Source of the DNA: a virus
Reading direction: 5' to 3' (one strand)
DNA: 41,457 bases
Virus record (IMG/VR): IMGVR_UViG_3300045988_094226
Span: 1-41,457 of that record
The position numbers were made by a program, and so were the translations under genes. Positions 1 through 41,457 of this stretch are shown one piece after another (positions within the stretch are counted from its first letter, which is position 1; each line of letters opens with the position of its first letter). Below the pieces are notes generated by a model that saw only the letters and a program-made list of their open reading frames with translations, was not told the DNA's origin and searched no databases.

Positions 1-55
1 AAAATTCTATGTATGATTTCATGTTCTTCTCCTCGGCTTGTCTCTTGCCTGTTTC
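1..55. repeat. Terminal direct repeat. Bases 1-55 are identical to 41403-41457, consistent with circular closure or assembly overlap of a roughly 41.4-kb element
   Basis: Exact 55-nt identity between the two window ends, read directly. The helicase start codon (41422-41424) lies inside the repeat and equals 20-22, overlapping the Rep stop (19-21) as ATGA. Confidence 0.9.
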
Positions 56-855
56 ACAGTACATTCTTTTTTCTTCTTCGGTACTCTCGACTGTGTAATC
101 GGCCATACGTTCCTTTCGTTTACTTTGTACATTCTGTAAAACTGGTAAGGGAATCCGTCTGCTGTATATCCGCTTTCTACTTTGACTATCTGGTAGCCTT
201 TTTTCGGTGTCGGATTGTCTTTCCATTTCCGGGCGTAGATGGTTACCTTTTTCACGTTTGGCTGCTTTAGATTTTTAGACGGTACCCATCGGATTTTCTG
301 TACGGCATTTTCGTTTCGGATTTCTTCATCTGTTTCTTTCACAAAATATTCCGCAAGTCTCATGCAGTCTTCTGGGTTTCCATCAAAAAACCTGAATGAT
401 CTGTAATTGAATTTTGCCCACGGCCAGCATTCATTGATTTCTGATCTTGATATTCCTCCTTCGTTAATCAGAACGTGATGATGTACTCGATGGCGGACAT
501 GTTCTGTGACGTAGATATATTTCAGTTCCGCATTTTTCTTTTTATATTTTTTGCGGAGGTCTCTGATAAATTTTCTTATTCTGTTTTTTGCTTCTTCTGC
601 TGTCGGCTCCGGATTTGCATATGTCAGGTCGATACGCAGGTCATCTCTTTTAAAATTGGTTGCTATAAGCCGGTAGAGTTTTGTTTTCGCCCGGCGGGAG
701 TTTCTTTTCTTGAGTCCCTTATCTGTTTTTTGAATATTGGGACCTCTGACTCTGTTTCCCCCTAATCTGTATGTGTGATATTTTTTCACTTCATAAATTC
801 CGGGTGCTTGAAATATTTCTTTTCGGTACGGCACTTTTTTAAATTCCTGTTCCAA
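19..855 (-). CDS. Rolling-circle replication initiator, HUH endonuclease of the pC194/pUB110 (Rep_1-like) family
   Basis: Motif I-like IDLTY, motif II HVHHHVLI (HUH) and motif III LAEYFVKE with catalytic Tyr. TTG start at 855 has a weak RBS; GTG at about 834 has AGGAA upstream. Stop overlaps the helicase ATG across the circular junction. Confidence 0.55.
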   Translation of the reverse strand: MEQEFKKVPYRKEIFQAPGIYEVKKYHTYRLGGNRVRGPNIQKTDKGLKKRNSRRAKTKLYRLIATNFKRDDLRIDLTYANPEPTAEEAKNRIRKFIRDLRKKYKKKNAELKYIYVTEHVRHRVHHHVLINEGGISRSEINECWPWAKFNYRSFRFFDGNPEDCMRLAEYFVKETDEEIRNENAVQKIRWVPSKNLKQPNVKKVTIYARKWKDNPTPKKGYQIVKVESGYTADGFPYQFYRMYKVNERNVWPITQSRVPKKKKECTVKQARDKPRRRT

Positions 856-877
856 GAATTAACTACTATATCAAGTC

Positions 878-905
878 CTCAAAAGGGGCTGAAACCCCCT
901 TTTTT
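878..905. terminator. GC hairpin GGGG-N6-CCCCC with T6 on the plus strand (T4 on the minus strand). It sits beside a minus-strand CTTGATA motif (875-869), which is the pC194-family dso nick consensus
   Basis: Sequence AAAAGGGGCTGAAACCCCCTTTTTT. On the minus strand the motif is followed 5 nt later by CTTGATA. Confidence 0.35.
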
Positions 906-906
906 C

Positions 907-935
907 TTGACATTTTGTGCCGTTTCACTTATAAT
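907..935 (+). promoter_or_regulatory. Consensus sigma-70-type promoter TTGACA-17-TATAAT pointing rightwards, antisense to the rep leader
   Basis: TTGACA at 907-912, exact 17-nt spacer, TATAAT at 930-935. Confidence 0.55.
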
Positions 936-941
936 TTATGT

Positions 942-1000
942 AGTGGTTTGGTGCTACGGCACTTCCGCTCAGAGTTCTTTTCTGGGCGGTTTTATTTTTC
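942..1000 (+). ncRNA. Candidate countertranscript (ctRNA-like antisense RNA), about 58 nt, ending in an intrinsic terminator. It is antisense to the 3' end of the Zn-ribbon gene and the rep leader region
   Basis: Promoter 907-935 upstream. Hairpin 965-989 (8 bp, one G-U pair) followed by TTTATTTTT. There is no plus-strand ORF; pT181/pUB110-type RCR plasmids regulate rep with ctRNAs. Confidence 0.4.
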
Positions 1001-1225
1001 TTCTTTTTCGTTGTTCTCTTCTTCTGGTTCTTCTGTCTTTTCCCGATATATGCATCTCTGCAAAAAGTCCAGGTAATGTTCGCATTTTCTGCAGTGTTCC
1101 TGGCATATATTAGCTTTTTCTTTTCTGCAGCATACGGTCTGGAATACTTTTGCTTTGCATACACGGCATTTTCTGTTCCGGTAAACTTCTACTATTTTCC
1201 CGCCCGCTAATTTCATGACTGCCAC
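992..1225 (-). CDS. Small Cys-rich zinc-ribbon protein (CxxC...CC...CxxHCxxC)
   Basis: ORF track, 77 aa with multiple paired Cys/His. Overlaps the upstream ORF by 13 nt. Confidence 0.45.
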   Translation of the reverse strand: MAVMKLAGGKIVEVYRNRKCRVCKAKVFQTVCCRKEKANICQEHCRKCEHYLDFLQRCIYREKTEEPEEENNEKEEK

Positions 1226-1554
1226 TCTATACTCACCCTTTCCTTTTTATCCCCACTTTGGACGCTCCAATACCCGCGGGGATTTTTTATTATCTTGAAT
1301 TTTCGTCCACCGGATGATGTATAAGTGTTGTTTTCATCCATAAAAAATACCGGCATTTCTTTCTGTGGTATCAGCCGTTCTTTATCCAGTGTTTCTTCTA
1401 TCAGCCAGCCGATAGGTTTCTTCCGGACGTTATCCCACAAAAGATATATGTCAGTACTTCGCCCACTTGGGCTTTTTCGGAATACATCCCGCTCTTTTCT
1501 TTTTGATTCTTCGTTCTTCTTCCGTTTTATAAAGTTCCTGCAGTTCCATTTCAT
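1213..1554 (-). CDS. Hypothetical protein. The 5' boundary is uncertain: it overlaps the HNH-like gene 3' end in another frame, so this is either genuine overlapping genes or one frameshifted gene
   Basis: C-terminal 90 aa look protein-like (DIYLLWDNVRKKPIGWLIEE...). ATG at 1554 is preceded by GGAG with an 8-nt spacer. Confidence 0.3.
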   Translation of the reverse strand: MKWNCRNFIKRKKNEESKRKERDVFRKSPSGRSTDIYLLWDNVRKKPIGWLIEETLDKERLIPQKEMPVFFMDENNTYTSSGGRKFKIIKNPRGYWSVQSGDKKERVSIEWQS

Positions 1555-1888
1555 GTTCTTTTCTCCATTCTTTAACCGCCTTGCAGTTAAGATATGTCCT
1601 GATTTGTTCATCCACGTACTGCTTTCTCGTGCCGGAGAGTCCGTGTGCTTTGAAACGGTGCATTTCGTATGATAAATGTATAAGATTATCTTCTTTATCC
1701 GATCCTCCGCTGCCTGCGTGTTTCGCATGATGGACTTCCCCGCGCGACGGCGGCCACTCTCCGATAATGGATTGATACGTTTCCGCCAGCTCCTCGTCCC
1801 TTTGTTTGACAAGCCGGCATAGTTTTCGGAATGCCGCTTCCGGTAGTTTGAATCTCACTTTTTTCTCCTTTTCTTTGAATATCTCCAT
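1451..1888 (-). CDS. HNH endonuclease-like protein (cysteine-less HNH variant)
   Basis: EVHHAKHAGSGGSDKEDNLIHLSYEMHRFKAH matches the HH...GG.D..NL..L(C..C)H...H HNH signature. The likely true start is GTG at about 1858, preceded by AAGGAG. Confidence 0.5.
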   Translation of the reverse strand: MEIFKEKEKKVRFKLPEAAFRKLCRLVKQRDEELAETYQSIIGEWPPSRGEVHHAKHAGSGGSDKEDNLIHLSYEMHRFKAHGLSGTRKQYVDEQIRTYLNCKAVKEWRKEHEMELQELYKTEEERRIKKKRAGCIPKKPKWAKY

Positions 1889-2009
1889 GTCTCATCGGCT
1901 CGATAAACTTTAAATGAACAGTCCCGATGGACAGGAACCATGTTTCCTTTTCCGTCTTTCGTCCACATCACATATTCAGCGGGAATTGCTTTCCTGCACT
2001 GGTGGCATA

Positions 2010-2369
2010 TCATTCTACGCTGCATATTTCCCCCGTCGGCTTCATTTCATAGATCTGCATATCCATTACATAGGCAGCGGCATATTCCTGATTGCACCCC
2101 CGGCTTTCTCTCCAGTTTCCGCAGAGGATAAGCGCGTTGCATCGCTGCAGCACTTCTAAGCAGTCTTTCATCGGCTTATGCTGATGCTCTTTGTCATACG
2201 GTGTATATCCCCAGTTGTGAAGTGGTGAAAACAACGTTTTTTCAGGGTATTTCTCCTGTAGCATTTTTAAATATGTTTGTACTTTTTCCTTGTTGCTTTC
2301 ATCGCCGCCGTAAGGATGGGCGATGTAAAGTAACTGCCCTTCTATATATGGATATTCCCTTTTCTTCAT
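2010..2369 (-). CDS. Hypothetical protein, DUF4406/nucleoside 2-deoxyribosyltransferase-like (YIAHPYGG...FSPLH)
   Basis: ORF track with start trimmed to MKKREYPY (RBS GGAGAGGAG). ATGA overlap with the upstream gene. Confidence 0.35.
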   Translation of the reverse strand: MKKREYPYIEGQLLYIAHPYGGDESNKEKVQTYLKMLQEKYPEKTLFSPLHNWGYTPYDKEHQHKPMKDCLEVLQRCNALILCGNWRESRGCNQEYAAAYVMDMQIYEMKPTGEICSVE

Positions 2370-2608
2370 GATTGCGCTCCTCTCCCTCTTCGAACAAGAA
2401 TGCACTTTTTCATTGTAGAAATGACTGTTTCCCTGACTTCCTGATCACTGCTCATCATCATCCCTATCATTCCTGCCGGGCATTTGGCACGATATAAACT
2501 ATCAACCGCCACTGCAATCGCCAGTGAAATAAACTTATCGTCATGTCCTTTTTCTGAAATGCTGAATTGTTCTAATTCATCATCTGCTCGTATCGTCAGT
2601 TCGTACAT
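2366..2608 (-). CDS. Hypothetical protein
   Basis: ORF track, 80 aa, translationally coupled to its neighbours. Confidence 0.3.
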   Translation of the reverse strand: MYELTIRADDELEQFSISEKGHDDKFISLAIAVAVDSLYRAKCPAGMIGMMMSSDQEVRETVISTMKKCILVRRGRGAQS

Positions 2609-2864
2609 GTCCTGCCGCCTTTACTTTGATAATTAATTCCTGCCCCGGCTGTACATTGCCGGGATCTTTGATATGGTTCTCTTTCAATGTGTTGTAGACC
2701 AGCTCCTGCATGTGGTCCTTATCACTAGCGACCCTTGCGCAAGCGTCCCACACACTTTCACCGCGCGCTACCGTGACTTTGTACGGTACGAGAGGTGGTT
2801 CTGGTTCGGCCGCGTATCCTGCCATGCAGACGATCGCCGTAAATACTGTTAAAAACGTACGCAT
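2580..2864 (-). CDS. Secreted LysM-like peptidoglycan-binding protein
   Basis: Signal peptide MRTFLTVFTAIVCMAGYAA, then YKVTVARGESVWDAC...GQELIIKV resembling LysM. Confidence 0.4.
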   Translation of the reverse strand: MRTFLTVFTAIVCMAGYAAEPEPPLVPYKVTVARGESVWDACARVASDKDHMQELVYNTLKENHIKDPGNVQPGQELIIKVKAAGHVRTDDTSR

Positions 2865-2943
2865 GATAACTTCTCCACGACCGCAATCATCATTGTCACG
2901 AAAACCGCCAGCCATAAATAATTTATTATCTTGTCTACCATTT

Positions 2944-3177
2944 TTACGCCCTCATCTTTCTAACTTCCGCCCGGAAATCATATCCGCTTTGTTTCATCTT
3001 CCGTTTCTGCGCATTCTCTTCCATCTTCTGCCGGATAGCCGATTCCGCATCTTCAGGGTCAAACAGATACGCTTTCCCTGACGGGATGAATGGTATCTCC
3101 CCTGTTCGGCACAGCATTCGTATCGTTGTGACCGGATATCCCGTTGCCTTGCAGAAATCCTTTGTGTTTGTAAGCAC
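2944..3177 (-). CDS. Excisionase-family HTH DNA-binding protein (Xis candidate or early regulator)
   Basis: FCKATGYPVTTIRMLCRTGEIPFIPSGKAYLF matches the excisionase/MerR-type HTH_17 pattern. Divergent from the lysogeny module. Confidence 0.45.
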   Translation of the reverse strand: MLTNTKDFCKATGYPVTTIRMLCRTGEIPFIPSGKAYLFDPEDAESAIRQKMEENAQKRKMKQSGYDFRAEVRKMRA

Positions 3178-3246
3178 GTCTTCCCTCTCTTTCTTTTTTA
3201 TTCACTTTCCTTTTGATATACTGTGTTCTGAAAGGATGTGATTTTT

Positions 3247-3684
3247 ATGCTCGAATTCAGCGATTTGACGCAATTTGACCTTAAAATCCTTGAATATGTA
3301 AAAAATAACGGATCGATTTCCGAAGAAAAAATTATTAGTCATTTCGATTCGGACCCCGACGTTACAAGCCTCCGCATTCAGGAACTTTCAAAAGTGTCTT
3401 ATAACATGAACTATCCCAATTACAAGGGACTCCGTATTCCTATTTCTGATTCCTCTTATCTTGATAAGGCGTATTCCCGTTACCATGATGAAGACGGCAT
3501 TCCTCAACTTGAATACACCGGAGTTGTTTCCATAAGCAGACGTGGTAAAAAGGCTATTCAGGACTGGAAACAAAATCATTCTTACAAAGCATGGAATAAT
3601 ATTGTTCGGTCAGATCTTGCGCTTGCTGTAGCAGTTTTATCTTTGATTTTGTCTTTTTATGCCGCTTTTTTTAAAACAGATTGA
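3247..3684 (+). CDS. Membrane-anchored winged-helix protein (N-terminal MarR-like HTH, C-terminal TM helix)
   Basis: DLKILEYVKNNGSISEEKIISHF HTH. C-terminal LALAVAVLSLILSFYAAFF TM segment. RBS AAGGA upstream of ATG 3247. Confidence 0.4.
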   Translation: MLEFSDLTQFDLKILEYVKNNGSISEEKIISHFDSDPDVTSLRIQELSKVSYNMNYPNYKGLRIPISDSSYLDKAYSRYHDEDGIPQLEYTGVVSISRRGKKAIQDWKQNHSYKAWNNIVRSDLALAVAVLSLILSFYAAFFKTD

Positions 3685-3757
3685 AAATAGCAAACACTAA
3701 CGAAATCACCGAAATAATAAAGGCTATATTCGCCAACTGTTTATCTGATACTTTCAT
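3671..3757 (-). CDS. 28-aa hydrophobic peptide MKVSDKQLANIAFIISVISLVFAIFNLF (type I toxin-like or holin-like small membrane peptide)
   Basis: RBS AGAGAGGTGAGGGA 6 nt upstream of ATG. Single TM helix. Own leftward promoter, with -10 TATAAG back-to-back with the plus-strand TATAAT. Confidence 0.35.
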   Translation of the reverse strand: MKVSDKQLANIAFIISVISLVFAIFNLF

Positions 3758-3776
3758 TCCCTCACCTCTCTTTCTT

Positions 3777-3805
3777 TTGCTTAACTCGTCACCTTCACTT
3801 ATAAT
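3777..3805 (+). promoter_or_regulatory. Promoter TTGCTT-17-TATAAT, copy 1 of a duplicated roughly 65-bp promoter/RBS cassette
   Basis: 3777-3782 and 3800-3805. The cassette (about 3767-3832) is repeated at about 4160-4228 with roughly 85% identity. Confidence 0.5.
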
Positions 3806-3829
3806 CGGTTTGAAAGGAGGTGAACCAAT

Positions 3830-4051
3830 ATGCAGTGCAAAATAAATACTCCGTTTGCAAAATCTCTGTCGGATATAAAAACAGAGATTTTGGAACAGAC
3901 AACGGATAAAATCCATACAAGACACACATATTCCAATGGCTTAGTATTGGAATATCTTGCTACCGCTGATGGCGTTTCCGTTTCTTCCAATTGGGGTTGG
4001 AAGAAAGAACCGGATGGCAGCCTTACGCCTGTTCCTGTGGTGAAATCGTAA
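3830..4051 (+). CDS. Small hypothetical protein (73 aa) driven by cassette copy 1
   Basis: ORF track. GGAGGTGA RBS 7 nt upstream. Terminator-like hairpin at 4096-4140. Confidence 0.4.
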   Translation: MQCKINTPFAKSLSDIKTEILEQTTDKIHTRHTYSNGLVLEYLATADGVSVSSNWGWKKEPDGSLTPVPVVKS

Positions 4052-4171
4052 TTTTATCTGCTCGGATGATGACTGCATCCGTAGATACGGTTACGGAAGA
4101 AGAGCCTTTTTCGATCCGATATGGGCTCTTTTTCAATTTCTTTTTTTCCATTTTTATTTCCTCTCTTTCTT

Positions 4172-4200
4172 TTGCTTAACTCATCACGCTCCTCTATAAT
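4172..4200 (+). promoter_or_regulatory. Promoter TTGCTT-17-TATAAT, copy 2 of the duplicated cassette
   Basis: 4172-4177 and 4195-4200. Identical architecture to copy 1. Confidence 0.5.
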
Positions 4201-4224
4201 TGGTTTAGAGAGGAGGTGAACCAT

Positions 4225-4434
4225 ATGACCGCTTACATAAAAGTAAAAGGGTATCAGGTTGTCAGTGTTATTAATATTGAAAAAATCGAGTATACTGATC
4301 CTATTTCCGAGTCATGTTCAGAAATTACCGACTTCAAGAAACTTCGGATTTATCCTGGATATCAATATGTTTTTGTCGGAAACGCTATCCTTCATGTCTT
4401 AGGCGAAAATATTGAATGTGTTTGGTTTGAGTAA
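4225..4434 (+). CDS. Small hypothetical protein (70 aa) driven by cassette copy 2
   Basis: ORF track trimmed to MTAYIKVKG. RBS GAGAGGAGGTGA. Confidence 0.4.
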   Translation: MTAYIKVKGYQVVSVINIEKIEYTDPISESCSEITDFKKLRIYPGYQYVFVGNAILHVLGENIECVWFE

Positions 4435-4609
4435 TTGTCATTTTTTTAGAATAAGAGTGCAGTTGCAGCTGTACTCTTTTCTTATTTCATCAATTATCTT
4501 CACTATTTCCTTGATTTCTGTTATTCGTGACAACTTGATCTCTACCTGTACTTCCAAATTTCCCATTTTCCCTCACCTCTCTTCCTTTAAAAATATATTT
4601 TGTGTCTTT

Positions 4610-4822
4610 TTAGGATACTCTTTCGCTAAAAAAAATAGCGTCTATCTCTTCCGGCTTTAATTTATACCTATCTTTTATGAAAAGTATTTCTGCCTGTCGA
4701 AAATCTGCCCCACCGTTGATTTTTAGATTTAATCGAGATAGGCTTATCCCTAACGCATTCGCTAAATCTTTTTGACTATCTCCATATTTCATCATTTCTG
4801 CCCTCATCAATGGTTTATTCAT
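4610..4822 (-). CDS. Cro-like XRE-family HTH regulator
   Basis: SQKDLANALGISLSRLNLKINGG HTH. Divergent from the repressor. RBS GAGGTGA. Confidence 0.6.
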   Translation of the reverse strand: MNKPLMRAEMMKYGDSQKDLANALGISLSRLNLKINGGADFRQAEILFIKDRYKLKPEEIDAIFFSERVS

Positions 4823-4947
4823 TTTTTCACCTCGCTTTCTTTCAGTGTCTTTTCAGGACACCTTGATTGTATATCCGTTTTTGTGTCTTGTCAAGATACT
4901 TTTTCTTGTTTTCAAAAATTTTTATGGTATAATCAAGACACGAAAGG
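4823..4947. promoter_or_regulatory. Divergent cI/cro-type switch region with operators
   Basis: Perfect palindrome TCTTGTCAAGA at 4886-4896 and half-site TCAAGACAC at 4934-4942. Extended -10 TGgTATAAT at 4925-4933 for the repressor. Confidence 0.5.
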
Positions 4948-5406
4948 ATGGTTACGCATATGGAATTTAAAGATATCCTTTATACTTTAAGAAAAAAGAA
5001 TAAACTAACGCAGCAGGAAGTTGCAGAATATGTAGGGTTGCAAAAAGCAGCTATATACAAATATGAACACGGCTTGCTTGTTAATCCCAAACGATCATTG
5101 ATTTCAAAATTGGCTAAGTTATTTCAAGTTACCCCATCGTATATGATGGGATTAACCGATGATGATAAGTCTGCTCATGTGTCTCTTGGTCCATCCCTTA
5201 CCAAAAAGGACGAAAAAGACATCCAAAAAAGACTATCCGATATCTTAAATGATATGGACAGTCAGGATGCTATCGCCATGTATAACGGCGGAGAACCGAT
5301 GGATCCGGAAACACGGGAATACATGAAAGCATCTCTTGAAAATGCTCTCCGCTTTGCAAAATTAAAAGCAAAAGAAAAATTTACACCAAAAAAACACCGC
5401 AAATAA
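4948..5406 (+). CDS. XRE-family repressor (cI/ImmR-like, no S24 peptidase domain)
   Basis: KLTQQEVAEYVGLQKAAIYKYEHG HTH. Followed by an ImmA-type protease, as in ImmR/ImmA systems. Confidence 0.7.
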   Translation: MVTHMEFKDILYTLRKKNKLTQQEVAEYVGLQKAAIYKYEHGLLVNPKRSLISKLAKLFQVTPSYMMGLTDDDKSAHVSLGPSLTKKDEKDIQKRLSDILNDMDSQDAIAMYNGGEPMDPETREYMKASLENALRFAKLKAKEKFTPKKHRK

Positions 5407-5417
5407 AGGAATGTATT

Positions 5418-5861
5418 ATGGACATAAAGAAATTCGCGAATAAACTTGCCGCTGCTCACGATACAAGAAACCCTTTTCGTATAGCATCTGAAAACCATAT
5501 CCATATCTTATATGAAGAATTAGGTGAAAATTTAGGGTATTTCAGTCAGCTGTTTCGTATTAAAACGATACGGATAAATGGTCATGCCGATCCTTTTCTC
5601 TATCCGTTTATCTGTGCTCACGAACTCGGTCATGCGCTGCTTCATCCGCATGCCGGCACTCATGCTTTCAATAGAAATTCTTTTATTGCTAATTGCAAAA
5701 TTGAAAAAGAAGCGAATCAATTTGCCGTAGAATTGCTATTCCCTGATGAGTTGATAGCTGGTCATCCGGAAATAGACATTTATAATCTGGCGCGGACATT
5801 CGGTATTCCATATCAACTGGTTTATCTTAAGTCCATTTCTTACAGAGCACGTCATTTATAA
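5418..5861 (+). CDS. ImmA/IrrE-family zinc metallopeptidase (anti-repressor protease)
   Basis: HELGHALLH HEXXH motif. Gene order repressor then protease. Confidence 0.7.
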   Translation: MDIKKFANKLAAAHDTRNPFRIASENHIHILYEELGENLGYFSQLFRIKTIRINGHADPFLYPFICAHELGHALLHPHAGTHAFNRNSFIANCKIEKEANQFAVELLFPDELIAGHPEIDIYNLARTFGIPYQLVYLKSISYRARHL

Positions 5862-5875
5862 AAAGGGGATTAATT

Positions 5876-6532
5876 ATGAAAAGGTTCTTGGCTGGTGTGT
5901 TTGTAATATCTGTTATTCTTTTATCCGGATGTGGGGGTGCAGGTAACAGCAGTAATAAAAACAGTAAATCTGTCACTTATTCCACAGAACAGAAATTTGC
6001 AGCGAACACCGAAATCTTGAATATTCTTCCTACAATGAGAAAAACCCATGATGATGTTGACAAAATGGACATATATACCAGTTTGGCAACTGAATCATAC
6101 CCTCCCCAAGATGGTCTATATTGGAAATTAATTGTAAATAAAGGCTATGTCTTCGAATATTTTACAATCGTTAATTTTACAAGTGGTATTGAATGGGTAT
6201 TTTGGGATGATGTCGTTTTTTCCACAAATGAAGGGAATTGGACATATCACATCGGGTCTTTTGCCGGACAGTCAGGAAATGGGAAACGCACTCAAATAGT
6301 TATGGGCGGTAAGTATGAATTTTTAAATGTCTCTATTGATAAAATTGCTCCAGGCTTGGAAAAATTGATAAAAGGAACTAACCCGATTATTCGTTTAAGA
6401 GGTAAGGAATTTGTTTATGACATTAAACTCACGGATAATGATATGAATATAATAAATACTGCTATGTATACCTATGAACAATTAAAAATTACAGGAAACA
6501 AGATTTCTTTTGATAATACTGAAAAGAATTAA
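5876..6532 (+). CDS. Lipoprotein (candidate superinfection-exclusion protein)
   Basis: Signal peptide with lipobox LLSGC. Sits in the lysogeny module between ImmA and int. Confidence 0.55.
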   Translation: MKRFLAGVFVISVILLSGCGGAGNSSNKNSKSVTYSTEQKFAANTEILNILPTMRKTHDDVDKMDIYTSLATESYPPQDGLYWKLIVNKGYVFEYFTIVNFTSGIEWVFWDDVVFSTNEGNWTYHIGSFAGQSGNGKRTQIVMGGKYEFLNVSIDKIAPGLEKLIKGTNPIIRLRGKEFVYDIKLTDNDMNIINTAMYTYEQLKITGNKISFDNTEKN

Positions 6533-6552
6533 TTGGTAATCGGAGGGATACT

Positions 6553-7257
6553 ATGGACTTTAAAGATCCTAAAAACAAAGTATACTTACAAAAAGCCATT
6601 TCATCTCTGTCAAAAGACTATTCCAACATGTTAATTTCAATGACAAATCAAGATGATTCTAATTACAAGAGGGCAGCTCTTCTTTACTACTGGCTACGCG
6701 ACTATAGGAACTATGTCAAAAATGAACCAAAATTCAATTCTGTTTATACCCCGCCTTTCCGACGTGGGAACATAGCAAATATTAATTTCGGCTTTAATTT
6801 GGGCAGCGAACTCGGCGGACTGCACTATGCAATAGTTATTTCTGACAGTAGACCTACCAATCCCATGCTGATAGTCGCTCCTATGACTTCATTTAAACCA
6901 AGCCACCAATTAAATGATTGTGAAATATTTATAGACAACCAACTATTTTTACAATTGAAAGGGAAACAAGATGCCCTTGTACAAACATTAAAACATCAGC
7001 GTGCTACTTCCATCGATAGTGAATCGGATGATATCAATTCCAAATTAGATCAACTCCAAAAAATAAAAAAACAAATTCAAAAACTGAAAAATGGAAGTAT
7101 AATCAATATCAGTCAAATTTGTGCAATAAGTAAAATGCGGGTGATTGATCCGCAAAGTCCCCTTGATGTATTTTATAATATTTCAGTTTCATCTGACGTA
7201 TTAGATAAAATAGACAATAAAATAAAACAGTTTTTTATGAATCCTAACAAACCTTGA
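6553..7257 (+). CDS. Extended PemK/MazF-fold protein (234 aa) with a 65-aa N-terminal extension and a roughly 55-aa coiled-coil insertion. No adjacent antitoxin
   Basis: FRRGNIANINFGFNLGSELGGLHYAIVISDSRPTNPMLIVAPMTS matches the MazF/PemK core (rGdi..v.f....GsE..g.RPalV.s.......v.v.P.Ts). Confidence 0.5.
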   Translation: MDFKDPKNKVYLQKAISSLSKDYSNMLISMTNQDDSNYKRAALLYYWLRDYRNYVKNEPKFNSVYTPPFRRGNIANINFGFNLGSELGGLHYAIVISDSRPTNPMLIVAPMTSFKPSHQLNDCEIFIDNQLFLQLKGKQDALVQTLKHQRATSIDSESDDINSKLDQLQKIKKQIQKLKNGSIINISQICAISKMRVIDPQSPLDVFYNISVSSDVLDKIDNKIKQFFMNPNKP

Positions 7258-7260
7258 CAT

Positions 7261-7289
7261 TTGACATGAATCTTCGCTTCTGATACAAT
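7261..7289 (+). promoter_or_regulatory. Consensus promoter TTGACA-17-TACAAT
   Basis: 7261-7266 and 7284-7289, exact 17-nt spacer. Confidence 0.5.
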
Positions 7290-7295
7290 GTGGTC

Positions 7296-7405
7296 ACAAC
7301 TTGAGGAGTACTCCTCAAATAAATTATGGACTTTGCGGCATGCCCGCACTACCGTAGAAAGACCTCGGCCTTGTATCATTTAGGTGCGAGGTCTTTCACG
7401 TTTCA
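7296..7405 (+). ncRNA. Candidate structured sRNA or int leader. It has a perfect 18-bp palindromic hairpin (7301-7318), a GCGGCATGCCCGC hairpin (7336-7348), and a terminator-like hairpin (7358-7396) with a T-rich tail
   Basis: Promoter directly upstream. No ORF. Three consecutive stem-loops between the MazF-like gene and int. Confidence 0.3.
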
Positions 7406-7464
7406 CTTCTTTTTAATCATAGATGATAACCTGTGACTGCTCTACACTATATTGAGGTGATCTT

Positions 7465-8541
7465 ATGAAACAATATAAAAGAGGTTCTTTAATCTACGAT
7501 AAACTCCATGACAGTTATCGTGCTTTTATCATGATCAACGGAAAAAGATATTCTAAGCGTTTTAAGAAAAAAGACGATGCTATGGATTGGATGTCACGGC
7601 AGAAAATAGCAGAGCGTGACGGTAATTTCGTTGAACCATCAGATATGCTTGTCGGTCAGTGGCTTTTGTATTTCCTTTCTACTTATAAAAAAGATACTGT
7701 CAGAGCCAGTACATACGAACGATATCTCTATCTTGCCGCAAAGATTGAGCCTATTTCAAAAATCCCTCTCCAGTCTTGTACCGTGTCTCATGTACAAGAA
7801 TTGTTAAATAGTTTAACTCCGGACTGTTCCCGTAAAGTTCATGTTCTTTTACATGCTGCATTTCAGCAAGCTGTAGATCTAAGTATTATCCATAATAATA
7901 TCGTCCGTCTTTCAAAAGCCAAAAAGATTGTCCGTGATGAACCCGGCATATTTAACAAAAATGAAATTAACAAAATTCTTTCTTACGCAAAAGATAAAAT
8001 CTCCGCTTTCTATCCCATTTTCCTTTTAGCGGCTCATACCGGCATGCGGAGAGGTGAAGTGCTTGGTTTGCGTTGGAAAGACGTAAATTTGAAGAATAGC
8101 ACCGTTACCATCCGCCAGCAATTGCAGCGTGTCGGCAGTGACATTACATTTCAGCCTCCGAAAACAAAATCAGGAAAAAGAAAAATCTCAATCCCCGCTA
8201 CGGTCACCGCTGCACTGCAGGAATTGAGAAATAACGAAAAGACAATAGATATCAAGCAAGAGACGCTTGTTTTCAGAAATGCAAATAATAACCCTATCCG
8301 CCCTGAGGCGTTGGAGCGTGCATGGAAGAAAGCAATTACACAATGCGAACTGCCTTATAGAAATTTCCATTGTTTGCGGCATACCCACGCCACTTTATTA
8401 TTAGCCGCCGGTATTCCGATCATTGAAGTGTCCCGCCGGTTAGGTCATGCGAGAGTAAGCCACACATTAGATCTGTATGGCCATGCTATCCCAAGTTTTG
8501 ATGATCGGATTATAGAAAAAATTAATCAGATTTATGGTTAA
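7465..8541 (+). CDS. int: Tyrosine site-specific integrase
   Basis: Phage integrase C-terminal motifs including RHTHATLLLAAG, HARVSHT and LDLYGH (R..H..Y). Adjacent to attP. Confidence 0.9.
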   Translation: MKQYKRGSLIYDKLHDSYRAFIMINGKRYSKRFKKKDDAMDWMSRQKIAERDGNFVEPSDMLVGQWLLYFLSTYKKDTVRASTYERYLYLAAKIEPISKIPLQSCTVSHVQELLNSLTPDCSRKVHVLLHAAFQQAVDLSIIHNNIVRLSKAKKIVRDEPGIFNKNEINKILSYAKDKISAFYPIFLLAAHTGMRRGEVLGLRWKDVNLKNSTVTIRQQLQRVGSDITFQPPKTKSGKRKISIPATVTAALQELRNNEKTIDIKQETLVFRNANNNPIRPEALERAWKKAITQCELPYRNFHCLRHTHATLLLAAGIPIIEVSRRLGHARVSHTLDLYGHAIPSFDDRIIEKINQIYG

Positions 8542-8840
8542 AAAGTGGAGCAGTTTGTGGAGCAATCTCACCCATATTTTGCTCCACTTTGCCATTTTTA
8601 GCCCTTTTTAGCCTCACAAATAAATCCGCCAGACTATTGATTTTATCGATTAAATCACGCTTTTTAAAAATAATTCTTCCCATATAAAACAGAACTCCGG
8701 AACCAGGTGCGAGGGTTCGAATCCCTCTAGGCGCTCCATTTATTTTTATCAGTATTTATAGGACATTTTCAAATACATACTCATCAATAAACATCAGAAA
8801 ACAAAGAAAGTGGAGCAGTTTGTGGAGCAGTTTACATCAA
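8542..8840. mobile_element. attP region. A tRNA 3'-end fragment (T-arm GGTTCGAATCC plus acceptor and CCA) forms the core, flanked by arm-type repeats GTGGAGCA (8545, 8558, 8810, 8822 direct; 8580 inverted)
   Basis: Read directly. Only the 3' about 45 nt of a tRNA are present (8693-8738). Repeats are positioned symmetrically around it, immediately downstream of int. Confidence 0.65.
8693..8738 (+). tRNA. Partial tRNA (3' portion only: T-stem/loop GAGGGTTCGAATCCCTC, acceptor 3' strand, discriminator, CCA). A phage-borne copy that would reconstitute the host tRNA after integration
   Basis: Canonical T-loop and CCA end. No matching 5' acceptor strand (GCGCCTA) upstream, so this is not a complete gene. 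Confidence 0.55.
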
Positions 8841-8884
8841 GAAAAGAAATGACATAGATTATCTTGACACTATTTCTTTTCTTT

Positions 8885-9607
8885 TTATATTGCATCTAAT
8901 AAACGACGGTGAGCAACTTCTATATTCCCTGGATCTTTCTCTATCCCAATGTATTTTCTATTACAATGTTTAGCCGCGACTAGTGTCGTTCCGCTCCCGG
9001 CAAATGGGTCTAATATCAGGCTTCCATCTGGTACTATTTTTACTAATTGCTCCATCAGCGGTGTCGGTTTACCTGTTAAATGGAATTTATCTGTTAATTT
9101 TACAGGGAAATGATAACATCCGGGATATGGGCCATCGTGAATAGCTTTGTGACATTTCCCTTTTGTTCCCCATGCTATATATTCACATTGGTGACGAAAA
9201 TATCCCTTGTGTGGTGCCCTCGCGCTATTACCTTTATCCCATGAAATAATTCCCCGCCATATTAACTCGCCGATTTGTAATACATCAGTTGCTGCAGGAA
9301 GCTGCCGCCAGTCCGTAAACATCAAGAAGTATCCGTTCGGTTTTAAAATTCTTTGACATTCGGATATCCATAAATTACACCAATGCATCCAACTTCGCTG
9401 ATCTTTTGTGTCACCCCAGAATGTCGGTCGATGAATTATTTTATTTCCGCTTTGCTCATATTTTTTTACTGGATCTTTTTGTCGCTCCGCCATTGTTGCA
9501 CCGCCGGAACTGTACGGCGGATCTGTAATCACCGCGTCCACTGAACAATCATCAAATGTTTTTAATATTGGTAAGCAATCTCCGCAGTATATTTTGTTGA
9601 TTTCCAT
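8885..9607 (-). CDS. N6-adenine/N4-cytosine DNA methyltransferase (beta class)
   Basis: DPPY catalytic motif (ITDPPYSSGG) before the C-terminal FAGSGTT AdoMet motif. Start trimmed to MEINKIY with RBS GGAGGG. Confidence 0.8.
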   Translation of the reverse strand: MEINKIYCGDCLPILKTFDDCSVDAVITDPPYSSGGATMAERQKDPVKKYEQSGNKIIHRPTFWGDTKDQRSWMHWCNLWISECQRILKPNGYFLMFTDWRQLPAATDVLQIGELIWRGIISWDKGNSARAPHKGYFRHQCEYIAWGTKGKCHKAIHDGPYPGCYHFPVKLTDKFHLTGKPTPLMEQLVKIVPDGSLILDPFAGSGTTLVAAKHCNRKYIGIEKDPGNIEVAHRRLLDAI

Positions 9608-9675
9608 TGTATCCCTCCTTATTTTTATTGTAGAACTAACGTTCTGTTTTCGCAATAAAAACTTAGAGTACATAC

Positions 9676-9712
9676 TCCCGAAATTTAAAAAGAGCGATAT
9701 CATTATCGCTCT
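9676..9712 (-). terminator. Intrinsic terminator after the 256-aa gene
   Basis: 9-bp stem AGAGCGATA/TATCGCTCT followed by T5 on the minus strand. Confidence 0.5.
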
Positions 9713-9718
9713 TTTGTT

Positions 9719-10489
9719 TTATAGCTCACTTCTTTTTATAGAACGTGTGCTGCAGCCGATCGCTCCAACGATATCTTTTGTTACAGATAATTTATATTTT
9801 ACTTCCGCATAATCGTCAATGTCTTCATAATATTTCACCACGAAGATTTCATTTCCATTCTGCTTTGCGCTTTTTGCATTTTTAATAGATTTTACAAAGT
9901 ATTCTGCGTAGTCGTCTAAACCTTTAAACCTCCCGTTATTTTCTTCTACAGTCCAGTCTGTACCTTCTCCGTTTACTGTGATATCCCCCATGTCGATTTC
10001 TTCGACTTGCACATGAATCCTGTCAGAAGTCTTGTATATGCTAATTCTGACTAATCCGTATGTTTCTATTTCTTTTAAATCATTTAGATCGTTTCCGCTG
10101 CCGATAAGAACAGTTTCACCGATCATCGATTTCTTTACTGGATAATTAGCGGGCGGTTCGGTGCTCACATAAACCTTGAATCTTGTTCTAAATCTATCAT
10201 CGACAAGCTCCACCCTTTCATTCAATCCGGGTTTCAATGCGGTAGCGACGGCGATCACTCCGTTCGGGCTCCCCTCGATATTGAACAAAATACCTTTTTT
10301 AACGTCTTGCATTCCATACAATTTAAACATTTTATTCCTCCTTGACTCATTTAAAACTTTTTTGACTTTTAATAATTCCTCATCGGTCATATTAATAGAT
10401 CGGCTTCGGGCACCCGGCGGCAGTGTTCTTTTAGCGCCGGACCCTTTACGACGCCCGCCCCAGCCTGTTTTATTTTCTTTCATCCTCAT
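9719..10489 (-). CDS. Hypothetical protein with a basic N-terminus GWGGRRKGSGAKR (possible DNA-binding moron)
   Basis: ORF track. ATGA coupling to the upstream gene. Confidence 0.4.
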   Translation of the reverse strand: MRMKENKTGWGGRRKGSGAKRTLPPGARSRSINMTDEELLKVKKVLNESRRNKMFKLYGMQDVKKGILFNIEGSPNGVIAVATALKPGLNERVELVDDRFRTRFKVYVSTEPPANYPVKKSMIGETVLIGSGNDLNDLKEIETYGLVRISIYKTSDRIHVQVEEIDMGDITVNGEGTDWTVEENNGRFKGLDDYAEYFVKSIKNAKSAKQNGNEIFVVKYYEDIDDYAEVKYKLSVTKDIVGAIGCSTRSIKRSEL

Positions 10490-10818
10490 TCTCCTTTTTT
10501 GTTTTCAGTATATTCCTCAAGCAGATATTTATACTGTCTTATGCTGTCTTCGAGGTCGGTATTTCCGCACTGTTCTTTCATATCTTCAATGGCGTCTTGA
10601 TCATCAATTTCTTCTTCCATTTCATCGCAGCGTTCTTGCATCGCAATGAGGTTTTTCCACCAGTTATACTCATCTTCCCTCATTTCATAGGCGTCAACCT
10701 CATCATTGTACGCCGGCATCGGGCCGAATCCTACCAAGTCTTCTGTGATGTCAAGTCCGTTTTTTCGATAATTGAGATCCTTAATTTCGTTATTTCTGTC
10801 CGTAATTGCAATTTTCAT
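10486..10818 (-). CDS. Highly acidic small protein (110 aa, about one third Asp/Glu). Candidate DNA-mimic anti-restriction protein
   Basis: Composition read from the translation. Located in the att-proximal moron region next to an orphan MTase. Confidence 0.35.
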   Translation of the reverse strand: MKIAITDRNNEIKDLNYRKNGLDITEDLVGFGPMPAYNDEVDAYEMREDEYNWWKNLIAMQERCDEMEEEIDDQDAIEDMKEQCGNTDLEDSIRQYKYLLEEYTENKKGE

Positions 10819-10835
10819 TTTTTATGCCTCCTTTT

Positions 10836-11036
10836 TTAGTACAAATCGTCTGTTGTCATGTTCCACAAATCCGTATCTGTGGTTTCTTCGTCGGCATTTA
10901 CTATGCCGCAGCGGGTGTATCTGTTCCCGCTTAACTCGTACATCTCATATCCTTGGTCTACTCTTTCAAATTTTATTGTCCGGTTTCCGTCCGTTAAAAT
11001 TCTTCCGCCTTCTTCGATTCCGATGTTTCTAATCAT
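10836..11036 (-). CDS. Hypothetical protein
   Basis: ORF track, 66 aa. Confidence 0.3.
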   Translation of the reverse strand: MIRNIGIEEGGRILTDGNRTIKFERVDQGYEMYELSGNRYTRCGIVNADEETTDTDLWNMTTDDLY

Positions 11037-11283
11037 TTTGTTTTCCTCCTTAGTGGTTTTAAATAATCTGTGGGGGTGTTCCCCTTTCTTGATTATATAT
11101 TATAATATCATGTTTGATTTGTCAATATCTTTTCAAGTGTTTTGTTATAATTATTTTTTATATCATGCAACAGAAAAAGAACAAGGATTTCTCCCTGCTC
11201 CTTTTCCTTTTTCAGATTATTTAAACCCACAGAGGTTTCCCTCTGACGTCTATATAATACCACTATAAATTAATTCACGCAAT

Positions 11284-11310
11284 AAAAAAAGAGGGCGGTT
11301 TCCCGCCCCG
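11284..11310 (-). terminator. Strong intrinsic terminator ending the lysis cassette
   Basis: GGGCGG-GAAA-CCGCCC followed by T7 on the minus strand. Confidence 0.65.
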
Positions 11311-11796
11311 TTAATTACTTAATCTGTCTACCAGCCAGCCTGTTGCCACTGCTCCTGCGATGTATGACCAGAGGTTTCTTTGCCGCTTAGCAATTTTCAA
11401 ATCATGTGTTAATTCATCAATTTTCTTCGTCAATTTGTCTAAAGATGTCTGCAGCTTCAGCAAGTTCTCTTCTGCTGTCTTTAATGATATCTCTGCACTC
11501 TGCAATTGTTCTTGCGTTCTCATCAATTCTTTTCTGCACTCTGTCAGCTGATTCTGTAGCTCGGTCAACTCTTGAGATGCTTCGGTCGAGTTGCTCTCCA
11601 GCTGATTTAATTTGCTTTCCAGCTGATCTAACCGCATCTGCTGATTGCTTGCTGTACTCTTGAGTATCTCGTACTGCGTCCTTTGCATCGTTACCGTTTC
11701 GGCTGGTGCCTGTGCATACGAGATATATGAACAAGGCGACAACCACAGCGACAGCAAGACCGCCGATAAAATAGGCCCTTTTTTGATTTTCCACAT
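11311..11796 (-). CDS. Secreted or membrane coiled-coil protein (signal peptide, long heptad coiled coil, C-terminal hydrophobic segment)
   Basis: ATG with GGAGG RBS (5-nt spacer). KIKKGPILSAVLLSLWLSPCSYISYAQA signal-like N-terminus. Confidence 0.45.
   Translation of the reverse strand: MWKIKKGPILSAVLLSLWLSPCSYISYAQAPAETVTMQRTQYEILKSTASNQQMRLDQLESKLNQLESNSTEASQELTELQNQLTECRKELMRTQEQLQSAEISLKTAEENLLKLQTSLDKLTKKIDELTHDLKIAKRQRNLWSYIAGAVATGWLVDRLSN
11417..11794 (-). CDS. Alternative-frame ORF fully embedded in the previous one. Type II membrane-anchor plus coiled-coil protein (i-spanin-like topology), possibly a real overlapping gene
   Basis: GTG start 2 nt after the ATG of the other frame, sharing the same RBS. 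N-terminal TM YFIGGLAVAVVVALFIYLVC, then an Ala/Arg/Asp-rich coiled coil. 125 codons open in a second frame. Confidence 0.25.
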   Translation of the reverse strand: MENQKRAYFIGGLAVAVVVALFIYLVCTGTSRNGNDAKDAVRDTQEYSKQSADAVRSAGKQIKSAGEQLDRSISRVDRATESADRVQKRIDENARTIAECRDIIKDSRRELAEAADIFRQIDEEN

Positions 11797-12366
11797 TTAT
11801 ACCTCCAAGCTCATTACATATTCATAAGTAGCAGTGGCTCTATTTGCGTAACCCTCTGCGTATTCTTCACAGCATGCTGCGTAGGCATACTGTTCCATGA
11901 AAAGTTCATAAATTACATTGATGTCCCGCAGGTCATATCCTCTTTCTTGTCTTCGCATTAAGAAGTTTCTTACCACTGTTTCAGATGTCGGGCACCACAT
12001 ACCTGCGTAGATTGTGCATTTTGTGTTATCAAGATCCGGGACTTCCCAGAGTGTTTCTACATAGTCTTCACAGTCTTCAGCAAGCATATCGAGCTGTGCT
12101 TGCTGTCCTTCATCACTCATCAAGAGTTCTTTTAGCGCCCAGAGATCGCCGGAACATCTCAAATCAGAGTAACTGCGGTAAGCATAATGCGCTCCGCCGG
12201 AAATGTTTTCTAATAACCTGTTCGCCCTTTCTCCTTCCCATTGGCTTACGCCAATTGATGGATAGTCTCCAGCGGTGGAACAAGAGACGGAACCGTAGTC
12301 CCCTTCAATCCCTGTCTCAATTATTCCTTTCGCTATCGCTATTGCCAGTTCTTCTTTCGTCATTTT
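11797..12366 (-). CDS. Putative endolysin, lysozyme-like/SLT-type transglycosylase
   Basis: AIAIAKGIIETG...GDYPSIGVSQWEG resembles the SLT catalytic E-S/T and GLMQ-like motif. Position after the holin. Start trimmed to MTKEEL (RBS AGGAG). Confidence 0.4.
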   Translation of the reverse strand, partial: KMTKEELAIAIAKGIIETGIEGDYGSVSCSTAGDYPSIGVSQWEGERANRLLENISGGAHYAYRSYSDLRCSGDLWALKELLMSDEGQQAQLDMLAEDCEDYVETLWEVPDLDNTKCTIYAGMWCPTSETVVRNFLMRRQERGYDLRDINVIYELFMEQYAYAACCEEYAEGYANRATATYEYVMSLEV

Positions 12367-12694
12367 TTTCTCCTTTCGCAAAAAAGAACGGTGGTTTCCC
12401 ATCGTCCTTTTCGAAAACATCCGGTATTTTATTGTTGTCTTTGTCCACAAACATCTTCCCGATTCCGACTATGCCACCGACTGCCCCCGCAGATAAAAGC
12501 ATTGTGATGAAAAGTCTTAGTTCTGGCTCATTTCCTTTTCCCGTGATCAGCCAGTCGGCTATTGTCATAAGGATATAAAGAAGAATACAGAAAATGCAGA
12601 TAACCGCATAGAGTATCGCCCAGTATAACAGTGGTGCGTTTAATTTTCTGAAGTAGCTTTTTGCTTTTCTCCAGAGTGATTTTAATTTTTTCAT
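12317..12694 (-). CDS. Holin (2-3 TM helices, charged C-terminus)
   Basis: Hydrophobic segments LLYWAILYAVICIFCILLYILMTIADWLI and ITMLLSAGAVGGIVGIG. Lysis-cassette position. Confidence 0.55.
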   Translation of the reverse strand: MKKLKSLWRKAKSYFRKLNAPLLYWAILYAVICIFCILLYILMTIADWLITGKGNEPELRLFITMLLSAGAVGGIVGIGKMFVDKDNNKIPDVFEKDDGKPPFFFAKGEKNDERRTGNSDSERNN

Positions 12695-12695
12695 A

Positions 12696-12941
12696 TCACA
12701 CCGCCCTTCCGATTAATGCAATGACCACCGAAATAATAGTTGAGATCAAGCCAGCCACTTTATAGATGTTGTCAATTCTGTTGTGAGCCGATGCTGCGTT
12801 TTGTTCCGAGCGCGCCTGTGCAATTTGCAGTGCTGTAATTTCCGGGAGCATTTTAACAAGCATATCAAGTTTTTCTTCCATTTTTGCCATCCGTTCCACA
12901 AATTGCATTGTTATTTTTTCGCCTTCATTTCTTTCCATCAT
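12696..12941 (-). CDS. XhlA-like phage haemolysin/lysis-associated membrane protein
   Basis: 81 aa with an N-terminal coiled coil and a C-terminal TM helix (VAGLISTIISVVIALIG), as in PBSX XhlA. Confidence 0.5.
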   Translation of the reverse strand: MMERNEGEKITMQFVERMAKMEEKLDMLVKMLPEITALQIAQARSEQNAASAHNRIDNIYKVAGLISTIISVVIALIGRAV

Positions 12942-12952
12942 GCACCGCCTCC

Positions 12953-13513
12953 TTATTCATTCGTAAAATCAGAAATAAACTCAAACATACAACTCCCTGT
13001 TTTCAGCATGGAGTTCGGATACATTCCGATTTTACCGTCAGCCGTATACATGCGTGATAAATTGACAAAACCGCCAGAGAGCTCTACATACGCGCCGTAT
13101 CCTTTTTCTTCTTTCGTCAGCACATCGCAGTACATCATCGGATACGTAAGTAATTCATGCTTAACGAATTTAGATTGCAGGTATTTATCAAAGTAAGCCG
13201 TGGCAATGCCGATCGAATTATTGTAAAAATTCAGCCATCTAAACTCTGTTGTATTAGTACCTGTATCAATGCACGAGCATTGCACGGTAAACTTTACACG
13301 CCGATATCCTTCTTCTGTATAACCTACGATTTCGGCAACAACGGTACCGATATGCTGCGTCACAAATCCGATATCCCCTAAAAATTTCTTATTTACGATT
13401 CCGGTTGCTCTGGCTTTCATTCTTTTGTCTACTATTCTGAATTTCGCGCTTCCATCTGTTATTTCCCGCATTTTGTTTACTCCTTTCAATCGTTTGTTAA
13501 ATATACTAAACAC
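12953..13513 (-). CDS. Hypothetical structural protein
   Basis: ORF track, 186 aa. Confidence 0.35.
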   Translation of the reverse strand: MFSIFNKRLKGVNKMREITDGSAKFRIVDKRMKARATGIVNKKFLGDIGFVTQHIGTVVAEIVGYTEEGYRRVKFTVQCSCIDTGTNTTEFRWLNFYNNSIGIATAYFDKYLQSKFVKHELLTYPMMYCDVLTKEEKGYGAYVELSGGFVNLSRMYTADGKIGMYPNSMLKTGSCMFEFISDFTNE

Positions 13514-14574
13514 GCAACAGATTCATGTCCTGGCGATGTAGTATATTCATCCGTATAACTGAGATATAGTTTACCATCTGTATTTATTGTCAATCGTACA
13601 GCTTTACCGTTGCTGTTGTTTATAGGGGCATAAAATTCAAGATTTATAAATGATTCTGGTAGCCCCGATGCAATTTCAATGAGACCTTCCTTTGCACCTT
13701 TCATTCGTACAAAAAGATGCACTATGTTTTTTATTTTTACACATGATAAATTTTCGATATATTGTGGGTCTATAGTCGCATTAATTGTTTCCATCTGTCC
13801 GTAATTATCAAATTTTTCATCAACATATTCTTTTGCAGTTACAGTTTTAACTGTCCACTTCACGCTTCCGTCATTAACTTCTACCCCCCCCGATACGGTT
13901 GACATATTAGGTTCGGTGGCTGCTGTTGTGCCTGCTTGCGTGCATTCAAGATATGCCCATGATGGTAGTTTAGATGAATAGACAATATCGCCGACTTTAT
14001 ATGCTTTCTTGCGTTGCAGTCGATTAACAAACGACGCCGTGGATTCTAAGTCCGTCTGCTCCGCCTTTTTGTCTACTTTTGTTGATACCGCCGCTAAATC
14101 TGTTTGATTCGCTTTCTTTCCAATTTGATTAGAGACCGTTGTTGCGAAATTCGGGTCATTACCAAGCGCGGTTGCCAGTTCATTAAGCGTATCAAGAGTT
14201 TCCGGTGCGGCTCCGACAAGTCCAGATACTGTGTTTTGCACAAACTCTGTATTTGCGATTGTTTTAGAATTGTCACCTGTCGGTGCTGTTGGTGCTGCAC
14301 TCGTACCCGTTACCGCTAATGACTTTGCTTTGACCGTATCAGCATTGACTAAATTAAGGTCACTCGTACCCGTTACCGCTAATGACTTTGCTTTGAAATC
14401 TTTATCATCTGCCGCGCCTTGTTTGTATAGATATTCGATATCGTTCGCGAAATAATCGAATATGCCATCGTTCCCTTTTGTACAGAACGGTGTATTTTTC
14501 CCGAATGCTCCGGGCTGTATGATGTTGTCGTTTTCATCTCTTATTTCCGGATGTTGAAATGTCTGCGGTTTCAT
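13486..14574 (-). CDS. Tail fibre protein with an internal tandem repeat
   Basis: TIANTEFVQNTV phage tail-fibre repeat motif. Duplicated KAKSLAVTGTS segments are encoded by a 36-nt repeat at 14299-14334 and 14353-14388. Confidence 0.6.
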   Translation of the reverse strand: MKPQTFQHPEIRDENDNIIQPGAFGKNTPFCTKGNDGIFDYFANDIEYLYKQGAADDKDFKAKSLAVTGTSDLNLVNADTVKAKSLAVTGTSAAPTAPTGDNSKTIANTEFVQNTVSGLVGAAPETLDTLNELATALGNDPNFATTVSNQIGKKANQTDLAAVSTKVDKKAEQTDLESTASFVNRLQRKKAYKVGDIVYSSKLPSWAYLECTQAGTTAATEPNMSTVSGGVEVNDGSVKWTVKTVTAKEYVDEKFDNYGQMETINATIDPQYIENLSCVKIKNIVHLFVRMKGAKEGLIEIASGLPESFINLEFYAPINNSNGKAVRLTINTDGKLYLSYTDEYTTSPGHESVACLVYLTND

Positions 14575-14798
14575 TTAGATACCTCGGTTTCTTCTGGTGC
14601 TTCGACCGTTTCAAGTTCTGCTTTTTTAATTTCAAGAGTGACAGTATCGCCGTAGTTCAGTTCATTGGTTTCTTCTTGCGACGTTGTCTGTATCGTCAGC
14701 ATTTCGCCTGTCTCGGGATTGTGAAAACTAAATGTAGTCAAAACCCCGTCATTTTGCGGATAGGACACTTTGCCGTTTACGATGTAGTTTCTTTTCAT
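14571..14798 (-). CDS. Small hypothetical protein
   Basis: ORF track, 75 aa. Confidence 0.35.
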   Translation of the reverse strand: MKRNYIVNGKVSYPQNDGVLTTFSFHNPETGEMLTIQTTSQEETNELNYGDTVTLEIKKAELETVEAPEETEVSK

Positions 14799-14812
14799 GA
14801 TTTCTCTCCTTT

Positions 14813-15526
14813 TTAGTAATTTGTAACATCGATCACCATATAATTAAATGCATCATAATGATATGAATCGCCAGATCCGGGGAATCCCGTTGCATAGTAC
14901 ATAGATAACGTTCGTACCTGTACTTTCCCGTTGACAATCGCCGGGAAACTTACTTCCGTTATACTGCCGCCAAACTCTCCCTTTGTTTCTGTATAAGCTA
15001 TATCTGATCCGATCTGGCATATGGCATACTTATTTGTTGCCGACGGCAATGTATACCCTGTTGGTCCAAAATGTCTTACCCTCATATATTCTTTAGTGCT
15101 GTCAAATACGCAACATCCAACGCTGTTAAATACTTGTAAGCCGACTCCACTTTGTGCTGGTGTACTCGTGTCAAGGCCGAACACATAAGCATATACATCC
15201 GGGTATGCATTTCTAAAATCTTCAATATCTAATATTTCGTCATCGGTATCCTCATCTTCGCTGTACTCTACACCGCGAAACTCAATTCGTTTTGCCTCGT
15301 AGTCATAATCTTGAATTATCAACATATTGTTATTTGAAGTCATACCACCCACCGCAACGAGGATTTCATCTTTTGCGAGATCTAATACAGGCACATCTCT
15401 TCTCACAATTTCTACCGTTTTTAAATCTATCAATTTTATTTTTCGCTTAAGTACAAGATTCTTGTATGTCTGGTTAACAGTTAACTTATTATCGCCGTTA
15501 TATACTGTAATTCCCGCACTTGTCAT
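14813..15526 (-). CDS. Hypothetical tail-associated protein
   Basis: ORF track trimmed to MTSAG (start 1 nt after the upstream stop). Confidence 0.4.
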   Translation of the reverse strand: MTSAGITVYNGDNKLTVNQTYKNLVLKRKIKLIDLKTVEIVRRDVPVLDLAKDEILVAVGGMTSNNNMLIIQDYDYEAKRIEFRGVEYSEDEDTDDEILDIEDFRNAYPDVYAYVFGLDTSTPAQSGVGLQVFNSVGCCVFDSTKEYMRVRHFGPTGYTLPSATNKYAICQIGSDIAYTETKGEFGGSITEVSFPAIVNGKVQVRTLSMYYATGFPGSGDSYHYDAFNYMVIDVTNY

Positions 15527-15527
15527 G

Positions 15528-16052
15528 TTAGTACACCCCGTATAAAAGAACCATAGACAATCGTTTATCAGCTGGATATGATCCGTAATCCCACGATATG
15601 CTTTTCCCATTTTTTGTTATTGTCGGCATATGATACTCGGTATGAATTGACGGAGTCAATGGCGGTGTTTTTATATTTAGCGGATAATACCACAAATCCC
15701 CATCACTTAATTCGTCGTTAGTAATACTTCCGTTCGTTCCATTGATTTGGACTACTCCGAGATATTTAACCAGCCTGTCGGTAACATCTAATACGCATAC
15801 CCCGTTCTCATCAAAAACTTGTAATCCCTGCGGCATATACCTTATTGTCACCTCTTTCTTAATCCCGTCTTTAACTATGTATCCCTTACTTTCTATCGGT
15901 ACATTTACCGTAATTTCTGTATGACCACCGTTGTCATCAGGCTTTTTCTCCTGCGGCTTTTCTGTGTTGCCTCGTTTCTTCTTTTTCAAGCACGCATACG
16001 CAATGACACCAATAGTCACAACTACAATTAACGCATAGTACATTCTTACCAC
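15528..16052 (-). CDS. Membrane-anchored hypothetical protein (N-terminal TM)
   Basis: YYALIVVVTIGVIAYACL TM followed by a KKKKRG stop-transfer stretch. Confidence 0.4.
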   Translation of the reverse strand: MVRMYYALIVVVTIGVIAYACLKKKKRGNTEKPQEKKPDDNGGHTEITVNVPIESKGYIVKDGIKKEVTIRYMPQGLQVFDENGVCVLDVTDRLVKYLGVVQINGTNGSITNDELSDGDLWYYPLNIKTPPLTPSIHTEYHMPTITKNGKSISWDYGSYPADKRLSMVLLYGVY

Positions 16053-19000
16053 ACTCCCATCCGTACCCTTAACATATTGTTACTGTCATATACTTCAATC
16101 AAGTTGTCTTTGATTTCTGTTCTCGCTCCGCTTGTTTTTGTGCGCAACGTGCCGATATTTGCGGTAATCGCCGATAACGACGTAACCGCCAATTTATCAG
16201 CCGTAATCGCTTTTGCCGCAAGCATGCGGCTCACAATGACGTTGTTATCAAAGACGGTCTGCCCTGTGACGTGCAGATACTTGCCCGCAATCGTCGTAGT
16301 CGTCGGCGACAAGTTGATCTGATTGACAACATCGCCTTTCTGCACTCGTAGATTGATAGCGTCTGTCATCTGAGCGATGGCACTGTAATTCGCTTTTGCA
16401 AGCATGAGATTTCCGAGATTTGAGACAATGGTCGTTACGTCTTGCTTTGCGATTGCGCCCGCTTCGAGCTTCTGCTTGATTAAGTTATCGACTTTCGCAA
16501 GACTAACCACCTCATCCTCAAGCATTTCTTTAGAGATTGAGACTTTAACGACTACGCGGCTTTCTCCGGATTTCTCACCTTCTCCGAACAGGTCATAGTA
16601 AGCGATAGATACATCATAGATTCCTGCACCACAGGTATAGCTGTAGCTGTTGTTTTCGGTCTTAATTGTCTTCTGCCCGTCAGTGCCGCTGATGTAAATG
16701 TTCATCCCGGCGCAGTCTTTCGGAATCGCTTCTGCTGTCAGCCCGAAACCGCCGATTGTACTTGTAAGCGCTGGCTGATTAGGTTTTTTCGGTACCGGCT
16801 TGTTATACTGCAAAATAGCGGGCGCAGAGTATTTGCCGATGGCTGATTTTGCGTACAGATACAGTTTCCCGCTCCGTTCTGTCAGCGGCAGTATCGCCGA
16901 CAGGTTGTTTGTCCGTGCTAACAGCCCAGACGTTTCAGCGCCTGCGTTCTCATCTGTTCGGATCTCGTAAAACGCAACGTCGGTATTCGTGACTTCTTTC
17001 CAGCTGGCCGTGCACGCTGTTCCAAAATCTATGCCGAATTCGTCAGGTGTGTTCGGGATTTCCGTCTTAAGTGCGACAAGGATCTTCAGCTGTGGAGATG
17101 TATCCGGGCTTGTACTTTCACCCCATTCGTCTTTTGTGCAGACCGCAATCAGGTAGGTATCCCCGACGATTGCCTGCGGAATGACGACTTGGTCTTTTCC
17201 GCTTCCGCCGAATGTCCACTCGCCATTGAATCCGAGTTCAGAGCCTTTGGTGCCCTCTTTGATAACGAGATCTTTTGCCTGTGCGTTGCTGGTCTTATAC
17301 CACACATCACCCTGCATGTAACTCTGCAGTTCCGGCGGCGTCCAGTTTATGACAATGTCATAACGAGACACGCCATCCGTGAGCTGCCTGTAACGGTTAT
17401 ATGCGGTTAAATTCGTAACCGACGGTATGTAGTACGGCGTGAGTGTGTACTCGTAAGCTCTAACTTCGGACAAATCTTGATTGCCTGCGCCGAAGATGTT
17501 ATATGAGCAGAATTTCAGATAAATCTTTTTACCGATGTCATCTTTCGTGAACGGTACTTTAAATACTGAATTGTCAAGACGGACAAAGTCTGTATCTTTA
17601 GCATGCATTCTTATCGTCGTATTGCACTGACCGCGGTATAACCCGGACAGCAGCCACGCACCGTTTGACTGCAAATTAGCGTTGATGTAACTCATGCACT
17701 CGCCGTCTATCCAGCATAATGTATTCTTGCGTTCTGCGTCCTGCGGCGTACCGCTAAGCAATTGATCGTTACACGTCACAAATACTTGATTACCAGACGG
17801 GTGATTCGGCATCGGTGACAGCGGCTGTGTTAATTTACCGCATCGCGCGGATCCTGCAATTTGCCCGACTGTTCGATAGTTTGTGTTGTCGTCAGAGACG
17901 TACACGGTACATCCGCCCCAGCCCTCAGTTTTACCTTTAGCAGCAATCCAGAGCTCCAGTCCGTCTGCGGTAAGATCTGCAGGCGGTTGAAAAATAATCG
18001 GCACAGTGTCGGGTGCGGTTTTGTTGTAATCAATATACGGACGATCGTTTGCGTGTACGTTGTACTTCGCCGCAGGATAGTCTCCCGGTGCTCTTGATAT
18101 GGCCGTTACCGTCAGACATCCGTCGGTGCCCTCTGTGATACCGTTAATGACTGCGACCTGCTCAAAGATACCCGAATTTTTATCGGTCAGCCGCACTAAA
18201 TCGCCGACTTCTAAACGACACAGGCTCCAGTCGAGTTTAAATGTGTATTGCGTTCTCTCGTACTTATTGTTTCTTGCCAACTGTTCAGCAATTTTAACTG
18301 CCCGTTCTTTCGTGTAGACATAATGAGCATTCGTTACGCTGGCAGCTCTTACGCCGTAGTTCTTGATGTCTTCGGTGAATTCGTAGCTGACGGATTCTTT
18401 TTCGTAGCCGTTCGCGCGATTAATGAACTCAACCGGGAATTGATTGTAAATCGCAGAGCTGTCTTTTCTTTTATACGTTACAAGAGCCCCGCCAGTCTGC
18501 GGCAGGAAATCATCCAACGTCAAATCTGTAATACCTGTTTTATCCGGTGTCCAGTTCCCTACCGGTCTATCTGCCAGCGGTACGATCTTCAGCTTGTCAT
18601 TGCTCCAAAACACATACGCATTGGTCAGTTTTGCAATTTCATTTACGACTTCCCGGGCGGCTTTTGCGTCTTCGTCTGGCGGAGAGGAAATTAAAAGGTC
18701 GGCCTCTTTACAGTATTTTCTGTAGTTGTCCAGCCCGATGATCTGCATGTCTTTTTTACCGATTTTGTCAAGTACGTATCTGATATAGTCTGCCGGATTA
18801 ACATCGACACCATCTCCGGTCTCTAATAGCCTGCCTTTGACCTCAAAATTGTACGACGGCATCGAGCCCGAATCACCTAAATCGATAACGCCCGCCATGT
18901 ACGCCAATCCCGGATACGGTAATGCCTTATCTGGATGTTTACCCTGCGTGTATGCCCAGGGCTGCTGATTTTCTTTTCCATTAAACATTGTCAGCTGAAT

Positions 19001-19321
19001 GTCCTCTGCCGGATAATCGTGTACATTTTTTCCAATCCACACTTTTCCGATCCCAGCAATTGGCCCTTCGCAAAGTCCTAAAATGACCGCTACCGTGTAG
19101 GTGTAGGTAATGCTGACTTGCTTAGACTTGCCACCTTTCCCCGCTTTATGCGTTTCGCGGTGTTCGTGAGCGGTGAAATCATCATAGTAAATTACATTTC
19201 CCGCAGTTCGTACTGTACCGATGATTTCCGGTACGACGGCTCCGTATTCTGCGGTGTTGACAGTAAATTCACTTATCTTATTTGCCCGTGTTGTCGTTGT
19301 TCTTCCGCGAAAAAAGCTCAT
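16046..19321 (-). CDS. Large tail/host-specificity protein (gpJ or RcGTA g15-like, Phage-tail_3 type) with a C-terminal coiled-coil fibre region
   Basis: 1091 aa. Positioned after the NlpC/P60 gene. N-terminal KISEFTVNTAEYGAVVPEIIG pattern is typical of this family. Confidence 0.65.
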   Translation of the reverse strand: MSFFRGRTTTTRANKISEFTVNTAEYGAVVPEIIGTVRTAGNVIYYDDFTAHEHRETHKAGKGGKSKQVSITYTYTVAVILGLCEGPIAGIGKVWIGKNVHDYPAEDIQLTMFNGKENQQPWAYTQGKHPDKALPYPGLAYMAGVIDLGDSGSMPSYNFEVKGRLLETGDGVDVNPADYIRYVLDKIGKKDMQIIGLDNYRKYCKEADLLISSPPDEDAKAAREVVNEIAKLTNAYVFWSNDKLKIVPLADRPVGNWTPDKTGITDLTLDDFLPQTGGALVTYKRKDSSAIYNQFPVEFINRANGYEKESVSYEFTEDIKNYGVRAASVTNAHYVYTKERAVKIAEQLARNNKYERTQYTFKLDWSLCRLEVGDLVRLTDKNSGIFEQVAVINGITEGTDGCLTVTAISRAPGDYPAAKYNVHANDRPYIDYNKTAPDTVPIIFQPPADLTADGLELWIAAKGKTEGWGGCTVYVSDDNTNYRTVGQIAGSARCGKLTQPLSPMPNHPSGNQVFVTCNDQLLSGTPQDAERKNTLCWIDGECMSYINANLQSNGAWLLSGLYRGQCNTTIRMHAKDTDFVRLDNSVFKVPFTKDDIGKKIYLKFCSYNIFGAGNQDLSEVRAYEYTLTPYYIPSVTNLTAYNRYRQLTDGVSRYDIVINWTPPELQSYMQGDVWYKTSNAQAKDLVIKEGTKGSELGFNGEWTFGGSGKDQVVIPQAIVGDTYLIAVCTKDEWGESTSPDTSPQLKILVALKTEIPNTPDEFGIDFGTACTASWKEVTNTDVAFYEIRTDENAGAETSGLLARTNNLSAILPLTERSGKLYLYAKSAIGKYSAPAILQYNKPVPKKPNQPALTSTIGGFGLTAEAIPKDCAGMNIYISGTDGQKTIKTENNSYSYTCGAGIYDVSIAYYDLFGEGEKSGESRVVVKVSISKEMLEDEVVSLAKVDNLIKQKLEAGAIAKQDVTTIVSNLGNLMLAKANYSAIAQMTDAINLRVQKGDVVNQINLSPTTTTIAGKYLHVTGQTVFDNNVIVSRMLAAKAITADKLAVTSLSAITANIGTLRTKTSGARTEIKDNLIEVYDSNNMLRVRMGVW

Positions 19322-19770
19322 CGTCTCACCTTCTTTTTGTTAAATCGGTATATGCCGCGCAGGCGGCTTCTGCCCTTCGCGTCGGAAAACATTACGTCGG
19401 AAAGGTCCGTCATGACTACGCCGCGGTCTATATAAGCGTGAATAACACGTCCTTTTCCGACATAGACGGCACCGTGGGAAATGCACCGTCCGAATTGATA
19501 CAGCAGGAAATCCCCGGGCTGCATGTCTTCTACTTCATCGCAGTATTTTTGTACGTAACTCAAAAACCACTCTTCGCTGTGATGCAAGTGCCATTCATTG
19601 CTGTACGGTTCGATCGGGATACTGTCTTTTTTCAGCAGTCCCGCATCTTCTACGCAGCCCACCAGGAGCATGCCGCAGTCTACTCCGCGGCCTTTTACCT
19701 TTGCGCCGTTGATATGCGGTGTGCCTAGCCACGCTGCAGCAGCTTTCGCTATTTTCTCGCCGGATGTCAT
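19318..19770 (-). CDS. Phage cell-wall peptidase, NlpC/P60 family (gpK or RcGTA g14-like)
   Basis: Catalytic Cys in GVDCGMLL and His in ISHGAVYVG. 150 aa. Confidence 0.7.
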   Translation of the reverse strand: MTSGEKIAKAAAAWLGTPHINGAKVKGRGVDCGMLLVGCVEDAGLLKKDSIPIEPYSNEWHLHHSEEWFLSYVQKYCDEVEDMQPGDFLLYQFGRCISHGAVYVGKGRVIHAYIDRGVVMTDLSDVMFSDAKGRSRLRGIYRFNKKKVRR

Positions 19771-20348
19771 AAGAGCACCTCTCTTCTCGGTACGAACGGC
19801 GCAATCAGCGTCGCGGCGTCGGTTTCTTTACTGTAAATAACGCCGTCAGCATTCGTCGTGTAGCTTCCCTGCGGGTAGTACCTGCGTACTGGAAACTCCA
19901 TGTTCAGCCCCTGTGTTTCAGCTTTGACAGACAGTTCAATCTTGATACCTCCCGCAGATTTGACCTCAACATTTCCGCCGAACAGGTCAATTGCGCCGAC
20001 AACTGATTGATCGCGGAAGAAGCATCTCCGGAGGTACAATTTAGCTCTATCCAGCGCCCCATTATGAGCTGCCTGCAAAAACGGCAATCCTTCCAGTTTG
20101 TCATTGATATCGGCTTGTACTGTAACGGTCATTGTATCAACTACAACGCAATCGTGGATCTTGACTTGCTGCCGTTTAATCAAAAGTGCGTTATGCAAGT
20201 ACAAATTGCCGCTAAAAGAAATATCCATGTCGGTGTCCGCATAATAATATTTATTGCCATTAAATAAGACAAGCTCATACAAGTCACACGATGTTATGTT
20301 CTTTTCCGTTTCTAAGTATATTTTTAACGATTCATTCACTGTTTTCAT
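19767..20348 (-). CDS. Minor tail protein (DUF2163/RcGTA g13-like position)
   Basis: Gene-order inference. ORF track, 193 aa. Confidence 0.4.
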   Translation of the reverse strand: MKTVNESLKIYLETEKNITSCDLYELVLFNGNKYYYADTDMDISFSGNLYLHNALLIKRQQVKIHDCVVVDTMTVTVQADINDKLEGLPFLQAAHNGALDRAKLYLRRCFFRDQSVVGAIDLFGGNVEVKSAGGIKIELSVKAETQGLNMEFPVRRYYPQGSYTTNADGVIYSKETDAATLIAPFVPRREVLL

Positions 20349-20914
20349 CGTACAGTCACCATTTTAAATGTCTTCGACTTGTTAAAATCAACAAAAATGT
20401 TCTCTGTTTCTATGCCGTCATCAGCAAGCATAACCTTCCAGTAATACGTGTAATCCGCGGTTATTTTAGCGGTATTTGACGGAGCAGTTTTGAATTTCAC
20501 TGTCCCGCCGGTAACTGTATATGCGTCGCTTGCTTGTTTCACGCCGTCTACATATACCGTCACTTTTTCGATATACTCGACCGGCTCTACATAGTCGCCC
20601 ATTTTCATGACCGCCTGATAAATTCCATTTGCGATCAGTGGCAGCTGTATTCCTTTTTCTTCATAGTCTTCCGGGTCGAGCCACAAAAAAGGAGTATGAG
20701 CGCCCTTTAAGAGCGCCGCAAACCCCATTAATTTTCTTGCTTCTGCGTTGGTCAGCTCGATAAGTTTCGCCGTAATAGTCCATTCGGGATACAATTGATT
20801 TGTCAGTGTGCGGACTTTCCCGCTTCCCGATTTCTGTACTTGCGTGTTCCACTTTTGCGTTTTAGTACTTGAGTATGCTAACTTCCGCAATTCCGGGAAT
20901 TTTTTAATTATCAT
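20345..20914 (-). CDS. Distal tail protein (DUF2460/RcGTA g12-like position)
   Basis: Gene-order inference. ORF track, 189 aa. Confidence 0.4.
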   Translation of the reverse strand: MIIKKFPELRKLAYSSTKTQKWNTQVQKSGSGKVRTLTNQLYPEWTITAKLIELTNAEARKLMGFAALLKGAHTPFLWLDPEDYEEKGIQLPLIANGIYQAVMKMGDYVEPVEYIEKVTVYVDGVKQASDAYTVTGGTVKFKTAPSNTAKITADYTYYWKVMLADDGIETENIFVDFNKSKTFKMVTVR

Positions 20915-23403
20915 CCGAATACCCCGCTCTCTGACGCAAAACCTTGCGAATCGTCAAAAAGAAACTGCTTTATCTTATCGCCGTAGCTCTCACGCAGTAA
21001 ATCGAAAAAGTTTGCCGGATCCAGAGCGCTGACATTGAAATTAACCTGATTATGCGTTGTTTGTACGTGTTCTTGCTTATCATCTATCCCCAGCAAGTCC
21101 GAGAAAATGCCTTTTCTAAGCGGGATAACAGCTTCATCATTTTTTCCCTCGCCCATCAGTGCAAACGTCGGAGCTGTAATGATGCCGCCTGATGCGAACG
21201 CGCTAAATCCCATTGCAGATGTCATTGCTGTCGGAACCGCAGCAGCGGCGCGTACGGCTGATCCGGGATGGGCTGTTTCGTAAGCAGTGGCAAGCGCTAT
21301 GGCCGTAGGCAGTTCCGCCGCTATTTGTGCTTTTTTAGCAAGAGCATCTTTCGTTCCGAGTGCTTTCGATAACGCAGACGCCGCCAGCCGTTTCACTTGC
21401 CACTGGATAAACATCTGTATAATCTGTTTCGCAATATTCCCAAAAACCGCTGCTAAATTTTTGCCATTGACTATAGCATCTGCTATGCCACTCGCCAAGC
21501 TGTCTTTCAGCACATTTCCGGCATCTATCGCAAAATCCATATACGTCTGTTCCGCTTCCATTCTCCAGTCGTTATACGCCTGCATCATTTCCTGTCTTGT
21601 GTTGTTCTCGGCCATCTCCGTCTCCAACTGCGTCATTCTGGCTTCGTCTTCTGCAGAAAGCCGGCCTTGGAACATTTCAAAAAGAAGAGCATTATGTTCT
21701 TCTTCTATCTGTCTCATTTCTTGATTATATTTTTGCAATGCGTCTTTTTGCTGTGATAGAGCGTTGTTTTTTATCGACAGTGCCTCATCTTCTGTTTTTT
21801 TAAGCAATTCAAGCCGTTCTTCTTCCGTTTTACGGATGATGTCTGCTGCTTTCTCATTTCCGGCTTCTTCGGCTTGTATTCTCGCCGATTTAGCGTCTTC
21901 ATATGCTTGCCGTACTTTATCTACCTGCTCATCAACTCTCCCAAAAAGAGTGAAGTCGTTGGTTCCTTTAATAGAATTCCAGATGCTCTCGAATTGCTCT
22001 GCTTTTTTCGTAGCATCGTCAAATAGCGCAAGATAATTTCGCGCATCTTCAGCCGATGTATCTCTCTCCTTTTTTTCTGCTTTACCTTTTCCACCACTAG
22101 ATCCGCCGCCGCCACCTCCTCCGCCGCCGCTAAAGTCAATCTGCGAGTTGGCAAGAGACTGTGCGACTTTATCCGCTTCTTCCTGTGCTTTTCTTTGCGC
22201 TTCTGCTATCTTTGCTTCTTGTTCAGCCTTTATAGCTTCTGCCTGGGCGTCGATAGCAGCTTGGTTTTCGGCAGCTAATTGTGCGTTTTCTTCATCCGAT
22301 TTATACGGATTTTGACCTTTGATAAAGACTTCATCTGTTTCTTCACTATAGTCAAACTCTCCGCCGGCGCTCCAGTTATCATATTTCTTGTATGCGCCAT
22401 AAGCCACGGCTCCTACTGCCGCCACCGTGCCCGCGATAGACGCGACATACACCATGGCGGCAGCAGCTCCGCCCGCTGCTATTTTCAGTGCCGTATATGC
22501 CCCTGCAATCCCGTTTATCGCACCGATGAGAGGCCCCGCCAAGGCCATCACTCCGCGTATACCAATAGAAACCGCAGACATCCCTGCCGCCACTTCAAGC
22601 GCGACTACCGCTGCGTGTTTCGCTTCCGGTGATAAATTCGTGAACCATTCTGTCGCGTCTCTTAGTCCGTTTGACATTGCCTGCAATTGCGGAAGCATCT
22701 CCGCCCCGATTGAAACGGCCAGCCCTTTTAATGCCATTTTTGATCTATTCACTTCAAACGTCGCGTCTTCAAACGCCTGTGTCGTCTCATGCGAGAGTAC
22801 AAGCCCTGATTTTTCCGCCGTCTCATATACCGACTGAAACTGGTCTCTTGTCAGATTAAGTAGGTCGTTGAGCTTAGCCCCTGAGCGCCCAAATATCTCC
22901 ATTTCCATTGCGGTTTTCTCTACGCCATTAGCCATAGATCTATGCTTTTCTGTGACGTTCTCTAAGATTTGCTCTGCGGAAAGCAAATGCCCGTTGGTGT
23001 CTAATATTTGAATTCCGAATTTTGTAAAAACATCATTGCTCACACTCCCGGAAGCCGACGCTTTTTCTATAGCTTCTGCCGCGGTGAATGCGGTTTTTGA
23101 CATTTTAGCCATAGCCCCCGACATTTCATCCGTAGCCAGCCCCACGTATTCACCTACAGCCAGCAGACGGCTTGCGCTTTCTCCAGTCATGTTGGTCTTA
23201 TCTTCCAGATCATTGACAGCCGCCGCCCATTCTTTGGCGGAGTTGACCGGAAGCGCTATGGCGCTTATAGACAGAAGTTCCGCTTTGATACTGTTGATCT
23301 TATTCACTGTTGACTGTATCAGTCCTTCGGATTCTTTCAGTCCTTTTCTTAGTCCCGATGTATCCGCTCCCAGTCTGGCAACCAGCGTGCCTACAGTTCC
23401 CAT
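20911..23403 (-). CDS. Tail tape measure protein
   Basis: 830 aa, Ala-rich coiled coil, Gly-run GGGGGGGGSSGG, C-terminal hydrophobic Ala/Gly segments. Confidence 0.85.
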   Translation of the reverse strand: MGTVGTLVARLGADTSGLRKGLKESEGLIQSTVNKINSIKAELLSISAIALPVNSAKEWAAAVNDLEDKTNMTGESASRLLAVGEYVGLATDEMSGAMAKMSKTAFTAAEAIEKASASGSVSNDVFTKFGIQILDTNGHLLSAEQILENVTEKHRSMANGVEKTAMEMEIFGRSGAKLNDLLNLTRDQFQSVYETAEKSGLVLSHETTQAFEDATFEVNRSKMALKGLAVSIGAEMLPQLQAMSNGLRDATEWFTNLSPEAKHAAVVALEVAAGMSAVSIGIRGVMALAGPLIGAINGIAGAYTALKIAAGGAAAAMVYVASIAGTVAAVGAVAYGAYKKYDNWSAGGEFDYSEETDEVFIKGQNPYKSDEENAQLAAENQAAIDAQAEAIKAEQEAKIAEAQRKAQEEADKVAQSLANSQIDFSGGGGGGGGGSSGGKGKAEKKERDTSAEDARNYLALFDDATKKAEQFESIWNSIKGTNDFTLFGRVDEQVDKVRQAYEDAKSARIQAEEAGNEKAADIIRKTEEERLELLKKTEDEALSIKNNALSQQKDALQKYNQEMRQIEEEHNALLFEMFQGRLSAEDEARMTQLETEMAENNTRQEMMQAYNDWRMEAEQTYMDFAIDAGNVLKDSLASGIADAIVNGKNLAAVFGNIAKQIIQMFIQWQVKRLAASALSKALGTKDALAKKAQIAAELPTAIALATAYETAHPGSAVRAAAAVPTAMTSAMGFSAFASGGIITAPTFALMGEGKNDEAVIPLRKGIFSDLLGIDDKQEHVQTTHNQVNFNVSALDPANFFDLLRESYGDKIKQFLFDDSQGFASESGVFG

Positions 23404-23774
23404 TATGCGCCTCCTTTCTTTGCAATTTTCTCTGCAAATTTCATATAGTGTTTCTTTTCGGACAGTAGTTCGTTTTTACTCTTTTCCTTTTTATGCATAA
23501 GCGGTCTCGCTATTTTTTCCGGTGATAAGTTGCTGCTTTTACGCAGATGCGGCGCAATGATCCAATACACAAAATATGCCGTACGCAAATTTAAATCGTC
23601 ACAACGTAGACGATACCCGTCAAACATAGCTTCTATTTCGTGTACCTGCATCTTAACCAATTCACTCGGTTTTATTTTCAGCAGTCCATATGCTGGAACT
23701 TCTACCGCTTCCAGCCATTTCCGCGCCGATATGACCTGCGTTCTGTTTGAATTACTGTCCTTTTTTCGTTTTTT
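23403..23774 (-). CDS. gpGT-like extension reached by programmed -1 frameshift. Slippery heptamers A_AAA_AAC (23774-23768) and A_AAA_AAG (23766-23760) lie near the end of the chaperone gene
   Basis: The -1 frame is open from the slippery sites to 23403. Frame arithmetic is consistent (codon phase 1 to 2 mod 3). Confidence 0.55.
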   Translation of the reverse strand, partial: KKRKKDSNSNRTQVISARKWLEAVEVPAYGLLKIKPSELVKMQVHEIEAMFDGYRLRCDDLNLRTAYFVYWIIAPHLRKSSNLSPEKIARPLMHKKEKSKNELLSEKKHYMKFAEKIAKKGGA

Positions 23775-24100
23775 GGGCGGCCAAATATCCCAGATTCTAC
23801 AATTGCTCTCGCTATCGGTATGGCATAACTCCCTATTCCGATTCCCTTTTCAAGCCCCTGTTCCATAAGTTCATCGATTTTTACTTCTTTTCCTGCGTTT
23901 TTAGCGCAATCCGCGTAGGCAATCGGTAAGATCGTGTAAATCATCTTTAACGTATACTGTCCGTTAATCAACTTGCCCCAGATGTCGACGATCGACTCTC
24001 CTCCCATCATCTCTTCTACTATGATCAAGTCTCCGACGCTGAGCGTCAAATAATCGTTATCGTCTCCAAATAACGGAAACGGTACTGTCTTTTTCATCAT
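23702..24100 (-). CDS. Tail assembly chaperone (gpG-like)
   Basis: Immediately upstream of the tape measure gene. Followed by a -1 frame ORF. Confidence 0.6.
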   Translation of the reverse strand: MMKKTVPFPLFGDDNDYLTLSVGDLIIVEEMMGGESIVDIWGKLINGQYTLKMIYTILPIAYADCAKNAGKEVKIDELMEQGLEKGIGIGSYAIPIARAIVESGIFGRPKNEKRTVIQTERRSYRRGNGWKR

Positions 24101-24104
24101 CTTC

Positions 24105-24145
24105 TCCTTTCAAAGAAAATGACCGCCGGAAATGACGGTCACTTG
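24105..24145 (-). terminator. Terminator-like hairpin after the major tail protein gene
   Basis: TGACCG-N10-CGGTCA followed by ATTTTCTTT on the minus strand. Confidence 0.35.
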
Positions 24146-24146
24146 A

Positions 24147-24602
24147 TTACGGCACTTTAGGTACTTTCGTCAGCGGTCCATTACCGTTGATTGTACAGCT
24201 TAGCGTAGCTGTATCGTCGTGCGGCGTTTCTATGCTGAAATCGGTAACAGATCCCCATCCAGTGAACGCAGATCCGTCCGGGTAAATGAATTTACAGTTG
24301 ACCTCTTTCCCGGTCTCGAATGCCAGCGCCAATGCTTCTGCGCCCTCATCGTCAATAATGACAACGCTCTCCGCTTCCATTGACCATGATCTCAATCCAG
24401 CTTTTGTAACTTTCCATCCTCCAGTGGTTTTATCTGAAGCATCAATTTCATCGGCACTTCTTTTTAAAGATGTGCTTCTCTGCCCGCCAACATTTTTCCA
24501 CACTGGTACTGCGACTGTTCCTGTGTTGACTGCCAGTAAAAATTCCTTACCCAAAGATGCCGATGCCTTATTCGGATTTTCCGGTAATTTTGTAATTGCC
24601 AT
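24147..24602 (-). CDS. Major tail protein
   Basis: Start trimmed to MAITKLPENP (RBS GGAGG, 6-nt spacer). Typical size and position. Terminator follows. Confidence 0.65.
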   Translation of the reverse strand: MAITKLPENPNKASASLGKEFLLAVNTGTVAVPVWKNVGGQRSTSLKRSADEIDASDKTTGGWKVTKAGLRSWSMEAESVVIIDDEGAEALALAFETGKEVNCKFIYPDGSAFTGWGSVTDFSIETPHDDTATLSCTINGNGPLTKVPKVP

Positions 24603-24603
24603 T

Positions 24604-25002
24604 TTATTCCTCCATGTTCTGTACTTTAAAAATAAATGTGATGGTTCCGTGATACCCGTGATCTTCTTCCGCGTAGGATTCAAAGAAATCTACATCAGTT
24701 CCCATTACCCGAAATCCGTCTCCTACGTCATTAAACGGAGCGGCTTGTATCAATGTGATAATGTCATTTGCGATAGAGTTGACTTCTTTTCTTCCTGAAT
24801 AGTCCGACCAGATATCAAGAGAGATAGATGCGTCACATATGTCGTTGATTTTTGTTCCCGTGTCTTTACACGTAAAAAGCCCCATCGTAATGTACGGGGC
24901 TTTAGCTTCTACAGTTACATCATCATAGACATGAATGTCCTGATGCTCTGTGAGCCTTTTGTATAACGCCTTAGCTAATGCGTTAAGTGGTATCCTTTTC
25001 AT
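24604..25002 (-). CDS. Tail terminator/completion protein (DUF3168-like)
   Basis: Position and size. ORF track. Confidence 0.45.
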   Translation of the reverse strand: MKRIPLNALAKALYKRLTEHQDIHVYDDVTVEAKAPYITMGLFTCKDTGTKINDICDASISLDIWSDYSGRKEVNSIANDIITLIQAAPFNDVGDGFRVMGTDVDFFESYAEEDHGYHGTITFIFKVQNMEE

Positions 25003-25484
25003 TTCATTTTATCTACCTCCTGCTTAACAATGTTTTTGACCGATTCCAGATATTCGGGGCGTTCCTGCATATACGACGGTAGCATGAATGGTTTTTTCTT
25101 TGCCCCTGGATGCATGATTTTACCTGAAACCGGATGCCCATTAATTACCATTATTTTTCGTTTTGCACCTTTATCCAGGCTGTGCGGTTTTGTTCCGTAT
25201 TCTACAAGATGAGAATGCGGCGCGGCGCTTATGACGCGCCCGCCCAATTTGCCTTTTGCGAATTTAGCACGTTTCACTTTGATCCTTGATTTGATATCCA
25301 GCTTGCGTCCCGATGAATTGACTCTCGGACCCCGACTTGATACTCTTGCCATCGCTCCACGTTTGATGTTTCGCAAACTCTTGTTAATGGTCTTTTCTAA
25401 CTGAGCTTGAACGTGTCCATCGAACATCCAGTAATTTGCCACAACCGCTTTAGCCTCTTTGACGTCAATCTCTATGTCTCCCAT
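24999..25484 (-). CDS. HK97 gp10-family tail component
   Basis: Position and size. ORF track, 161 aa. Confidence 0.5.
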   Translation of the reverse strand: MGDIEIDVKEAKAVVANYWMFDGHVQAQLEKTINKSLRNIKRGAMARVSSRGPRVNSSGRKLDIKSRIKVKRAKFAKGKLGGRVISAAPHSHLVEYGTKPHSLDKGAKRKIMVINGHPVSGKIMHPGAKKKPFMLPSYMQERPEYLESVKNIVKQEVDKMK

Positions 25485-25485
25485 G

Positions 25486-25806
25486 TTATTTTCTCTTCAT
25501 GATTTCTCTTACTTGCATAACCGTCGCATAGTCATAGCCGTCATAAGCATGCAAGACTTCATACTCTTTTCCTTCACATGCTAATTTTGCCCCGGTTAAT
25601 TCGTCTTTCAACCGCCGGATAACAACTTCATAAATGAGTTCCGAAGACGGCGCCGCTTGTATAATTTGCGATGATGCTCTCGGTACTTTGATGCTGCCCC
25701 ATACTGTGTGTTTGACAATCCACTTTCTTGTTCGCCCGCCTTGTTCGTCCGGTATATCTACCGGTAGCATGATCCGGATACGCTTATTGAGCTTCCCGAT
25801 ATTCAT
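25486..25806 (-). CDS. Head-tail adaptor/head closure protein (SPP1 gp16-like)
   Basis: Position. 106 aa. Confidence 0.55.
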   Translation of the reverse strand: MNIGKLNKRIRIMLPVDIPDEQGGRTRKWIVKHTVWGSIKVPRASSQIIQAAPSSELIYEVVIRRLKDELTGAKLACEGKEYEVLHAYDGYDYATVMQVREIMKRK

Positions 25807-25809
25807 ACT

Positions 25810-26088
25810 TTACGCTCCGGTTTTCTTTGTGCGCCTGACAGTCTTTCTCGTTGTCTTTGGTCTTTCCTTTGGGGTTTCCTCCGGCTCTTCATCTTCCTGA
25901 TCTACTTCTTCATTCTGATTGTCCGCAGGATCATCTTCCGCGTCTTCATCCTGTTCAAGTACTTCTACATATCCGCCGGAAATGTAGGCAGTTAATTCTT
26001 CCGCTGTTCCGTCGTACGTCTCGCCGACATCAACGATTGTTCCGTTTATAATAATTTTCTCCAGTGCTTTTATCAGCATGTCATTCAC
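25810..26088 (-). CDS. Acidic hypothetical protein with a basic C-terminal tail
   Basis: ORF track. DEDAEDDPADNQNEEVDQEDEEPEE then KTTRKTVRRTKKTGA. Confidence 0.35.
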   Translation of the reverse strand: MNDMLIKALEKIIINGTIVDVGETYDGTAEELTAYISGGYVEVLEQDEDAEDDPADNQNEEVDQEDEEPEETPKERPKTTRKTVRRTKKTGA

Positions 26089-26347
26089 CTCTCGTTTCTA
26101 ATTGCAGTAGTTGTGCAGTAATTGTGAACGGTAATTCTGCCCCCTGTCCTACTGCGTTTCTGTTTTCGTACCAGTACCCTACGATCATATGCATACAAAG
26201 GATAGATTGGGCGTCAGTCTCTTTGACTTCGACGCCCGTCCCCTGCAAAATAAACGTTTTAGCGGTATCGATGAGTGTCCGGATGACCTCGTCTTCCTGG
26301 TTTCCGTCAACTCGGAGATACGCTTTAACGCCATCCAGAATGCTCAT
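26081..26347 (-). CDS. Head-tail connector (gp6-like/DNA-packaging protein)
   Basis: Typical N-terminus LDGVKAYLRVDGNQEDEVIRTLIDTAKTFI. Confidence 0.6.
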   Translation of the reverse strand: MSILDGVKAYLRVDGNQEDEVIRTLIDTAKTFILQGTGVEVKETDAQSILCMHMIVGYWYENRNAVGQGAELPFTITAQLLQLETRGE

Positions 26348-26359
26348 AATACCTCCTTC

Positions 26360-27520
26360 TTATGCAAGCGTTAGCTCGCCGTATACGGCTGCGGCGCTGT
26401 CAAACGCTTTAACGTCAAGCCTTGTAATTGCTTTAATGTCGTAAGAATCACGAATAAATGAGTTCCCGCCGATACCCGTGCCTTCGAGTGTAATAAGCTG
26501 GCGGTCAAAGAGTACGATTGCATCCGCCAGAGACCCGACAATAATCGGCGCAACTTTCTTTGGGGATGTCACAGTCGGCAAGTACTTGTTGCTGACAACG
26601 GTAACCGGATAGGCAAACAGCAGTTTTTGCGTCGGATTGAGCGGATTCGGCTGAAGCAGGTAACGCCCTTCGGAGTCTTTCAACTTGTCTAAGAAGTTAA
26701 ATCCGTCCTGATTGGTAACAATGCCGGACGCCAAAGAAATCGCTGGGTCAAGATCCACATTCAGAATATCTTTCAAGCTGTCTACATTAGCAACGGGCTT
26801 CTTTGCCAGTGTTTTCATGATTGCAATGATCAGGCTATTTCTTGTGACCACATCTTTCTTAGCAAACCACGCACTCACATAAGAAATGAGATTCTGGTCT
26901 GTGTCAGACAACATCTCTTTTGAAATCGGAAGAATGCCTGCATATTTTTTGATCGCGTATGCGATTTTTTCAAATTTCGGACCGTCGATTTCTTTGATTG
27001 TTGCCATTTCATCAACGCTTTCAAGCGGCGTCATTTCTGCCCATTTTTCTATAACGCGGGAGCCGGTCATAGTAGTTGTAGGCGTAATCGTGACAAGCTG
27101 GTCCAGCGGATTCAGCGCTCTCTTGAGTTCGTTGATTTTAGTTGAGATGTCCTGCGGAACGATAAGCCCGCCGTCGGCGTCAACTCCCGCTTTCATGCCC
27201 GCCCTGGCTTCTTTCAACACTTCGGCTTCCGCGTCCGTCGGCATCTGGCGCTTAATCTCTTTCACAAGCCCGCTGAACATAAGATCTCTTTTTTCTTCGT
27301 CGGTGATTTCTGCCGCGCGTGCCGCCGGGGGAACCGTTGCCGGAACATCTGCCAGCGTTTGTTCAATCTCCAGCTGCCTTTTGAGTTCTCTTAATTCAGC
27401 TGTTTTACTTTCCGCTTCGTCAAGTTTTTTATCTGCCATTAACGCGCGGATTTCTTCGGTTACTTTCGCCATTCTCTGGCGCAATTCTCTTTCTTTTTCT
27501 GTCATTTCTTCTTCCTCCAT
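26360..27520 (-). CDS. Major capsid protein, HK97 fold, with an N-terminal coiled-coil delta domain
   Basis: 386 aa. Position after the prohead protease. Coiled-coil N-terminus then capsid-like body. Confidence 0.8.
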   Translation of the reverse strand: MEEEEMTEKERELRQRMAKVTEEIRALMADKKLDEAESKTAELRELKRQLEIEQTLADVPATVPPAARAAEITDEEKRDLMFSGLVKEIKRQMPTDAEAEVLKEARAGMKAGVDADGGLIVPQDISTKINELKRALNPLDQLVTITPTTTMTGSRVIEKWAEMTPLESVDEMATIKEIDGPKFEKIAYAIKKYAGILPISKEMLSDTDQNLISYVSAWFAKKDVVTRNSLIIAIMKTLAKKPVANVDSLKDILNVDLDPAISLASGIVTNQDGFNFLDKLKDSEGRYLLQPNPLNPTQKLLFAYPVTVVSNKYLPTVTSPKKVAPIIVGSLADAIVLFDRQLITLEGTGIGGNSFIRDSYDIKAITRLDVKAFDSAAAVYGELTLA

Positions 27521-27544
27521 TTAAAAGCCGCCGTTCGGCGGCAA

Positions 27545-28177
27545 TTATTGATTTAACAATTCCAGCTCTATATTGAGCTTTCGTTTTCTAATGTTTTCTT
27601 GCTCTTCTTTCAAAGAATTAACGTATGCTTCTTTCGATTCCTGCATTGACCGCTGTACAGCCTGCGCTTCGGTGTCCGGGTATGCCGGCGTCGTGACAAT
27701 CGATACATCCCATAGCCTCTCAATATGCTTGACTGCCCGATGGTACATGTCTTTCTCGCTTTCATATGACCAGTCGGCGCCGCTTTCCGCCAACGTGAAT
27801 GCAAAAGAACACTGATTGACAACGCCAGCTGCCATATTCGTCATTAAATCCTTAGCATACGCCGTATCGGTCGGAATCAAGCTGAACCGCAGCCCGGTGT
27901 CGTCTACCGACAGACTTAGATGCCCGGGTCCCTCGCGAACGGTATTTCTTGCCAGCGGATAGTTCGGATCGTGATTAATCAGCGCTACGACGTTAGACAT
28001 GTCCGTTTTATCCAGACACCCGCGCTCTAAGATTTCATCAACGCCGCCGAAGTCTTCTGACCGTTTCCCAAACTTGAGAGCATACCCCTCCAAGATGATA
28101 GTTTTACCATCTTCCAGCGTCCTAATCTCAAACTGCGTCTGATTGATTCTTCTTTCCCTTTTCCCCATTATCATCAC
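27545..28177 (-). CDS. Prohead maturation protease (HK97 family, S78/U35)
   Basis: Position between portal and capsid. 210 aa. Confidence 0.75.
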   Translation of the reverse strand: MMIMGKRERRINQTQFEIRTLEDGKTIILEGYALKFGKRSEDFGGVDEILERGCLDKTDMSNVVALINHDPNYPLARNTVREGPGHLSLSVDDTGLRFSLIPTDTAYAKDLMTNMAAGVVNQCSFAFTLAESGADWSYESEKDMYHRAVKHIERLWDVSIVTTPAYPDTEAQAVQRSMQESKEAYVNSLKEEQENIRKRKLNIELELLNQ

Positions 28178-29399
28178 CTCCTTTCAGTGTTCCGTTCTTC
28201 GCTTTTGCTAATTGCAAATCTTTCAGAACGGTAATATCTGTATAATTCAGCGATGCAAGATGGATATCCCCTACATCGCCTATACATTCCATTTCTTCCA
28301 TATCGCGGATCTCATTAAGCGTATAAATGCCGGCATAGAGCATGTCTTTGTAGTATTCAGCCCTTGCTTTACTGTCGCCTCTGAGTTCAGCCGCGGCGTT
28401 GAATTTCACATAATAGTTTTCTCTTTCTGGTTCAGTAAACAGTTTATAGTTGATTTCCTGTTCCCATGATGTAAAGATCGGAAGAAGCGTTGTTTTGATG
28501 TAGTCAAGGCTCATTGCTTCGGCGTTAGCGTACGTTGCACGATCCAGCTGCGCCAGCTTATGCGGCGGTATCCGGTAGACCTTGGCGACTTCGTTAATTC
28601 CGAATTTCTGCGTTTCGATAAACTGTGCCTGGTCCAGCTGCATGCCAAGCGACTTATATTCCATTCCCAGGTCAAGAACAGCGACTCGTCCGGCATTATC
28701 TATACCGCCGTTGATTTTTTCCCATTCTTGACGGAGTTTCTTTTTCGCTTCCGGATTGATCTTCGACGCTGCTTGCAACACGCCGTGCGTCATTGTTCCG
28801 TTTTTGTAAAATTGGCTCTGAAATTTCTTGATTGCATTTTGGCTGTCCAGCTCGTCAATCAGCGTCCGCCATTTCGGCACGCCGATGAGCCCGTCTTTTG
28901 ACATTTCATAAAAATGCAAGACATCATGCGGCTGTAGATGGTACATCGCCCCTTTTGCATCGCTTGTCGTATATGTCAGCGTTCCAGTGACCACGTTTAA
29001 TCGGATCGTCGTTTTTGTCGGGTCAAGCGGCCATAATGACTTCGGATACCCGTCTGTCCCCCATTCTATATAAGCGATAGCGTTTCCGTAAAATCCCATG
29101 TGATATTGCAGCGTTCGTTTGAACGCAAGCGGTGTCATAAGCGGATTCGGTCGTTTATACAGCAGTTTAGCGACAGGATGTTTCATCCCTTCCGTCTTTT
29201 TCCCGCCGGTCCTGAATGTGTGGATCGGCAGTTTACCGATGTCGTCAGCCAAAATGTTGACGCACGTATAAATGTTGCTGTTTTTACTTGCCGTTGCCGC
29301 CGTTACGCCGTCACCGTTAATGGCGGATATGAGCCAGTCTGCAGGGCTAAGCAGTGTACCCGAGTCCGTCGGGTTTGAAAAAAGCTGTCTTAAAAGCAT
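28128..29399 (-). CDS. Portal protein
   Basis: 423 aa, downstream of TerL. Confidence 0.8.
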   Translation of the reverse strand: MLLRQLFSNPTDSGTLLSPADWLISAINGDGVTAATASKNSNIYTCVNILADDIGKLPIHTFRTGGKKTEGMKHPVAKLLYKRPNPLMTPLAFKRTLQYHMGFYGNAIAYIEWGTDGYPKSLWPLDPTKTTIRLNVVTGTLTYTTSDAKGAMYHLQPHDVLHFYEMSKDGLIGVPKWRTLIDELDSQNAIKKFQSQFYKNGTMTHGVLQAASKINPEAKKKLRQEWEKINGGIDNAGRVAVLDLGMEYKSLGMQLDQAQFIETQKFGINEVAKVYRIPPHKLAQLDRATYANAEAMSLDYIKTTLLPIFTSWEQEINYKLFTEPERENYYVKFNAAAELRGDSKARAEYYKDMLYAGIYTLNEIRDMEEMECIGDVGDIHLASLNYTDITVLKDLQLAKAKNGTLKGGDDNGEKGKKNQSDAV

Positions 29400-29566
29400 T
29401 ATTTACCACCGCCTCTCTGCGCTTTGGCAAAAATAAATGCCAAAATCAGGCACTCTATAGCCGCGGTATATACCGCGACCACGGGAGATATCAATACACC
29501 GCCGGCAATCATTAGAATGCACCCGACGAACAGAAAAATGTCGTCAATCACATACAATATCTTTTT
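29399..29566 (-). CDS. Small hydrophobic membrane protein (about 55 aa) between TerL and portal
   Basis: GTG start after GGAGGA. TAATG overlap with the portal start. Two predicted TM helices. Confidence 0.3.
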   Translation of the reverse strand, partial: KKILYVIDDIFLFVGCILMIAGGVLISPVVAVYTAAIECLILAFIFAKAQRGGGK

Positions 29567-29579
29567 CACATGTCCTCCT

Positions 29580-31298
29580 TTATAAGCTGAAATCGTCGCT
29601 CAAAATATAATCACTCATATCATCTTCTTCGGTAATCCGCGCACGTGTAAACGCATTGATTACCGACGCTATCGGGTCAATTCTGTTTGTTGATTTTTCT
29701 TTGTCAAGCATGATGTTTTCGTTTTGGTCTTTTTTTGTGACCGCGTTACTGATTGACCAGTCAAGCAGCGGATTTTCAAAATGCAAAATGTTTCCCTGAT
29801 ACGCATTTTCTCTAAATGATTTTGTCGGTTCGGATAAAGTCATCATGCCCTGCCGGACTTCGACACATGTATACTCCAGTTTTTCAAGTTCCTGCGCATA
29901 ATAAGTTGCGTTATACGGGTCATAGCAGATTTCTTTAATGTTCAGTCCCAGCTCTTCCGCCGTTTCCACCATCCACTTTGTCATGTATCGATAATCGACT
30001 ACTTCTCCAGAATTGACCGTCAGCCAGCCACCGCGGGCATAGTAATCATACGGCACTCTGTCTGTTTTTATCTTTCTCTGCAGCGTTTCTTCCGGAATGA
30101 AGCTGTGACCGAGGACAATATACTTCGTCACATCCTTTTTGACCGGAATAACCAGTCCGATGGACGTCAAATCGACTTTACTTGATAAGTCCATCCCGAC
30201 ATATGCATCCAGTCCGTATAAGTCGTAACTTTCTATCCGCCCCCTGGTGTTCCATTTCCCCATGTCCATATATGAGGCTCCGGACTGCTGATTCCATATG
30301 TTCATGTTTTTCGTGAGAAATGATGACATTTTTTCTGGTGTCTCAACTGCCACTTTCAACGCGCTCCTTATATTCGCAATGCCCTCCGGATATGTCGCCA
30401 CAATCGGGTTTGCTTTTATCCAGCATTTTTCGTTTTTAACATCATCAATTAGGTTTCCTTCTTTATCTTTGTCCAGCTCATTGACCATGCAGAAATAGTC
30501 CGGTACGTCATAATCAATGTCCGGATTAAGGATCTTTTCTACCAGTGGATATTCTACTCTGTAACACGGTCCCCCGAAGTTCGTCCCCGCGGTAGTGATG
30601 ATAAACAGCAGCGGCTGTTTTCTGGCCATCATACCGGTGTCTATGACATCTAATATTTCGGACGTCGGATGCGCGTGATACTCGTCAATCAGACCGCACT
30701 GCGGATTGAGACCGTCCCCGGTCTTCCCGTCATCTTTTGACAGCGCCCGGATAATCGAATCGCTTTTCAAGTGTCGGATGGTACCATAACTTTCTTTCCA
30801 CTTTCCTTTCATCTCCGGCCATCGCCTAAGCATTGCCAGAATTTCATTGTAGATGATTTTTGACTGGATGCTTTTCGTAGCCCCAATGTAGACTTCTGAC
30901 ATCGGCTCCCCCATGGCCATCATTTCATAGTCACCGACTATGGCGAGTGATTGTGATTTCGCATTTTTCCTCCCAACCTGCCAATACGCTTTTTTAAAAC
31001 GCCGGAGCCCCGTATCTTTATTGACCCATCCGTAGATATTTCCGAAAATAAACCGCCGGATAGGCTCAAAAATAATGGGCTGCCCAGCTAAGATTCCTTT
31101 TGTGTGCTTATGCATCGCGGCCCATGCAAAGAATCTCTCTGCTCTTTTTTCATCAAATACATACGGAAATTTCTTCGTACCCGCCATTTCTATATCCCGC
31201 AAAAAACGCATACATGCCCAGCGATGTTTTTGGCATATATGCGTTTTGTCTTTTATGCATTTCCTGCTGTACCTGATCAGCTCTTGTTTCAGCGTCAT
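29580..31298 (-). CDS. Terminase large subunit
   Basis: 572 aa. ATPase and nuclease halves. Overlaps the TerS stop. Confidence 0.85.
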   Translation of the reverse strand: MTLKQELIRYSRKCIKDKTHICQKHRWACMRFLRDIEMAGTKKFPYVFDEKRAERFFAWAAMHKHTKGILAGQPIIFEPIRRFIFGNIYGWVNKDTGLRRFKKAYWQVGRKNAKSQSLAIVGDYEMMAMGEPMSEVYIGATKSIQSKIIYNEILAMLRRWPEMKGKWKESYGTIRHLKSDSIIRALSKDDGKTGDGLNPQCGLIDEYHAHPTSEILDVIDTGMMARKQPLLFIITTAGTNFGGPCYRVEYPLVEKILNPDIDYDVPDYFCMVNELDKDKEGNLIDDVKNEKCWIKANPIVATYPEGIANIRSALKVAVETPEKMSSFLTKNMNIWNQQSGASYMDMGKWNTRGRIESYDLYGLDAYVGMDLSSKVDLTSIGLVIPVKKDVTKYIVLGHSFIPEETLQRKIKTDRVPYDYYARGGWLTVNSGEVVDYRYMTKWMVETAEELGLNIKEICYDPYNATYYAQELEKLEYTCVEVRQGMMTLSEPTKSFRENAYQGNILHFENPLLDWSISNAVTKKDQNENIMLDKEKSTNRIDPIASVINAFTRARITEEDDMSDYILSDDFSL

Positions 31299-31870
31299 AC
31301 ATCAAAGCCCCTTTTACTTAGCGGGTCTTCTTCTTTCTTTTCTGGCTCTTTCGGTACATTCTTTACTTTTGCAAGCGGTGACAAGAATAATCTGTCTTCC
31401 ATTTGTACGAGTGCCGCCATTTTCGCATTGATTGCTTTGTCCATTGCCATAATACCGCCGGTAGATAAAATGTACTCTATCTTCTCGTAGAGCTTTGCGG
31501 CTTTTCGTTGACTGTATTCTGCTTCAAGAATTTCCTGTGTTGCAGTCGTTTCTTCACCTGTTAATTCTATTCGAGCAATCTTGTCCCGGCGTTCTATTAA
31601 ATCTATGTACTGCGCAAACGCCATGCAGTACCTCGCAATCACTCCGATGTCCGCCGATGAAACGAATTTGAAACCGGTGTAAAGTTTCTTGATTTCTTTC
31701 CATTTTTTGAATGCTTCTTTATTCGTTTTTACATAAACCGGGCATACTAATTTCTGTTCTCCGAGATGTATTTCTGATTTTTTTCTATGCTCGATTTCAG
31801 CTTTCGTCAGGTGACTCGGATTGCCTGAAACTATATGTAAATCAATAGGTTTTGCTGGACGCCCGGACAT
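31295..31870 (-). CDS. Terminase small subunit (P27 family)
   Basis: 191 aa, immediately upstream of TerL and downstream of HNH. Confidence 0.65.
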   Translation of the reverse strand: MSGRPAKPIDLHIVSGNPSHLTKAEIEHRKKSEIHLGEQKLVCPVYVKTNKEAFKKWKEIKKLYTGFKFVSSADIGVIARYCMAFAQYIDLIERRDKIARIELTGEETTATQEILEAEYSQRKAAKLYEKIEYILSTGGIMAMDKAINAKMAALVQMEDRLFLSPLAKVKNVPKEPEKKEEDPLSKRGFDV

Positions 31871-32029
31871 GTTATCCCTCCTTTCTTTTTAATGTTGCCA
31901 TTTTCGCATAATTGACATTTCAACGCATGCGTTTAATGTAAGGTCCATTTCCCGAATTTTTTTCACAAAAGAGGAGGCGCACGGTACTGTCGCATCCGGT
32001 CAAAACATTTTTGACCCGGGGGTAGTCCG
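31871..32029. promoter_or_regulatory. Structured intergenic region between HNH and TerS (inverted repeat GGTCAAAA-CATT-TTTTGACC). Candidate cos/packaging-recognition region
   Basis: Read directly. HNH-TerS-TerL order is typical of cos phages. Confidence 0.3.
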
Positions 32030-32407
32030 TCAAGCTTTAATTTTATTCCCGAATCCGCCGTTTTCTCTTGCTGTTTTCTTGTCGTGACATCTCTTGTTCA
32101 TCGCCTGCCAGTTACTTTCATCCCAAAAAAGCTCTTGATTACCGCGATGCGGAATGATGTGGTCAACCACATTAGCCGGCAGCGGATGCCTTGATACTTT
32201 ACACGCTGGACATTCACAGAACGGATGCTGTGCCAAAAAAGCCTTGCGCGCTTTCGTCCACTTGTAATTGTATCCTCGTTTCGATGGTGACTCCCGTTCA
32301 AACTCTTTCGGATTTCTTATGTGCAATTGTTTATGTTTATCGCAATAGTTTTCTCTTGTTAATGCGTGGCACCCCGGATGTCCGCATTCGCGCAATGCTC
32401 TTCTCAT
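32030..32407 (-). CDS. HNH endonuclease (terminase-associated)
   Basis: Cys/His-rich: CGHPGCH...CDKH...CECPAC...HIIPH...CHDKK. Confidence 0.8.
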   Translation of the reverse strand: MRRALRECGHPGCHALTRENYCDKHKQLHIRNPKEFERESPSKRGYNYKWTKARKAFLAQHPFCECPACKVSRHPLPANVVDHIIPHRGNQELFWDESNWQAMNKRCHDKKTARENGGFGNKIKA

Positions 32408-32590
32408 GTTGCTCCTGTCAAGCAGTCAGTCCCGCTGGAAATTATAGTAAATGCAAAAGCCGCCCATTTCTGAGCGGCTACATGGCTTTGCAGTTCTTCT
32501 ATTCAATTTTCGCATCTTAATCTTATCACACCTTGCTCTGTCTTTTTTGGTCTTTTTGGCTTTTTTGGCATTTTTTTATTATATTTTGAT
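32408..32590. promoter_or_regulatory. Phased A/T-tract (intrinsically bent) region plus a terminator-like hairpin upstream of the packaging genes
   Basis: GTCTTTTTTGGTCTTTTTGGCTTTTTTGGCATTTTTTT with a roughly 10-bp period. Hairpin GCCGC-N10-GCGGC followed by TTTT on the minus strand. Confidence 0.4.
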
Positions 32591-32832
32591 TAAATCTTTC
32601 CGTAAACTCGTTCCATTCCCGCACGTGTCACCAACCAGATATGCCCTGACTTTCGGCACTCTTCACCTGTAAACCGTGGCGGATACCCTCTTTGACCGGA
32701 ACACGCCTTCTTAATTGCCACCACTGAAACTTTCCATCGCTCTGCAGCTTCTGTCGTTGTCATCACCTCATCAATTACTTTGACACTCTCCATCCGATAT
32801 ATCCTCCGATAACTAAGCCGCTTATTAAGCAC
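32590..32832 (-). CDS. HTH DNA-binding protein (excisionase-like HTH_17)
   Basis: TTTEAAERWKVSVVAIKKACSG...IWLVTRAGMERVYG. Confidence 0.5.
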   Translation of the reverse strand: MLNKRLSYRRIYRMESVKVIDEVMTTTEAAERWKVSVVAIKKACSGQRGYPPRFTGEECRKSGHIWLVTRAGMERVYGKI

Positions 32833-32977
32833 TCAATACCATACCTATCCAAACCGATGAAATATAATCCTGCAATAGCAGATATGGCAAATAAAACATC
32901 ATACGTTTTCATATTCTTAACCTCCTGTGATATAATACAGGTAGTAGAGGGCTTTCGCCCTCCTACCCGTCGCTCTC

Positions 32978-33163
32978 TTATCGGTTTCGTTTTCGGCGCT
33001 TCCGATTTGAGGGCTTTTGCTTTGTGGCTTGTACCGCCCAGATTTGGACGATTACATTAATCACGATTGCGATTAGCCACTGCCAGTCTTGCTTTTCTAT
33101 CATTCTCACCTCCTTTCTGTATATATTATATATCTTTTTCGGTATACTGTCAAGTGTTTTCAT
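32978..33163 (-). CDS. Small membrane protein with a basic C-terminus
   Basis: ORF track, 61 aa. TM WQWLIAIVINVIVQIWAV. Confidence 0.3.
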   Translation of the reverse strand: MKTLDSIPKKIYNIYRKEVRMIEKQDWQWLIAIVINVIVQIWAVQATKQKPSNRKRRKRNR

Positions 33164-33169
33164 AAGTTT

Positions 33170-33202
33170 TTATTAAAAAATCCACCTTTCGATGGATTTC
33201 TT
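33170..33202 (-). terminator. Terminator-like hairpin after the ArpU-like gene
   Basis: AATCCA-N8-TGGATT flanked by T-runs on both strands. Confidence 0.35.
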
Positions 33203-33205
33203 TTT

Positions 33206-33664
33206 TTATTTATTGCCAGTATATATCTTTCTTTTCAGTCTTTGAAATACTATCTCAAAGCTTACTTCTGCCGCTTCTTTTGTTTTTGTTATATTGTTCC
33301 TGCTTATGCGTATTGTTCTTGATATTGCTCTATATGACCTGTGATTTAAATACCACTCTCTTAGTATTGTTTTCTCGTCATCGTTTTTTATCATGTCTAT
33401 CAGTCTTCGTGCTTCTATCCTCGCGATAATGAGATCTTCATGTTCTTGCATAACCATTTCTTCATATTTTTCTGCGAGTATTACTCTGTCTGACAGGTCG
33501 GGCTGTATTCCGCCGGAAACCTTGTCTTTTTCGTATCGCTGCCCTTTTATTTGATAGATATGTGATTTACGTTCCGCAATCTCTCTTTGCACCGACAGGT
33601 ACCGCCGGTGTTGATTATATATCGCTTGGAGATATTCCTGCCCGGTTTTAAAGTCTTTTATCAT
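33206..33664 (-). CDS. ArpU/RinA-like late-gene transcriptional activator (sigma-70 region 4-like HTH)
   Basis: 152 aa. C-terminal TILREWYLNHRSYRAISRTIRISRNNI. Sits upstream of the packaging module. Confidence 0.5.
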   Translation of the reverse strand: MIKDFKTGQEYLQAIYNQHRRYLSVQREIAERKSHIYQIKGQRYEKDKVSGGIQPDLSDRVILAEKYEEMVMQEHEDLIIARIEARRLIDMIKNDDEKTILREWYLNHRSYRAISRTIRISRNNITKTKEAAEVSFEIVFQRLKRKIYTGNK

Positions 33665-34026
33665 TTATCCCTCTTGTTTATTCTTTCAATAATCTTATCT
33701 GTTATCTTATCTACGATATCACTTGCTTTATCTATATTCGCAGGTGTTATATAGTTTGTAACAGTCATTTTGTAGAAAGTGTCTCGTGCCGGGATCATAA
33801 TATTTAATATCGTGACAACGACAAGTATCTTTAATAACGAATGAAATGTTTTCTGGTTTCGAATAGTTTCGGCTTCTTTATACGGACTTCTATTTGACAT
33901 ATAGTCGCAAAATGCAATCGCGGTAGCTATGCACAAAATCCACATCAAAACATTAATAACTAAATTTATACTGCCTACTACATCGGCTACATAGAATATC
34001 CACGGACTTATTATTGGCTCACTCAT
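33661..34026 (-). CDS. Membrane protein, hypothetical
   Basis: Two TM helices. ORF track. Confidence 0.35.
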   Translation of the reverse strand: MSEPIISPWIFYVADVVGSINLVINVLMWILCIATAIAFCDYMSNRSPYKEAETIRNQKTFHSLLKILVVVTILNIMIPARDTFYKMTVTNYITPANIDKASDIVDKITDKIIERINKRDK

Positions 34027-34429
34027 GACCTTCTCCTTTCAGTATTTTTAAAATCTCTTCTTTGTGTGCTTCCGCCGATTCTTTTGTTCTAAAGCAGTTG
34101 CCTATTGCCATTGCCATGCAGTCAAACGTACAACCTCGTTCAGATATGTCACTACATACTTTACCGTCAACTTCTACCCACCAATATTTATCTCCGATTT
34201 TCGGTTTGAATGGAATTACTTTAAATTCATAAACATCGAAATATTTTACAAAAACCACCCATTTTGAATCATCACGCCATTCTTCATTAACTTTTGTAAG
34301 CAATTCTCCGTTACAAAACTTATTGACCTGGCATTCTTCATGTGCAAATTGAGCTTCAAATTCTTCATTTTCTGCAACGCCAATTCTTTTCATCAGTAAT
34401 TCAATTACTTCTTCTTTTAGTGTTTTCAT
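34019..34429 (-). CDS. Hypothetical protein
   Basis: ORF track, 136 aa. Confidence 0.35.
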   Translation of the reverse strand: MKTLKEEVIELLMKRIGVAENEEFEAQFAHEECQVNKFCNGELLTKVNEEWRDDSKWVVFVKYFDVYEFKVIPFKPKIGDKYWWVEVDGKVCSDISERGCTFDCMAMAIGNCFRTKESAEAHKEEILKILKGEGHE

Positions 34430-34890
34430 ACTTTCACCTGCTCCACATCTTCAACTAAAAATGCATTGATATTTAAATTGTACTTATCAATCCAGCTCTG
34501 AATAACATTATTAACTGCGCATTCAAGTTTTTCTTTCTCGTCATTATCGACACCCTCAAGAAAACCTTCTGCATATTCCCCGTAAATTGCATATGCCCTA
34601 TCCGTTAAATCTTGAATGATATCATCTGCATATACCTTTGGGCACGGGCTTGTTATCCGACCAACAAAGAAGCATATAATATCATCGTCAATATCATCAT
34701 GAAAAACCTCTGAATAACTTGCATAAGATTCGAGATTATACGATTCAGCATTCATGAGTTCTTCCCGCCCCGCTTTTATTGCCTCTTCTTTGCTCGGATA
34801 TGTATCGTCACAGTTAAAATGATCTTCATCAAGTCCTACTACCCATTCTGCTTTTTCTTGTTTCATTTTCTCCTCCACCATTTCTGACAC
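34426..34890 (-). CDS. Hypothetical acidic protein
   Basis: ORF track, 154 aa. Confidence 0.35.
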   Translation of the reverse strand: MSEMVEEKMKQEKAEWVVGLDEDHFNCDDTYPSKEEAIKAGREELMNAESYNLESYASYSEVFHDDIDDDIICFFVGRITSPCPKVYADDIIQDLTDRAYAIYGEYAEGFLEGVDNDEKEKLECAVNNVIQSWIDKYNLNINAFLVEDVEQVKV

Positions 34891-35387
34891 CCGATCCGCA
34901 TCAACCCAATTTTTACTTCAATCGGTATCTTTTCAACATTGAAATGTTCAGAATTCTTTATTATGTCTACTGCCATTTCTTCTGCATCAACAATAATTAC
35001 TCCTGCTTTTGAAAATTTTTCAAGCAACACTTTCTTGATTTTTCCCTCATTTTCTTTGTACATGTTATGCGGAAATGCATAATAGATTGCCTTCGTGTAC
35101 TTTGTCATGTGATTCTCATTCTTTTTAAAATCTGCTAAGAAGTCACTATAACTGGCTTTGATTTCAACCTCCGTTAAATAATCATTTTCATTTAGCCATA
35201 TTAAATCGGCTTCATGTGTAACTCCAGCAAACGGGTATTCATATCCGATAAAGCAACCGTCTTTATCATATTTTTCTATTCTGCATGATGTTCTCGCAAA
35301 ACTAACATTCGGTATTACAATATTTTTATTACCAAAGTGTTCTGCTATTGCATATTGCATTACTGCTTCTTCTTTACTTTTACTCAT
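34863..35387 (-). CDS. PD-(D/E)xK-type nuclease-like protein
   Basis: HEADLIWL...EVEIKAS matches a D...(D/E)xK pattern. Immediately downstream of the C5-MTase. Confidence 0.35.
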   Translation of the reverse strand: MSKSKEEAVMQYAIAEHFGNKNIVIPNVSFARTSCRIEKYDKDGCFIGYEYPFAGVTHEADLIWLNENDYLTEVEIKASYSDFLADFKKNENHMTKYTKAIYYAFPHNMYKENEGKIKKVLLEKFSKAGVIIVDAEEMAVDIIKNSEHFNVEKIPIEVKIGLMRIGCQKWWRRK

Positions 35388-36806
35388 GTCTCTTCCTTAA
35401 TGTCTTCAACCACCTTACTCATTACATAGTCAGCACATGGCTGTGCCATTCCGTTTCCTATTGCTCTGTATCTCGCCGTATCACTCCCGCCCTTTGTCCA
35501 GTTGTCCGGAAGTCCCTGCAGTCTTTCACACTCAAGCGGCGTAAGGCGGCGGACGTAATCTTTAACTATGATCGGATTTTGATAATTGAGACTATATCCT
35601 CCTTGGTTTTTTGCCTGTAATGTCATTGATATCTGCGAAAGTCGACTGTTTCTACAGTCAATCGCATAGGCAACCGCTAATCTTGTTGATGGTTTTAATG
35701 TAGATGTTTTATCCTCATAGATCGGCATGTTGTTTTTTATACTTGCGTCTCTGTTAAATGTGTATATGAGCGGTACTTGATTCCCGCCGGTCCCCATCCT
35801 GTTATTGAGTGTCTGCACTGTTCCGTCATTTCTTTCTCTGATAACGTCTTGCGCATGTGTCATATCGAGAACGCTTATACAGATGCCGCCTTGGTTTCTT
35901 GCTGGATTACTTCCACTTAGATCTAACGTGTTACTTTTGTCTACTTCTTTTATGCCCGCTGTCGGATTGTTGCTTTTCATTCCTTCGCTTTCGTATGATC
36001 CGATTCTGTATGTTTTGATAAGCACGCATCTCTGGTCATGCATGCAGTTCAGCGCTCCTGTTTTTTCTCTCATTCTTATTGAGTTTGTTTGTCCGTTTCC
36101 GATATCATAGACTGATGTTTCAGTACTTGGTACAGCAGTTCGGGTAAGCGTTTCTTTCTTGCTTTCGCTCTTCGCAAAATACCTTGACATGCTTTCGGGC
36201 TCAAATAGTACTTCCGGTCTACCCCCCCCTATTTCTAAAACTTGCAATAAGGAAGATTCTCTCTCGATGCTGGGGGACGCCCCAATATTGAGCGTCGAGG
36301 ACGCGCCATGCGAGGTGACATCTCTTACTTCGTACCATTCCGCTTCTTGCCCATTTTCCAGATCCAGGCATTGGAATATTGGCTTGTGTGATTTCGCTAA
36401 GCACGGCTTGAAAGTCACGCCCTTTGTTGCTTGAAAATGCTCCAAGAACGTTTTCCCAGATAAAGTATTTCGGGTATTCTCCTTTTGTGGCATTGAGCAT
36501 ATCGGAAACAATGTCATTTGCCGTCCTAAATAGTCCGCTTCGTTCACCTTTTAATCCCTCTCTTTTCCCCGCTACCGACAGATCTTGGCACGGGCTCCCC
36601 GCACAGATAATGTCCACTGGTGGTATTTTGTCACCTTTTATTTTTCTGATGTCGCCAAGTTGCATGACGTTCGGAAAGTGTTTTTTTGTGACTTCTATAC
36701 AAAAAGGTTCTATTTCCGATGACCACACGGGAACAGCCCCGTTTCGTTCTGCTGCTATACACCACCCGCCGATTCCGTCAAACAGGCTTCCCACTGTTAT
36801 TTCCAT
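35384..36806 (-). pseudogene. DNA (cytosine-5)-methyltransferase split by a +1/-1 frameshift at a G8 homopolymer (C8 on the plus strand, 36222-36229). Motifs I-VIII lie in the N-terminal ORF (36219-36806) and the TRD plus motifs IX-X lie in the C-terminal frame (35384-36218)
   Basis: FDGIGG (I), GSPCQDLS (IV), ENV (VI), QHRERIFLIA (VIII), then RRLTPLECERLQGLPDNWT (IX/X) in the other frame. Removing one G fuses GG-RPEVLFEPESM in frame. Confidence 0.75.
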
Positions 36807-37244
36807 CTATTTCCCTGTACTTCCCATACCGCCGGTCCTATCACCATCAGCGCTGTCATCATCCACCTTGTAATATTGATTGAATATCCCTTGCGCTATT
36901 CTGTCTCCTACTTTTATAGCGCAAGGCGAACCCGACGTATTTCTAAGCGCCATCATGATATGTCCTTCGTTTTCCGGATTGTTGTAGTAGTCTGAATCAA
37001 TTACCGCCACACTGTTTGCCAAAACAAGCCCATACTTAATTGCAAGGCTTGACCTTATATAGATTCCCAGCCATTCATTTTCATCCATATATGCTTTTAT
37101 CCCCGTTTGAATCAATTTTGTTTCGCCCGGATTGATTACAACATTAACAGCACTTTCAATGTCATACCCTGCTGATTGCTTTGTCTTTCTTTTGGGAAAG
37201 TTTACATATTCATATCCGCTTACTTTTTCAAAACCTCTTCTCAT
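36807..37244 (-). CDS. dut: dUTP diphosphatase
   Basis: AGYDI, IDSDYY, GDRIAQ and C-terminal RTGGMGSTG motifs. Confidence 0.85.
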   Translation of the reverse strand: MRRGFEKVSGYEYVNFPKRKTKQSAGYDIESAVNVVINPGETKLIQTGIKAYMDENEWLGIYIRSSLAIKYGLVLANSVAVIDSDYYNNPENEGHIMMALRNTSGSPCAIKVGDRIAQGIFNQYYKVDDDSADGDRTGGMGSTGK

Positions 37245-37246
37245 TT

Positions 37247-37378
37247 CAGTTTCCTTTCTTTATAAATCCGCTCTTCTTCATCGCGCAGTTTTCTTGCCGC
37301 TTCGTCGAGTTTAATTGCGGCATACATGATCATGCTGATAAATATCACTACACTCACTACGTCAATTAATCTATCCAT
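37247..37378 (-). CDS. Small membrane protein (43 aa) MDRLIDVVSVVIFISMIMYAAIKLDEAARKLRDEEERIYKERKLK
   Basis: GGAGG RBS. ATGA coupling to dut. Not in the ORF track (under 60 aa). Confidence 0.3.
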
Positions 37379-37389
37379 TTCGTCCTCCT

Positions 37390-37857
37390 TTAAAACGGGA
37401 TTTCATCTTGTTCATACTCCGGCTGATTATATCCCGGCTCTTTACTCACGGTGCCCATGTCTTCAAATTTCACTGGTGCGGAAAATTGCGTTACAGATGT
37501 TCCGCCGGAAAATCCTGCATTCATTGATTGTTGATTACTTCCAATTGGTTTTGCAATTATATTCGCTACTACTTCGGTAATATACCGTCTCTGTCCGTCT
37601 GGAGTGTCATATGACCTGGTGGAATACCTTCCTTCTACAAATACATAGCTTCCTTTTGTAAGTTCATTACCTACTGCTTCCGCCAGTTTCCCCCAGGCGG
37701 TTACATTGACCCAATCTGTTAAATCTAACGTTTCCCCGTTCGCTTTTGTAATTTTCTTACTTACGCCCACGGAAAATGACGCTACGGCTTTCCCTGTCTT
37801 TGTTGCTCTGATAATTGGATCTTTGGCAAGATTCCCCGTGATTTGTACTGTGTTCAT
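37390..37857 (-). CDS. ssb: Single-stranded DNA-binding protein
   Basis: OB-fold N-terminus MNTVQITGNLAKDP. Gly/Gln-rich linker. Acidic tail EYEQDEIPF. Confidence 0.85.
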   Translation of the reverse strand: MNTVQITGNLAKDPIIRATKTGKAVASFSVGVSKKITKANGETLDLTDWVNVTAWGKLAEAVGNELTKGSYVFVEGRYSTRSYDTPDGQRRYITEVVANIIAKPIGSNQQSMNAGFSGGTSVTQFSAPVKFEDMGTVSKEPGYNQPEYEQDEIPF

Positions 37858-37861
37858 CTTC

Positions 37862-38191
37862 TTACCTCTCTATGTATACTTCCGCATTCCTGCGTCCGAA
37901 CTCTATTGCTTCATCGTATGAGTTTTTAAATATGTCTATGCCTTCCATGCCACCCCGGTCTTCCACGGTGTACCAGTGTCCGTATATCTGTACTTGTGTT
38001 CCGAACGGCAGCCAGTTGCACGCTATGGTTCTGCCTTCAGTCGGTATCGTTCCGGATGCAGTGTGTTCATTCGGACATTCATAAGGCGTATATACTGTGA
38101 GTTCTGTCGTTACCCATTCCGCTTTTATAATTCCCGTTAATCCGCATATAAATACCGCTGAAAATAAAATAATCCATAAGTTTCTAAACAT
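37862..38191 (-). CDS. Secreted 3D-domain protein (MltA/YuiC-like cell-wall enzyme domain)
   Basis: Signal peptide, then TVYTPYE...TASGTIPTEGRTIACNWLPFGTQVQIYG...VEDRGGMEGIDIF with the three conserved Asp of the 3D domain. Confidence 0.6.
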   Translation of the reverse strand: MFRNLWIILFSAVFICGLTGIIKAEWVTTELTVYTPYECPNEHTASGTIPTEGRTIACNWLPFGTQVQIYGHWYTVEDRGGMEGIDIFKNSYDEAIEFGRRNAEVYIER

Positions 38192-38193
38192 TG

Positions 38194-38421
38194 TTATGCT
38201 CCTTTCTTTTTTAACTTTCTGATTTCAACATCTCCAATGAGGATCTTTTCTATTAGCGTTCCGTTGGCTTTTGTCCAGTTCTTCCCAACCAATACCATTA
38301 ATCCTTTTCTTTCATCTATACAGAAGTGTTTTGATACTCTCTTCTCCGCCGGAAATAATATGCCGAATTCTTCCCCAGGCTTGATCCCGAATATGTCTGT
38401 AAATGGTTTGATGTAGTTCAT
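38194..38421 (-). CDS. Hypothetical protein
   Basis: ORF track, 75 aa. Confidence 0.3.
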   Translation of the reverse strand: MNYIKPFTDIFGIKPGEEFGILFPAEKRVSKHFCIDERKGLMVLVGKNWTKANGTLIEKILIGDVEIRKLKKKGA

Positions 38422-38636
38422 GTTTCCTCCTCCATTCTGTCAATTTCATGTATAAGCAGTGCCGCCGCTCTTTTCAGATTTTCTTTTCGTGATTTTACTC
38501 CCCGTATTTTCTTTCCGTGTATAATCGTCGTTCCACCAATCAGGTACGCCGCCATAGCATTAAATAGTTCCGTATTGCTATATGGTTCCGCCGGAAATCC
38601 TCGGGATATTTTCAGTATTTCTTCTGTGTCTATCAT
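38418..38636 (-). CDS. Hypothetical protein
   Basis: ORF track, 72 aa. Confidence 0.3.
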   Translation of the reverse strand: MIDTEEILKISRGFPAEPYSNTELFNAMAAYLIGGTTIIHGKKIRGVKSRKENLKRAAALLIHEIDRMEEET

Positions 38637-38926
38637 TGAATACCTCCTATATCTCTTATGTACCGTTTATATCCGTTTTTTATTCTTTCAAACTCAATGG
38701 CCATCATGATTTCTTGCGGACCATCTTCATATACTTTCTTAATGGCTGCTTTTATGATGACTATCGGGCTGGTAATCAGTGTTATCAGTGACGCCAATAT
38801 TACTACACCGGCTATGGTTATCAGAGCGGCAATCGCTCTTCCCACTCTGCACGGAATCATACCGTATACAAGCTTCTGCCATTTCCTATAACCTTTATAT
38901 GCATTGATATAATCTATTTCGTTCAT
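38633..38926 (-). CDS. Membrane protein, hypothetical
   Basis: TM AIAALITIAGVVILASLITLITSPIVII. ATGA coupling. Confidence 0.35.
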   Translation of the reverse strand: MNEIDYINAYKGYRKWQKLVYGMIPCRVGRAIAALITIAGVVILASLITLITSPIVIIKAAIKKVYEDGPQEIMMAIEFERIKNGYKRYIRDIGGIQ

Positions 38927-41424
38927 TTTCCCTCCATGAAATCAAAGAGTGTCGGTGTTTCCTGGTTATCTTCTTCCCGCTTGAGATACCAGCATCCGTC
39001 ACGGTAGTATTCCGGATTGAGTTCTATTCCTATGCCTTTCCGCCCTGCTTTCATGGCTTCCAGCGGTACTGTCATCAGTCCGCCGAAGGGGTCAAGCACG
39101 GTTTCTCCTTCGTTTGTGTACCGGTTAATCAGTCGGTCTACTATGTCAAACTGGAGAGGACAGAGGTGCATTTGTTTTCTCCTTTGTGATTGTTCTGTGT
39201 TGAGTGTTCTCATACGGTTCACATCGTCCCACACGTCAGGAGACCAGCTCGCTGGATCTATGCACATAAATGTCGCGGGCAGTTTGTTTTTTTCGTCCAT
39301 CGCATTGGCCATCTCTACATGCTTATCAAAGTCATACACGGTTTCTTTACTGTATTTGTTGTACAGTTTTCGTATATCCGATATGGGCATGTCTTTTAGG
39401 TCGTCAACGGACAGCTGCCTGTTTCCGCTGCTTCTCCAGAATGCATGAGCGTCTAATTGCCATTGCCCGCGGGTATATTCTTCTTTACTCTTTGTGACAG
39501 GTGTATCTGCATAGGCTCTTGATGTATCCGTAGGGAGCTTTCTGAACAGCAGGATGTATTCCGGGCAGCCTACTCCCATTTTTGTTCCGTCCTTGCACTG
39601 CTCCGTCCATCCAAGACGGTATGTCTGATTGTTCTCCCGAACCACGTCGGTTATGACGGTTATCATGCCGAAGAATTGGAAGCCGTGTTTCATGTAGTGC
39701 ATGATGGTCAATGCATGGAACGGTTCTATGGTTGGCATGCCTGTTCCCGTTGCGTTCCCGAATAGTACACGGTCTTTCACGTGGCATGCATATACTCTTC
39801 CGGGCTTCAAAATTCTAAGTAAATTCGGCGTTAAATAATCCATCTGCTCAAAAAATTTGTCTGTATTTTCGTTATGCCCGAAATCGTTATAGCTTGCGCA
39901 GTATTCATAGTGATTTCCAAACGGAATTGATGTAAGAAGCATGTCCACTGAGTTATCTTGCATTTTCCCCGTTTCTTCAACACAGTCGCCATGTATCGCG
40001 ATGTAGTTTTTCCCTTTTGTTATGACTTCTTCCACGCCTATACTCCTTTGCATCTCAATGATGGCATCGTTTCTTGACAGTCCATATTTCCTGACTATTT
40101 CTTCCATGCTTTCCGTGAGTTTGTTATATTGCTCCCATTTCTTTTTCAGTACTTCTAGCACCTGCTGTTCTGTTTCCATGTATATGATGTCTATAATGAC
40201 AGGTTTTATTTGTAGGAAGCGGTAACACCGGTGGATGGCTTGGATAAAGTCGTTAAACTCATAGTCAATCCCCATAAATATCTGGCGATGGCAATGTTTT
40301 TGGAAGTTACATCCGCTCCCTGATAGTTCTTTTTTTGTAGCAAGGATACGAAAGTCTCCCTTTGAAAAGCCGATGGTGTTTCTTTCTCTTTCGTCCATAT
40401 CTTGTGAGCCGTAGATAAATTTAGCTTCTGGGATTGCATATTTGATGGCATGACGCTCGCTTTCCAGATCGTGCCATATAATGAAATGTTCATCAGGTGA
40501 TTCGTCGATAATCCGTTTGGTTTCTGCCAGCCTGACATCGATGCTCTCTCTTTTCTCTCTGGCCGCTGCCGAAAGTCCCACGGCAAAGTCTTTTATAAGT
40601 TTGACCTGCCCGTTCTTTTCTTCTTCATTCACGGGTTTTGTGTTTGCCAGCATGTGGTAATTCACTTGCAGTGGCGGAAGGTTATATCCTTCATCGCTGT
40701 ACCCCAGATCAGAGGGCTTTTGAATAAATAATGCCCAGGTAGATAGCCACAGCCAGAATTCTTTTTCTTTATGCGGATAGAGAGTGAGGTTATTTGCTTT
40801 TGTACTGTCCCGCTGAAAGAAGCGTGTTAATGCCTGCCCCGTATCCATAACTTCCAAGTATCCGCCATAGTGAATAAGTTCTTTATATCTATTTGGCGCA
40901 GGTGTAGCCGTGGCAACAAGTTTATATTTCACGCCTTTAAATTTTGGCAGAAATGTCTGATATGTTTTGCTGCCGAAGCTTCTTAAAACGGACGCTTCGT
41001 CTAAGCTGCATGCCGTGAAGTAGTGAGGATCTATATCTCCGTCACGAACTCTTTCATAGTTTGTAATTACTATTCTGTTATCTGCGGCTTTGACTTCTTC
41101 CATATTTCTTACATATGTCGGAGCAGGGATATTGAGCAGATGAACCGCGTCTTCCGCAAATTCCTGCTTGACCCCCAACGGACAGACAATCAACGCTTTA
41201 CCGCCTATTTTCTTAGTGAGTACACGTCACCATTCCAATTGCTGTATACTCTTCCCCAGCCCGAATGCTTCAAACAATGCCCTGCGCCCGCCTTTGAGCG
41301 CCCACAAGACAGCATCTCTTTGATGTGGTTTCAAGACGGAACTTATATCCGCCGGACTGACTTCTATTCCTGATACTGGTGCTTTTATCACTTTATCTTT
41401 CAAAAATTCTATGTATGATTTCAT
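38923..41424 (-). pseudogene. SNF2-family helicase fused to a C-terminal N6/N4 DNA methyltransferase domain, interrupted by one in-frame TGA (about 41227-41229) between helicase motifs I and Ia. Either read through or a pseudogene
   Basis: LKPHQRDAVLWAL...GLGKSIQQLEW-TGA-RVLTKKIGGKALIVCP. DEAS box (SLDEASVL). C-terminal VLDPFGGLMTV AdoMet motif and SIPF catalytic-like motif. TGA is otherwise used as a stop in this genome (ATGA overlaps). Confidence 0.7.
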
Positions 41425-41457
41425 GTTCTTCTCCTCGGCTTGTCTCTTGCCTGTTTC

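What the first reader, a model, noticed from the sequence alone, without database searches (positions are those of the whole stretch)
19..1000. Plasmid-type rolling-circle replicon in a phage: HUH Rep, candidate antisense ctRNA and a CTTGATA nick motif
The Rep carries pC194/pUB110-family motifs (IDLTY; HVHHHVLI; AEYFVKE). Immediately upstream of rep, the minus strand carries CTTGATA, the pC194-family dso nick consensus, next to a GC hairpin. A perfect TTGACA-17-TATAAT promoter fires antisense into the rep leader and ends about 58 nt later at an intrinsic terminator with no ORF. This is the architecture of the ctRNA copy-control RNAs of RCR plasmids. Together these suggest a plasmid-like, copy-controlled replication module captured by a temperate phage, with the potential for a phage-plasmid lifestyle.
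Basis: partly seen in the sequence, partly recalled or inferred. Interest (0 to 1): 0.7.

Follow-up and report, generated by a model that had tools for sequence, protein, structure and literature searches.

The report
Phage rolling-circle Rep with antisense RNA
A temperate tailed phage starts DNA replication with a nicking (HUH) Rep protein of a phage family, not a plasmid one, and just upstream lie a conserved likely nick site and a conserved small antisense RNA gene that probably restrains Rep production.

Summary
The sequence features are real, but the "captured plasmid / phage-plasmid" reading is not supported.

**Rep.** The protein (19-834, minus strand) is a genuine HUH endonuclease:
- It matches PF23343 and PHROG 3584.
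- It matches neither Rep_1 nor Rep_2.
- It has no plasmid homologues in PLSDB.
- It is common in Bacillota phages and prophages.

**Lifestyle.** The window is a circular 41,402-bp integrase-bearing tailed phage. Relatives with 96% identical Rep sit integrated in bacterial chromosomes.

**CTTGATA.** The heptamer alone is not significant, with 14 copies in the window. However, it heads a 24-nt box, CTTGWT..TTAA, that occurs once in the genome. The box is found 30-140 nt upstream of rep in 114 of 125 distinct homologues, always just after a GC hairpin. This makes it the best candidate for the nick site.

**Antisense RNA.** The perfect promoter (907-935, plus strand) and terminator (965-999) predict a roughly 55-nt RNA. 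The same counter-oriented promoter-terminator cassette occurs in 89 of 128 homologues, against 3 of 128 in the sense orientation. It is not in Rfam.

**Mechanism.** Co-varying complementarities link the RNA's target, the promoter spacer and the rep ribosome-binding site. This suggests pSK41/pT181-like control of Rep synthesis, but the mechanism is unproven.

The parts
19..834 (-). rep: HUH rolling-circle replication initiator, 271 aa from the GTG at 834 (an alternative TTG start lies at 855). Motif I is RIDLTY, the HUH motif is HHH in RVHHHVLIN, and motif III is AEYFVKE (Y163, K166, E167).
828..834 (-). Element 3: GUGCCGU, the rep start codon and the next four bases. It is complementary to element 2.
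   Evidence: In the leader MFE these bases pair with ACGGCAC. The family-wide complement of element 2 falls on the rep translation-initiation window in 14 of 29 clades, out of 38 windows tested.
852..875 (-). Conserved 24-nt box CTTGATATAGTAGTTAATTCTTGG. It is the candidate Rep recognition and nick site, with the predicted cut at CTTG|ATA between 872 and 871 on the minus strand.
   Evidence: Single copy in the genome. A PWM hit occurs in 114 of 125 distinct homologue upstream regions against 1 of 125 shuffled controls; C1, T2, G4, T6 and T15 are near-invariant. Exact CTTGATA is kept in all homologues at >=49% Rep identity and in cultured phage Arawn. It resembles the pC194 dso and the phiX174 ori as read from their records.
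881..905 (.). Hairpin H2: GGGG/CCCC stem flanked by an A-run and a T-run. It fills a fixed gap of about 31 nt between the antisense -35 box and the conserved box.
   Evidence: Sequence. The stem is kept with different sequences in other clades. Median spacing is 31 nt, and 59 of 63 distinct versions fold with dG <= -5 kcal/mol.
907..935 (+). Promoter of the antisense RNA: TTGACA, 17 nt, TATAAT.
   Evidence: 12/12 match. Chance expectation is 0.05 per genome. The promoter is kept at this position and orientation across the Rep family.
917..923 (-). Element 2: ACGGCAC inside the promoter spacer, read on the rep-sense strand. It is complementary both to element 1 and to element 3.
   Evidence: Matched versus mismatched duplex energies across 29 clades: -13.8 vs -9.9 kcal/mol with the rep start region and -13.8 vs -7.3 kcal/mol with the RNA-target region; no better mean in 20,000 permutations for either. 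Compensatory changes appear in alignment A2.
942..999 (+). Predicted small antisense RNA of about 55-58 nt: an 8-nt 5' tail, hairpin 950-963 with a UACG loop, and a terminator with stem 965-989 and U-tail 990-999. It has no ORF and no Shine-Dalgarno sequence.
   Evidence: Close relatives carry hairpin variants that are G.U pairs on the plus strand but C.A mismatches on the minus strand, plus one compensatory pair. The cassette is present in 89 of 128 homologues, against 3 of 128 in sense orientation and 3 of 248 random segments. There is no Rfam match.
951..962 (-). Element 1: GUGCCGUAGCAC on the rep-sense strand. It is the target of the RNA's first hairpin and the alternative partner of element 2.
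992..1225 (-). Small Cys-rich ORF (77 aa, CxxC motifs) immediately upstream. Its stop codon lies in the A-run of the antisense terminator. Read-through from this gene would supply the rep leader.
   Evidence: Cys-rich reading frames occupy the same position in homologues L027-L031. No Pfam or PHROG match.
38923..41457 (-). SNF2-type helicase fused to an N6/N4 DNA methyltransferase. Its ATG (22-20, which is also 41424-41422 on the circle) overlaps the rep stop as ATGA. In this genome a TGA at 41227-41229 interrupts the gene.
   Evidence: The gene is intact at 830-833 aa in relatives.

Best explanation
**What it is.** This is the replication-initiation module of an integrating temperate tailed phage. 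It is built around a phage-borne family of single-tyrosine HUH Rep proteins (PF23343 / PHROG 3584).

**Origin (inferred).**
- Rep recognises the unique conserved box 852-875 on the rep-coding strand, just 3' of hairpin H2.
- It nicks at CTTG|AT and primes rolling-circle (sigma) synthesis.
- Synthesis runs in the same direction as nearly all phage genes.

**Antisense RNA (strongly inferred to be transcribed).**
- Abutting the other side of H2, a constitutive consensus promoter fires away from rep.
- It makes a terminated, non-coding RNA of about 55 nt.
- This RNA is complementary to the early-operon read-through transcript that carries rep.

**Proposed control of Rep synthesis (weakest step).**
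- In that leader, a segment inside the antisense promoter (element 2) can pair with the rep Shine-Dalgarno/start region (element 3), closing it.
- Alternatively element 2 can pair with an upstream segment (element 1) that lies within the RNA's target.
- The proposal is that RNA binding to element 1 leaves element 2 free to sequester the rep start. Rep synthesis would then stay low in the lysogen and be limited during lytic growth.
- This is the logic of pSK41 RNAI and of the pT181 pre-emptor system.

**Status of each step.**
- Shown here: HUH identity, phage context, and conservation of the box, hairpin, promoter, terminator and co-varying complementarities.
- Inferred: transcription of the RNA, nicking at the box, and the direction and mechanism of regulation.
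For: **Rep identity and fold**
-.

**Phage context**
- Circular genome with a 55-bp terminal overlap.
- Integrase and Cox-like HTH protein.
- Large terminase, portal, major capsid protein, SSB and dUTPase.
- Integrated relatives.
- No plasmid hits.

**The box**
- Unique in the genome.
- Present in 114 of 125 homologues against 1 of 125 shuffles.
- Present in cultured phages Arawn and PhiS63.
- Shares CTTGATA with the pC194 dso, and CTTGATAT with the annotated phiX174 origin, where the cut is at CTTG|ATA.

**The antisense cassette**
- Perfect promoter and terminator.
- Stable fold.
- Present in 89 of 128 homologues, against 3 of 128 in sense orientation and 3 of 248 random segments.
- Terminator stems are unrelated in sequence between clades.
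- The first-hairpin loops that could be read (five of the eight sequence types in the window's clade) are UACG, UGCG or UUCG on the antisense strand.

**The three complementary elements**
- Duplexes cover the Shine-Dalgarno sequence or start codon in many unrelated clades.
- The matched versus mismatched permutation test found no better mean in 20,000 permutations for either pairing.
- The partner of element 2 localises to the translation-initiation window in 14 of 29 clades.
- RNAalifold finds compensatory AAA/UUU to GGG/CCC changes.
- The window leader MFE sequesters the GUG start and the AGGA Shine-Dalgarno sequence.

**Precedents**
- pSK41 and pT181 mechanisms as described in PMC5703833.
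Against: - There is no transcript, nicking or replication data of any kind.
- Partition-function folding of 29 representative leaders showed no consistent loss of start-site accessibility when the RNA target is blocked. Mean unpaired probability was 0.41 against 0.40, p = 0.09. The switch, if real, must therefore be kinetic.
- The complementarities show no strand asymmetry (p = 0.16 and 0.68). Function at DNA level, such as Rep-binding repeats, is not excluded.
- No promoter for rep was identified. The leader is assumed to come from read-through past H2, which itself looks like a weak terminator.
- The conserved CTTG of the box can pair with the CAAG that forms part of the antisense -35 region. 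Part of its conservation could therefore be structural.
- About 30% of homologues lack a detectable cassette. One example is Arawn, which keeps only the hairpin and box.
Confidence: 0.6

Rival explanations
1. One reading: a pC194/pUB110-type plasmid replicon (Rep_1 Rep, CTTGATA dso, ctRNA copy control) captured by a temperate phage, giving it a phage-plasmid lifestyle.
For: - HUH motifs are present, and CTTGATA lies upstream of rep on the coding strand, as in pC194.
- A counter-transcript cassette is present.
Against: - No Rep_1 or Rep_2 hit for any of 20 family members.
- hhalign against pC194 RepA gives 1.3% probability.
- No homologue in PLSDB.
- The family is widespread in phages and prophages.
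- The window has an integrase, and relatives are integrated in chromosomes.
- The acidic partner of the catalytic Tyr sits at +4 (E167), not at -4 as Glu210 does in pC194.
Confidence: 0.05
2. The antisense promoter is an origin activator, not a regulator. Strong transcription away from the origin would create negative supercoiling or an R-loop right behind the polymerase, at H2 and the box. That would expose the nick site as single-stranded DNA for Rep. On this view the RNA itself has no function and the terminator only protects the early genes.
For: - The -35 box abuts H2, and the -35-to-box spacing is fixed at about 31 nt across clades.
- HUH Reps need single-stranded substrate and supercoiling (PMC5703833).
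- The complementarities show no strand bias.
Against: - It does not explain why the partner of the promoter-spacer segment sits on the rep ribosome-binding site in 14 of 29 clades.
- It does not explain why the RNA's 5' domain co-varies with that segment.
- It does not explain why the RNA's first-hairpin loops, where readable, are UNCG-type.
Confidence: 0.15
3. The conserved box is not the nick site. It would instead be an RNA-structural or operator element of the rep leader, and the true origin would lie elsewhere, for example inside rep as in phiX174 (origin annotated within gene A) and, from background knowledge, in P2.
For: - In the leader MFE, CUUGAUA pairs with UGUCAAG of the -35 complement.
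- CTTGATA alone is common in the window.
- No biochemical data exist.
Against: - Five positions are near-invariant over Rep identities from 31% to 98%, far more than pairing requires.
- The box is unique in the genome.
- It is retained with H2 in Arawn, which lacks the antisense promoter it would pair with.
- It matches the cut sequence of two experimentally defined HUH origins.
Confidence: 0.2
4. The small RNA acts on the upstream gene rather than on rep, as lambda oop RNA does. Alternatively, it serves as an sso-like primer for lagging-strand synthesis on the displaced strand.
For: - The RNA overlaps the stop codon and 3' tail of the Cys-rich ORF.
- It is complementary to the strand that would be displaced, and it lies upstream of the putative nick site, where plasmid sso elements usually sit (PMC5703833).
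Against: - The overlap with the ORF is only a few nucleotides, and the upstream gene differs between clades.
- The promoter is a canonical double-stranded consensus with no intrastrand partner for its -10 box. It would therefore not be formed on single-stranded DNA.
Confidence: 0.08

Closest known systems
pSK41 RNAI (staphylococcal RepA_N plasmids) and the pT181 RNAI / pIP501 RNAIII counter-transcript systems
   Same: - A short, terminated, untranslated RNA is made from a promoter inside the rep leader, pointing away from rep.
- Its target lies about 100 nt upstream of the rep start.
- The leader holds a three-segment set of alternative pairings, one of which closes the rep ribosome-binding site.
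- The RNA is built from a 5' tail plus two stem-loops.
- Source: PMC5703833.
   Different: - The host replicon is a 41-kb integrating phage, and Rep is an unrelated HUH family.
- There is no sequence or Rfam relationship.
- The middle element lies inside the antisense promoter itself.
- A conserved hairpin and the putative origin box sit between the target and the rep start.
- Regulation is untested, and equilibrium folding does not reproduce a switch.
pC194/pUB110 (Rep_1) double-strand origin
   Same: - CTTGATA lies on the rep-coding strand upstream of rep, next to a palindrome.
- Rep has a single catalytic Tyr with a conserved acidic residue one helical turn away.
- Sources.
   Different: - Rep does not match Rep_1.
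- The Glu is at +4 rather than -4.
- The hairpin lies 5' of the site, whereas in pC194 the palindrome lies 3'.
- The family-wide core is CTTGWT..TTAA rather than CTTGATA.
phiX174 gene A protein and its origin (CAACTTG|ATATTAATAAC)
   Same: - Both are phage HUH initiators.
- The origin shares ACTTGATAT, followed by an AT-rich TTAAT-type motif.
- The weak profile alignment lines up the HUH and WPxG segments.
   Different: - phiX174 has two catalytic tyrosines; this Rep has one.
- The phiX174 origin lies inside gene A.
- phiX174 is a single-stranded DNA virus.
- hhalign probability is only 2.9%.
SIRV1 ORF119 Rep (Rudiviridae), PDB 2x3g
   Same: - It is also an HUH initiator (background knowledge) of a double-stranded DNA virus.
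   Different: - It comes from an archaeal linear-genome virus.
- Sequence identity is 12%.
- The chain has 116 residues and lacks the N- and C-terminal beta-rich extensions of the phage protein.
Lambda oop RNA
   Same: It is a short, terminated antisense RNA made from a constitutive promoter located just upstream of the phage replication-initiator gene and opposing the early operon (background knowledge).
   Different: - oop overlaps and destabilises cII mRNA. It is not known to control O protein through leader structure.
- Lambda O is not an HUH nickase.

Membership tests
HUH endonuclease superfamily | HUH metal-binding motif, plus a catalytic Tyr in a YxxK-type motif III | tested here: met
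   H118-H-H120 and Y163xxK166 are invariant in 20 homologues.
HUH endonuclease superfamily | HUH nuclease fold | tested here: met
   [not shown]
PF23343 REP_ORF2-G2P / PHROG 3584 | Profile match above the curated threshold | tested here: met
   46.8 bits against a cutoff of 27.8. All 20 homologues hit the profile. PHROG 3584 E 1.6e-47 over residues 8-249.
pC194/pUB110 family (Pfam Rep_1, PF01446) | Match to the Rep_1 profile or to pC194 RepA | tested here: not met
   No Rep_1 or Rep_2 hit at E<=10 for the window protein, or at E<=1 for the 20 homologues. hhalign against pC194 RepA gives 1.3% probability.
pC194/pUB110 family (Pfam Rep_1, PF01446) | Catalytic Tyr with a Glu four residues before it (Tyr214/Glu210), plus a second Glu (Glu142) | tested here: not met
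   Here the conserved Glu follows the Tyr (Y163...E167). E111 is invariant upstream of the HUH motif. pC194 residues are taken from PMC5703833.
pC194/pUB110 family (Pfam Rep_1, PF01446) | CTTGATA nick sequence upstream of rep on the same strand | tested here: met
   869-875 on the minus strand. pC194 has CTTGATA about 190 nt upstream of rep on the rep strand. Cleavage itself was not tested.
Plasmid counter-transcript (ctRNA) control systems | A counter-oriented promoter and intrinsic terminator giving a short untranslated RNA within the rep leader | tested here: met
   Sequence features. Conservation is 89 of 128 against 3 of 128 in sense orientation. That the leader extends this far upstream is inferred from operon structure.
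Plasmid counter-transcript (ctRNA) control systems | RNA binding switches the leader to a structure that blocks rep translation or terminates transcription | tested here: inconclusive
   Co-varying complementarities exist and centre on the rep start. Equilibrium folding with the target blocked shows no shift.
Plasmid counter-transcript (ctRNA) control systems | The RNA is expressed and lowers Rep level or copy number | not testable with these tools
   This needs RNA mapping and genetics.
Described RNA families (Rfam 15) | Covariance-model match | tested here: not met
   No hit at 850-1000 even at E<=10. No gathering-level hit at the cassette in 20 diverse homologous loci.
Phage-plasmids | Extrachromosomal prophage with plasmid-type replication and partition, and no reliance on integration | tested here: not met
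   Tyrosine integrase at 7465-8541. Relatives are integrated beside alr in 344-kb and 411-kb contigs. No plasmid homologue of Rep was found.

The most novel reading that the evidence does not exclude
A previously undescribed, widespread cis-regulatory and origin module of Bacillota tailed phages. It has three proposed components:
- a roughly 55-75-nt antisense RNA, absent from Rfam;
- a leader RNA switch whose middle element is the antisense promoter's own spacer;
- a phiX174/pC194-like CTTG|WT nick box.

Together these would gate synthesis and action of a phage-specific HUH Rep. The module could act as the lock that keeps a prophage from nicking and replicating in the host chromosome.
Probability: 0.4. 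Interest if true: 0.65.

Novelty: new variant of a known kind. Interest (0 to 1): 0.55.

Why it matters
**What would be new**
- HUH Reps in tailed phages are annotated routinely but hardly studied outside P2-type phages.
- For this family I found no described origin or control element. Literature searches and Rfam searches returned nothing.
- The comparative data give a precise, testable map covering a unique 24-nt candidate nick site, a fixed-geometry hairpin and a conserved antisense RNA.
- The map applies to hundreds of gut and rumen phages and prophages of Lachnospiraceae, Veillonellaceae, Oscillospiraceae, Clostridium and Acetobacterium, among others.

**What it would show if confirmed**
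- Antisense-RNA control of initiator synthesis, a hallmark of Gram-positive plasmids, would also be a standard feature of a large phage lineage.
- It would explain how an integrated prophage keeps a site-specific nickase silent.
- It would provide a compact origin-plus-Rep cassette and a new sequence-specific HUH enzyme for tool building.

**What is ruled out**
- It is not evidence for a phage-plasmid or for recent plasmid capture.

Tried and rejected
- **Rfam for known ctRNA families.** Nothing at the locus.
- **DNA similarity to GenBank phages (blastn).** No match.
- **Protein search of PLSDB plasmids.** No match.
- **Profile search of PDB sequences.** Only a marginal CRESS Rep hit at E 0.32; structure comparison was needed.
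- **A sigma-70 promoter for rep between H2 and the start codon.** TGATATAGT in the window looks like an extended -10. The critical T6 is not kept in other clades, and no TTG-17-TATAAT geometry fits the box, so this was rejected (sense-strand promoters >=10/12 in only 2 of 129).
- **Strand asymmetry of the long-range pairings, to separate RNA from DNA function.** Inconclusive.
- **Equilibrium simulation of the proposed switch.** No effect.
- **MAFFT plus RNAalifold on the RNA across the window's clade.** The terminator arms were misaligned and only 3 pairs were recovered. A second seed alignment was out of register by one column, so no covariance model was built.
- **sso-type CS-6 motif (recalled from memory as TAGCGT).** TAGCAC in the window resembles it but is not conserved in other clades (reading of the sequences); rejected.
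- **GC skew as an origin marker.** Uninformative, because nearly all genes share one strand.
- **Direct pairing of the RNA's 5' domain with the rep start.** Significant in the window's clade (z about -3) but not generally.
Full report
**1. The genome**

The first and last 55 bases of the window are identical, so it is a circular assembly of 41,402 bp.

It is a temperate tailed phage:
- Tyrosine integrase at 7465-8541 (+) and a Cox/HTH_17-type protein at 2944-3177 (-).
- Large terminase, portal and major head protein.
- SSB, dUTPase and DNA methyltransferases.
- No polymerase or primase among the roughly 30 ORFs scanned.

Almost all genes lie on the minus strand. The exception is the plus-strand block 3238-8541, which ends in the integrase.

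Proteins 96% identical to Rep are encoded in prophages integrated beside alr/hemN/lepA in bacterial contigs of 344 and 411 kb. These prophages carry an HTH_3 repressor, an ImmA-type M78 peptidase and a Cro-like gene.

**2. Rep**

The ORF is 19..855 (-). It most likely starts at the GTG at 834, because homologues begin MPYRKE and the 96% identical cluster representative has 271 aa.

Profile and sequence evidence:
- It matches PF23343 (REP_ORF2-G2P) above threshold and PHROG 3584, 'replication initiation protein'.
- Twenty homologues share motif I (D/T)LTY, H118-x-H120 and Y163-x-x-K166-E167.
- None of the 20 matches Rep_1 or Rep_2.
- Comparison with pC194 RepA, translated from NC_002013, gives only superfamily-level alignment of motif I and HUH, at 1.3% probability.
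- Comparison with phiX174 gpA aligns HUH and a WPxG segment at 2.9% probability.

Structural evidence:
- An AlphaFold model has pLDDT 81.9.

Distribution:
- tblastn finds homologues in Butyrivibrio phages Arawn, Idris and Closwp03 and in C. perfringens phage PhiS63.
- It finds none in 72,556 plasmids.
- Pattern scans give 406 tblastn-confirmed matches in IMG/VR and 121 in species-representative genomes. The hosts include Dialister, Megasphaera, Lachnospiraceae, Oscillospiraceae, Acetobacterium and Lacrimispora.

Rep is therefore a phage-family HUH initiator, not a captured plasmid gene.

Its stop codon overlaps (ATGA) the start of an SNF2-helicase/methyltransferase gene that runs across the window junction.

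**3. The upstream region in the window, read in the rep-sense direction**

| Element | Coordinates | Note |
|---|---|---|
| Cys-rich ORF | ends at 992 | preceding gene |
| A-run + hairpin H1 | 999-965 | a terminator only for the opposite strand |
| Element 1, GTGCCGTAGCAC | 962-951 | target of the RNA's first hairpin |
| ATTATA | 935-930 | complement of the antisense -10 |
| Element 2, ACGGCAC | 923-917 | inside the promoter spacer |
| TGTCAA | 912-907 | complement of the antisense -35 |
| Hairpin H2 | 905-881 | GGGG/CCCC stem |
| Box CTTGATATAGTAGTTAATTCTTGG | 875-852 | candidate nick site |
| AGGA | about 12 nt before the start | Shine-Dalgarno sequence |
| GTG start | 834 | rep |

- The plus-strand promoter is a perfect 12/12 match. 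The terminator is the best-scoring one in 1-5000.
- A perfect promoter is expected 0.05 times per genome by chance.
- The predicted RNA folds well (z -5.2).

**4. Comparative test**

I collected 165 rep-upstream regions, about 125-129 of them distinct, from homologues with 31-98% Rep identity.

(a) The box
- A PWM started from four box variants (window, Lachnospiraceae-type and two others) and refined iteratively on the hits finds a box in 114 of 125 regions, against 1 of 125 shuffles.
- C1, T2, G4, T6 and T15 are near-invariant.
- The box starts 30-140 nt before the rep start.
- Exact CTTGATA is present in every homologue at >=49% identity and in some at 31-43%. Others have CTTGTTC, CTTGTTA, CTTGATT or CTCGATA.
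- The box is unique in the window.
- It survives with the hairpin in phage Arawn, which has no room for the RNA gene, and in PhiS63.
- Both origins with a defined nick site that I could read directly share the core. pC194 has TTATCTTGATAATAAGG on the rep strand. phiX174 has CAACTTG|ATATTAATAAC with its annotated origin at 4306.

(b) Hairpin H2
- It fills a constant gap of about 31 nt between the -35 complement and the box.
- It folds with dG <= -5 kcal/mol in 59 of 63 distinct versions, with unrelated stem sequences.

(c) The antisense cassette
- A promoter (>=9/12) followed by a terminator 12-70 nt after its -10 box is found in 89 of 128 regions in the antisense orientation.
- The same search gives 3 of 128 in the sense orientation and 3 of 248 random segments of the same loci.
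- Terminator stems differ completely between clades.
- Within the window's own clade, three independent variants of the terminator are G.U on the plus strand but C.A on the minus strand, and one pair changes A-U to G-C.
- In five of the eight sequence types of the window's clade the first hairpin is capped by UACG, UGCG or UUCG.
- No Rfam family matches.

I conclude that a small antisense RNA gene is a conserved companion of this Rep family.

**5. How might the RNA act?**

The window's sense leader folds (z -6.6) with three pairings:
- Element 2 pairs with the GUG start region (element 3).
- The -35 complement pairs with CUUGAUA around H2.
- The Shine-Dalgarno sequence sits in a stem.

Evidence across 29 non-redundant clades:
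- The promoter-spacer segment is complementary to the rep Shine-Dalgarno/start region. Matched energy is -13.8 against -9.9 kcal/mol mismatched.
- It is also complementary to the RNA-target domain. Matched energy is -13.8 against -7.3 kcal/mol mismatched.
- No better mean was found in 20,000 permutations for either pairing.
- Among 38 windows from -25 to +456, its best partner is the translation-initiation window in 14 of 29 clades.
- A Lachnospiraceae-clade alignment shows the 1:2 helix with compensatory triple changes.
- In L031 all three elements changed together.

This is the logic of pSK41 RNAI, which induces sequestration of the ribosome-binding site from about 100 nt upstream. It is also the logic of the pT181 pre-emptor (PMC5703833).

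Two tests did not help:
- Sense and antisense duplex energies do not differ.
- Blocking the RNA target in partition-function folding does not change start-site accessibility (0.41 against 0.40).

The switch is therefore a hypothesis that would have to work co-transcriptionally. Repeats acting at DNA level, or origin activation by transcription, remain possible.

**6. Verdict**

- It is wrong about their origin and lifestyle implications: not pC194 family, not plasmid-derived, not a phage-plasmid.
- The module is best described as a new variant of antisense-RNA-controlled rolling-circle initiation that is native to a large lineage of Bacillota phages.

Noticed in passing
window 1-55 and 41403-41457: An exact 55-bp direct terminal repeat, so the window is a circularly closed assembly of 41,402 bp. 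Genes run across the junction.
   Followed up: yes
window 41227-41229 (-): An in-frame TGA interrupts the SNF2 helicase/methyltransferase gene after codon 65. Thirteen close relatives have Cys (TGY) there, and the intact gene is 830-833 aa. This is a nonsense mutation or an assembly error in this genome.
   Followed up: partly
window 19-22 (-): The rep stop codon and the helicase start codon overlap as ATGA, which suggests translational coupling of the two replication genes.
   Followed up: no
window 992-1225 (-); L027-L031 upstream regions: A small Cys-rich protein (several CxxC pairs, no Pfam or PHROG match) directly precedes the antisense-RNA locus in the window. Cys-rich reading frames occupy the same position in several divergent homologues, some of them not called as genes.
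   Followed up: no
window 33125-33153 (-): The only other perfect TTGACA-17-TATAAT promoter in the genome. It lies just after a terminator downstream of the DUF1492-type regulator gene, and it drives a short ORF encoding a hydrophobic peptide.
   Followed up: partly
window 4866-4894 (-): An 11/12 promoter (TTGACA-17-TACAAT) faces away from the plus-strand ORF that starts at 4948 (152 aa). By position, that ORF corresponds to the HTH_3 repressor of the integrated relatives. The promoter is the likely early promoter from which the operon containing rep is read.
   Followed up: no
window 4075-4107 (-): A sub-threshold Rfam match to PhotoRC-I (23.4 bits against a gathering score of 45, E 0.0075). 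It is probably chance.
   Followed up: no
L068 384-455 (-); L094 742-813 (+): A skipping-rope RNA and a fluoride riboswitch lie in the DNA flanking two distant rep homologues. They are unrelated to the finding.
   Followed up: no
L160, L173, L178, L182, L044, L186 upstream regions (Megasphaera-type clade): These homologues keep the hairpin and a CTAGATTAAG/CTTGCTTAAAG-type box. Instead of a recognisable -35/-10 pair, they have an AT-rich TATATATATTATACATTATATAG stretch, so the antisense promoter may be of a different form or absent.
   Followed up: no

What the first reader, a model, noticed from the sequence alone, without database searches (positions are those of the whole stretch)
3668..4610. 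Duplicated bidirectional promoter cassettes driving small ORFs, including a 28-aa hydrophobic peptide
A roughly 65-bp unit (TTGCTT-17-TATAAT plus AGGAGGTGAACCA-ATG) occurs twice (3767-3832 and 4160-4228). Each drives a different small protein rightwards (73 aa and 70 aa). In each unit the plus-strand -10 overlaps a back-to-back minus-strand -10 (TATAAG or TATAGA) whose transcript has an AGAGAGGTGAGGGA RBS and a small ORF: a 28-aa single-TM peptide (3671-3757) and a 42-aa basic peptide (4023-4151). A third copy of the RBS precedes a 42-aa ORF at 4438-4566. The layout is convergent and overlapping transcription, a hydrophobic mini-protein, and a position beside the immunity switch. It resembles type I toxin-antitoxin or small-protein exclusion modules and is not explained by standard phage annotation.
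Basis: partly seen in the sequence, partly recalled or inferred. Interest (0 to 1): 0.7.

Follow-up and report, generated by a model that had tools for sequence, protein, structure and literature searches.

The report
Antisense gene cassettes inside prophage early operon
The repeated 65-bp unit is a portable promoter and ribosome-binding module that drives small accessory genes set backwards inside the early lytic operon of a gut prophage; related phages shuffle these cassettes, each with its own small opposite-strand partner gene, so the layout resembles recently described prophage "defence plus antidote" pairs rather than a type I toxin-antitoxin system.

Summary
The repeat is real: 3765-3827 and 4160-4223 are 86% identical. 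It is not a local duplication. In about 50 related prophage loci, probably of Dialister, 29 alleles of this unit all read TTGnTT-17-TATAAT, with an SD and a start codon 23-25 nt after the -10. Every copy points the same way and ends at the ATG of a plus-strand cargo gene.

Each cargo gene (c145, c73 and c69 here; at least 16 families in all, including Abi_alpha) has a plus-strand intrinsic terminator. Each converges on a specific small minus-strand ORF with a strong SD (p28, p42a and p42b here). These cassettes sit between cro and an xis-like gene, antisense to the early lytic operon, in at least 19 different combinations. Promoter alleles and cargo reassort independently, and mosaic breakpoints fall at the units.

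The c69/p42b pair recurs in other phage backbones at 37-50% cargo identity. No credible minus-strand promoter exists in the unit, and nothing matches known type I toxin or RNA families.

The best reading is a multiply interrupted noncontiguous operon of lysogeny-expressed morons with lytic-cycle partners, like Tha/Ith and Tai/Ati. The functions are inferred, not shown.

The parts
2944..3177 (-). xis-like HTH_17 gene (77 aa). It is the conserved left flank of the cassette array and belongs to the leftward early operon.
   Evidence: Pfam HTH_17 E 2e-4; PHROG Cox-like excisionase. It is present at the left end of nearly all related arrays.
3214..3222 (+). Extended -10 promoter TGaTATACT of cargo gene c145, back to back with the SD of the xis-like gene.
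   Evidence: Read from the sequence. The identical upstream region is conserved in all loci that carry c145.
3247..3684 (+). Cargo c145: 145 aa with a weak winged-helix match at the N terminus and a C-terminal TM segment. It lies antisense to the early operon and has no terminator of its own.
   Evidence: 33 homologous clusters, one of them named Dialister invisus. Omega 0.35. Weak HTH_24 match. The 3' flank is unstructured.
3671..3757 (-). p28: a 28-aa single-TM peptide, convergent with c145 with a 14-nt 3' overlap. Its SD is GAGAGGTGAGGGA.
   Evidence: Four alleles were found (28, 26, 31 and 65 aa). All keep a hydrophobic core even where the DNA is unrelated. Omega 0.18-0.33.
3765..3829 (+). 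Promoter/RBS unit A: -35 TTGCTT 3777-3782, 17-nt spacer, -10 TATAAT 3800-3805, SD 3814-3823.
   Evidence: The same allele drives c54 in L036 and c102 in L032, and it remains as a scar in L004 and L051.
3830..4051 (+). Cargo c73: 73 aa, predicted all-beta, a rare ORFan.
4096..4148 (+). Intrinsic terminator T1 of c73: a 12-bp stem followed by a U-tract. It lies inside the 5' coding part of p42a.
   Evidence: The region folds at -40.2 kcal/mol, z -6.3, on the plus strand, against -28.2 kcal/mol with no U-tract on the minus strand.
4023..4151 (-). p42a: a 42-aa basic ORF, convergent with c73 with a 29-nt overlap. Its SD is AGAGAGGAAATAAAA.
   Evidence: Homologues are 93-95% identical in L001 and L004 and 67% identical in L014-L020, with the same length. 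In L014 it is translationally coupled to a 63-aa ORF. Omega 0.24. It is kept in L004 after c73 was deleted.
4160..4224 (+). Promoter/RBS unit B: -35 TTGCTT 4172-4177, 17-nt spacer, -10 TATAAT 4195-4200, SD 4210-4219.
   Evidence: The same allele drives c54 in L029 and c102 in L034. Homology to L001 breaks at 4169, inside this unit.
4225..4434 (+). Cargo c69: 69 aa, function unknown.
   Evidence: Homologues are 83-99% identical in more than 100 contigs. Remote homologues of 37-50% identity occur in other phage backbones. Omega 0.25.
4453..4488 (+). Intrinsic terminator T2 of c69: an 11-bp stem with two G.U pairs, followed by a U-tract. It lies inside the 3' coding part of p42b.
   Evidence: Called by the scanner. 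It folds at -21.1 kcal/mol, z -5.9, on the plus strand against -12.5 on the minus strand. A hairpin plus U-tract sits at the same place in 6 lineages, with different stem sequences.
4438..4566 (-). p42b: a 42-aa ORF, convergent partner of c69. Its SD is GAGAGGTGAGGGAAA.
   Evidence: It follows c69 in every context. Partners of 43-52 aa with the same strand-helix-strand pattern follow the remote c69 homologues in L044, L047, L050 and L055.
4602..4618 (.). Third copy of the 17-bp palindromic operator, between cro and p42b.
   Evidence: GTGTCTTnnnnAGGAYAC occurs only at 4602, 4845 and 4883 in the genome.
4610..4822 (-). cro-like gene (70 aa; DUF739/HTH_3), the first gene of the leftward early operon.
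   Evidence: PR at 4894..4866 is TTGACA-17-TACAAT.

Best explanation
The window is a complete temperate siphophage genome, probably of Dialister. Its early lytic operon runs leftward from PR through cro. Between cro and the xis-like gene this operon is interrupted three times by self-contained, rightward cassettes.

What each cassette contains:
- A constitutive-looking sigma-A promoter with a very short leader and a strong SD. Unit A, unit B and the extended -10 promoter of c145 are these promoters.
- One small cargo gene (c145, c73 or c69).
- For c73 and c69, an intrinsic terminator that works only on the plus strand.
- A specific small minus-strand ORF (p28, p42a or p42b) on which the cargo converges. 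That ORF has its own strong SD and belongs to the leftward operon.

The repeated 65-bp unit is therefore a portable promoter/RBS module, not a duplication product. Because it is conserved between cassettes, it also serves as the homologous joint at which related phages swap cassettes and promoters.

Inferred mode of action:
- In the lysogen, CI shuts PR, and the cargo genes are transcribed and insulated by their terminators.
- On induction, PR transcription reads head-on through the cassettes. It dampens the cargo promoters by collision and antisense RNA, and it expresses the partner ORFs.
- By analogy with Tha/Ith and Tai/Ati, the cargo are lysogeny-expressed exclusion or defence functions, and the partners are their lytic-cycle antidotes.

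What is shown: the anatomy, the conservation, the reassortment and the pairing. What is inferred: promoter activity, read-through from PR, and any defence or antidote function.
For: - Genome layout: cI, ImmA and integrase are on the plus strand; cro, the xis-like gene and the replication genes are on the minus strand. The assembly is circular.
- Promoter conservation: 29 of 29 distinct unit alleles have TTGnTT, exactly 17 nt, then TATAAT, with the start codon 23-25 nt after the -10.
- Placement of units: profile hits occur only in the array, all in the orientation opposite to cro, and in every oriented locus each ends at the ATG of a cargo gene. Four scars are the exception.
- Terminators: strong plus-strand terminators follow c73 and c69 in the window and c68, c69 and c54 in L004, and they are much weaker on the minus strand.
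- Array diversity: at least 19 cargo combinations occur in about 45 loci, always as [+cargo -partner]n between the xis-like gene and cro. There are 13 constant pair types.
- Known cargo: these include Abi_alpha/PDC-S47 and DUF2513.
- Reassortment: unit A drives c73, c54 or c102. Unit B drives c69, c54 or c102. c69 is driven by three different unit types.
- Breakpoints: mosaic breakpoints against the window cluster at 3757-3787, 3832-3843, 4144-4184, 4220-4227 and 4583-4592. L001 is 99.7% identical up to 4169 and then diverges.
- Deep conservation of one pair: c69 with a p42b-like partner is kept at 37-50% cargo identity in four further loci (L044, L047, L050, L055; L044 and L055 share a similar backbone), each time antisense in an early operon.
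- Coding signal: both strands show omega of 0.18-0.6.
- Composition: the array has 36.8% GC against 42.6% for the genome.
- Precedent: the noncontiguous-operon immune/counter-immune pairs Tha/Ith (PMC11087260) and Tai/Ati (PMC11364771).
Against: - There are no transcript data. Promoter activity, lysogenic expression of the cargo and PR read-through are all inferred.
- The -35 matches the consensus in only 3 of 6 positions, and the generic scanner does not call the units.
- c73, c69, c145 and all partners lack any Pfam, PHROG, PADLOC or PDB relative. The c73 model has no fold match. A defence role therefore rests on neighbours and analogy.
- The best-conserved parts of p42a and p42b are the reverse reading of the cargo terminators, so some of the apparent protein conservation is RNA-level.
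- Constant pairing within this phage group could be plain linkage, because only the divergent junctions share homology.
Confidence: 0.6

Rival explanations
1. Ordinary mosaicism without functional pairing. The plus-strand genes are unrelated morons, and the minus-strand ORFs are ordinary small early genes. Cargo and partner travel together only because recombination is confined to the conserved divergent junctions. There is no defence/antidote relationship.
For: - Breakpoints coincide with the units.
- The convergent 3' junctions share no homology between cassettes.
- The partners overlap the cargo terminators, so any transfer of a complete moron carries part of the partner.
- Partners persist after the cargo is deleted (L004, L036).
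Against: - The c69/p42b-like pair is kept in other phage backbones at 37-50% cargo identity. Synonymous sites there are saturated and the conserved units are absent, yet an ORF of 42-52 aa with an SD is maintained every time.
- Only orphan partners were seen. No intact cargo gene was seen without its partner ORF.
Confidence: 0.3
2. Each unit is a bidirectional promoter whose minus-strand arm drives a small toxic peptide. The overlapping plus-strand transcript acts as an antisense antitoxin, making a type I TA or a related module.
For: - p28 is a conserved 26-31-aa single-TM peptide. One allele carries a polybasic tail, as many type I toxins do.
- c145 has no terminator, so its transcript would be fully antisense to p28.
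- The rc of TATAATY gives RATTAT, which keeps A2 and T6. Weak divergent initiation therefore cannot be excluded.
Against:
- There is no -35 or TG extension on the minus strand, and the sequence there is not conserved among alleles.
- p42a and p42b are hydrophilic.
- The antisense partners are protein-coding genes with omega of 0.25-0.35.
- No Pfam type I toxin family and no Rfam antitoxin family matches.
- In L003-type arrays c145 is a pseudogene, yet the peptide ORF is kept and is even longer.
Confidence: 0.08
3. The conserved non-consensus parts of the units are a common operator. These parts are the spacer ..TTCAC.CTCCCC.. and the TGGTTT after the -10. All cassettes would then form a regulon switched by one phage or host regulator, and the sequence identity would reflect that binding site rather than recombination.
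For: The spacer and post -10 positions are conserved in at least 70% of 11 aligned units that drive unrelated genes. All 29 alleles keep identical geometry.
Against: - No inverted or direct repeat typical of an operator is visible in the unit.
- Phages with different cI/cro types share identical units.
- Allele-level identities of 96-100% in front of different cargo point to recent exchange.
- This idea is compatible with the best explanation rather than exclusive of it.
Confidence: 0.15
4. A recent tandem duplication with no function.
For: Two copies, 86% identical, lie 395 bp apart.
Against: - The genes behind the two copies are unrelated.
- L001 and L002 carry only copy A, while many phages carry copy B in other contexts.
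- 29 alleles drive at least 16 cargo families.
Confidence: 0.02

Closest known systems
Noncontiguous-operon immune/counter-immune pairs in prophages: Tai/Ati of phage phi80 (PMC11364771) and Tha/Ith of S. aureus phage 80alpha (PMC11087260); concept from Saenz-Lahoya et al. 2019 (PMC6358700)
   Same: [quoted passage not shown]
- It lies next to a small gene that belongs to that operon.
- In Tai/Ati the lysogeny-expressed immune gene interrupts a lytic operon that contains its antidote. That is the same polarity as here.
- The authors predicted that more such pairs exist.
   Different: - There is no sequence or fold relationship to Tha, Ith, Tai or Ati.
- Here there are up to five cassettes in tandem in the early (cro) operon, not one pair.
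- The cassettes share a conserved promoter/RBS unit that reassorts with the cargo.
- The cargo terminators are embedded in the partner ORFs.
- No phenotype is known.
Morons of lambdoid and other temperate phages (Hendrix/Juhala definition; own knowledge)
   Same: - An extra gene is present in some relatives and absent in others.
- It is flanked by its own promoter and terminator.
- Its base composition deviates from the genome.
- It is presumed to be expressed from the prophage.
   Different: - Classical morons are single insertions, usually in late regions and usually co-oriented with their neighbours.
- Here the cassettes are arrayed, antisense to the early operon and paired with opposite-strand ORFs.
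- They are driven by one promoter family.
Prophage-borne type I toxin-antitoxin systems (C. difficile phiCD630 CD0977.1-RCd11 and others, PMC7699646, PMC6563280; B. subtilis SPbeta bsrG/SR4 and yonT/SR6, PMC5848175)
   Same: A small hydrophobic peptide gene on a prophage with convergent, 3'-overlapping antisense transcription (the p28/c145 pair).
   Different: - There is no dedicated antisense sRNA.
- No promoter for the peptide gene was found.
- Two of the three small ORFs are hydrophilic.
- There is no family match.
- The peptide sits inside the early lytic operon.
Conserved boundary or linker sequences at mosaic joints of lambdoid phages (Clark et al. 2001, HK620; own knowledge; cited in PMC3029335). 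Relaxed homologous recombination between temperate phages (PMC3945230).
   Same: Short conserved intergenic sequences coincide with the exchange points between modules.
   Different: Here the linker is itself a complete promoter/RBS. It occurs up to five times per genome, so single small cassettes and promoter alleles can be swapped.

Membership tests
Moron | Gene present between conserved flanks in some phages and absent in close relatives | tested here: met
   L001 and L002 are 99.7% identical to window 1-4169 but lack the c69 cassette. The arrays differ in cassette content.
Moron | Own promoter upstream | tested here: inconclusive
   TTGnTT-17-TATAAT is kept in 29 of 29 alleles, with the SD and ATG 23-25 nt downstream. 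The -35 matches only 3 of 6, and activity was not measured.
Moron | Own terminator downstream | tested here: met
   T1 is at 4096-4148 and T2 at 4453-4488, with z-scores of -6.3 and -5.9. c145 has none.
Moron | Deviating base composition | tested here: met
   GC is 36.8% in 3200-4600 against 42.6% for the genome.
Moron | Expressed from the repressed prophage | not testable with these tools
   This needs RNA-seq of a lysogen.
Noncontiguous operon | Gene or genes with their own promoter, in opposite orientation, between genes of one operon | tested here: met
   The gene order on the minus strand is cro, p42b, [c69], p42a, [c73], p28, [c145], xis-like, where brackets mark plus-strand genes.
Noncontiguous operon | The operon transcript reads through the antisense gene | tested here: inconclusive
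   No strong minus-strand terminator or promoter lies between 4866 and 2944, and the terminator hairpins are weakened on the minus strand. The transcript itself was not observed.
Noncontiguous operon | Reciprocal repression of the two transcription units | not testable with these tools
   This needs reporter or RNA-seq data.
Prophage immune/counter-immune pair (Tha/Ith, Tai/Ati type) | The cargo protects the lysogen against other phages | not testable with these tools
   There is only indirect support: sister cassettes carry Abi_alpha/PDC-S47. c73, c69 and c145 have no PADLOC hit.
Prophage immune/counter-immune pair (Tha/Ith, Tai/Ati type) | The adjacent opposite-strand gene neutralises the cargo during the phage's own lytic cycle | not testable with these tools
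   There is only co-occurrence: 13 constant pair types, and the c69/p42b pair is kept in other backbones.
Type I toxin-antitoxin | Small hydrophobic toxin ORF | tested here: inconclusive
   p28 fits, as a single TM of 26-31 aa. p42a and p42b are hydrophilic.
Type I toxin-antitoxin | Dedicated cis-antisense sRNA antitoxin (definition in PMC6563280) | tested here: not met
   The antisense transcripts would be mRNAs of c145, c73 and c69, which are under purifying selection. No Rfam family reaches its threshold.
Type I toxin-antitoxin | Similarity to a known toxin family | tested here: not met
   No Pfam hit at E of 0.1 or better. The only PHROG hit is to an unknown family at E 0.045.
Type I toxin-antitoxin | Toxicity of the peptide, relieved by the antisense RNA | not testable with these tools
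   This needs an expression experiment.
Bidirectional promoter with shared -10 | Minus-strand -10 with A at position 2 and T at position 6, overlapping the plus-strand -10 | tested here: inconclusive
The hexamers shifted by one base, GATTAT and AATTAT, have A2 and T6 but match the consensus in only 4 of 6 positions.
Bidirectional promoter with shared -10 | Supporting -35 or TG extension on the minus strand | tested here: not met
   The best candidates are TTGGTT at 18 nt (unit A) and ATGGTT (unit B). This position is not conserved in other alleles. The scan calls nothing there.
Integron-like cassette array | Dedicated integrase with attI/attC recombination sites flanking promoterless cassettes | tested here: not met
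   The cassettes carry their own promoters. The repeats are promoter units without attC-like imperfect palindromes. The only integrase is the phage tyrosine integrase at 7465-8541.

The most novel reading that the evidence does not exclude
The array is a recombination-driven cassette exchanger. A conserved promoter/RBS linker lets related prophages swap lysogeny-expressed immunity genes together with their cognate lytic-cycle antidotes. Each of the 13 or more cargo/partner pairs, including c69/p42b, c73/p42a and the membrane pair c145/p28, would be a previously unknown small defence/anti-defence system. Head-on transcription from PR would be the switch between the two states.
Probability: 0.3. 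Interest if true: 0.8.

Novelty: new variant of a known kind. Interest (0 to 1): 0.6.

Why it matters
If the inferred logic holds, this phage group offers a compact natural library of small prophage-encoded exclusion or defence genes. Each would be physically linked to its own inhibitor, in an understudied gut and oral host (Negativicutes).

It would extend the noncontiguous-operon principle in three ways: from single pairs to tandem arrays, from late or lysogeny operons to the cro early operon, and to a case where a shared promoter module doubles as the recombination joint that generates cassette diversity.

It also gives a concrete example of dual coding, because unidirectional terminators are embedded in opposite-strand ORFs. 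Even under the neutral reading, it is a clean case for studying how promoters and small genes reassort in temperate phages.

Tried and rejected
- DNA similarity of 2900-5000 to 50,697 deposited phage genomes gave no match. A tblastn search with p42b also gave none.
- An exact search for the unit core in IMG/VR gave no match. Degenerate patterns found only about 12 contigs of the same phage group.
- Two scans of species-representative genomes, with c69 and with the integrase, found no close relative. The host is therefore inferred only from one NCBI name, Dialister invisus.
- Pfam, PHROG, PADLOC and PDB sequence searches of c145, c73, c69, p28, p42a, p42b and ten further cargo or partner proteins gave nothing above threshold, apart from Abi_alpha, DUF2513 and a zinc-ribbon-like 64-aa cargo.
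- c73 and c69 are not homologous to each other.
- The Rfam scan of 2800-5300 found only a sub-threshold chance hit.
- I considered a small leader hairpin (GGTTT..AACC) around the SD. Its energy is not significant (z -0.8 and -1.9), and the 5' arm probably lies upstream of the transcription start.
- I considered a second CI-controlled leftward promoter at the distal operator 4602-4618. No acceptable -35/-10 pair is present.
- I considered an integron-like mechanism and rejected it, because there are no attC-like sites.
Full report
**Setting**

The window is a complete circular assembly; its first and last 55 nt are identical. It is a temperate siphophage of about 41.4 kb.
- On the plus strand are a cI-like repressor (4948-5406), an ImmA/M78 peptidase (5418-5861), a PemK-like protein (6553-7257) and a tyrosine integrase (7465-8541).
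- On the minus strand are a cro-like gene (4610-4822), an xis-like HTH_17 gene (2944-3177), the replication genes and, after wrapping round the circle, the structural genes.
- PR is TTGACA-17-TACAAT at 4894..4866.
- The early lytic operon therefore runs leftward, and the finding lies inside it, directly downstream of cro.
- One homologue of the 145-aa gene is named Dialister invisus by NCBI. No deposited phage is similar at the DNA level.

**Observation**

The repeat is real. 3765-3827 and 4160-4223 are 86% identical over 64 columns. The core occurs nowhere else in the window.
- Each copy reads TTGCTT, 17 nt, TATAAT, then an SD and an ATG 24 nt after the -10.
The second rightward protein is 69 aa, not 70.
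- The proposed minus-strand -10 boxes lack the T at position 6 and have no -35. The scan finds no minus-strand promoter in front of any small ORF.

**What the comparison shows**

I retrieved related loci by exact-protein look-ups of c73, c69 and c145 and of their homologues. These are about 50 loci from human-associated and other public metagenomes and from IMG/VR.
- In all of them the stretch between the xis-like gene and cro is a variable array of the form [+cargo -partner]n.
- I counted at least 19 different cargo combinations and 13 cargo/partner pair types that stay constant across contexts.
- Cargo families number at least 16. They include two Abi_alpha/PDC-S47 proteins, a DUF2513 protein, a zinc-ribbon-like protein and many ORFans.
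- The window's own combination (c145-p28, c73-p42a, c69-p42b) was not seen elsewhere.
- L001 and L002 are 99.7% identical to window 1-4169 and lack the c69 cassette. Homology breaks inside unit B.

**The unit is a promoter family**

I built a profile from 11 units.
- It hits only inside the arrays, always in the orientation opposite to cro, and each hit ends at the start codon of a cargo gene.
- All 29 distinct alleles have TTGnTT, exactly 17 nt, then TATAAT, with the start codon 23-25 nt after the -10.
- Cargo genes without this unit have extended -10 promoters instead: TGnTATAAT or TGnTATACT. Examples are c145 at 3214-3222 and the 277-aa Abi_alpha cargo.
- Promoter alleles and cargo reassort. 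Unit A, nearly identical, drives c73 in the window, c54 in L036 and c102 in L032. Unit B drives c69, c54 (L029) and c102 (L034). c69 is found behind three unit types.
- Mosaic breakpoints relative to the window cluster at both edges of the units and at the p42b SD.
- Two kinds of scar keep the promoter and the partner but have lost the cargo: L004 and L051 for c73, and L036 and L037 for c69.

**Terminators**

c73 and c69 are each followed by a strong hairpin plus U-tract on the plus strand: 4096-4148 and 4453-4488, with z-scores of -6.3 and -5.9.
- On the minus strand the same hairpins are weaker and lack a proper U-tract. In T2, two G.U pairs become A.C mismatches.
- Leftward transcription should therefore pass through them.
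- Other cargo genes (c68, c54) have similar plus-strand terminators.
- c145 has none, so its transcript should run antisense over p28 and on into c73.

**Are the minus-strand ORFs genes?**

All have strong SDs at the correct spacing.
- p28 has four alleles. Where the DNA of the C-terminal half is unrelated, it still encodes a hydrophobic helix. Omega is 0.18-0.33.
- p42a has a 67%-identical homologue of the same length in L014-L020. There it is translationally coupled to a 63-aa ORF. Omega is 0.24.
- p42b follows c69 in every context.
- Remote c69 homologues (37-50% identity) lie in other phage backbones: L044, L047/L048, L050 and L055. Each is again a lone plus-strand gene inside a minus-strand early operon. 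Each converges on a 43-52-aa ORF with an SD and the same strand-helix-strand pattern.
- One caveat applies. The best-conserved residues of p42b (..EIRKEY..CxCTL) and the N terminus of p42a are the reverse reading of the cargo terminators. That part of the similarity is not evidence for the proteins.
- The retention of an open frame plus an SD in six lineages at saturated dS is evidence for them.

**Mechanism**

Shown: the cassette anatomy, promoter conservation, unidirectional terminators, reassortment, constant pairing and deep conservation of one pair.

Inferred:
- The cargo promoters fire in the lysogen.
- PR transcription reads through after induction, expresses the partners and interferes head-on with the cargo promoters.
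- The cargo are exclusion or defence functions, and the partners are their antidotes.

The inference follows two published cases. In phi80, the immune gene tai interrupts a lytic operon that carries its antidote ati (PMC11364771). In 80alpha, tha and ith form an antisense unit whose architecture is needed to balance immunity and autoimmunity (PMC11087260). The Tai/Ati authors predicted further pairs in noncontiguous operons.

My confidence in the architecture is about 0.85. My confidence in the defence/antidote function is about 0.3-0.35.

**Rivals**
- Plain linkage without functional pairing is the main alternative (0.3). It explains the breakpoints and the orphan partners. It does not explain the conservation of the c69/p42b pair outside this phage group.
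A toxin-like role for p28 alone is not excluded.
- A shared operator in the conserved spacer is possible and would be compatible with the main model.
- A functionless tandem duplication is refuted.

**Novelty and verdict**

Each ingredient is known: morons, noncontiguous operons, prophage defence with self-antidotes, and linker-mediated mosaicism. I did not find the combination described. That combination is tandem arrays of up to five antisense cassettes in the cro operon, one promoter/RBS family that reassorts with the cargo, terminators embedded in partner ORFs, and at least 13 constant pairs.

I rate it a new variant of a known kind, with interest 0.6. The functions remain untested, and all proteins in the window's cassettes are ORFans.

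Noticed in passing
window 1-55 and 41403-41457: The first and last 55 nt are identical, so the window is a complete circular assembly of a phage genome of about 41.4 kb. L001 aligns continuously across the junction.
   Followed up: yes
window 4602-4618, 4845-4861, 4883-4899: The 17-bp palindrome GTGTCTTnnnnAGGAYAC occurs exactly three times in the genome. Two copies lie in the cro-cI intergenic region over PR. One lies just downstream of cro, and it travels with the immunity module in L005 and L010. It is probably a set of CI operators including a distal one for looping. No promoter was found at the distal site.
   Followed up: partly
window 5876-7257, between ImmA and the integrase: This is a second variable hotspot. 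The window carries a 218-aa protein with a lipoprotein-like N terminus and a 234-aa PemK/MazF-like protein (E 3.5e-10). In the same slot, relatives carry Abi_2, PemK-like, Fic, SLFN/AlbA_2, DUF3800 or Bro-N genes.
   Followed up: partly
L003-L006, L010-L012 (e.g. L003 3366-3879): In these arrays c145 is a pseudogene with two in-frame stops. A one-base difference removes the stop of the TM-peptide ORF, extending it to 65 aa with a polybasic tail (KKKRHKKTKSK) that reads antisense into the dead c145.
   Followed up: partly
window 4096-4148 within 4023-4151(-); 4453-4488 within 4438-4566(-): This is dual coding. The plus-strand intrinsic terminators of c73 and c69 lie inside the coding sequence of the minus-strand partner ORFs. 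The motifs MEKKKLKKSPYRIEKGSS (p42a) and EIRKEY..CNCTL (p42b) are the U-tract and stem arms read backwards. The stems differ between lineages, and the encoded residues change with them.
   Followed up: yes
L004 6776-6969, L051 near 7024, L036/L037 near 7520-7731: These are cargo-deletion scars. A promoter unit and the last 8-10 codons of the cargo remain, together with an intact partner ORF. I saw no case of an intact cargo gene lacking its partner ORF.
   Followed up: partly
window 4170-5190 vs L001 10348-10969: This is an immunity-module swap. The window and L001 are 99.7% identical to the left of 4169 and about 92% identical from 5191 (inside cI) onward. Between those points they carry unrelated cro and cI N-terminal regions. 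The right-hand junction lies within the repressor gene.
   Followed up: partly
L015 5582-6796: One array carries two diverged copies of the same cassette type (c54 with m49, and c54 with m53).
   Followed up: no
L055 3838-4207: The unrelated phage that carries a remote c69/p42b pair has a second lone plus-strand gene (66 aa). It converges on a 62-aa minus-strand ORF in the same early operon, which suggests the antisense-pair layout is more widespread.
   Followed up: no

Follow-up and report, generated by a model that had tools for sequence, protein, structure and literature searches.

The window considered here is the whole 41,457-nucleotide stretch of DNA of the virus record IMGVR_UViG_3300045988_094226, in which a gene for a MazF/PemK-like protein lies in front of the integrase gene and is followed by a promoter, hairpins and a terminator (Table 1). 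The locus raises the question of what restrains such a protein, and whether the element downstream of its gene could encode the antidote.

Table 1. Features of the MazF-like gene and of its downstream element (positions in the window; aa, amino acids)
Feature	Position	Strand	Basis or remarks
GGAGGG ribosome-binding site of the MazF-like gene	6542..6547	+	6 nt 5' of the ATG; sequence reading
Gene for the extended MazF/PemK-fold protein (putative endoribonuclease toxin)	6553..7257	+	ORF of 234 aa, ATG start
N-terminal extension, aa 1-65, helical hairpin	6553..6747	+	AF2 helices; alignment
MazF core part 1, aa 66-127	6748..6933	+	Profile alignment to B. subtilis-type MazF structures; conservation
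Inserted helical hairpin, aa 128-180	6934..7092	+	AF2 helices 130-152 and 158-177; alignment
MazF core part 2 and C-terminal helix, aa 181-234	7093..7254	+	Alignment, profile, AF2
Small-RNA promoter	7261..7289	+	-35 TTGACA 7261-7266; spacer 17 nt; TG 7281-7282; -10 TACAAT 7284-7289
5' strand of the long-range helix (extended -10 box and next 6 nt)	7281..7295	+	Pairs with 7361-7378
Predicted small RNA, about 105-119 nt	7296..7414	+	Predicted start about 7 nt past the -10 box, to the terminator tail
Unit 1	7301..7331	+	Hairpin TTGAGGA-GTAC-TCCTCAA 7301-7318; A-rich tail ATAAATTATGGAC, terminal GAC 7329-7331
Unit 2	7334..7363	+	Hairpin TGCGG-CATGC-CCGCA 7334-7348; tail CTACCGTAGAAAGAC, terminal GAC 7361-7363
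Intrinsic terminator	7357..7414	+	5' arm 7357-7371, loop 7372-7381, 3' arm 7382-7397, then ACGTTTCACTTCTTTTT
Tyrosine integrase	7465..8541	+	Pfam Phage_integrase E=1.9e-25; frequent, not obligatory 3' neighbour of the MazF-like gene

Profile search and structure prediction agreed on the fold of the 234-aa protein. The match to Pfam PemK_toxin (E=3.5e-10; 40.5 bits, cut-off 23.1) is split in two stretches, the first beginning at residue 70, and the AF2 model (pLDDT 89.4, pTM 0.81) consists of two helices (residues 6-31 and 35-60), a beta core, two inserted helices (130-152 and 158-177) and a C-terminal helix, with the MazF proteins of S. aureus and M. tuberculosis as closest structures. The MazF/PemK core and the 65-aa N-terminal extension described in an earlier sequence-only reading of this DNA were thereby recovered, as was its insertion of roughly 55 aa, which spans about 50 aa in the model. 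In the family alignment these helical additions match the core in conservation: W47, L48, D50, Y51, E58 and F61 of the N-terminal extension are invariant (YYWLRDY motif), and the inserted hairpin is present in all aligned relatives, with variable length.

The first part of the core contains GSELGGLHY, with the invariant H91, and PMTSFK, with the invariant S113 and K115, while S182, R196 and P200 are invariant in the second part. Profile alignment placed H91 at the position of the catalytic Arg of MazF (Arg25 in B. subtilis, Arg29 in E. coli), and T112, which varies between T, S, K, M and R and adjoins the invariant S113, at that of the catalytic Thr (Thr48 and Thr52, respectively). With an invariant His in the place of this Arg and a variable residue at that of the Thr, RNase activity is not assured. 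At the level of the aligned motif, T112-S113-x-K115 resembles the Thr52-Ser53-x-Lys55 listed for the active site of ToxN (PMC5086642).

Clustering at 50% identity yielded 363, 974 and 1642 clusters of homologues at E<=1e-30, 1e-10 and 1e-3, respectively, so that the family comprises at least 363 clusters. Among the matches listed, lengths range from 193 to 353 aa, nearly all between 230 and 330, and the best 150 are full-length (230-350 aa); the members listed each carry the two helical hairpin additions. The family occurs in Clostridia, Negativicutes, streptococci and their phages, and in prophages of gut and oral Firmicutes. A search of NCBIfam with the protein gave no useful match, the PADLOC 2.0 defence-protein models gave none at E<=1, and Foldseek against viral models returned only unnamed 'PemK-like' proteins. 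The protein's PHROG family bears the putative label 'antitoxin mazE-like', not that of a toxin.

In the window, the MazF-like gene follows a repressor gene, ImmA and a lipoprotein gene in the lysogeny operon. Only 20 nt separate the stop codon of the lipoprotein gene from the GGAGGG site of the MazF-like gene, which makes co-transcription with the lysogeny operon likely. The upstream ORF encodes a 218-aa lipoprotein without a family match, and no conserved protein antitoxin gene was found either downstream or upstream, where the ORFs of 122 related loci fell into 57 unrelated clusters (lipoproteins, repressors, ImmA and others). Downstream, the small ORFs showed no conservation across relatives, and a small protein encoded in the element was rejected for that reason; the lack of a MazE-like antitoxin ORF seen in the sequence-only reading was confirmed. 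The next downstream gene was a tyrosine integrase in 24/97 loci and a serine recombinase in 10/97, recombinases being the commonest class (34/97), and the rest were unrelated genes; in 30/148 loci the gene after the element is convergent. Genes for Abi_2, NYN and Uma2 proteins were also seen among the neighbours of relatives. Megablast of positions 4900-8700 against GenBank phages gave no match.

The promoter predicted directly downstream of the gene was confirmed (11/12 matches to consensus); it abuts the stop codon and was the top-scoring site in the 4.5 kb scanned. The RNA that would start from it (7296-7414) has a minimum free energy (MFE) of -41.9 kcal/mol (z=-5.0), a value that none of 200 shuffles equalled, and the covariance model CM R1, seeded with 13 class-1 sequences, matched positions 7296-7404 with 63.4 bits (E=2e-9). 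All three expected hairpins were found, at 7301-7318, 7334-7348 and 7357-7397. The last forms the terminator stem, with one bulged G and one G-U pair in its 3' arm; the stem stood as described, and the T-tract proved to be interrupted (ACGTTTCACTTCTTTTT). A simple terminator scan missed the stem because of its 10-nt loop. Units 1 and 2 are alike in form only, with no direct repeat detected between them. In the window, the element had no Rfam match at E<=10, save a minus-strand overlap with terminator-like character (E=3.1), and Rfam gave no family for it at gathering score in 20 related loci.

Whether gene and RNA are conserved as a pair in related prophages, a check that the sequence-only reading had proposed, was answered positively: the same architecture follows distant homologues. 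A promoter, hairpin units and a terminator were found after the gene in nearly all related loci examined, and gene and unit co-occur down to about 27-35% protein identity. The equivalent promoters of relatives (10-12/12 matches) lie about 0-50 nt from the stop codon, and such promoters were found at 7/150 control gene ends. Under a strict automatic test (promoter of at least 10/12 plus terminator), 58 of the 79 analysable species-representative genomes were positive, as opposed to 4/150 control gene ends. One sub-family (L147, L151 and L153-L161) is without the promoter, and some sub-families have a single conserved hairpin or unit. CM R1 matched at the element position on the + strand with E-values from 1e-9 to 1e-17, and weakly detected classes outside its seed at the expected position. 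An exact pattern search with variable gap gave 15 matches, ten of them in a promoter and terminator context and all ten adjoining a MazF-like gene (HMM confirmed the gene for 8, and 2 lie at cut contig ends); the remaining five lie inside ORFs and look like chance.

The hairpins themselves covary. MAFFT alone mis-registers the short hairpins, with the result that RNAalifold detects the terminator only, and manual counts and a covariance-model alignment were therefore used. In the latter, 95.2% of cells were paired (83.0 +/- 0.8 in shuffles, 0/500 reaching the observed value), the covariation score was 0.472 compared with 0.234, and sliding the partner lowered pairing to 34-54%. Covariation was seen in the stems of units 1 and 2 across loci and in 7/7 core pairs of the terminator helix, and manual alignment of 24 loci gave 13 distinct stem sequences per hairpin. 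In 69/75 RNAs the + strand gives a better fold than the reverse complement (p=4e-10), and AAGAC is enriched in the family's small RNAs. In two loci (L060 and L079) the units are tandem copies, 96-100% identical, with periods of 30-33 nt and 28 nt, respectively.

These results bear on the ordinary explanation that an operon's terminator and the following gene's promoter happen to enclose chance hairpins. Promoters and terminators are indeed common in intergenic DNA, and the 19 promoter-like sites in the 4.5-kb scan do not exceed the shuffle expectation of 16.6. Here, though, the promoter precedes the terminator and closes a short transcription unit, an order kept in the 58/79 distant genomes and rare at control gene ends; together with the covarying hairpins and the specificity with which the covariance model finds the element, this leaves chance assembly with next to no credence. 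A terminator of the toxin operon alone, another role suggested earlier, would likewise leave the conserved promoter in front of it unexplained, and attenuation of int fails as a general role, since loci without int, and loci whose next gene is convergent, retain the element. Among the three options of the sequence-only reading, the small-RNA antitoxin fits best.

Linkage alone cannot prove a physical interaction, because adjacent features are co-inherited. The protein could also be a non-toxic partner of the RNA, binding or processing it specifically after MazF catalysis was lost or changed (Arg to His), with the RNA being no antidote; the pair would then serve as a sensor or regulate phage or host transcripts, for example to maintain lysogeny or to control int/xis. 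The invariant His at the catalytic Arg position, the strict linkage to the RNA, the place within the lysogeny module and the putative PHROG label would all suit such a ribonucleoprotein. Against it, the GSE.GG loop, S113, K115 and R196 near the MazF active site show no or almost no variation, which fits a working active site with the His as general acid/base, and the accessory-gene position in relatives, near lipoprotein, Abi_2, NYN and Uma2 genes, is typical of defence cargo. We consider this alternative improbable.

The promoter region contains a second signal. Its extended -10 box and the following nucleotides are complementary to the 5' arm and loop of the terminator (7361-7378), forming a duplex of -15.3 kcal/mol in the window that is included in the MFE structure of positions 7270-7385. 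Over 22 loci the energies of such duplexes sum to -274, compared with -148 +/- 10 in shuffles, and in many loci the helix and the terminator do not overlap. This helix may be a candidate antiterminator, usable by read-through transcripts only: it would let transcripts from the toxin gene continue towards int, while those from the internal promoter, because they are without its 5' strand, would terminate. In this window such a link between read-through and int is plausible. If it is an antiterminator, it would offer a simple route to termination that depends on the transcription start point, a useful design principle and an insight into int expression.

The same helix could be taken as the whole function of the element. 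It would then be a transcription insulator, a cis-acting punctuation that ends the lysogeny operon, with the RNA as a by-product and the helix gating read-through to int or distal genes. The -10/+10 region and the 5' arm of the terminator are complementary to a significant degree and pair in the MFE structure, the promoter scan of the window found no promoter-like site between the terminator and the int ATG, and recombinases are the commonest downstream genes. The MazF-like protein would in that case be restrained otherwise, for example through autoinhibition by its strongly conserved helical additions, as in CapRel(SJ46), a fused toxin-antitoxin in which, as here, a toxin domain is joined by conserved extra domains and a separate protein antitoxin is absent. 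Fused or autoinhibited toxins of this kind are not known to have a conserved partner RNA, whereas at the MazF-like gene the linkage to the RNA is the strongest signal. Moreover, the element is retained where the next gene is convergent or a host gene (30/148 loci), the loci without overlap between helix and terminator do not suit gating, and neither the conservation and tandem duplication of a hairpin with an A-rich (A)AGAC tail nor the restriction of the device to this one gene family is explained. An insulator is thus an unlikely account, if one to be taken seriously.

Complementarity could also act in trans, in the manner of type I systems, with the free 3' segment of the small RNA pairing with the -10/+10 stretch in the 3' UTR of the toxin mRNA and leading to decay by RNase III. 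An unpaired segment of the small RNA is indeed complementary to a segment unique to the long transcript. A copy of the complementary segment is present in cis within the long transcript itself and should out-compete the RNA in trans; the pairing is distant from the ribosome-binding site of the toxin, and no role is left for the hairpin units and tails, so that we give this mechanism very little weight.

Like the type III systems (ToxIN, AbiQ/antiQ, CptIN and TenpIN), the locus has a conserved short non-coding RNA as candidate partner, a constitutive-looking promoter, an intrinsic terminator, carriage on a mobile element and no protein antitoxin; the Kid/MazF-like endoribonuclease fold of type III toxins is matched here by the predicted model, and a gut Firmicutes origin is shared with CptIN. 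The ToxI repeat unit of 36 nt (PMC3401426) is close to the units of about 30 nt found here, which are tandem repeats of 28-33 nt in L060 and L079 and similar in form alone in the window. In described type III systems the order is promoter, repeats, terminator and toxin gene (PMC3401426), whereas here it is inverted (toxin gene, promoter, units, terminator) and the RNA has its own promoter, with one or two units that are predicted plain hairpins without pseudoknots. Nor does the 234-aa protein belong to the ToxN/AbiQ, CptN or TenpN families. With MazEF and PemIK (Kid-Kis) it shares the PemK_toxin domain, the GSE.GG loop, the beta-barrel core and the C-terminal helix, but it is longer (234 aa compared with about 110), has the N-terminal and inserted helical hairpins and an invariant His in place of the catalytic Arg, and is accompanied by a conserved downstream small RNA instead of a MazE/PemI gene. 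Prophage morons such as the Ltp/Sie lipoproteins of dairy streptococcal and lactococcal phages are defence genes found between repressor and integrase. They would be alike in genomic slot, lysogeny-side expression and lipoprotein neighbours; they encode membrane proteins that block DNA entry, whereas the protein here is cytoplasmic, has a nuclease fold and comes with a candidate RNA partner. No description of this protein-RNA pair was found in the literature searched, whose coverage ends before a possibly overlapping 2026 preprint on coevolutionary mining.

A protein of MazF fold and family is consistently linked to a covarying predicted RNA with its own promoter and terminator, and a conserved protein partner is absent. 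The explanation we prefer, though we doubt it about as much as we believe it, is a type III-like toxin-antitoxin pair in inverted gene order, whose toxin is a true member of the MazF family; its toxicity and its binding of the RNA are putative. The pair would form a two-part protein-RNA module that temperate phages of Bacillota carry at their integrase-proximal end. The first part would be an enlarged MazF/PemK-family endoribonuclease expressed from the lysogeny operon, and the second a small RNA of about 100 nt, abundantly transcribed from a near-consensus sigma-70 promoter of its own and predicted to consist of one or two short GC hairpins, each with a tail that is A-rich, single-stranded and commonly closed by (A)AGAC, followed by the terminator. 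The RNA would bind the protein and block its active site, like the repeat RNAs of type III systems; the hairpins could dock onto the family-specific helical additions, the A-rich tails could occupy the RNase groove as pseudo-substrates, and two units could provide for both sites of a MazF-type dimer. A collapse of transcription after superinfection or prophage loss would let the RNA decay, and the freed nuclease would halt growth, resulting in abortive infection or addiction. The RNase activity, the RNA-protein binding and the anti-phage function are putative, with the module as a whole probably anti-phage.

A more specific version of this type III-like reading, which we advance tentatively, is that of a fourth, structurally distinct family, defined by a MazF nuclease with two helical hairpins, a downstream self-promoted RNA of one or two units and an antiterminator at the -10 box. 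In such a family one terminator would halt the small RNA and yet pass transcripts of the lysogeny operon on to the integrase.

If the RNA is the antidote, the family would link the type II MazEF systems to those of type III, and would show that an RNA can take over from a protein as the inhibitor of a canonical MazF core. The short list of RNA-neutralised toxins would gain a widespread family, with at least 363 clusters at 50% identity, and hundreds of genes of the 'orphan PemK-like' kind in prophages from gut and mouth would be explained, likely as a prophage-encoded abortive-infection module. The predicted small RNA itself is a compact, covarying and unannotated RNA family.

Other candidates were examined and discarded. 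The hairpins are not attP or Int arm sites, as an attP-like tRNA fragment and arm repeats lie 3' of int, and the element stays by the MazF-like gene when other genes intervene. An Rfam match in Javan166 (Spy779816) corresponds to a different, convergent RNA and not to the family of the element. Extra RNA copies in one locus (L012) were rejected as independent elements; the second copy is a recombination scar, since it includes a relic of the 3' end of the toxin gene. In the window, an additional TTGACA at 7254-7259 includes the stop codon of the MazF-like gene.

The MazF-like gene stands at the end of a plus-strand lysogeny module of the usual Gram-positive type, and its start lies 20 nt past the stop codon of a lipoprotein gene. 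The protein matches Pfam PemK_toxin (E = 3.5e-10; 40.5 bits, against a curated cut-off of 23.1) in two stretches, from residue 70 onwards. Residues 19-230 also align with positions 8-236 of the 237 in the phage family model phrog_1412 (E = 3.6e-40), an end-to-end match indicating that the long architecture is a family trait. With 28 homologues as input, AlphaFold2 gave a confident model (pLDDT 89.4, pTM 0.81), which contains an N-terminal helical hairpin (6-31/35-60), a beta core, an inserted helical hairpin (130-152/158-177) and a C-terminal helix. The sequence-only reading had described a 234-aa protein with a MazF/PemK core, an N-terminal extension and a coiled-coil insertion, and had proposed HHpred or structure prediction to confirm the fold; the Pfam match and the model, a MazF-type beta core with two added helical hairpins, bear out this description.

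The family is large: a search of 1.84 billion representatives returned 363 clusters at E ≤ 1e-30, and relaxing the threshold to 1e-10 and to 1e-3 raised the number to 974 and 1642. All of the best 150 matches are full-length (230-350 aa). In the family alignment the N-terminal extension is conserved to the same degree as the core (invariant W47, L48, D50, Y51, E58 and F61), and the MazF loop GSE.GG is retained. At the position of MazF's catalytic arginine the alignment has H91, an invariant histidine with an invariant tyrosine directly after it; T112, at the position of the catalytic threonine, is variable, and the neighbouring S113 and K115 are invariant. According to a review, the active site of ToxN includes Thr52-Ser53-x-Lys55 (PMC5086642); the T-S-x-K motif found here is identical, a likeness of motif only that may serve as a lead. 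Relatives in species-representative genomes belong to Bacillota (Clostridia, Lachnospiraceae, Oscillospiraceae, Veillonellaceae, Anaerococcus and others), and the gene is also present in the GenBank Streptococcus phages Javan166 and phi30c.

The claim that the gene lacks a MazE-like antitoxin ORF held for the window, where the lipoprotein occupies the upstream position, as well as for the relatives: the upstream ORFs of 122 loci fell into 57 clusters (secreted proteins, lipoproteins, repressors, ImmA, zinc-ribbon proteins and others), with no conserved protein antitoxin among them. The window's lipoprotein had no family match, and secreted or lipoprotein genes occupy the same slot in several relatives; their products are possible superinfection-exclusion proteins.

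Features of the lysogeny module, the predicted small RNA and the region beyond the integrase gene
Feature	Position	Strand	Remarks
cI-like HTH repressor	4948-5406	+	
ImmA/IrrE metallopeptidase	5418-5861	+	
Lipoprotein, 218 aa	5876-6532	+	signal peptide with Cys lipobox; directly upstream of the MazF-like gene
MazF-like ORF, 234 aa	6553-7257	+	GGAGGG ribosome-binding site
Promoter-like site	7261-7289	+	TTGACA-17-TACAAT with TG extension; best in 4.5 kb scanned
Hairpin 1	7301-7318	+	fold
Hairpin 2	7334-7348	+	fold
Hairpin 3 (terminator stem)	7357-7397	+	T-rich tail after it, interrupted
Tyrosine integrase (int)	7465-8541	+	
Direct repeats, perfect, 23 nt	8542-8564, 8807-8829		AAAGTGGAGCAGTTTGTGGAGCA; flank the tRNA fragment
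tRNA 3'-end fragment	8703-8737		GGTGCGAGGGTTCGAATCCCTCTAGGCGCTCCA; downstream of int

Directly after the gene, the consensus promoter and the three hairpins ending in a terminator-like stem and T-tract that had been read from the sequence were all located. The predicted RNA (7296-7414) has a fold energy of -41.9 kcal/mol (z = -5.0). No small ORF within the element was conserved across loci, and no Rfam family matched it in the window or in 20 related loci.

The same arrangement was found in relatives. In the viral sample (80 IMG/VR loci and two GenBank phages) the stretch behind the gene begins with a sigma-70 promoter matching 10-12 of 12 positions, often overlapping the stop codon, continues with one or two short GC hairpins, each with an A-rich tail behind it, and ends in a strong terminator with a T-tract. 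A covariance model from 13 sequences, designated class 1, was run on both strands of 583 kb and matched precisely at the position of the element on the gene's strand (E = 1e-9 to 1e-17; in the window 7296-7404, E = 2e-9). Unseeded elements of different shape were also recovered, weakly, at the expected position, and minus-strand matches were palindromic terminators only. The bacterial sample comprised 80 loci, 79 of them analysable, with proteins 27-38% identical to that of the window. An automatic test (promoter of at least 10 of 12, terminator of at most -8 kcal/mol with a T-run) was passed by 58 of these 79, and several further loci qualify on visual inspection. Of 150 control gene ends taken from these loci, 4 passed. 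The pair of gene and RNA element is thus conserved in relatives, a point that the sequence-only reading had wanted checked. The account by which the element is just an ordinary terminator and promoter is contradicted by the difference from the control gene ends, by the covariance-model matches and by the covariation described below, and we consider it the least probable of all.

In the reverse direction, a common hairpin-plus-tail motif sought in viral contigs gave 15 matches. For eight of them an HMM identified the gene about 80 nt upstream, and two lay at cut contig ends with promoter and terminator visible, L164 also showing the end of a family-like coding sequence; the other five, inside ORFs and without promoter or terminator, look like chance matches. 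A sub-family of shorter relatives from Clostridia MAGs (L147, L151, L153-L161), aligning only from about residue 36, has no promoter after the gene and carries instead the hairpin CTCCCGTCTTACTAC-AAAA-GTAGTAGAGGG and an AT-rich stretch.

Judged from its sequence variation, the element forms a structured RNA, and does so on the strand of the gene. In a model-derived alignment of 28 distinct sequences and 18 pairs, fitted to the structure and covering class 1 only, 95.2% of the cells formed pairs against 83.0 +/- 0.8 with shuffled partners (none of 500 as high), double-sided changes occurred in 13 pairs against 8.7 +/- 1.2, and the covariation score was 0.472 against 0.234 (0/500); sliding the 3' partner dropped pairing to 34-54%. 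In an independent manual alignment of 24 loci of both classes, each of the two small hairpins showed 13 different, perfectly complementary stem sequences, and pairing fell to 60% with partners shuffled among sequences. Here the 100% pairing is by construction, because stems were chosen as helices, and the informative part is the diversity of stems at fixed positions between conserved flanks. Of 75 non-redundant RNAs, 69 fold better as the gene strand than as its reverse complement (p = 4e-10), a bias that tolerance of G-U pairs on the gene strand would produce.

Each unit consists of a 4-7-bp hairpin and an A-rich single-stranded tail of roughly 10-18 nt, whose last bases are commonly (A)AGAC; 28 of 69 RNAs contain AAGAC (6.5 expected). 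L060 and L079 carry their two units as tandem repeats, 96-100% identical, with periods of 30-33 and 28 nt. The tails in the window end in TGGAC and GAAAGAC, and no direct repeat was detected between its two units, which have diverged. Other sub-families have a single conserved hairpin (GYGCCTATAGGGCA and covarying variants) with a variable hairpin ahead of it. This hairpin is very widespread in genome loci (e.g. L087, L091, L106, L116 and L163), with the covarying variants GCCGTTTAGCGG and GCCATTAGTGGC and ATTAAAGAAGAC-like tails after it, and could represent the unit from which the RNA family evolved.

The genes downstream are variable. The next gene encodes a tyrosine integrase in 24 of 97 unique cases and a large serine recombinase in 10, the remainder being other cargo (NYN, Uma2, others) or host genes, and in 30 of 148 loci its orientation is convergent. 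As a rule, then, the element does not serve int as a leader, and the earlier suggestion of an int attenuator fails as a general role. In the window, the promoter scan found no sigma-70-like site in the gap from the terminator to the int start codon (7398-7464), and int expression probably relies on transcripts passing the terminator of the small RNA. The -10 box and the following 6-10 nt, sometimes with 4 nt upstream, could form the 5' strand of a helix. In the window and in class 1 they are able to pair with the terminator, along its 5' arm and loop (7281-7295 with 7361-7378), and in other classes with the stretch directly after the last tail, often reaching into the terminator arm. The complementarity is also present in L009, L012, L017, L019, L032, L050, L052, L071, L079 and others; summed over 22 loci, duplex energy was -274 kcal/mol against -148 +/- 10 for shuffled leaders, and in the fold of 7270-7385 the helix encloses both hairpins. 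The small RNA, with its predicted start about 7 nt past the -10 box, would lack the 5' strand, and the helix would be open only to RNA reading through from the toxin gene. Where it overlaps the terminator it could act as an antiterminator: in the window, transcripts of the lysogeny operon would reach the promoter-less int, and the internal promoter would yield the terminated small RNA. Helix and terminator occupy separate stretches in many loci. The account in which the element is a transcription insulator or antiterminator, the protein being controlled in some other way, is unlikely.

The account that covers every feature most simply, to which we give about an even chance, is a protein-RNA toxin-antitoxin pair working like type III; here, as for every functional statement, we infer from sequence, structure prediction and comparative genomics. 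The small RNA, probably labile and present in excess, would inhibit the MazF-fold nuclease, with the A-rich single-stranded tails filling the active-site groove of the protein, the hairpins gripped by the family-specific helical additions, and two units matched to the two sites of a MazF-like dimer. The excess would come from the strong separate promoter; in classical type III loci it comes from repeats placed ahead of a leaky terminator (PMC3401426). A non-toxic RNA-binding or RNA-processing partnership is somewhat less probable even than the insulator, and control of the toxin mRNA through base-pairing is very improbable. The toxin-antitoxin candidate sits with cargo genes that the lysogen expresses, a position that points to abortive infection directed at superinfecting phages, or to addiction.

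Compared with published type III loci, the element and gene agree in fold and differ in gene order and toxin family; tandem repeats would be a partial likeness at most, seen in L060 and L079 and not in the window. By domain and fold the protein belongs to the PemK/MazF superfamily, but it departs from type II in having no MazE/PemI and no catalytic arginine, and in being twice the size. The pair was therefore not assigned to ToxIN, CptIN, TenpIN or MazEF. No description of it was found in the full-text literature searched, which covers few subscription journals, and an earlier one is possible. A catalogue of microbiome structured RNAs includes motifs that lie close to integrases, as well as candidate ToxI RNAs located upstream of ToxN, and does not mention PemK or MazF (PMC8040213).

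Beyond int, the tRNA fragment, with no complete tRNA gene near it, and the repeats are probably an attP core with integrase arm-type sites; the first gene past this region (8885-9703, minus strand) resembles that of a DNA methyltransferase, with a DPPY motif in its product. L012 carries three RNA copies (4785-4890, 6205-6310 and 6847-6954). The second lies behind an NYN-domain gene that has been inserted (5256-6086), and still has the promoter and about 50 nt from the 3' end of the toxin gene, and the third is without promoter; the extra copies look like recombination scars or orphan copies, and an Abi_2 gene (7350-8270) follows them. In the viral contig L050 a type II hammerhead ribozyme model matches at 1199-1266 on the minus strand (40.2 bits, gathering score 37), with the MazF-like gene about 3.5 kb downstream of the match. 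In Javan166 (L001), Rfam RF02589, the S. pyogenes small RNA Spy779816, which is absent from the window, matches 4214-4300 on the minus strand above the gathering score (76 bits), just upstream of int and convergent with the terminator of the element.

What the first reader, a model, noticed from the sequence alone, without database searches (positions are those of the whole stretch)
11311..11796. Two fully overlapping out-of-frame ORFs at the end of the lysis cassette, each with membrane-targeting N-terminus and coiled coil
An ATG (11796) and a GTG (11794) two nucleotides apart share one GGAGG RBS. They open two frames that both remain stop-free for at least 125 codons. The first frame encodes a signal-peptide coiled-coil protein of 161 aa. 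The second encodes a type-II-anchored coiled-coil protein of 125 aa with i-spanin-like topology. A chance open frame of this length in 43% GC DNA is improbable. The arrangement recalls embedded spanin genes (Rz/Rz1) or dual coding. If the host is a diderm Firmicute this could be a novel spanin-like pair. If it is monoderm, it could be an unusual lysis regulator.
Basis: seen in the sequence. Interest (0 to 1): 0.6.

Follow-up and report, generated by a model that had tools for sequence, protein, structure and literature searches.

The report
Two lysis proteins from one DNA stretch
At the end of the lysis gene cluster of a Dialister phage, one stretch of DNA encodes two membrane-anchored helical proteins in two reading frames from almost the same start; this pair is conserved in phages of outer-membrane-bearing Firmicutes and is the best candidate for how they breach the outer membrane.

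Summary
On the minus strand, ATG 11796 opens a 161-aa frame (A) and GTG 11794 opens a 125-aa frame (B), behind one GGAGG.

Both frames are real genes.
- B is open, has a start codon and has an N-terminal transmembrane helix in each of about 80 related loci examined. A identity in these loci falls to 26-38%, and they span Dialister and Megasphaera.
- The chance of B staying open is 0.0005-0.06 in each of 15 lineages.
- Synonymous sites of A are suppressed only inside the overlap.
- Between genera, B keeps 35% identity against a null of 17%.
- B has coding-type codon usage. The third frame has 11 stops.

A has a signal peptide, a helical domain, an invariant RQRNLW motif and a short C-terminal anchor. 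B has i-spanin topology, and family members repeatedly give weak hits to Rz-like spanin families.

The pair closes the late operon. It follows four different endolysin types and several holin types.

The hosts are Negativicutes, which have an outer membrane but no Lol pathway, and A is not a consensus lipoprotein.

Best reading: a lipoprotein-free, spanin-like pair in a new co-started architecture. Dual coding is about 0.95 likely. The spanin-like function is about 0.55 likely and is untested.

The parts
11311..11796 (-). Gene A, 161 aa. Layout: signal peptide (residues 1-30), helix 29-69, hinge at NSTE (70-73), then helix 74-160 running into a C-terminal hydrophobic segment.
   Evidence: Searches give the ORF. 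One search finds 205 homologous clusters, one search finds 3341 clusters, and one search finds 742 representatives at 50% identity. AF2 gives pLDDT 67. The A-only tail shows the classic coding pattern of diversity at codon positions 1/2/3: 0.083/0.029/0.283.
11417..11794 (-). Gene B, 125 aa, in the +2 frame and wholly inside gene A. Layout: short basic N-terminus, TM helix, then about 97 aa of charged helical domain. This is i-spanin-like type II topology.
   Evidence: One search gives the ORF. One search finds 121 clusters that gene callers called in this frame. The frame is open in all related loci. Conservation between genera is above the null. Codon usage is coding-type. Family members hit Rz-like spanin PHROGs. 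AF2 predicts H4-28 and H36-124 at pLDDT 57.
11792..11796 (-). Dual start ATGTG: the ATG starts A and the GTG two bases later starts B.
   Evidence: Of 72 loci, 35 have ATGTG (B at +2). In one search's table 36 have ATGTATG (B's ATG at -4); L064, scored at -19 there, also fits this pattern if A's upstream ATG is taken as its start (my reading). In the L084/L085 lineage B appears, by my reading of its ORF translation, to start about 37 nt upstream of A.
11802..11806 (-). The single Shine-Dalgarno sequence GGAGG that would serve both starts.
   Evidence: Purine-rich GGAGG- or GGGGTG-like motifs lie upstream of the paired starts in most related loci.
11707..11796 (-). Signal peptide of A (MWKIKKGPILSAVLLSLWLSPCSYISYAQA). 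It is co-encoded with the N-terminus and TM helix of B.
   Evidence: LSPC is not a consensus lipobox because Pro sits at -1. The Cys is replaced in related loci (LSPY, LLSGS). Small-x-small signal peptidase I sites are conserved.
11717..11776 (-). TM helix of B (residues 7-26, AYFIGGLAVAVVVALFIYLV).
   Evidence: Hydrophobicity is 2.79. This level is reached in only 0.65% of synonymous resamplings of A, and in at most 3% in each of 15 lineages. AF2 predicts helix 4-28.
11368..11385 (-). RQRNLW juxtamembrane motif of A, invariant across the Dialister subfamilies. It lies just downstream of B's stop.
   Evidence: Searches list R138, Q139, R140, N141 and W143 as invariant columns; L142 is invariant and nearly invariant. 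More distant representatives keep [KR]RQR[ND]xW.
11329..11373 (-). C-terminal hydrophobic segment of A (LWSYIAGAVATGWLV), followed by DRLSN. It is short (15 aa), Gly/Ala-rich and only moderately hydrophobic.
   Evidence: There is a weak XhlA (PF10779) match at residues 95-153, 28 bits against a 34.7-bit cut-off. There is a weak TIGR04211 'SH3_and_anchor' match at residues 43-153.
11282..11309 (-). Intrinsic terminator (GGGGCGGGAAACCGCCCT followed by a T run) that closes the late operon directly after A's stop.
11797..12366 (-). Context: a 189-aa protein in the endolysin slot whose stop abuts the A start. It matches no known family.
   Evidence: Searches find no hits. The same protein sits in the same slot in L039, L076 and L079. 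In other loci this slot holds Amidase_2, GH25 or Glucosaminidase.
12317..12941 (-). Context: probable holin genes. One is an 81-aa XhlA-like protein (12696-12941). The other is a 125-aa two-TM protein (12317-12694).
   Evidence: The 81-aa protein matches PF10779 at E 4.8e-4 and phrog_689 'holin' at E 0.0027.

Best explanation
The 378 bases from 11417 to 11794 are translated in two frames. One Shine-Dalgarno sequence feeds two start codons two bases apart (ATGTG).

Frame B gives a type II inner-membrane protein: a short basic cytoplasmic N-terminus, one TM helix, and about 97 periplasmic helical residues. This is an i-spanin equivalent.

Frame A gives a Sec-exported protein: a cleavable signal peptide, about 105 helical residues with one hinge, the RQRNLW motif, and a short C-terminal hydrophobic anchor.

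Both are made late in infection, from the last cistron of the late operon, together with holin and endolysin. I infer that they act after peptidoglycan degradation, as a two-protein periplasm-spanning, spanin-like device that disrupts the outer membrane of the Negativicute host. A would take the place of the lipoprotein o-spanin, which cannot be sorted to the outer membrane in a host without Lol.

Shown here: both frames are maintained by selection; the topologies; the position in the lysis cassette; the restriction to diderm Firmicute hosts. Inferred: translation of both frames, an A-B interaction, how the outer membrane is contacted, and the membrane-disruption step itself.
For: Dual coding:
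- B is open with a start codon in all 39 close loci, 25 L039-type loci, 10 distant Dialister loci (A identity 26-37%), 2 Megasphaera-type loci and 5 loci from further lineages.
- In each of 15 lineages the probability that B stays open is 0.0005-0.058 by codon permutation and at most 0.0015 by resampling. The probability of B's TM hydrophobicity is at most 0.03.
- Diversity at A's third codon position falls from 0.283 in the A-only tail to 0.162 in the overlap, with non-overlapping confidence intervals. Diversity at A's second position, which is B's wobble position, rises from 0.029 to 0.107.
- The A-synonymous changes that are seen are more conservative in B than those not seen (p 0.015 and 0.034). 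The same test on a dummy frame in the A-only tail gives no signal.
- Window versus Megasphaera prophage: the soluble part of B is 36% identical (E 1e-15) and A is 38% identical (E 1e-23). B-frame identity is 0.35 against a null of 0.17 +/- 0.034 (maximum 0.29 in 3000 permutations). The third frame is 0.22 identical and has 11-13 stops.
- B's codon-usage score is 0.151. True coding frames score 0.235 +/- 0.10 and +2 frames of control genes score -0.064 +/- 0.096.
- The mRNA has no unusual structure (z = +0.63).

Function:
- The pair is the last cistron before a terminator.
- It follows Amidase_2, GH25, Glucosaminidase or an unknown endolysin, combined with Phage_holin_4_1 or small holins. This is the mosaic pattern expected of spanin genes.
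- Hosts are Dialister and Megasphaera.
- No Negativicute genome has lolA-E, and the outer membrane is tethered by OmpM (PMC5491611).
- Of 14 B-family members, 7 hit phrog_214 'Rz-like spanin'. Others hit the Rz-like spanin families phrog_89, 312 (E 4e-8), 1403, 739 and 8821, aligned from the TM helix through about 90 residues.
- The window holds no other o-spanin or u-spanin candidate. The only consensus lipoprotein ORF is a 218-aa gene on the other strand.
Against: - There is no direct evidence of translation or of a lysis phenotype.
- Neither protein has a recognised route to the outer membrane. As predicted, both would sit in the inner membrane.
- A's Cys is not in a consensus lipobox and is absent in the L039-type.
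- Stratified by transition and transversion, B-synonymous changes are no more frequent than B-nonsynonymous ones among A-nonsynonymous changes (0.29 vs 0.29 and 0.07 vs 0.08). This comparison is confounded, because those sites are A's second codon positions.
- Outside the N-terminus, B of the window and B of the L039-type are not significantly similar (E 7.5).
- The spanin PHROG hits are weak. hhalign of the B profile gives 3% probability against lambda Rz and 16% against epsilon15 Rz, so the resemblance may be one of architecture only.
- The AF2 models have low confidence.
Confidence: 0.55

Rival explanations
1. Both frames are translated, but the pair regulates or assists the holin/endolysin step rather than disrupting the outer membrane. 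It would act as an antiholin or lysis-timing factor, or as an XhlA-type holin accessory protein.
For: A gives a weak XhlA (PF10779) match over residues 95-153 and a phrog_937 'hemolysin' match. Both proteins are predicted to be anchored in the inner membrane, where holins act. The cassette already contains an XhlA-like 81-aa protein.
Against: The pair is combined with unrelated holin families (Phage_holin_4_1, XhlA-like plus a 2-TM protein, and small holins) and with four endolysin types. That argues against a holin-specific regulator. The XhlA score is below the Pfam cut-off. The family has been found only in hosts with an outer membrane. B members hit spanin families, not holin families.
Confidence: 0.2
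2. A alone is the functional unit: a unimolecular, u-spanin-like protein with an N-terminal secretion or lipid signal and a C-terminal membrane anchor. B is a modulator or a dispensable by-product that is nevertheless tolerated and kept open.
For: A has the end-to-end topology of T1 gp11 as described in PMC6139136. Of 47 diverse A representatives, 40 carry a Cys at the end of the signal-peptide core. A is under stronger purifying selection than B.
Against: Only 1 of 47 representatives has a strict lipobox and 10 of 47 a PROSITE-like one. The window's copy has Pro at -1, and the L039-type has no Cys. A is predicted all-helical, whereas my recollection is that the gp11 periplasmic domain is predicted to be beta-strand-rich. 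B's ORF, start codon, TM helix and sequence are all conserved beyond chance.
Confidence: 0.12
3. The pair has a non-lysis function, such as superinfection exclusion or a lysogenic-conversion membrane protein sitting at the end of the late region.
For: Accessory 'moron' genes often sit at operon ends next to terminators. Both products are small envelope proteins.
Against: The start abuts the stop of the preceding late gene and the scan found no promoter-like site just upstream of it. In relatives the pair directly abuts endolysin or tail-fibre genes. It is near-universal in these phages rather than sporadic.
Confidence: 0.06
4. Only A is translated. The open B frame is a by-product of the codon composition of a coiled-coil gene.
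For: Coiled-coil genes rich in Q, E, K and L codons create few off-frame stops. One selection test gave no signal for B. The soluble part of B diverges fast.
Against: With the gene's own codons, 2.5-4.5 stops are expected in the B frame and none is seen in about 80 loci across 15 or more lineages. Start codon and TM helix are always present. B identity between genera is about 5 sd above the null. B has coding-type codon usage. A's synonymous sites are suppressed only in the overlap.
Confidence: 0.04

Closest known systems
Lambda Rz/Rz1 and other embedded two-component spanins (PMC6139136)
   Same: Two lysis proteins are read out of frame from shared DNA in the last gene of the lysis cassette, downstream of the endolysin, in a host with an outer membrane. 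One partner is a type II inner-membrane protein with a helical periplasmic domain. The secreted partner lies in the +1 frame relative to it, as Rz1 does relative to Rz. Both partners often carry a periplasmic Cys.
   Different: Here the i-spanin-like gene is the embedded one, spanning 0 to about 0.8 of the partner's length. In about 70% of embedded spanins the o-spanin lies at about 0.4-1.0 of the i-spanin. The two starts are 2-4 nt apart behind one ribosome-binding site. The secreted partner is 130-175 aa, helical and carries a C-terminal anchor; it is not a short lipoprotein with a consensus lipobox. The host lacks Lol. There is no detectable homology to lambda Rz.
Phage T1 gp11 unimolecular spanin
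   Same: A has an N-terminal secretion signal and a C-terminal TM segment, and it is the last gene of the lysis cassette.
   Different: A's copy in the window has no consensus lipobox and the Cys is not conserved. A is predicted all-helical, whereas my recollection is that gp11 is beta-strand-rich. A comes with a second, co-encoded protein.
Bacillus PBSX XhlA family (PF10779)
   Same: Both are small lysis-cassette proteins with a coiled coil followed by a C-terminal TM segment. A gives a weak match (28 bits).
   Different: The score is below the Pfam cut-off of 34.7 bits. To my knowledge XhlA proteins are shorter and lack a signal peptide; the window's own XhlA-like protein is 81 aa. XhlA belongs to monoderm hosts.
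Lambda S105/S107 dual-start holin/antiholin
   Same: Two start codons a few bases apart behind one ribosome-binding site yield two lysis proteins in a fixed ratio.
   Different: The S starts are in the same frame and give near-identical proteins. Here the starts are in different frames and give unrelated sequences.
Out-of-frame internal initiation sites found by retapamulin ribosome profiling in E. coli (recalled from my own knowledge of the literature, not checked here)
   Same: Out-of-frame translation occurs within a bacterial gene.
   Different: Those products are mostly short and poorly conserved. Here the overlap is 104-151 codons long and is conserved across genera.

Membership tests
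i-spanin (inner-membrane subunit of two-component spanins), tested on protein B | Type II topology: a single N-terminal TM domain with the bulk of the protein in the periplasm | tested here: met
   B has the basic N-terminus MENQKR and a TM helix at residues 7-26 (hydrophobicity 2.79). AF2 predicts helix 4-28. A TM helix is present in all 72 loci tabulated (mean 2.87).
i-spanin, tested on protein B | Helical or coiled-coil periplasmic domain | tested here: met
   AF2 predicts a helix at residues 36-124, but at low confidence (pLDDT 57). A dedicated coiled-coil predictor was not run.
i-spanin, tested on protein B | Gene in the lysis cassette, usually just downstream of the endolysin, in a phage of a host with an outer membrane | tested here: met
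   Searches show the position. Hosts are Dialister and Megasphaera, which are diderm according to PMC5491611.
i-spanin, tested on protein B | Sequence membership in a described i-spanin family | tested here: inconclusive
   Members hit six Rz-like spanin PHROGs, with best E 4e-8 and typical E 1e-3 to 1e-5. The window's own copy scores only E 0.05-0.16. hhalign gives 3% probability against lambda Rz and 16% against epsilon15 Rz.
i-spanin / spanin complex | Required for outer-membrane disruption; forms a complex with an outer-membrane partner | not testable with these tools
   This needs genetics and biochemistry.
o-spanin (outer-membrane lipoprotein subunit), tested on protein A | Lipoprotein signal with a lipobox [LVI][ASTVI][GAS]C | tested here: not met
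   The window's copy has LSPC, with Pro at -1. The Cys is replaced by Y or S in related loci. Of 47 representatives, 1 has a strict lipobox and 10 a PROSITE-like one.
o-spanin, tested on protein A | Sorting to the outer membrane by Lol | not testable with these tools
   No Negativicute genome has lolA-E (PMC5491611), so the canonical route is not available in the host.
o-spanin, tested on protein A | Gene embedded in, overlapping or adjacent to the i-spanin gene | tested here: met
   The genes overlap out of frame, but with the embedding inverted: the i-spanin-like gene lies inside A.
u-spanin (T1 gp11 type), tested on protein A | Outer-membrane lipoprotein signal plus a C-terminal TM domain in one chain | tested here: not met
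   The C-terminal hydrophobic segment is present (residues 142-156), but the lipobox requirement is not met.
XhlA (PF10779), tested on protein A | Score above the Pfam gathering threshold | tested here: not met
   A scores 28.0 bits against a 34.7-bit cut-off.
Dual-coding (overlapping) gene pair | Both frames kept open, each with a start codon, across diverged homologues beyond chance | tested here: met
Dual-coding gene pair | Suppressed synonymous variation limited to the overlap, and amino-acid conservation of the second frame above a synonymous-shuffle null | tested here: met
   One further test gave no signal.
Dual-coding gene pair | Both products detected | not testable with these tools
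   This needs ribosome profiling or proteomics.

The most novel reading that the evidence does not exclude
Phages of diderm Firmicutes (Veillonellaceae) breach the outer membrane with a previously undescribed, lipoprotein-free and Lol-independent two-protein spanin. Its subunits are co-initiated from one ribosome-binding site in two reading frames of the same DNA. B is an Rz-like inner-membrane subunit. A is a Sec-exported, SNARE-like helical partner whose short Gly/Ala-rich C-terminal segment or N-terminal Cys makes the second membrane contact.
Probability: 0.45. Interest if true: 0.85.

Novelty: new variant of a known kind. Interest (0 to 1): 0.78.

Why it matters
Spanins have been catalogued mainly in phages of Proteobacteria and Bacteroidetes (PMC12596118). 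They are defined by a lipoprotein that Lol sorts to the outer membrane.

Negativicutes have an LPS outer membrane but no Lol and no Braun lipoprotein. How their phages finish lysis is therefore an open question, and I found no paper that addresses it.

This pair is a concrete, abundant and testable candidate. The family holds thousands of sequence clusters, mostly from assemblies of public sequencing runs and metagenomes.

It is also an unusually clean case of long out-of-frame dual coding in a bacterial virus. The overlap is 104-151 codons long, the two starts lie within 4 nt of each other, and the arrangement is conserved across genera. That makes it useful for studying start-codon choice and how two membrane proteins can evolve in one sequence.

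Practically, gene callers annotate only one of the two frames. Some records name it 'chromosome segregation ATPase' or the like. The second protein is therefore missing from almost every record.

Tried and rejected
- blastn and tblastn against 50,697 deposited phage genomes found no relative of the region, of A or of the Megasphaera A. No cultured-phage reference is available.
- tblastn with a B protein gave only non-significant hits (E 4-5). Two of the three hits (the same genome under two accessions) were the epsilon15 Rz-like spanin.
- hhalign of the B profile against lambda Rz aligned only the TM helix (3% probability). Against epsilon15 Rz it gave 16%. The A profile against lambda Rz gave nothing.
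- Loci searches with the very diverse alignment A4 failed because it has no conserved stretch. Single representatives were used instead.
- The test 'B-synonymous versus B-nonsynonymous among A-nonsynonymous changes' looked positive when pooled (p 0.018). The signal vanished after stratifying by transition and transversion, so I do not count it as support.
- RNA structure as the cause of the synonymous constraint is rejected: z = +0.63.
- Programmed frameshifting between the two frames was considered and not pursued. Both frames have their own conserved start, and B has its own conserved N-terminal TM helix.
- A lipoprotein reading of A is rejected as a general rule, although many family members have a Cys at the end of the signal peptide.
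- The apparent monoderm host label of L069 (Fusicatenibacter) is rejected. The flanking L19 and TrmL proteins are identical to those of Dialister.
- No fold search was run, because both AF2 models are low-confidence single helices.
- Rfam and tRNA scans of the window found nothing.
Full report
**Observation**

On the minus strand, ATG 11796 opens a 161-codon frame ending at 11311. I call this frame A. GTG 11794 opens a 125-codon frame ending at 11417. I call this frame B. A GGAGG lies 5 nt upstream of the ATG, and the TAA of the preceding gene abuts the ATG.

GC of the region is 43.8%. The naive chance of 125 stop-free codons at this composition is 0.0044. Keeping protein A and resampling its synonymous codons with the window's usage gives 5e-4. 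The converse test, keeping B and asking whether A's frame stays open, gives 9e-4. The third frame carries 11 stops across the overlap.

A ends in an RQRNLW motif followed by a 15-residue hydrophobic C-terminal segment. An intrinsic terminator follows directly at 11309-11292.

**Is the second frame real? Comparative evidence**

A has 205 homologous clusters in a single-sequence search and 3341 in a profile search. It has 742 representatives at 50% identity. Gene callers chose frame B in 121 clusters.

I fetched DNA for about 80 related loci:
- 39 loci close to the window.
- 25 loci of a second subfamily, the L039-type, about 36% identical in A.
- 10 loci from genome assemblies, 26-37% identical in A.
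- A Megasphaera paucivorans prophage and one relative.
- Three further lineages.

In every locus examined, frame B is open for 104-151 codons. It begins with a start codon and encodes an N-terminal TM helix. In the 72 loci tabulated it ends at 0.78-0.85 of A's length; in the L076/L079 lineage it runs to about 0.95.

The starts fall into two arrangements. In ATGTG, B's GTG lies 2 nt after A's ATG (35 loci). In ATGTATG, B's ATG lies 4 nt before A's ATG (36 loci in the table; L064 also fits if A's upstream ATG is taken as its start). In one further lineage (L084/L085), B appears to start about 37 nt upstream of A (my reading). That would show the two are separate translational units.

**Statistical tests**

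For 15 representative lineages, shuffling synonymous codons within the gene keeps B open in only 0.05-5.8% of trials. Resampling from the window's codon usage does so in at most 0.15%. B's TM-level hydrophobicity arises in at most 3% of resamplings. At 26-40% protein identity the synonymous sites are saturated, so these lineages are close to independent trials.

Codon-position diversity changes exactly at B's stop.

| Region | A codon position 1 | Position 2 | Position 3 |
|---|---|---|---|
| A-only tail | 0.083 | 0.029 | 0.283 |
| Overlap | 0.075 | 0.107 | 0.162 |

A's synonymous sites are therefore suppressed in the overlap, and A's second positions, which are B's wobble positions, are relaxed. 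The second subfamily shows the same direction of change.

Among A-synonymous changes, those actually observed are more conservative in B than those not observed (p 0.015 for transitions, 0.034 for transversions). A dummy frame in the A-only tail shows nothing.

Between the window and the Megasphaera prophage, the soluble domain of B aligns without gaps at 36% identity (E 1e-15). A aligns at 38% identity (E 1e-23). B-frame identity is 0.35, against 0.17 +/- 0.034 when synonymous codons of both genes are permuted. The third frame is 0.22 identical with 11-13 stops.

B's codon usage scores 0.151 per codon. That is inside the range of true genes and above 98.4% of +2 frames of control genes. A scores 0.090.

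The mRNA is not unusually structured (z = +0.63).

One test gave no support. Once transitions and transversions are separated, B-synonymous changes are no commoner than B-nonsynonymous ones among A-nonsynonymous changes. Those sites are A's second codon positions, so the comparison is confounded. Also, the soluble parts of B from the window and from the L039-type are not significantly similar, so B evolves fast.

Taken together, I put dual coding at about 0.95.

**The two proteins**

A has the following parts:
- A Sec-type signal peptide with small-x-small cleavage sites.
- A helix at residues 29-69, a hinge at NSTE, and a helix at residues 74-160 (AF2, pLDDT 67).
- The motif [KR]RQR[ND]xW, invariant as RQRNLW in the Dialister subfamilies.
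- A 14-17-residue Gly/Ala-rich hydrophobic segment with a short tail that is usually basic.

Many family members carry a Cys at the end of the signal-peptide core (40 of 47 representatives). Only 1 of 47 fits the strict lipobox and 10 of 47 a PROSITE-like one. The window's copy has LSPC, with Pro at -1. Close relatives have LSPY, and the L039-type has LLSGS. A is therefore not a lipoprotein as a rule.

A's family hits are generic coiled-coil matches. They include sub-threshold matches to XhlA and to TIGR04211 'SH3_and_anchor', a family with the same coiled-coil-plus-C-terminal-anchor layout.

B has a short basic N-terminus, a TM helix at residues 7-26 and a charged helical domain (AF2 helix 36-124, pLDDT 57). 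This is the i-spanin topology. Of 14 diverse B proteins, 7 hit phrog_214 'Rz-like spanin'. Others hit phrog_89, 312 (E 4e-8), 1403, 739 and 8821, all annotated as Rz-like spanins, and the alignments run from the TM helix through about 90 residues. The hits are weak. The B profile does not align with lambda Rz beyond the TM helix and aligns only weakly with epsilon15 Rz. Membership in a known i-spanin family is therefore unproven.

**Context**

The window is a roughly 41-kb siphovirus or prophage of Dialister. Its terminase is identical to that of Siphoviridae sp. ctkyE7, and the cluster includes Dialister invisus members.

The cassette reads, in order:
- An XhlA-like 81-aa protein.
- A 125-aa two-TM protein.
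- A 189-aa protein with no family match, in the endolysin slot.
- The A/B pair.
- The terminator.

In relatives the pair follows Amidase_2, GH25 or Glucosaminidase endolysins. These are combined with Phage_holin_4_1 or small holins. Sometimes tail-fibre genes lie in between. A pair that travels with any holin and any endolysin is what is expected of spanin genes, not of a holin-specific regulator.

All identifiable hosts are Veillonellaceae (Dialister spp. and Megasphaera paucivorans). One MAG labelled Fusicatenibacter carries Dialister L19 and TrmL next to the prophage, so the bin label is wrong.

Negativicutes have an LPS outer membrane tethered by OmpM. No lolA-E occurs in any of their genomes (PMC5491611). 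The window has no other o-spanin or u-spanin candidate.

**Mechanism proposed**

One mRNA and one Shine-Dalgarno sequence yield both proteins late in infection. B inserts in the inner membrane with its helical domain in the periplasm. A is exported by Sec. After the holin and endolysin remove the peptidoglycan, A and B together would disrupt the outer membrane.

How the outer membrane is contacted is unknown. There are three possibilities:
- A's short, weakly hydrophobic C-terminal segment acts on the outer membrane rather than as a stop-transfer anchor.
- A's N-terminal Cys or N-terminal region makes the contact while its C-terminus stays in the inner membrane, as in a u-spanin.
- The pair binds an outer-membrane component such as OmpM.

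These are inferences. I give the spanin-like function about 0.55.

**Comparison with what is known**

The closest system is the embedded Rz/Rz1 type (PMC6139136). It shares three features: out-of-frame shared DNA, last position in the lysis cassette, and a type II helical inner-membrane subunit.

The differences are these:
- The i-spanin-like gene is the embedded one.
- The two starts nearly coincide.
- The partner is a long helical protein with a C-terminal anchor and no consensus lipobox.
- The host lacks Lol.

I found no paper linking spanins to Negativicutes, Veillonella, Dialister, Megasphaera or Selenomonas. A recent survey reports spanins as absent from Gram-positive phages and does not mention Negativicutes (PMC12596118).

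I class the finding as a new variant of a known kind.

Noticed in passing
window 11797-12366 (-): A 189-aa protein sits in the endolysin slot but has no Pfam, NCBIfam, PHROG (at E<0.05) or PDB sequence match. Homologues occupy the same slot in L039, L076 and L079. It carries the conserved motif GDYPSIGVSQWEG and may be an unrecognised endolysin family. Its start overlaps the 3' end of the preceding membrane-protein gene by about 50 nt.
   Followed up: partly
window 12696-12941 (-) and 12317-12694 (-): An 81-aa XhlA-like protein (PF10779 E 4.8e-4; phrog_689 'holin' E 0.0027) is followed by a 125-aa two-TM protein. Together they are a probable holin module of a type better known from monoderm Firmicute phages.
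   Followed up: partly
window 5876-6532 (+): This is the only ORF in the window with a consensus lipoprotein signal (MKRFLAGVFVISVILLSGC...). It is 218 aa and lies in the opposite-strand block, not in the lysis cassette. It is a possible lysogenic-conversion or exclusion lipoprotein.
   Followed up: no
window 12953-14574 (-); L039:1705-2844: The tail-fibre modules are shuffled. Here 13486-14574 and 12953-13513 are separate ORFs. In L039 the N-terminal part of the first is fused directly to the second, without the C-terminal domain.
   Followed up: no
L069 (CAVBQN010000003.1): The contig is binned as Fusicatenibacter saccharivorans. Next to the prophage it carries ribosomal protein L19 and TrmL that are identical to Dialister proteins, so the MAG bin label is wrong.
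   Followed up: yes
L074:923-1270 and L075:3133-3489: In the Megasphaera-type cassettes an extra 115-118-aa protein lies between the GH25 endolysin and the A/B pair. It has an acidic helical domain and a C-terminal hydrophobic tail (...IGIGAIIYRLFFF). Its function is unknown.
   Followed up: no
public records of protein A: Sources name the A protein 'chromosome segregation ATPase', 'TolA-binding protein', 'SH3 domain protein', 'Peptidoglycan endopeptidase' or 'SECRETED 45 KDA PROTEIN'. These are generic coiled-coil misannotations. The B frame is usually not annotated at all.
   Followed up: partly
window 8885-9703 (-): A DNA methyltransferase-like ORF with a DPPY motif lies downstream of the late operon, after three small unknown ORFs (10836-11036, 10486-10818, 9719-10489).
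   Followed up: no

What the first reader, a model, noticed from the sequence alone, without database searches (positions are those of the whole stretch)
36219..36232. C5-cytosine methyltransferase switched off by a G8 homopolymer: candidate phase-variable phage methylase
The frameshift that splits the Dcm-like gene maps exactly to a run of eight G (minus strand), between motif VIII and the target-recognition domain. A G7 or G10 tract would give a full-length MTase of about 470 aa. Homopolymer slippage is the classic ON/OFF mechanism of phase-variable mod genes. A phage-borne, phase-variable orphan C5-MTase would create epigenetic heterogeneity in lysogens and virions. A sequencing error at the homopolymer is the alternative.
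Basis: partly seen in the sequence, partly recalled or inferred. Interest (0 to 1): 0.65.

Follow-up and report, generated by a model that had tools for sequence, protein, structure and literature searches.

The report
Poly-G switch in phage cytosine methylase
A run of eight Gs in a gut prophage's DNA cytosine-methylase gene is a real, highly changeable length switch: depending on run length the gene yields one long enzyme, a two-piece enzyme, or (as here) a truncated and probably inactive form.

Summary
A G8 run (minus strand, 36222-36229) splits a C5-cytosine methyltransferase exactly between motif VIII and the variable region. It is not an assembly error: the window's exact 195-aa truncated product occurs on 14 contigs from at least 7 samples. 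Close relatives (>=90% identity) carry G6, G7, G8 or G9 at this site. Tract states interleave on the tree, some pairs with identical flanks differ only in tract length, and no out-of-frame allele shows secondary damage. Two further lineages (about 70% and 64% identity) carry G7-G10 at the same junction.

The switch has three outcomes, not two:
- G7 gives a 473-aa single-chain enzyme.
- G6 or G9 reads into a conserved 48-codon "tail". This gives an M.AquI-like alpha subunit, with a beta subunit able to start at a conserved ATG 3-15 nt after the tail stop.
- G8 (this window) stops at a TAG directly after the run and is probably off. That is not shown.

Codon-position variation shows the tail frame, not the fusion frame, is under purifying selection. 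This holds even in tract-less, continuous relatives, which is unexplained. A second variable G8 sits in the tail-fibre gene.

Verdict: a new variant of a known kind.

The parts
36222..36229 (-). Poly-G tract (G8 in this window). It is the hypermutable site that sets the downstream reading frame.
   Evidence: Searches give the sequence. Searches show G6, G7, G8 and G9 alleles at this position in relatives of >=90% identity. One search shows it is the only indel site within the gene.
36219..36806 (-). N-terminal ORF, 195 aa: catalytic core of the C5-MTase (the 'alpha core'). Motif I FDGIGG is at 36765-36782, motif IV GSPCQ at 36585-36599, motif VI ENV at 36447-36455 and motif VIII QHRERIF at 36252-36272. 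It ends at the TAG at 36219-36221, immediately after the run.
   Evidence: PF00145 positions 2-160 of 324, E 2e-38. The alignment to M.HhaI ends at FRN. The exact product is found on 14 contigs.
36076..36222 (-). Tail frame: VDRKYYLSPKACQGILRRAKARKKRLPELLYQVLKHQSMISETDKQTQ, then TAA at 36076-36078. It is joined to the N-domain only when the run is G6 or G9. It is the conserved C-terminal extension of alpha subunits in naturally split relatives.
   Evidence: In clade 1 the wobble-position variation falls in this frame: entropy 0.05, 0.48 and 0.13 by phase over the first 60 nt. Natural N-domain+tail proteins P0242-P0250 and P0253 are listed. The model of P0264 shows a helix-loop-helix at pLDDT 67-80.
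35384..36220 (-). Fusion frame: linker RPEVLFEPES..., a modular target-recognition region, motif IX (RRLTPLECERLQGLPDNW, 35498-35551) and motif X (AIGNGMAQP, 35438-35464). It is joined to the N-domain when the run is G7.
   Evidence: The frame is open through motif X in all 12 G8 and 3 G6 alleles that extend far enough.
36071..36073 (-). Conserved ATG (the M of SIRMREK), 3 nt after the tail-frame TAA. It is the candidate start of a separate beta subunit (35384-36073, 229 aa).
   Evidence: The Met is conserved in all clade-1 loci examined, and the tail stop lies 3-15 nt upstream of it. In clade 2 the tail stop overlaps an ATGATG. In a G9 allele, alpha (240 aa) and beta (219 aa) are called as separate genes.
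36245..36247 (-). TTG in the fusion frame, 29 nt upstream of the end of the alpha ORF (its stop codon). It is a possible restart for a 287-aa C-terminal fragment in the G8 state.
   Evidence: The gene caller uses the equivalent start in G8 loci L200 and L201 (297 aa, overlapping the alpha stop). Its use as a start is not shown.
35384..36547 (-). Mechanical 387-aa ORF (GTG start). Its first ~110 codons are the +1 frame overlapping the N-domain; the rest is the fusion frame. It exists only in G8 alleles.
   Evidence: Many 387-aa database entries appear. Window product P0016 is on an ENA contig of 41,457 bp, the same length as the window.

Best explanation
The G8 run is a hypermutable contingency tract in the orphan C5-cytosine methyltransferase of a temperate gut phage. 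It sits at the junction between the catalytic core (motifs I-VIII) and the variable region. Slipped-strand gain or loss of single Gs during replication (inferred) changes which of three frames follows the core.

- G7 (the commonest allele): the core is fused through a roughly 40-codon linker to the target-recognition modules and motifs IX-X. This gives a 473-aa single-chain enzyme (shown at sequence level; activity inferred).
- G6 or G9: the core reads into a conserved 48-codon helix-loop-helix tail and stops. The C-terminal half can then restart at a conserved ATG 3-15 nt downstream. This gives an alpha/beta two-subunit enzyme like M.AquI and like naturally split relatives (architecture shown in relatives; coupling and activity inferred).
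- G8 (this window): the core ends at a TAG directly after the run, lacks the tail and is uncoupled from the C-terminal half. This is most likely a null or strongly reduced state (inferred).

A lysogen or virion population would therefore be a mixture of methylating and non-methylating genomes. That would be bet-hedging against host restriction systems and methylation-dependent defences (inferred).
For: 1. Real allele, not an error. The window's exact 195-aa product is on 14 contigs from at least 7 samples in three sources, including a 272-kb scaffold. Many 387-aa split-state ORFs are in the database. Some contig names report coverage of 548x and 1704x.

2. Length polymorphism among close relatives. 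In clade 1 (48 loci including the window) there are 28 G7, 4 A+G6, 13 G8 and 3 G6. G9 alleles are also present (P0244 and P0245; L198 at DNA level). Single 90%-identity protein clusters mix 195-aa, 240/243-aa and 473-487-aa members.

3. Repeated switching. There are at least about 8-10 length changes on the clade-1 tree and 6 in clade 2. L012/L014 (G7) versus L022 (G8) differ at 0 of 720 flanking positions, and L001 (G8) versus L026 (G7) at 1 of 720.

4. Specific to the tract. It is the only indel within 745 nt of the gene across 42 loci.

5. No decay. All 15 out-of-frame alleles that are long enough keep the C-terminal frame open through motif X.

6. The tract is conserved at the same junction in lineages of about 70% identity (G7, G8, G9) and about 64% identity (G10), despite unusual codon choice.

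7. Both downstream frames are real.
- Full-length relatives use the fusion frame.
- The tail frame carries the wobble variation and strongly reduced synonymous variability (0.16 versus about 1.0).
- N-domain+tail proteins are abundant.
- They form true two-gene systems with an ATGA overlap.

8. C5-MTases are known to work as two polypeptides split in the variable region (PMC3404938).

9. PolyG contingency tracts in phage genes have precedent (PMC12633550).
Against: - No read-level data were available. Heterogeneity within one population, reversibility and switching rate are all unshown.
- All counts come from consensus contigs. Some loci from different collections are the same contig (7 identical-flank pairs).
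- Activity of any allele, and inactivity of G8, is untested.
- G8 alleles make up about 27-29% of the sample. That is high for a pure null unless OFF is often favoured or G8 retains function.
- The tail frame is also under selection in tract-less continuous genes, where this model offers no way to translate it.
Confidence: 0.7

Rival explanations
1. The G8 allele is not off. The truncated 195-aa core and an independently translated C-terminal fragment (from TTG 36247 or ATG 36073) assemble into an active split enzyme. Tract length would then tune architecture or expression level rather than switching methylation on and off.
For: [quoted passage not shown]
- Gene callers place a C-terminal ORF overlapping the alpha stop in G8 loci.
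- G8 alleles are common and never decayed.
- The ATG is conserved.
Against: - In G8 the conserved tail is missing from alpha, although it is under strong purifying selection wherever alpha is separate.
- The alpha stop lies about 145 nt upstream of the conserved ATG, so termination-reinitiation coupling is lost.
- No convincing Shine-Dalgarno sequence precedes either candidate start.
Confidence: 0.2
2. Programmed recoding. RNA polymerase slippage or ribosomal frameshifting on the G run lets every allele express a mixture of truncated, tail-bearing and fused products. DNA-level length would only shift the ratios.
For: - A run of 7-10 G is intrinsically slippery.
- In G8 a -1 slip of tRNA-Gly on GGG with a TAG in the A site would enter the tail frame. 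A +1 slip would enter the fusion frame (read from the sequence).
- All three frames stay usable in all alleles.
- It could also explain selection on the tail frame in G7 genomes.
Against: - There is no stimulatory RNA structure downstream of the run (z = +0.59 and -0.21 against shuffles).
- It does not explain tail-frame selection in tract-less relatives, which have no slippery run.
- DNA-level polymorphism is abundant and sufficient on its own.
Confidence: 0.12
3. Sequencing or assembly error at a homopolymer: the true sequence is G7 and the gene is intact.
For: Homopolymers are error-prone. A second G8 in the same genome family also varies among assemblies.
Against: - The exact G8 product is on 14 contigs from independent studies and three sources.
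- About a third or more of alleles in two clades are out of frame (about 33% in clade 1, about 55% in clade 2), far above any consensus error rate.
- High-coverage contigs are included.
- An A7 run in the same gene never varies across 42 loci.
- Duplicate contigs held in two collections agree in tract length 7 times out of 7.
Confidence: 0.03
4. A fixed, decaying pseudogene: the frameshift is a one-way loss of a dispensable methylase.
For: Orphan phage methylases are accessory genes. The window's allele encodes no full-length product.
Against: - G8 alleles are scattered across the tree next to G7 alleles with identical flanks.
- None of the 15 out-of-frame alleles has a second lesion.
- The tract itself is conserved over lineages at 64-100% identity.
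Confidence: 0.05

Closest known systems
Phase-variable DNA methyltransferases of bacteria (phasevarions; homopolymer or short-repeat tracts in Type III mod, Type I hsd and some Type II genes of Haemophilus, Neisseria, Helicobacter and Campylobacter). This comparison rests on my own knowledge.
   Same: A simple-sequence repeat inside a methyltransferase ORF. Its length varies among close relatives and sets the reading frame, so a population becomes epigenetically mixed.
   Different: - Here the enzyme is a phage-borne orphan C5-cytosine MTase, not a chromosomal mod or hsd gene.
- The tract lies at an internal domain junction rather than near the 5' end.
- Two of the three frames give plausible enzymes (fused, or alpha/beta).
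- No regulon effect is known.
Hypermutable polyG tracts in Campylobacter Fletchervirus phage receptor-binding genes (Sorensen et al. 2021, cited in PMC12823448 and PMC12633550), and contingency loci in phages T2 and T4 (PMC12633550).
   Same: Phage-encoded homopolymer tracts that frameshift phage genes and create subpopulations. The second G8 in this window's tail-fibre gene is a direct analogue.
   Different: Those cases concern lytic phages of Proteobacteria and mostly host-range or defence-evasion genes. This one is a temperate gut phage, probably of Negativicutes, and the target is a methylase.
PolyG tract noted in a methylase gene of Bordetella phage BPP-1 (mentioned in PMC12633550).
   Same: A polyG run inside a phage methylase gene.
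   Different: According to that source it was noted but not studied further. No relationship of sequence or architecture was tested here.
M.AquI, a two-subunit C5-MTase (alpha = motifs I-VIII plus the proximal variable region; beta = the distal variable region plus motifs IX-X) (PMC3404938).
   Same: G6/G9 alleles, and tract-less relatives such as L196, encode exactly this split, with coupled or overlapping alpha-stop and beta-start codons.
   Different: In this family the same DNA can also be read as a single chain. The alpha tail and the fusion linker are encoded by the same nucleotides in two frames, and a polyG run chooses between them.
M.EcoHK31I (a small beta polypeptide supplies motif IX; that its gene lies in an alternative frame inside the alpha gene is from my own knowledge) (PMC3404938).
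   Same: An alternative reading frame inside a C5-MTase gene encodes a functional peptide.
   Different: The tail here is not motif IX (hhalign probability 0.08%). The main frame carries its own motif IX.

Membership tests
DNA (cytosine-5) methyltransferase (PF00145 / TIGR00675 dcm) | Motifs I-VIII of the catalytic domain (FxGxG, PCQ, ENV, QxRxR) | tested here: met
   ORF 36219-36806 matches PF00145 positions 2-160, E 2e-38. It aligns to M.HhaI.
DNA (cytosine-5) methyltransferase (PF00145 / TIGR00675 dcm) | Motifs IX and X downstream of a variable region | tested here: met
   PF00145 positions 262-322, E 7e-11, in frame 35384-36220. RRLTPLECERLQGLPDNW and AIGNGMAQP are present.
DNA (cytosine-5) methyltransferase (PF00145 / TIGR00675 dcm) | All motifs in one uninterrupted polypeptide above the curated score | tested here: not met
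   Not met by the window's G8 allele, which is split. Met by the one-base (G7) reconstruction: TIGR00675 164 bits against a cut-off of 100.65. Also met by natural G7 relatives.
Simple-sequence-repeat contingency (phase-variable) locus | Repeat tract inside the coding sequence whose length sets the frame | tested here: met
Simple-sequence-repeat contingency (phase-variable) locus | Tract-length polymorphism among otherwise near-identical genomes, arising repeatedly | tested here: met
   G6 to G9 occur in clade 1. Pairs with 0 of 720 and 1 of 720 flank differences differ in tract length. There are at least 8-10 changes on the tree.
Simple-sequence-repeat contingency (phase-variable) locus | Heterogeneous tract lengths within one population, and measurable reversible switching | not testable with these tools
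   Only consensus contigs are available; there are no reads.
Simple-sequence-repeat contingency (phase-variable) locus | Phenotype (here methylation) follows tract length | not testable with these tools
   This needs methylome data or cloned alleles.
Two-subunit (M.AquI-type) C5-MTase | Alpha ORF with motifs I-VIII and beta ORF with motifs IX-X, adjacent and translationally coupled | tested here: inconclusive
   Met in relative L196 (alpha 237 aa, beta 127 aa, ATGA overlap) and in G9 allele L198. In the window it would need G6 or G9. In the G8 allele alpha lacks the tail and coupling is lost.
M.EcoHK31I-type (alternative-frame peptide supplying motif IX) | The alternative-frame peptide is motif IX | tested here: not met
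   hhalign probability 0.08% between the tail profile and the motif IX-X region. The main frame has its own motif IX.
Programmed ribosomal frameshift site | Slippery sequence plus a downstream stimulatory RNA structure | tested here: not met
   The run is slippery, but downstream folding is no better than in shuffled sequences (z = +0.59 and -0.21).
Multispecific phage C5-MTases (SPR / phi3T type; from my own knowledge) | Several target-recognising domains in tandem in the variable region | tested here: inconclusive
   Relatives at 80-89% identity differ by in-frame presence or absence of roughly 30-60-aa blocks, each with a TL dipeptide. No specificity data exist, and the region is unresolved in the model.
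Restriction-modification system | A cognate restriction endonuclease gene adjacent to the methylase | tested here: not met
   The neighbours are dUTPase, SSB, a sub-threshold MmcB-like nuclease hit (21.2 bits against a cut-off of 22) and unknowns. The HNH gene lies next to the terminase.

The most novel reading that the evidence does not exclude
The roughly 45 codons after motif VIII are a true dual-coding module shared by thousands of prophage C5-methyltransferase genes. One frame is a sequence-indifferent linker that makes a single-chain enzyme. The other is a conserved helix-loop-helix tail that makes an alpha subunit of a two-piece enzyme. Poly-G tracts have evolved repeatedly at the junction as a device to flip between the two architectures and a null state. 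In tract-less genes the tail would still be expressed, through an as yet unknown route such as +1 recoding or internal initiation. That would yield a second product with its own function, for example regulating or re-targeting methylation.
Probability: 0.3. Interest if true: 0.8.

Novelty: new variant of a known kind. Interest (0 to 1): 0.66.

Why it matters
- Phage-borne methylases protect phage DNA from host restriction, and they can expose it to methylation-dependent defences. A heritable but rapidly reversible switch would let a temperate gut phage hedge between those risks. It would also make lysogens epigenetically mixed.
- Together with the second variable polyG in the tail-fibre gene, it suggests that contingency loci are used by common human-gut prophages, not only by Campylobacter phages and T-even phages.
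- The junction gives a natural, one-nucleotide system for comparing single-chain and two-subunit forms of the same C5-methyltransferase.
- The strong selection on an alternative frame inside continuous genes is a concrete, testable case of hidden overlapping coding. It affects how thousands of such genes and the small 'hypothetical proteins' called inside them are annotated.

Tried and rejected
1. My first idea was that the true protein needs two frameshifts (core, then KYYLS frame, then the C-terminal frame). Full-length relatives read straight from FRNRGG into RPEVLFEPES, so I rejected it.

2. I considered a long overlapping gene. The +1 frame is open for 150-200 codons in tract-less relatives, but synonymous-codon shuffles give a mean of about 100 and a maximum of 200-300, so this is only weakly unusual (one search timed out). 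Synonymous constraint is confined to the tail: 0.16, against 0.82 upstream and about 1.0 elsewhere.

3. The tail profile retrieved about 4000 small 'standalone' proteins. These are gene-caller calls of the same +1 frame inside methylase genes, for example in Heyndrickxia oleronia, and not free-standing genes.

4. The tail is not a copy of motif IX (hhalign probability 0.08%).

5. Pfam and PDB sequence searches for the tail gave no match. There was only a weak hit to PHROG 16143, 'DNA methyltransferase'.

6. A frameshift-stimulating RNA structure downstream of the run was not found.

7. I tried the window's other G8 as a control for assembly noise. It turned out to vary as well, so it cannot serve as a control. 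The invariant A7, C5 and G5 runs were used instead.

8. A strict DNA pattern for the tail-fibre tract gave only 2 hits and was replaced by a protein-based search.

9. Host identification: there is no close relative in GTDB representative genomes. Only relatives at <=70% identity were found, in Selenomonas, Megamonas and Megasphaera. No close phage record exists in GenBank phages.

10. The NJ tree used ungapped segments, so the long branches of L016/L017 and L046 are a register artefact.
Full report
**What is in the sequence**

On the minus strand the window reads AGAAATA-GGGGGGGG-TAGACCGG. The G8 run is at 36222-36229 and a TAG stop (36219-36221) follows it directly.
- Upstream: a 195-aa ORF (36219-36806) carries C5-cytosine methyltransferase motifs I-VIII (PF00145 positions 2-160, E 2e-38).
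- Downstream: another frame (35384-36220) carries a long variable region and motifs IX-X (PF00145 positions 262-322, E 7e-11).
- Deleting one G gives a 473-aa protein that matches PF00145 end to end and TIGR00675 dcm at 164 bits (cut-off 100.65).
- Full-length relatives read the same junction, FRNRGG|RPEVLFEPES. A gap-free 473-aa relative at 95% identity exists.

The run is not a chance feature. The window has 19 G/C runs of length 5, none of 6 or 7, and two of 8. Only those two of 42 Gly-Gly dipeptides are encoded GGG-GGG.

**Context**

The window is a temperate siphovirus-type genome. It has an integrase, large terminase, portal and tail fibre. The replication module reads helicase/N6-N4 methylase, SSB, dUTPase, then this C5-MTase. 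No neighbouring gene resembles a restriction enzyme, so 'orphan' is reasonable. The nearest genome-borne relatives (<=70% identity) are prophages of Selenomonas, Megamonas and Megasphaera. There is no close GenBank phage.

**Not an error and not a dead gene**

- The window's exact 195-aa product occurs on 14 contigs from at least seven samples in JGI, Logan and ENA, one of them a 272-kb scaffold.
- I collected 80 IMG/VR loci and 45 metagenome loci.
- Clade 1, the window's own clade (>=90% identity, 48 loci including the window), has 28 G7, 4 A+G6, 13 G8 and 3 G6.
- G9 alleles also exist: proteins P0244 and P0245 and locus L198 at DNA level.
- After removing contigs held twice there are 35 flank haplotypes, roughly 27 in frame, 12 G8 and 2 G6. 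The 7 duplicate pairs all agree in tract length.
- Tract states interleave on the tree, with at least 8-10 changes. L012/L014 (G7) versus L022 (G8) are identical over 720 flanking nt, and L001 (G8) versus L026 (G7) differ at one position.
- Within 745 nt of the gene in 42 loci, the tract is the only site of length variation. An A7, a C5 and a G5 run never vary.
- All 15 out-of-frame alleles that extend far enough keep the C-terminal frame open through motif X.
- Clade 2, a sister clade at about 70% identity, has the tract at the same codon with G7, G8 and G9 at roughly 15, 9-11 and 8 loci, plus a second variable polyG further downstream.
- A third lineage at about 64% identity has G10 at the same junction.

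This is the sequence-level signature of a contingency locus.

**The switch has three outcomes**

The third frame after the run reads VDRKYYLSPKACQGILRRAKARKKRLPELLYQVLKHQSMISETDKQTQ*. I first suspected a double frameshift, which refuted. But this 'tail' frame proved to be the frame under selection.

- Clade 1: in the 60 nt after the tract, variation by phase is 0.05, 0.48 and 0.13. The variable phase is codon position 3 of the tail frame and position 1 of the fusion frame.
- Clade 2: the same holds.
- Twenty tract-less relatives with continuous genes: entropy at codon positions 1/2/3 is 0.37/0.25/0.90 in the N-domain and 0.35/0.28/1.16 in motifs IX-X, but 0.84/0.40/0.30 in the linker. Synonymous variability at conserved residues falls from about 1.0 to 0.16 there.

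Proteins consisting of the N-domain plus this tail (224-251 aa) are abundant in the database, in clade 1 and in more distant lineages, with clusters of up to 378 members. In L196/L197 such an alpha gene is followed by a 127-aa beta gene (PF00145) with an ATGA stop/start overlap. In the clade-1 G9 allele L198, alpha (240 aa) and beta (219 aa) are called separately.

This is the M.AquI layout: alpha carries motifs I-VIII plus the proximal variable region, and beta carries the rest plus motifs IX-X (PMC3404938). In clade 1 the tail stop lies 3-15 nt before a strictly conserved ATG (window 36073-36071). In clade 2 it overlaps an ATGATG.

A natural single-chain relative with the tail in frame (P0264) was modelled. 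The N-domain is confident (pLDDT 83-94). The tail is a helix-loop-helix at pLDDT 67-80. The target-recognition region is unresolved.

So the three states are:
- G7 gives the fused enzyme.
- G6 or G9 gives alpha+tail plus beta.
- G8 gives a tail-less 195-aa core that stops at TAG.

**How it most likely works**

- Shown: the tract, its polymorphism, the three frames, the two architectures in nature, and selection on the tail.
- Inferred: slipped-strand mispairing as the mutational mechanism; termination-reinitiation of beta; activity of the G7 and G6/G9 forms; inactivity of G8; and the benefit (bet-hedging between protection from restriction and exposure to methylation-dependent defences).

G8 as 'off' is the weakest step. 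C5-MTases can be bisected in the proximal variable region and still work, and candidate restarts exist: the TTG at 36247-36245, used by the gene caller in G8 loci, and the ATG at 36073. Against this, the G8 alpha lacks the conserved tail and coupling is lost. Recoding on the run may contribute, but there is no stimulatory RNA structure.

**Unexplained**

The tail frame is under strong purifying selection even in tract-less, continuous genes. One example is the Heyndrickxia oleronia prophage, where the +1 ORF is annotated as a 131-aa hypothetical protein. My model gives no route to translate it there.
- The roughly 4000 small 'proteins' found with the tail profile are gene-caller calls of this frame, not separate genes.
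- The long upstream openness of the +1 frame is not significant against shuffles.
- The tail is not a motif IX copy.
- The tail has no Pfam or PDB match.

**Comparison with what is known**

- Phase-variable methyltransferases are well known in bacteria (phasevarions; my own knowledge).
- PolyG contingency tracts are known in Fletchervirus receptor-binding genes.
- A polyG in a BPP-1 methylase gene was noted but not studied, and T2/T4 contingency loci were reported in 2025 (PMC12633550; PMC12823448).

New here are the setting (a widespread human-gut temperate phage), the target (an orphan, modular C5-MTase), and above all the junction design. One nucleotide stretch is read in two functional frames, so the tract selects among a single-chain enzyme, a two-subunit enzyme and a truncated state. 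I rate it a new variant of a known kind.

**Verdict**

The tract is real, hypervariable and conserved. The sequencing-error and pseudogene alternatives are very unlikely. A binary 'switched off' description is too simple and remains untested. Interest is 0.66.

Noticed in passing
window 13884-13891 (minus strand G8) in ORF 13486-14574(-): A second G8 lies in frame in the 362-aa tail-fibre gene (...STVSGGVEVN..., residue ~228), at the boundary before the C-terminal module. Among IMG/VR relatives it is G8 in frame in about 11-13 loci and G7 in 6 loci, where it gives SGG followed by a TAG stop. G9 also occurs, and some relatives lack the tract. It shares the G(n)-TAGA design of the methylase tract. 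It is likely a second contingency locus, affecting the receptor-binding end of the fibre.
   Followed up: partly
window 12953-13513(-) and loci L158, L162, L164, L192: In some tract-less tail-fibre relatives the N-terminal part continues directly into ...EITDGSAKFR(I/V)VDKR.... This is the sequence of the next ORF downstream in the window (MFSIF...REITDGSAKFRIVDKR...). It suggests alternative C-terminal fibre modules that are fused or separate in different phages.
   Followed up: no
loci L028-L046, about 230 nt downstream of the first tract: Clade-2 relatives carry a second variable polyG inside the beta ORF (KAAGG(G).YGGGSENY). It is G8 in L036, G7 in L040 and L046, and G5 plus other bases in L031 and L033. 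In some loci it shifts the frame of beta independently of the first tract.
   Followed up: partly
window 35384-36220(-); alignment A1: The variable region is modular. Relatives at 80-89% identity differ by in-frame presence or absence of blocks of roughly 30-60 aa, each containing a TL dipeptide, and by an alternative last block. Lengths include 400, 422, 442-454, 473 and 483 aa. This resembles the tandem target-recognising domains of multispecific Bacillus-phage methylases (that comparison is from my own knowledge).
   Followed up: partly
window 38923-41193(-): The 756-aa helicase-like ORF (PHROG 16, DNA helicase) also contains an N6/N4 DNA methylase domain (PF01555, E 2e-17). The phage therefore encodes at least two DNA methyltransferases.
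   Followed up: no
L081 (Heyndrickxia oleronia GCA_035809575.1, contig JARSIU010000021.1) positions 4001-4396: A 131-aa 'hypothetical protein' called in this public genome (P0176) is the +1 frame inside a continuous C5-MTase ORF. Many such small database entries (63-133 aa) are the same overlapping frame. They are either mis-annotations or a real second product.
   Followed up: partly
window 36804-36809 (dUTPase stop TAG abutting the methylase ATG); protein P0069: The dUTPase stop codon directly abuts the methylase start (TAGATG). One database protein (P0069, 386 aa, PF00692 + PF00145) is a dUTPase-methylase-tail read-through fusion that is 100% identical to the window over the methylase part.
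   Followed up: no
alignment of 42 clade-1 loci, about 1030 to 590 nt upstream of the tract: The dUTPase gene (444-nt block) is absent from 15 of 42 otherwise close relatives. Other blocks between SSB and the methylase are also present or absent, which shows mosaicism in this module.
   Followed up: no
L082 positions 3417-4001: One relative has a different frameshift inside the N-domain, between the region after motif VI and the region before motif VIII, with no homopolymer noted there. It may be a genuine pseudogene or an assembly error.
   Followed up: no
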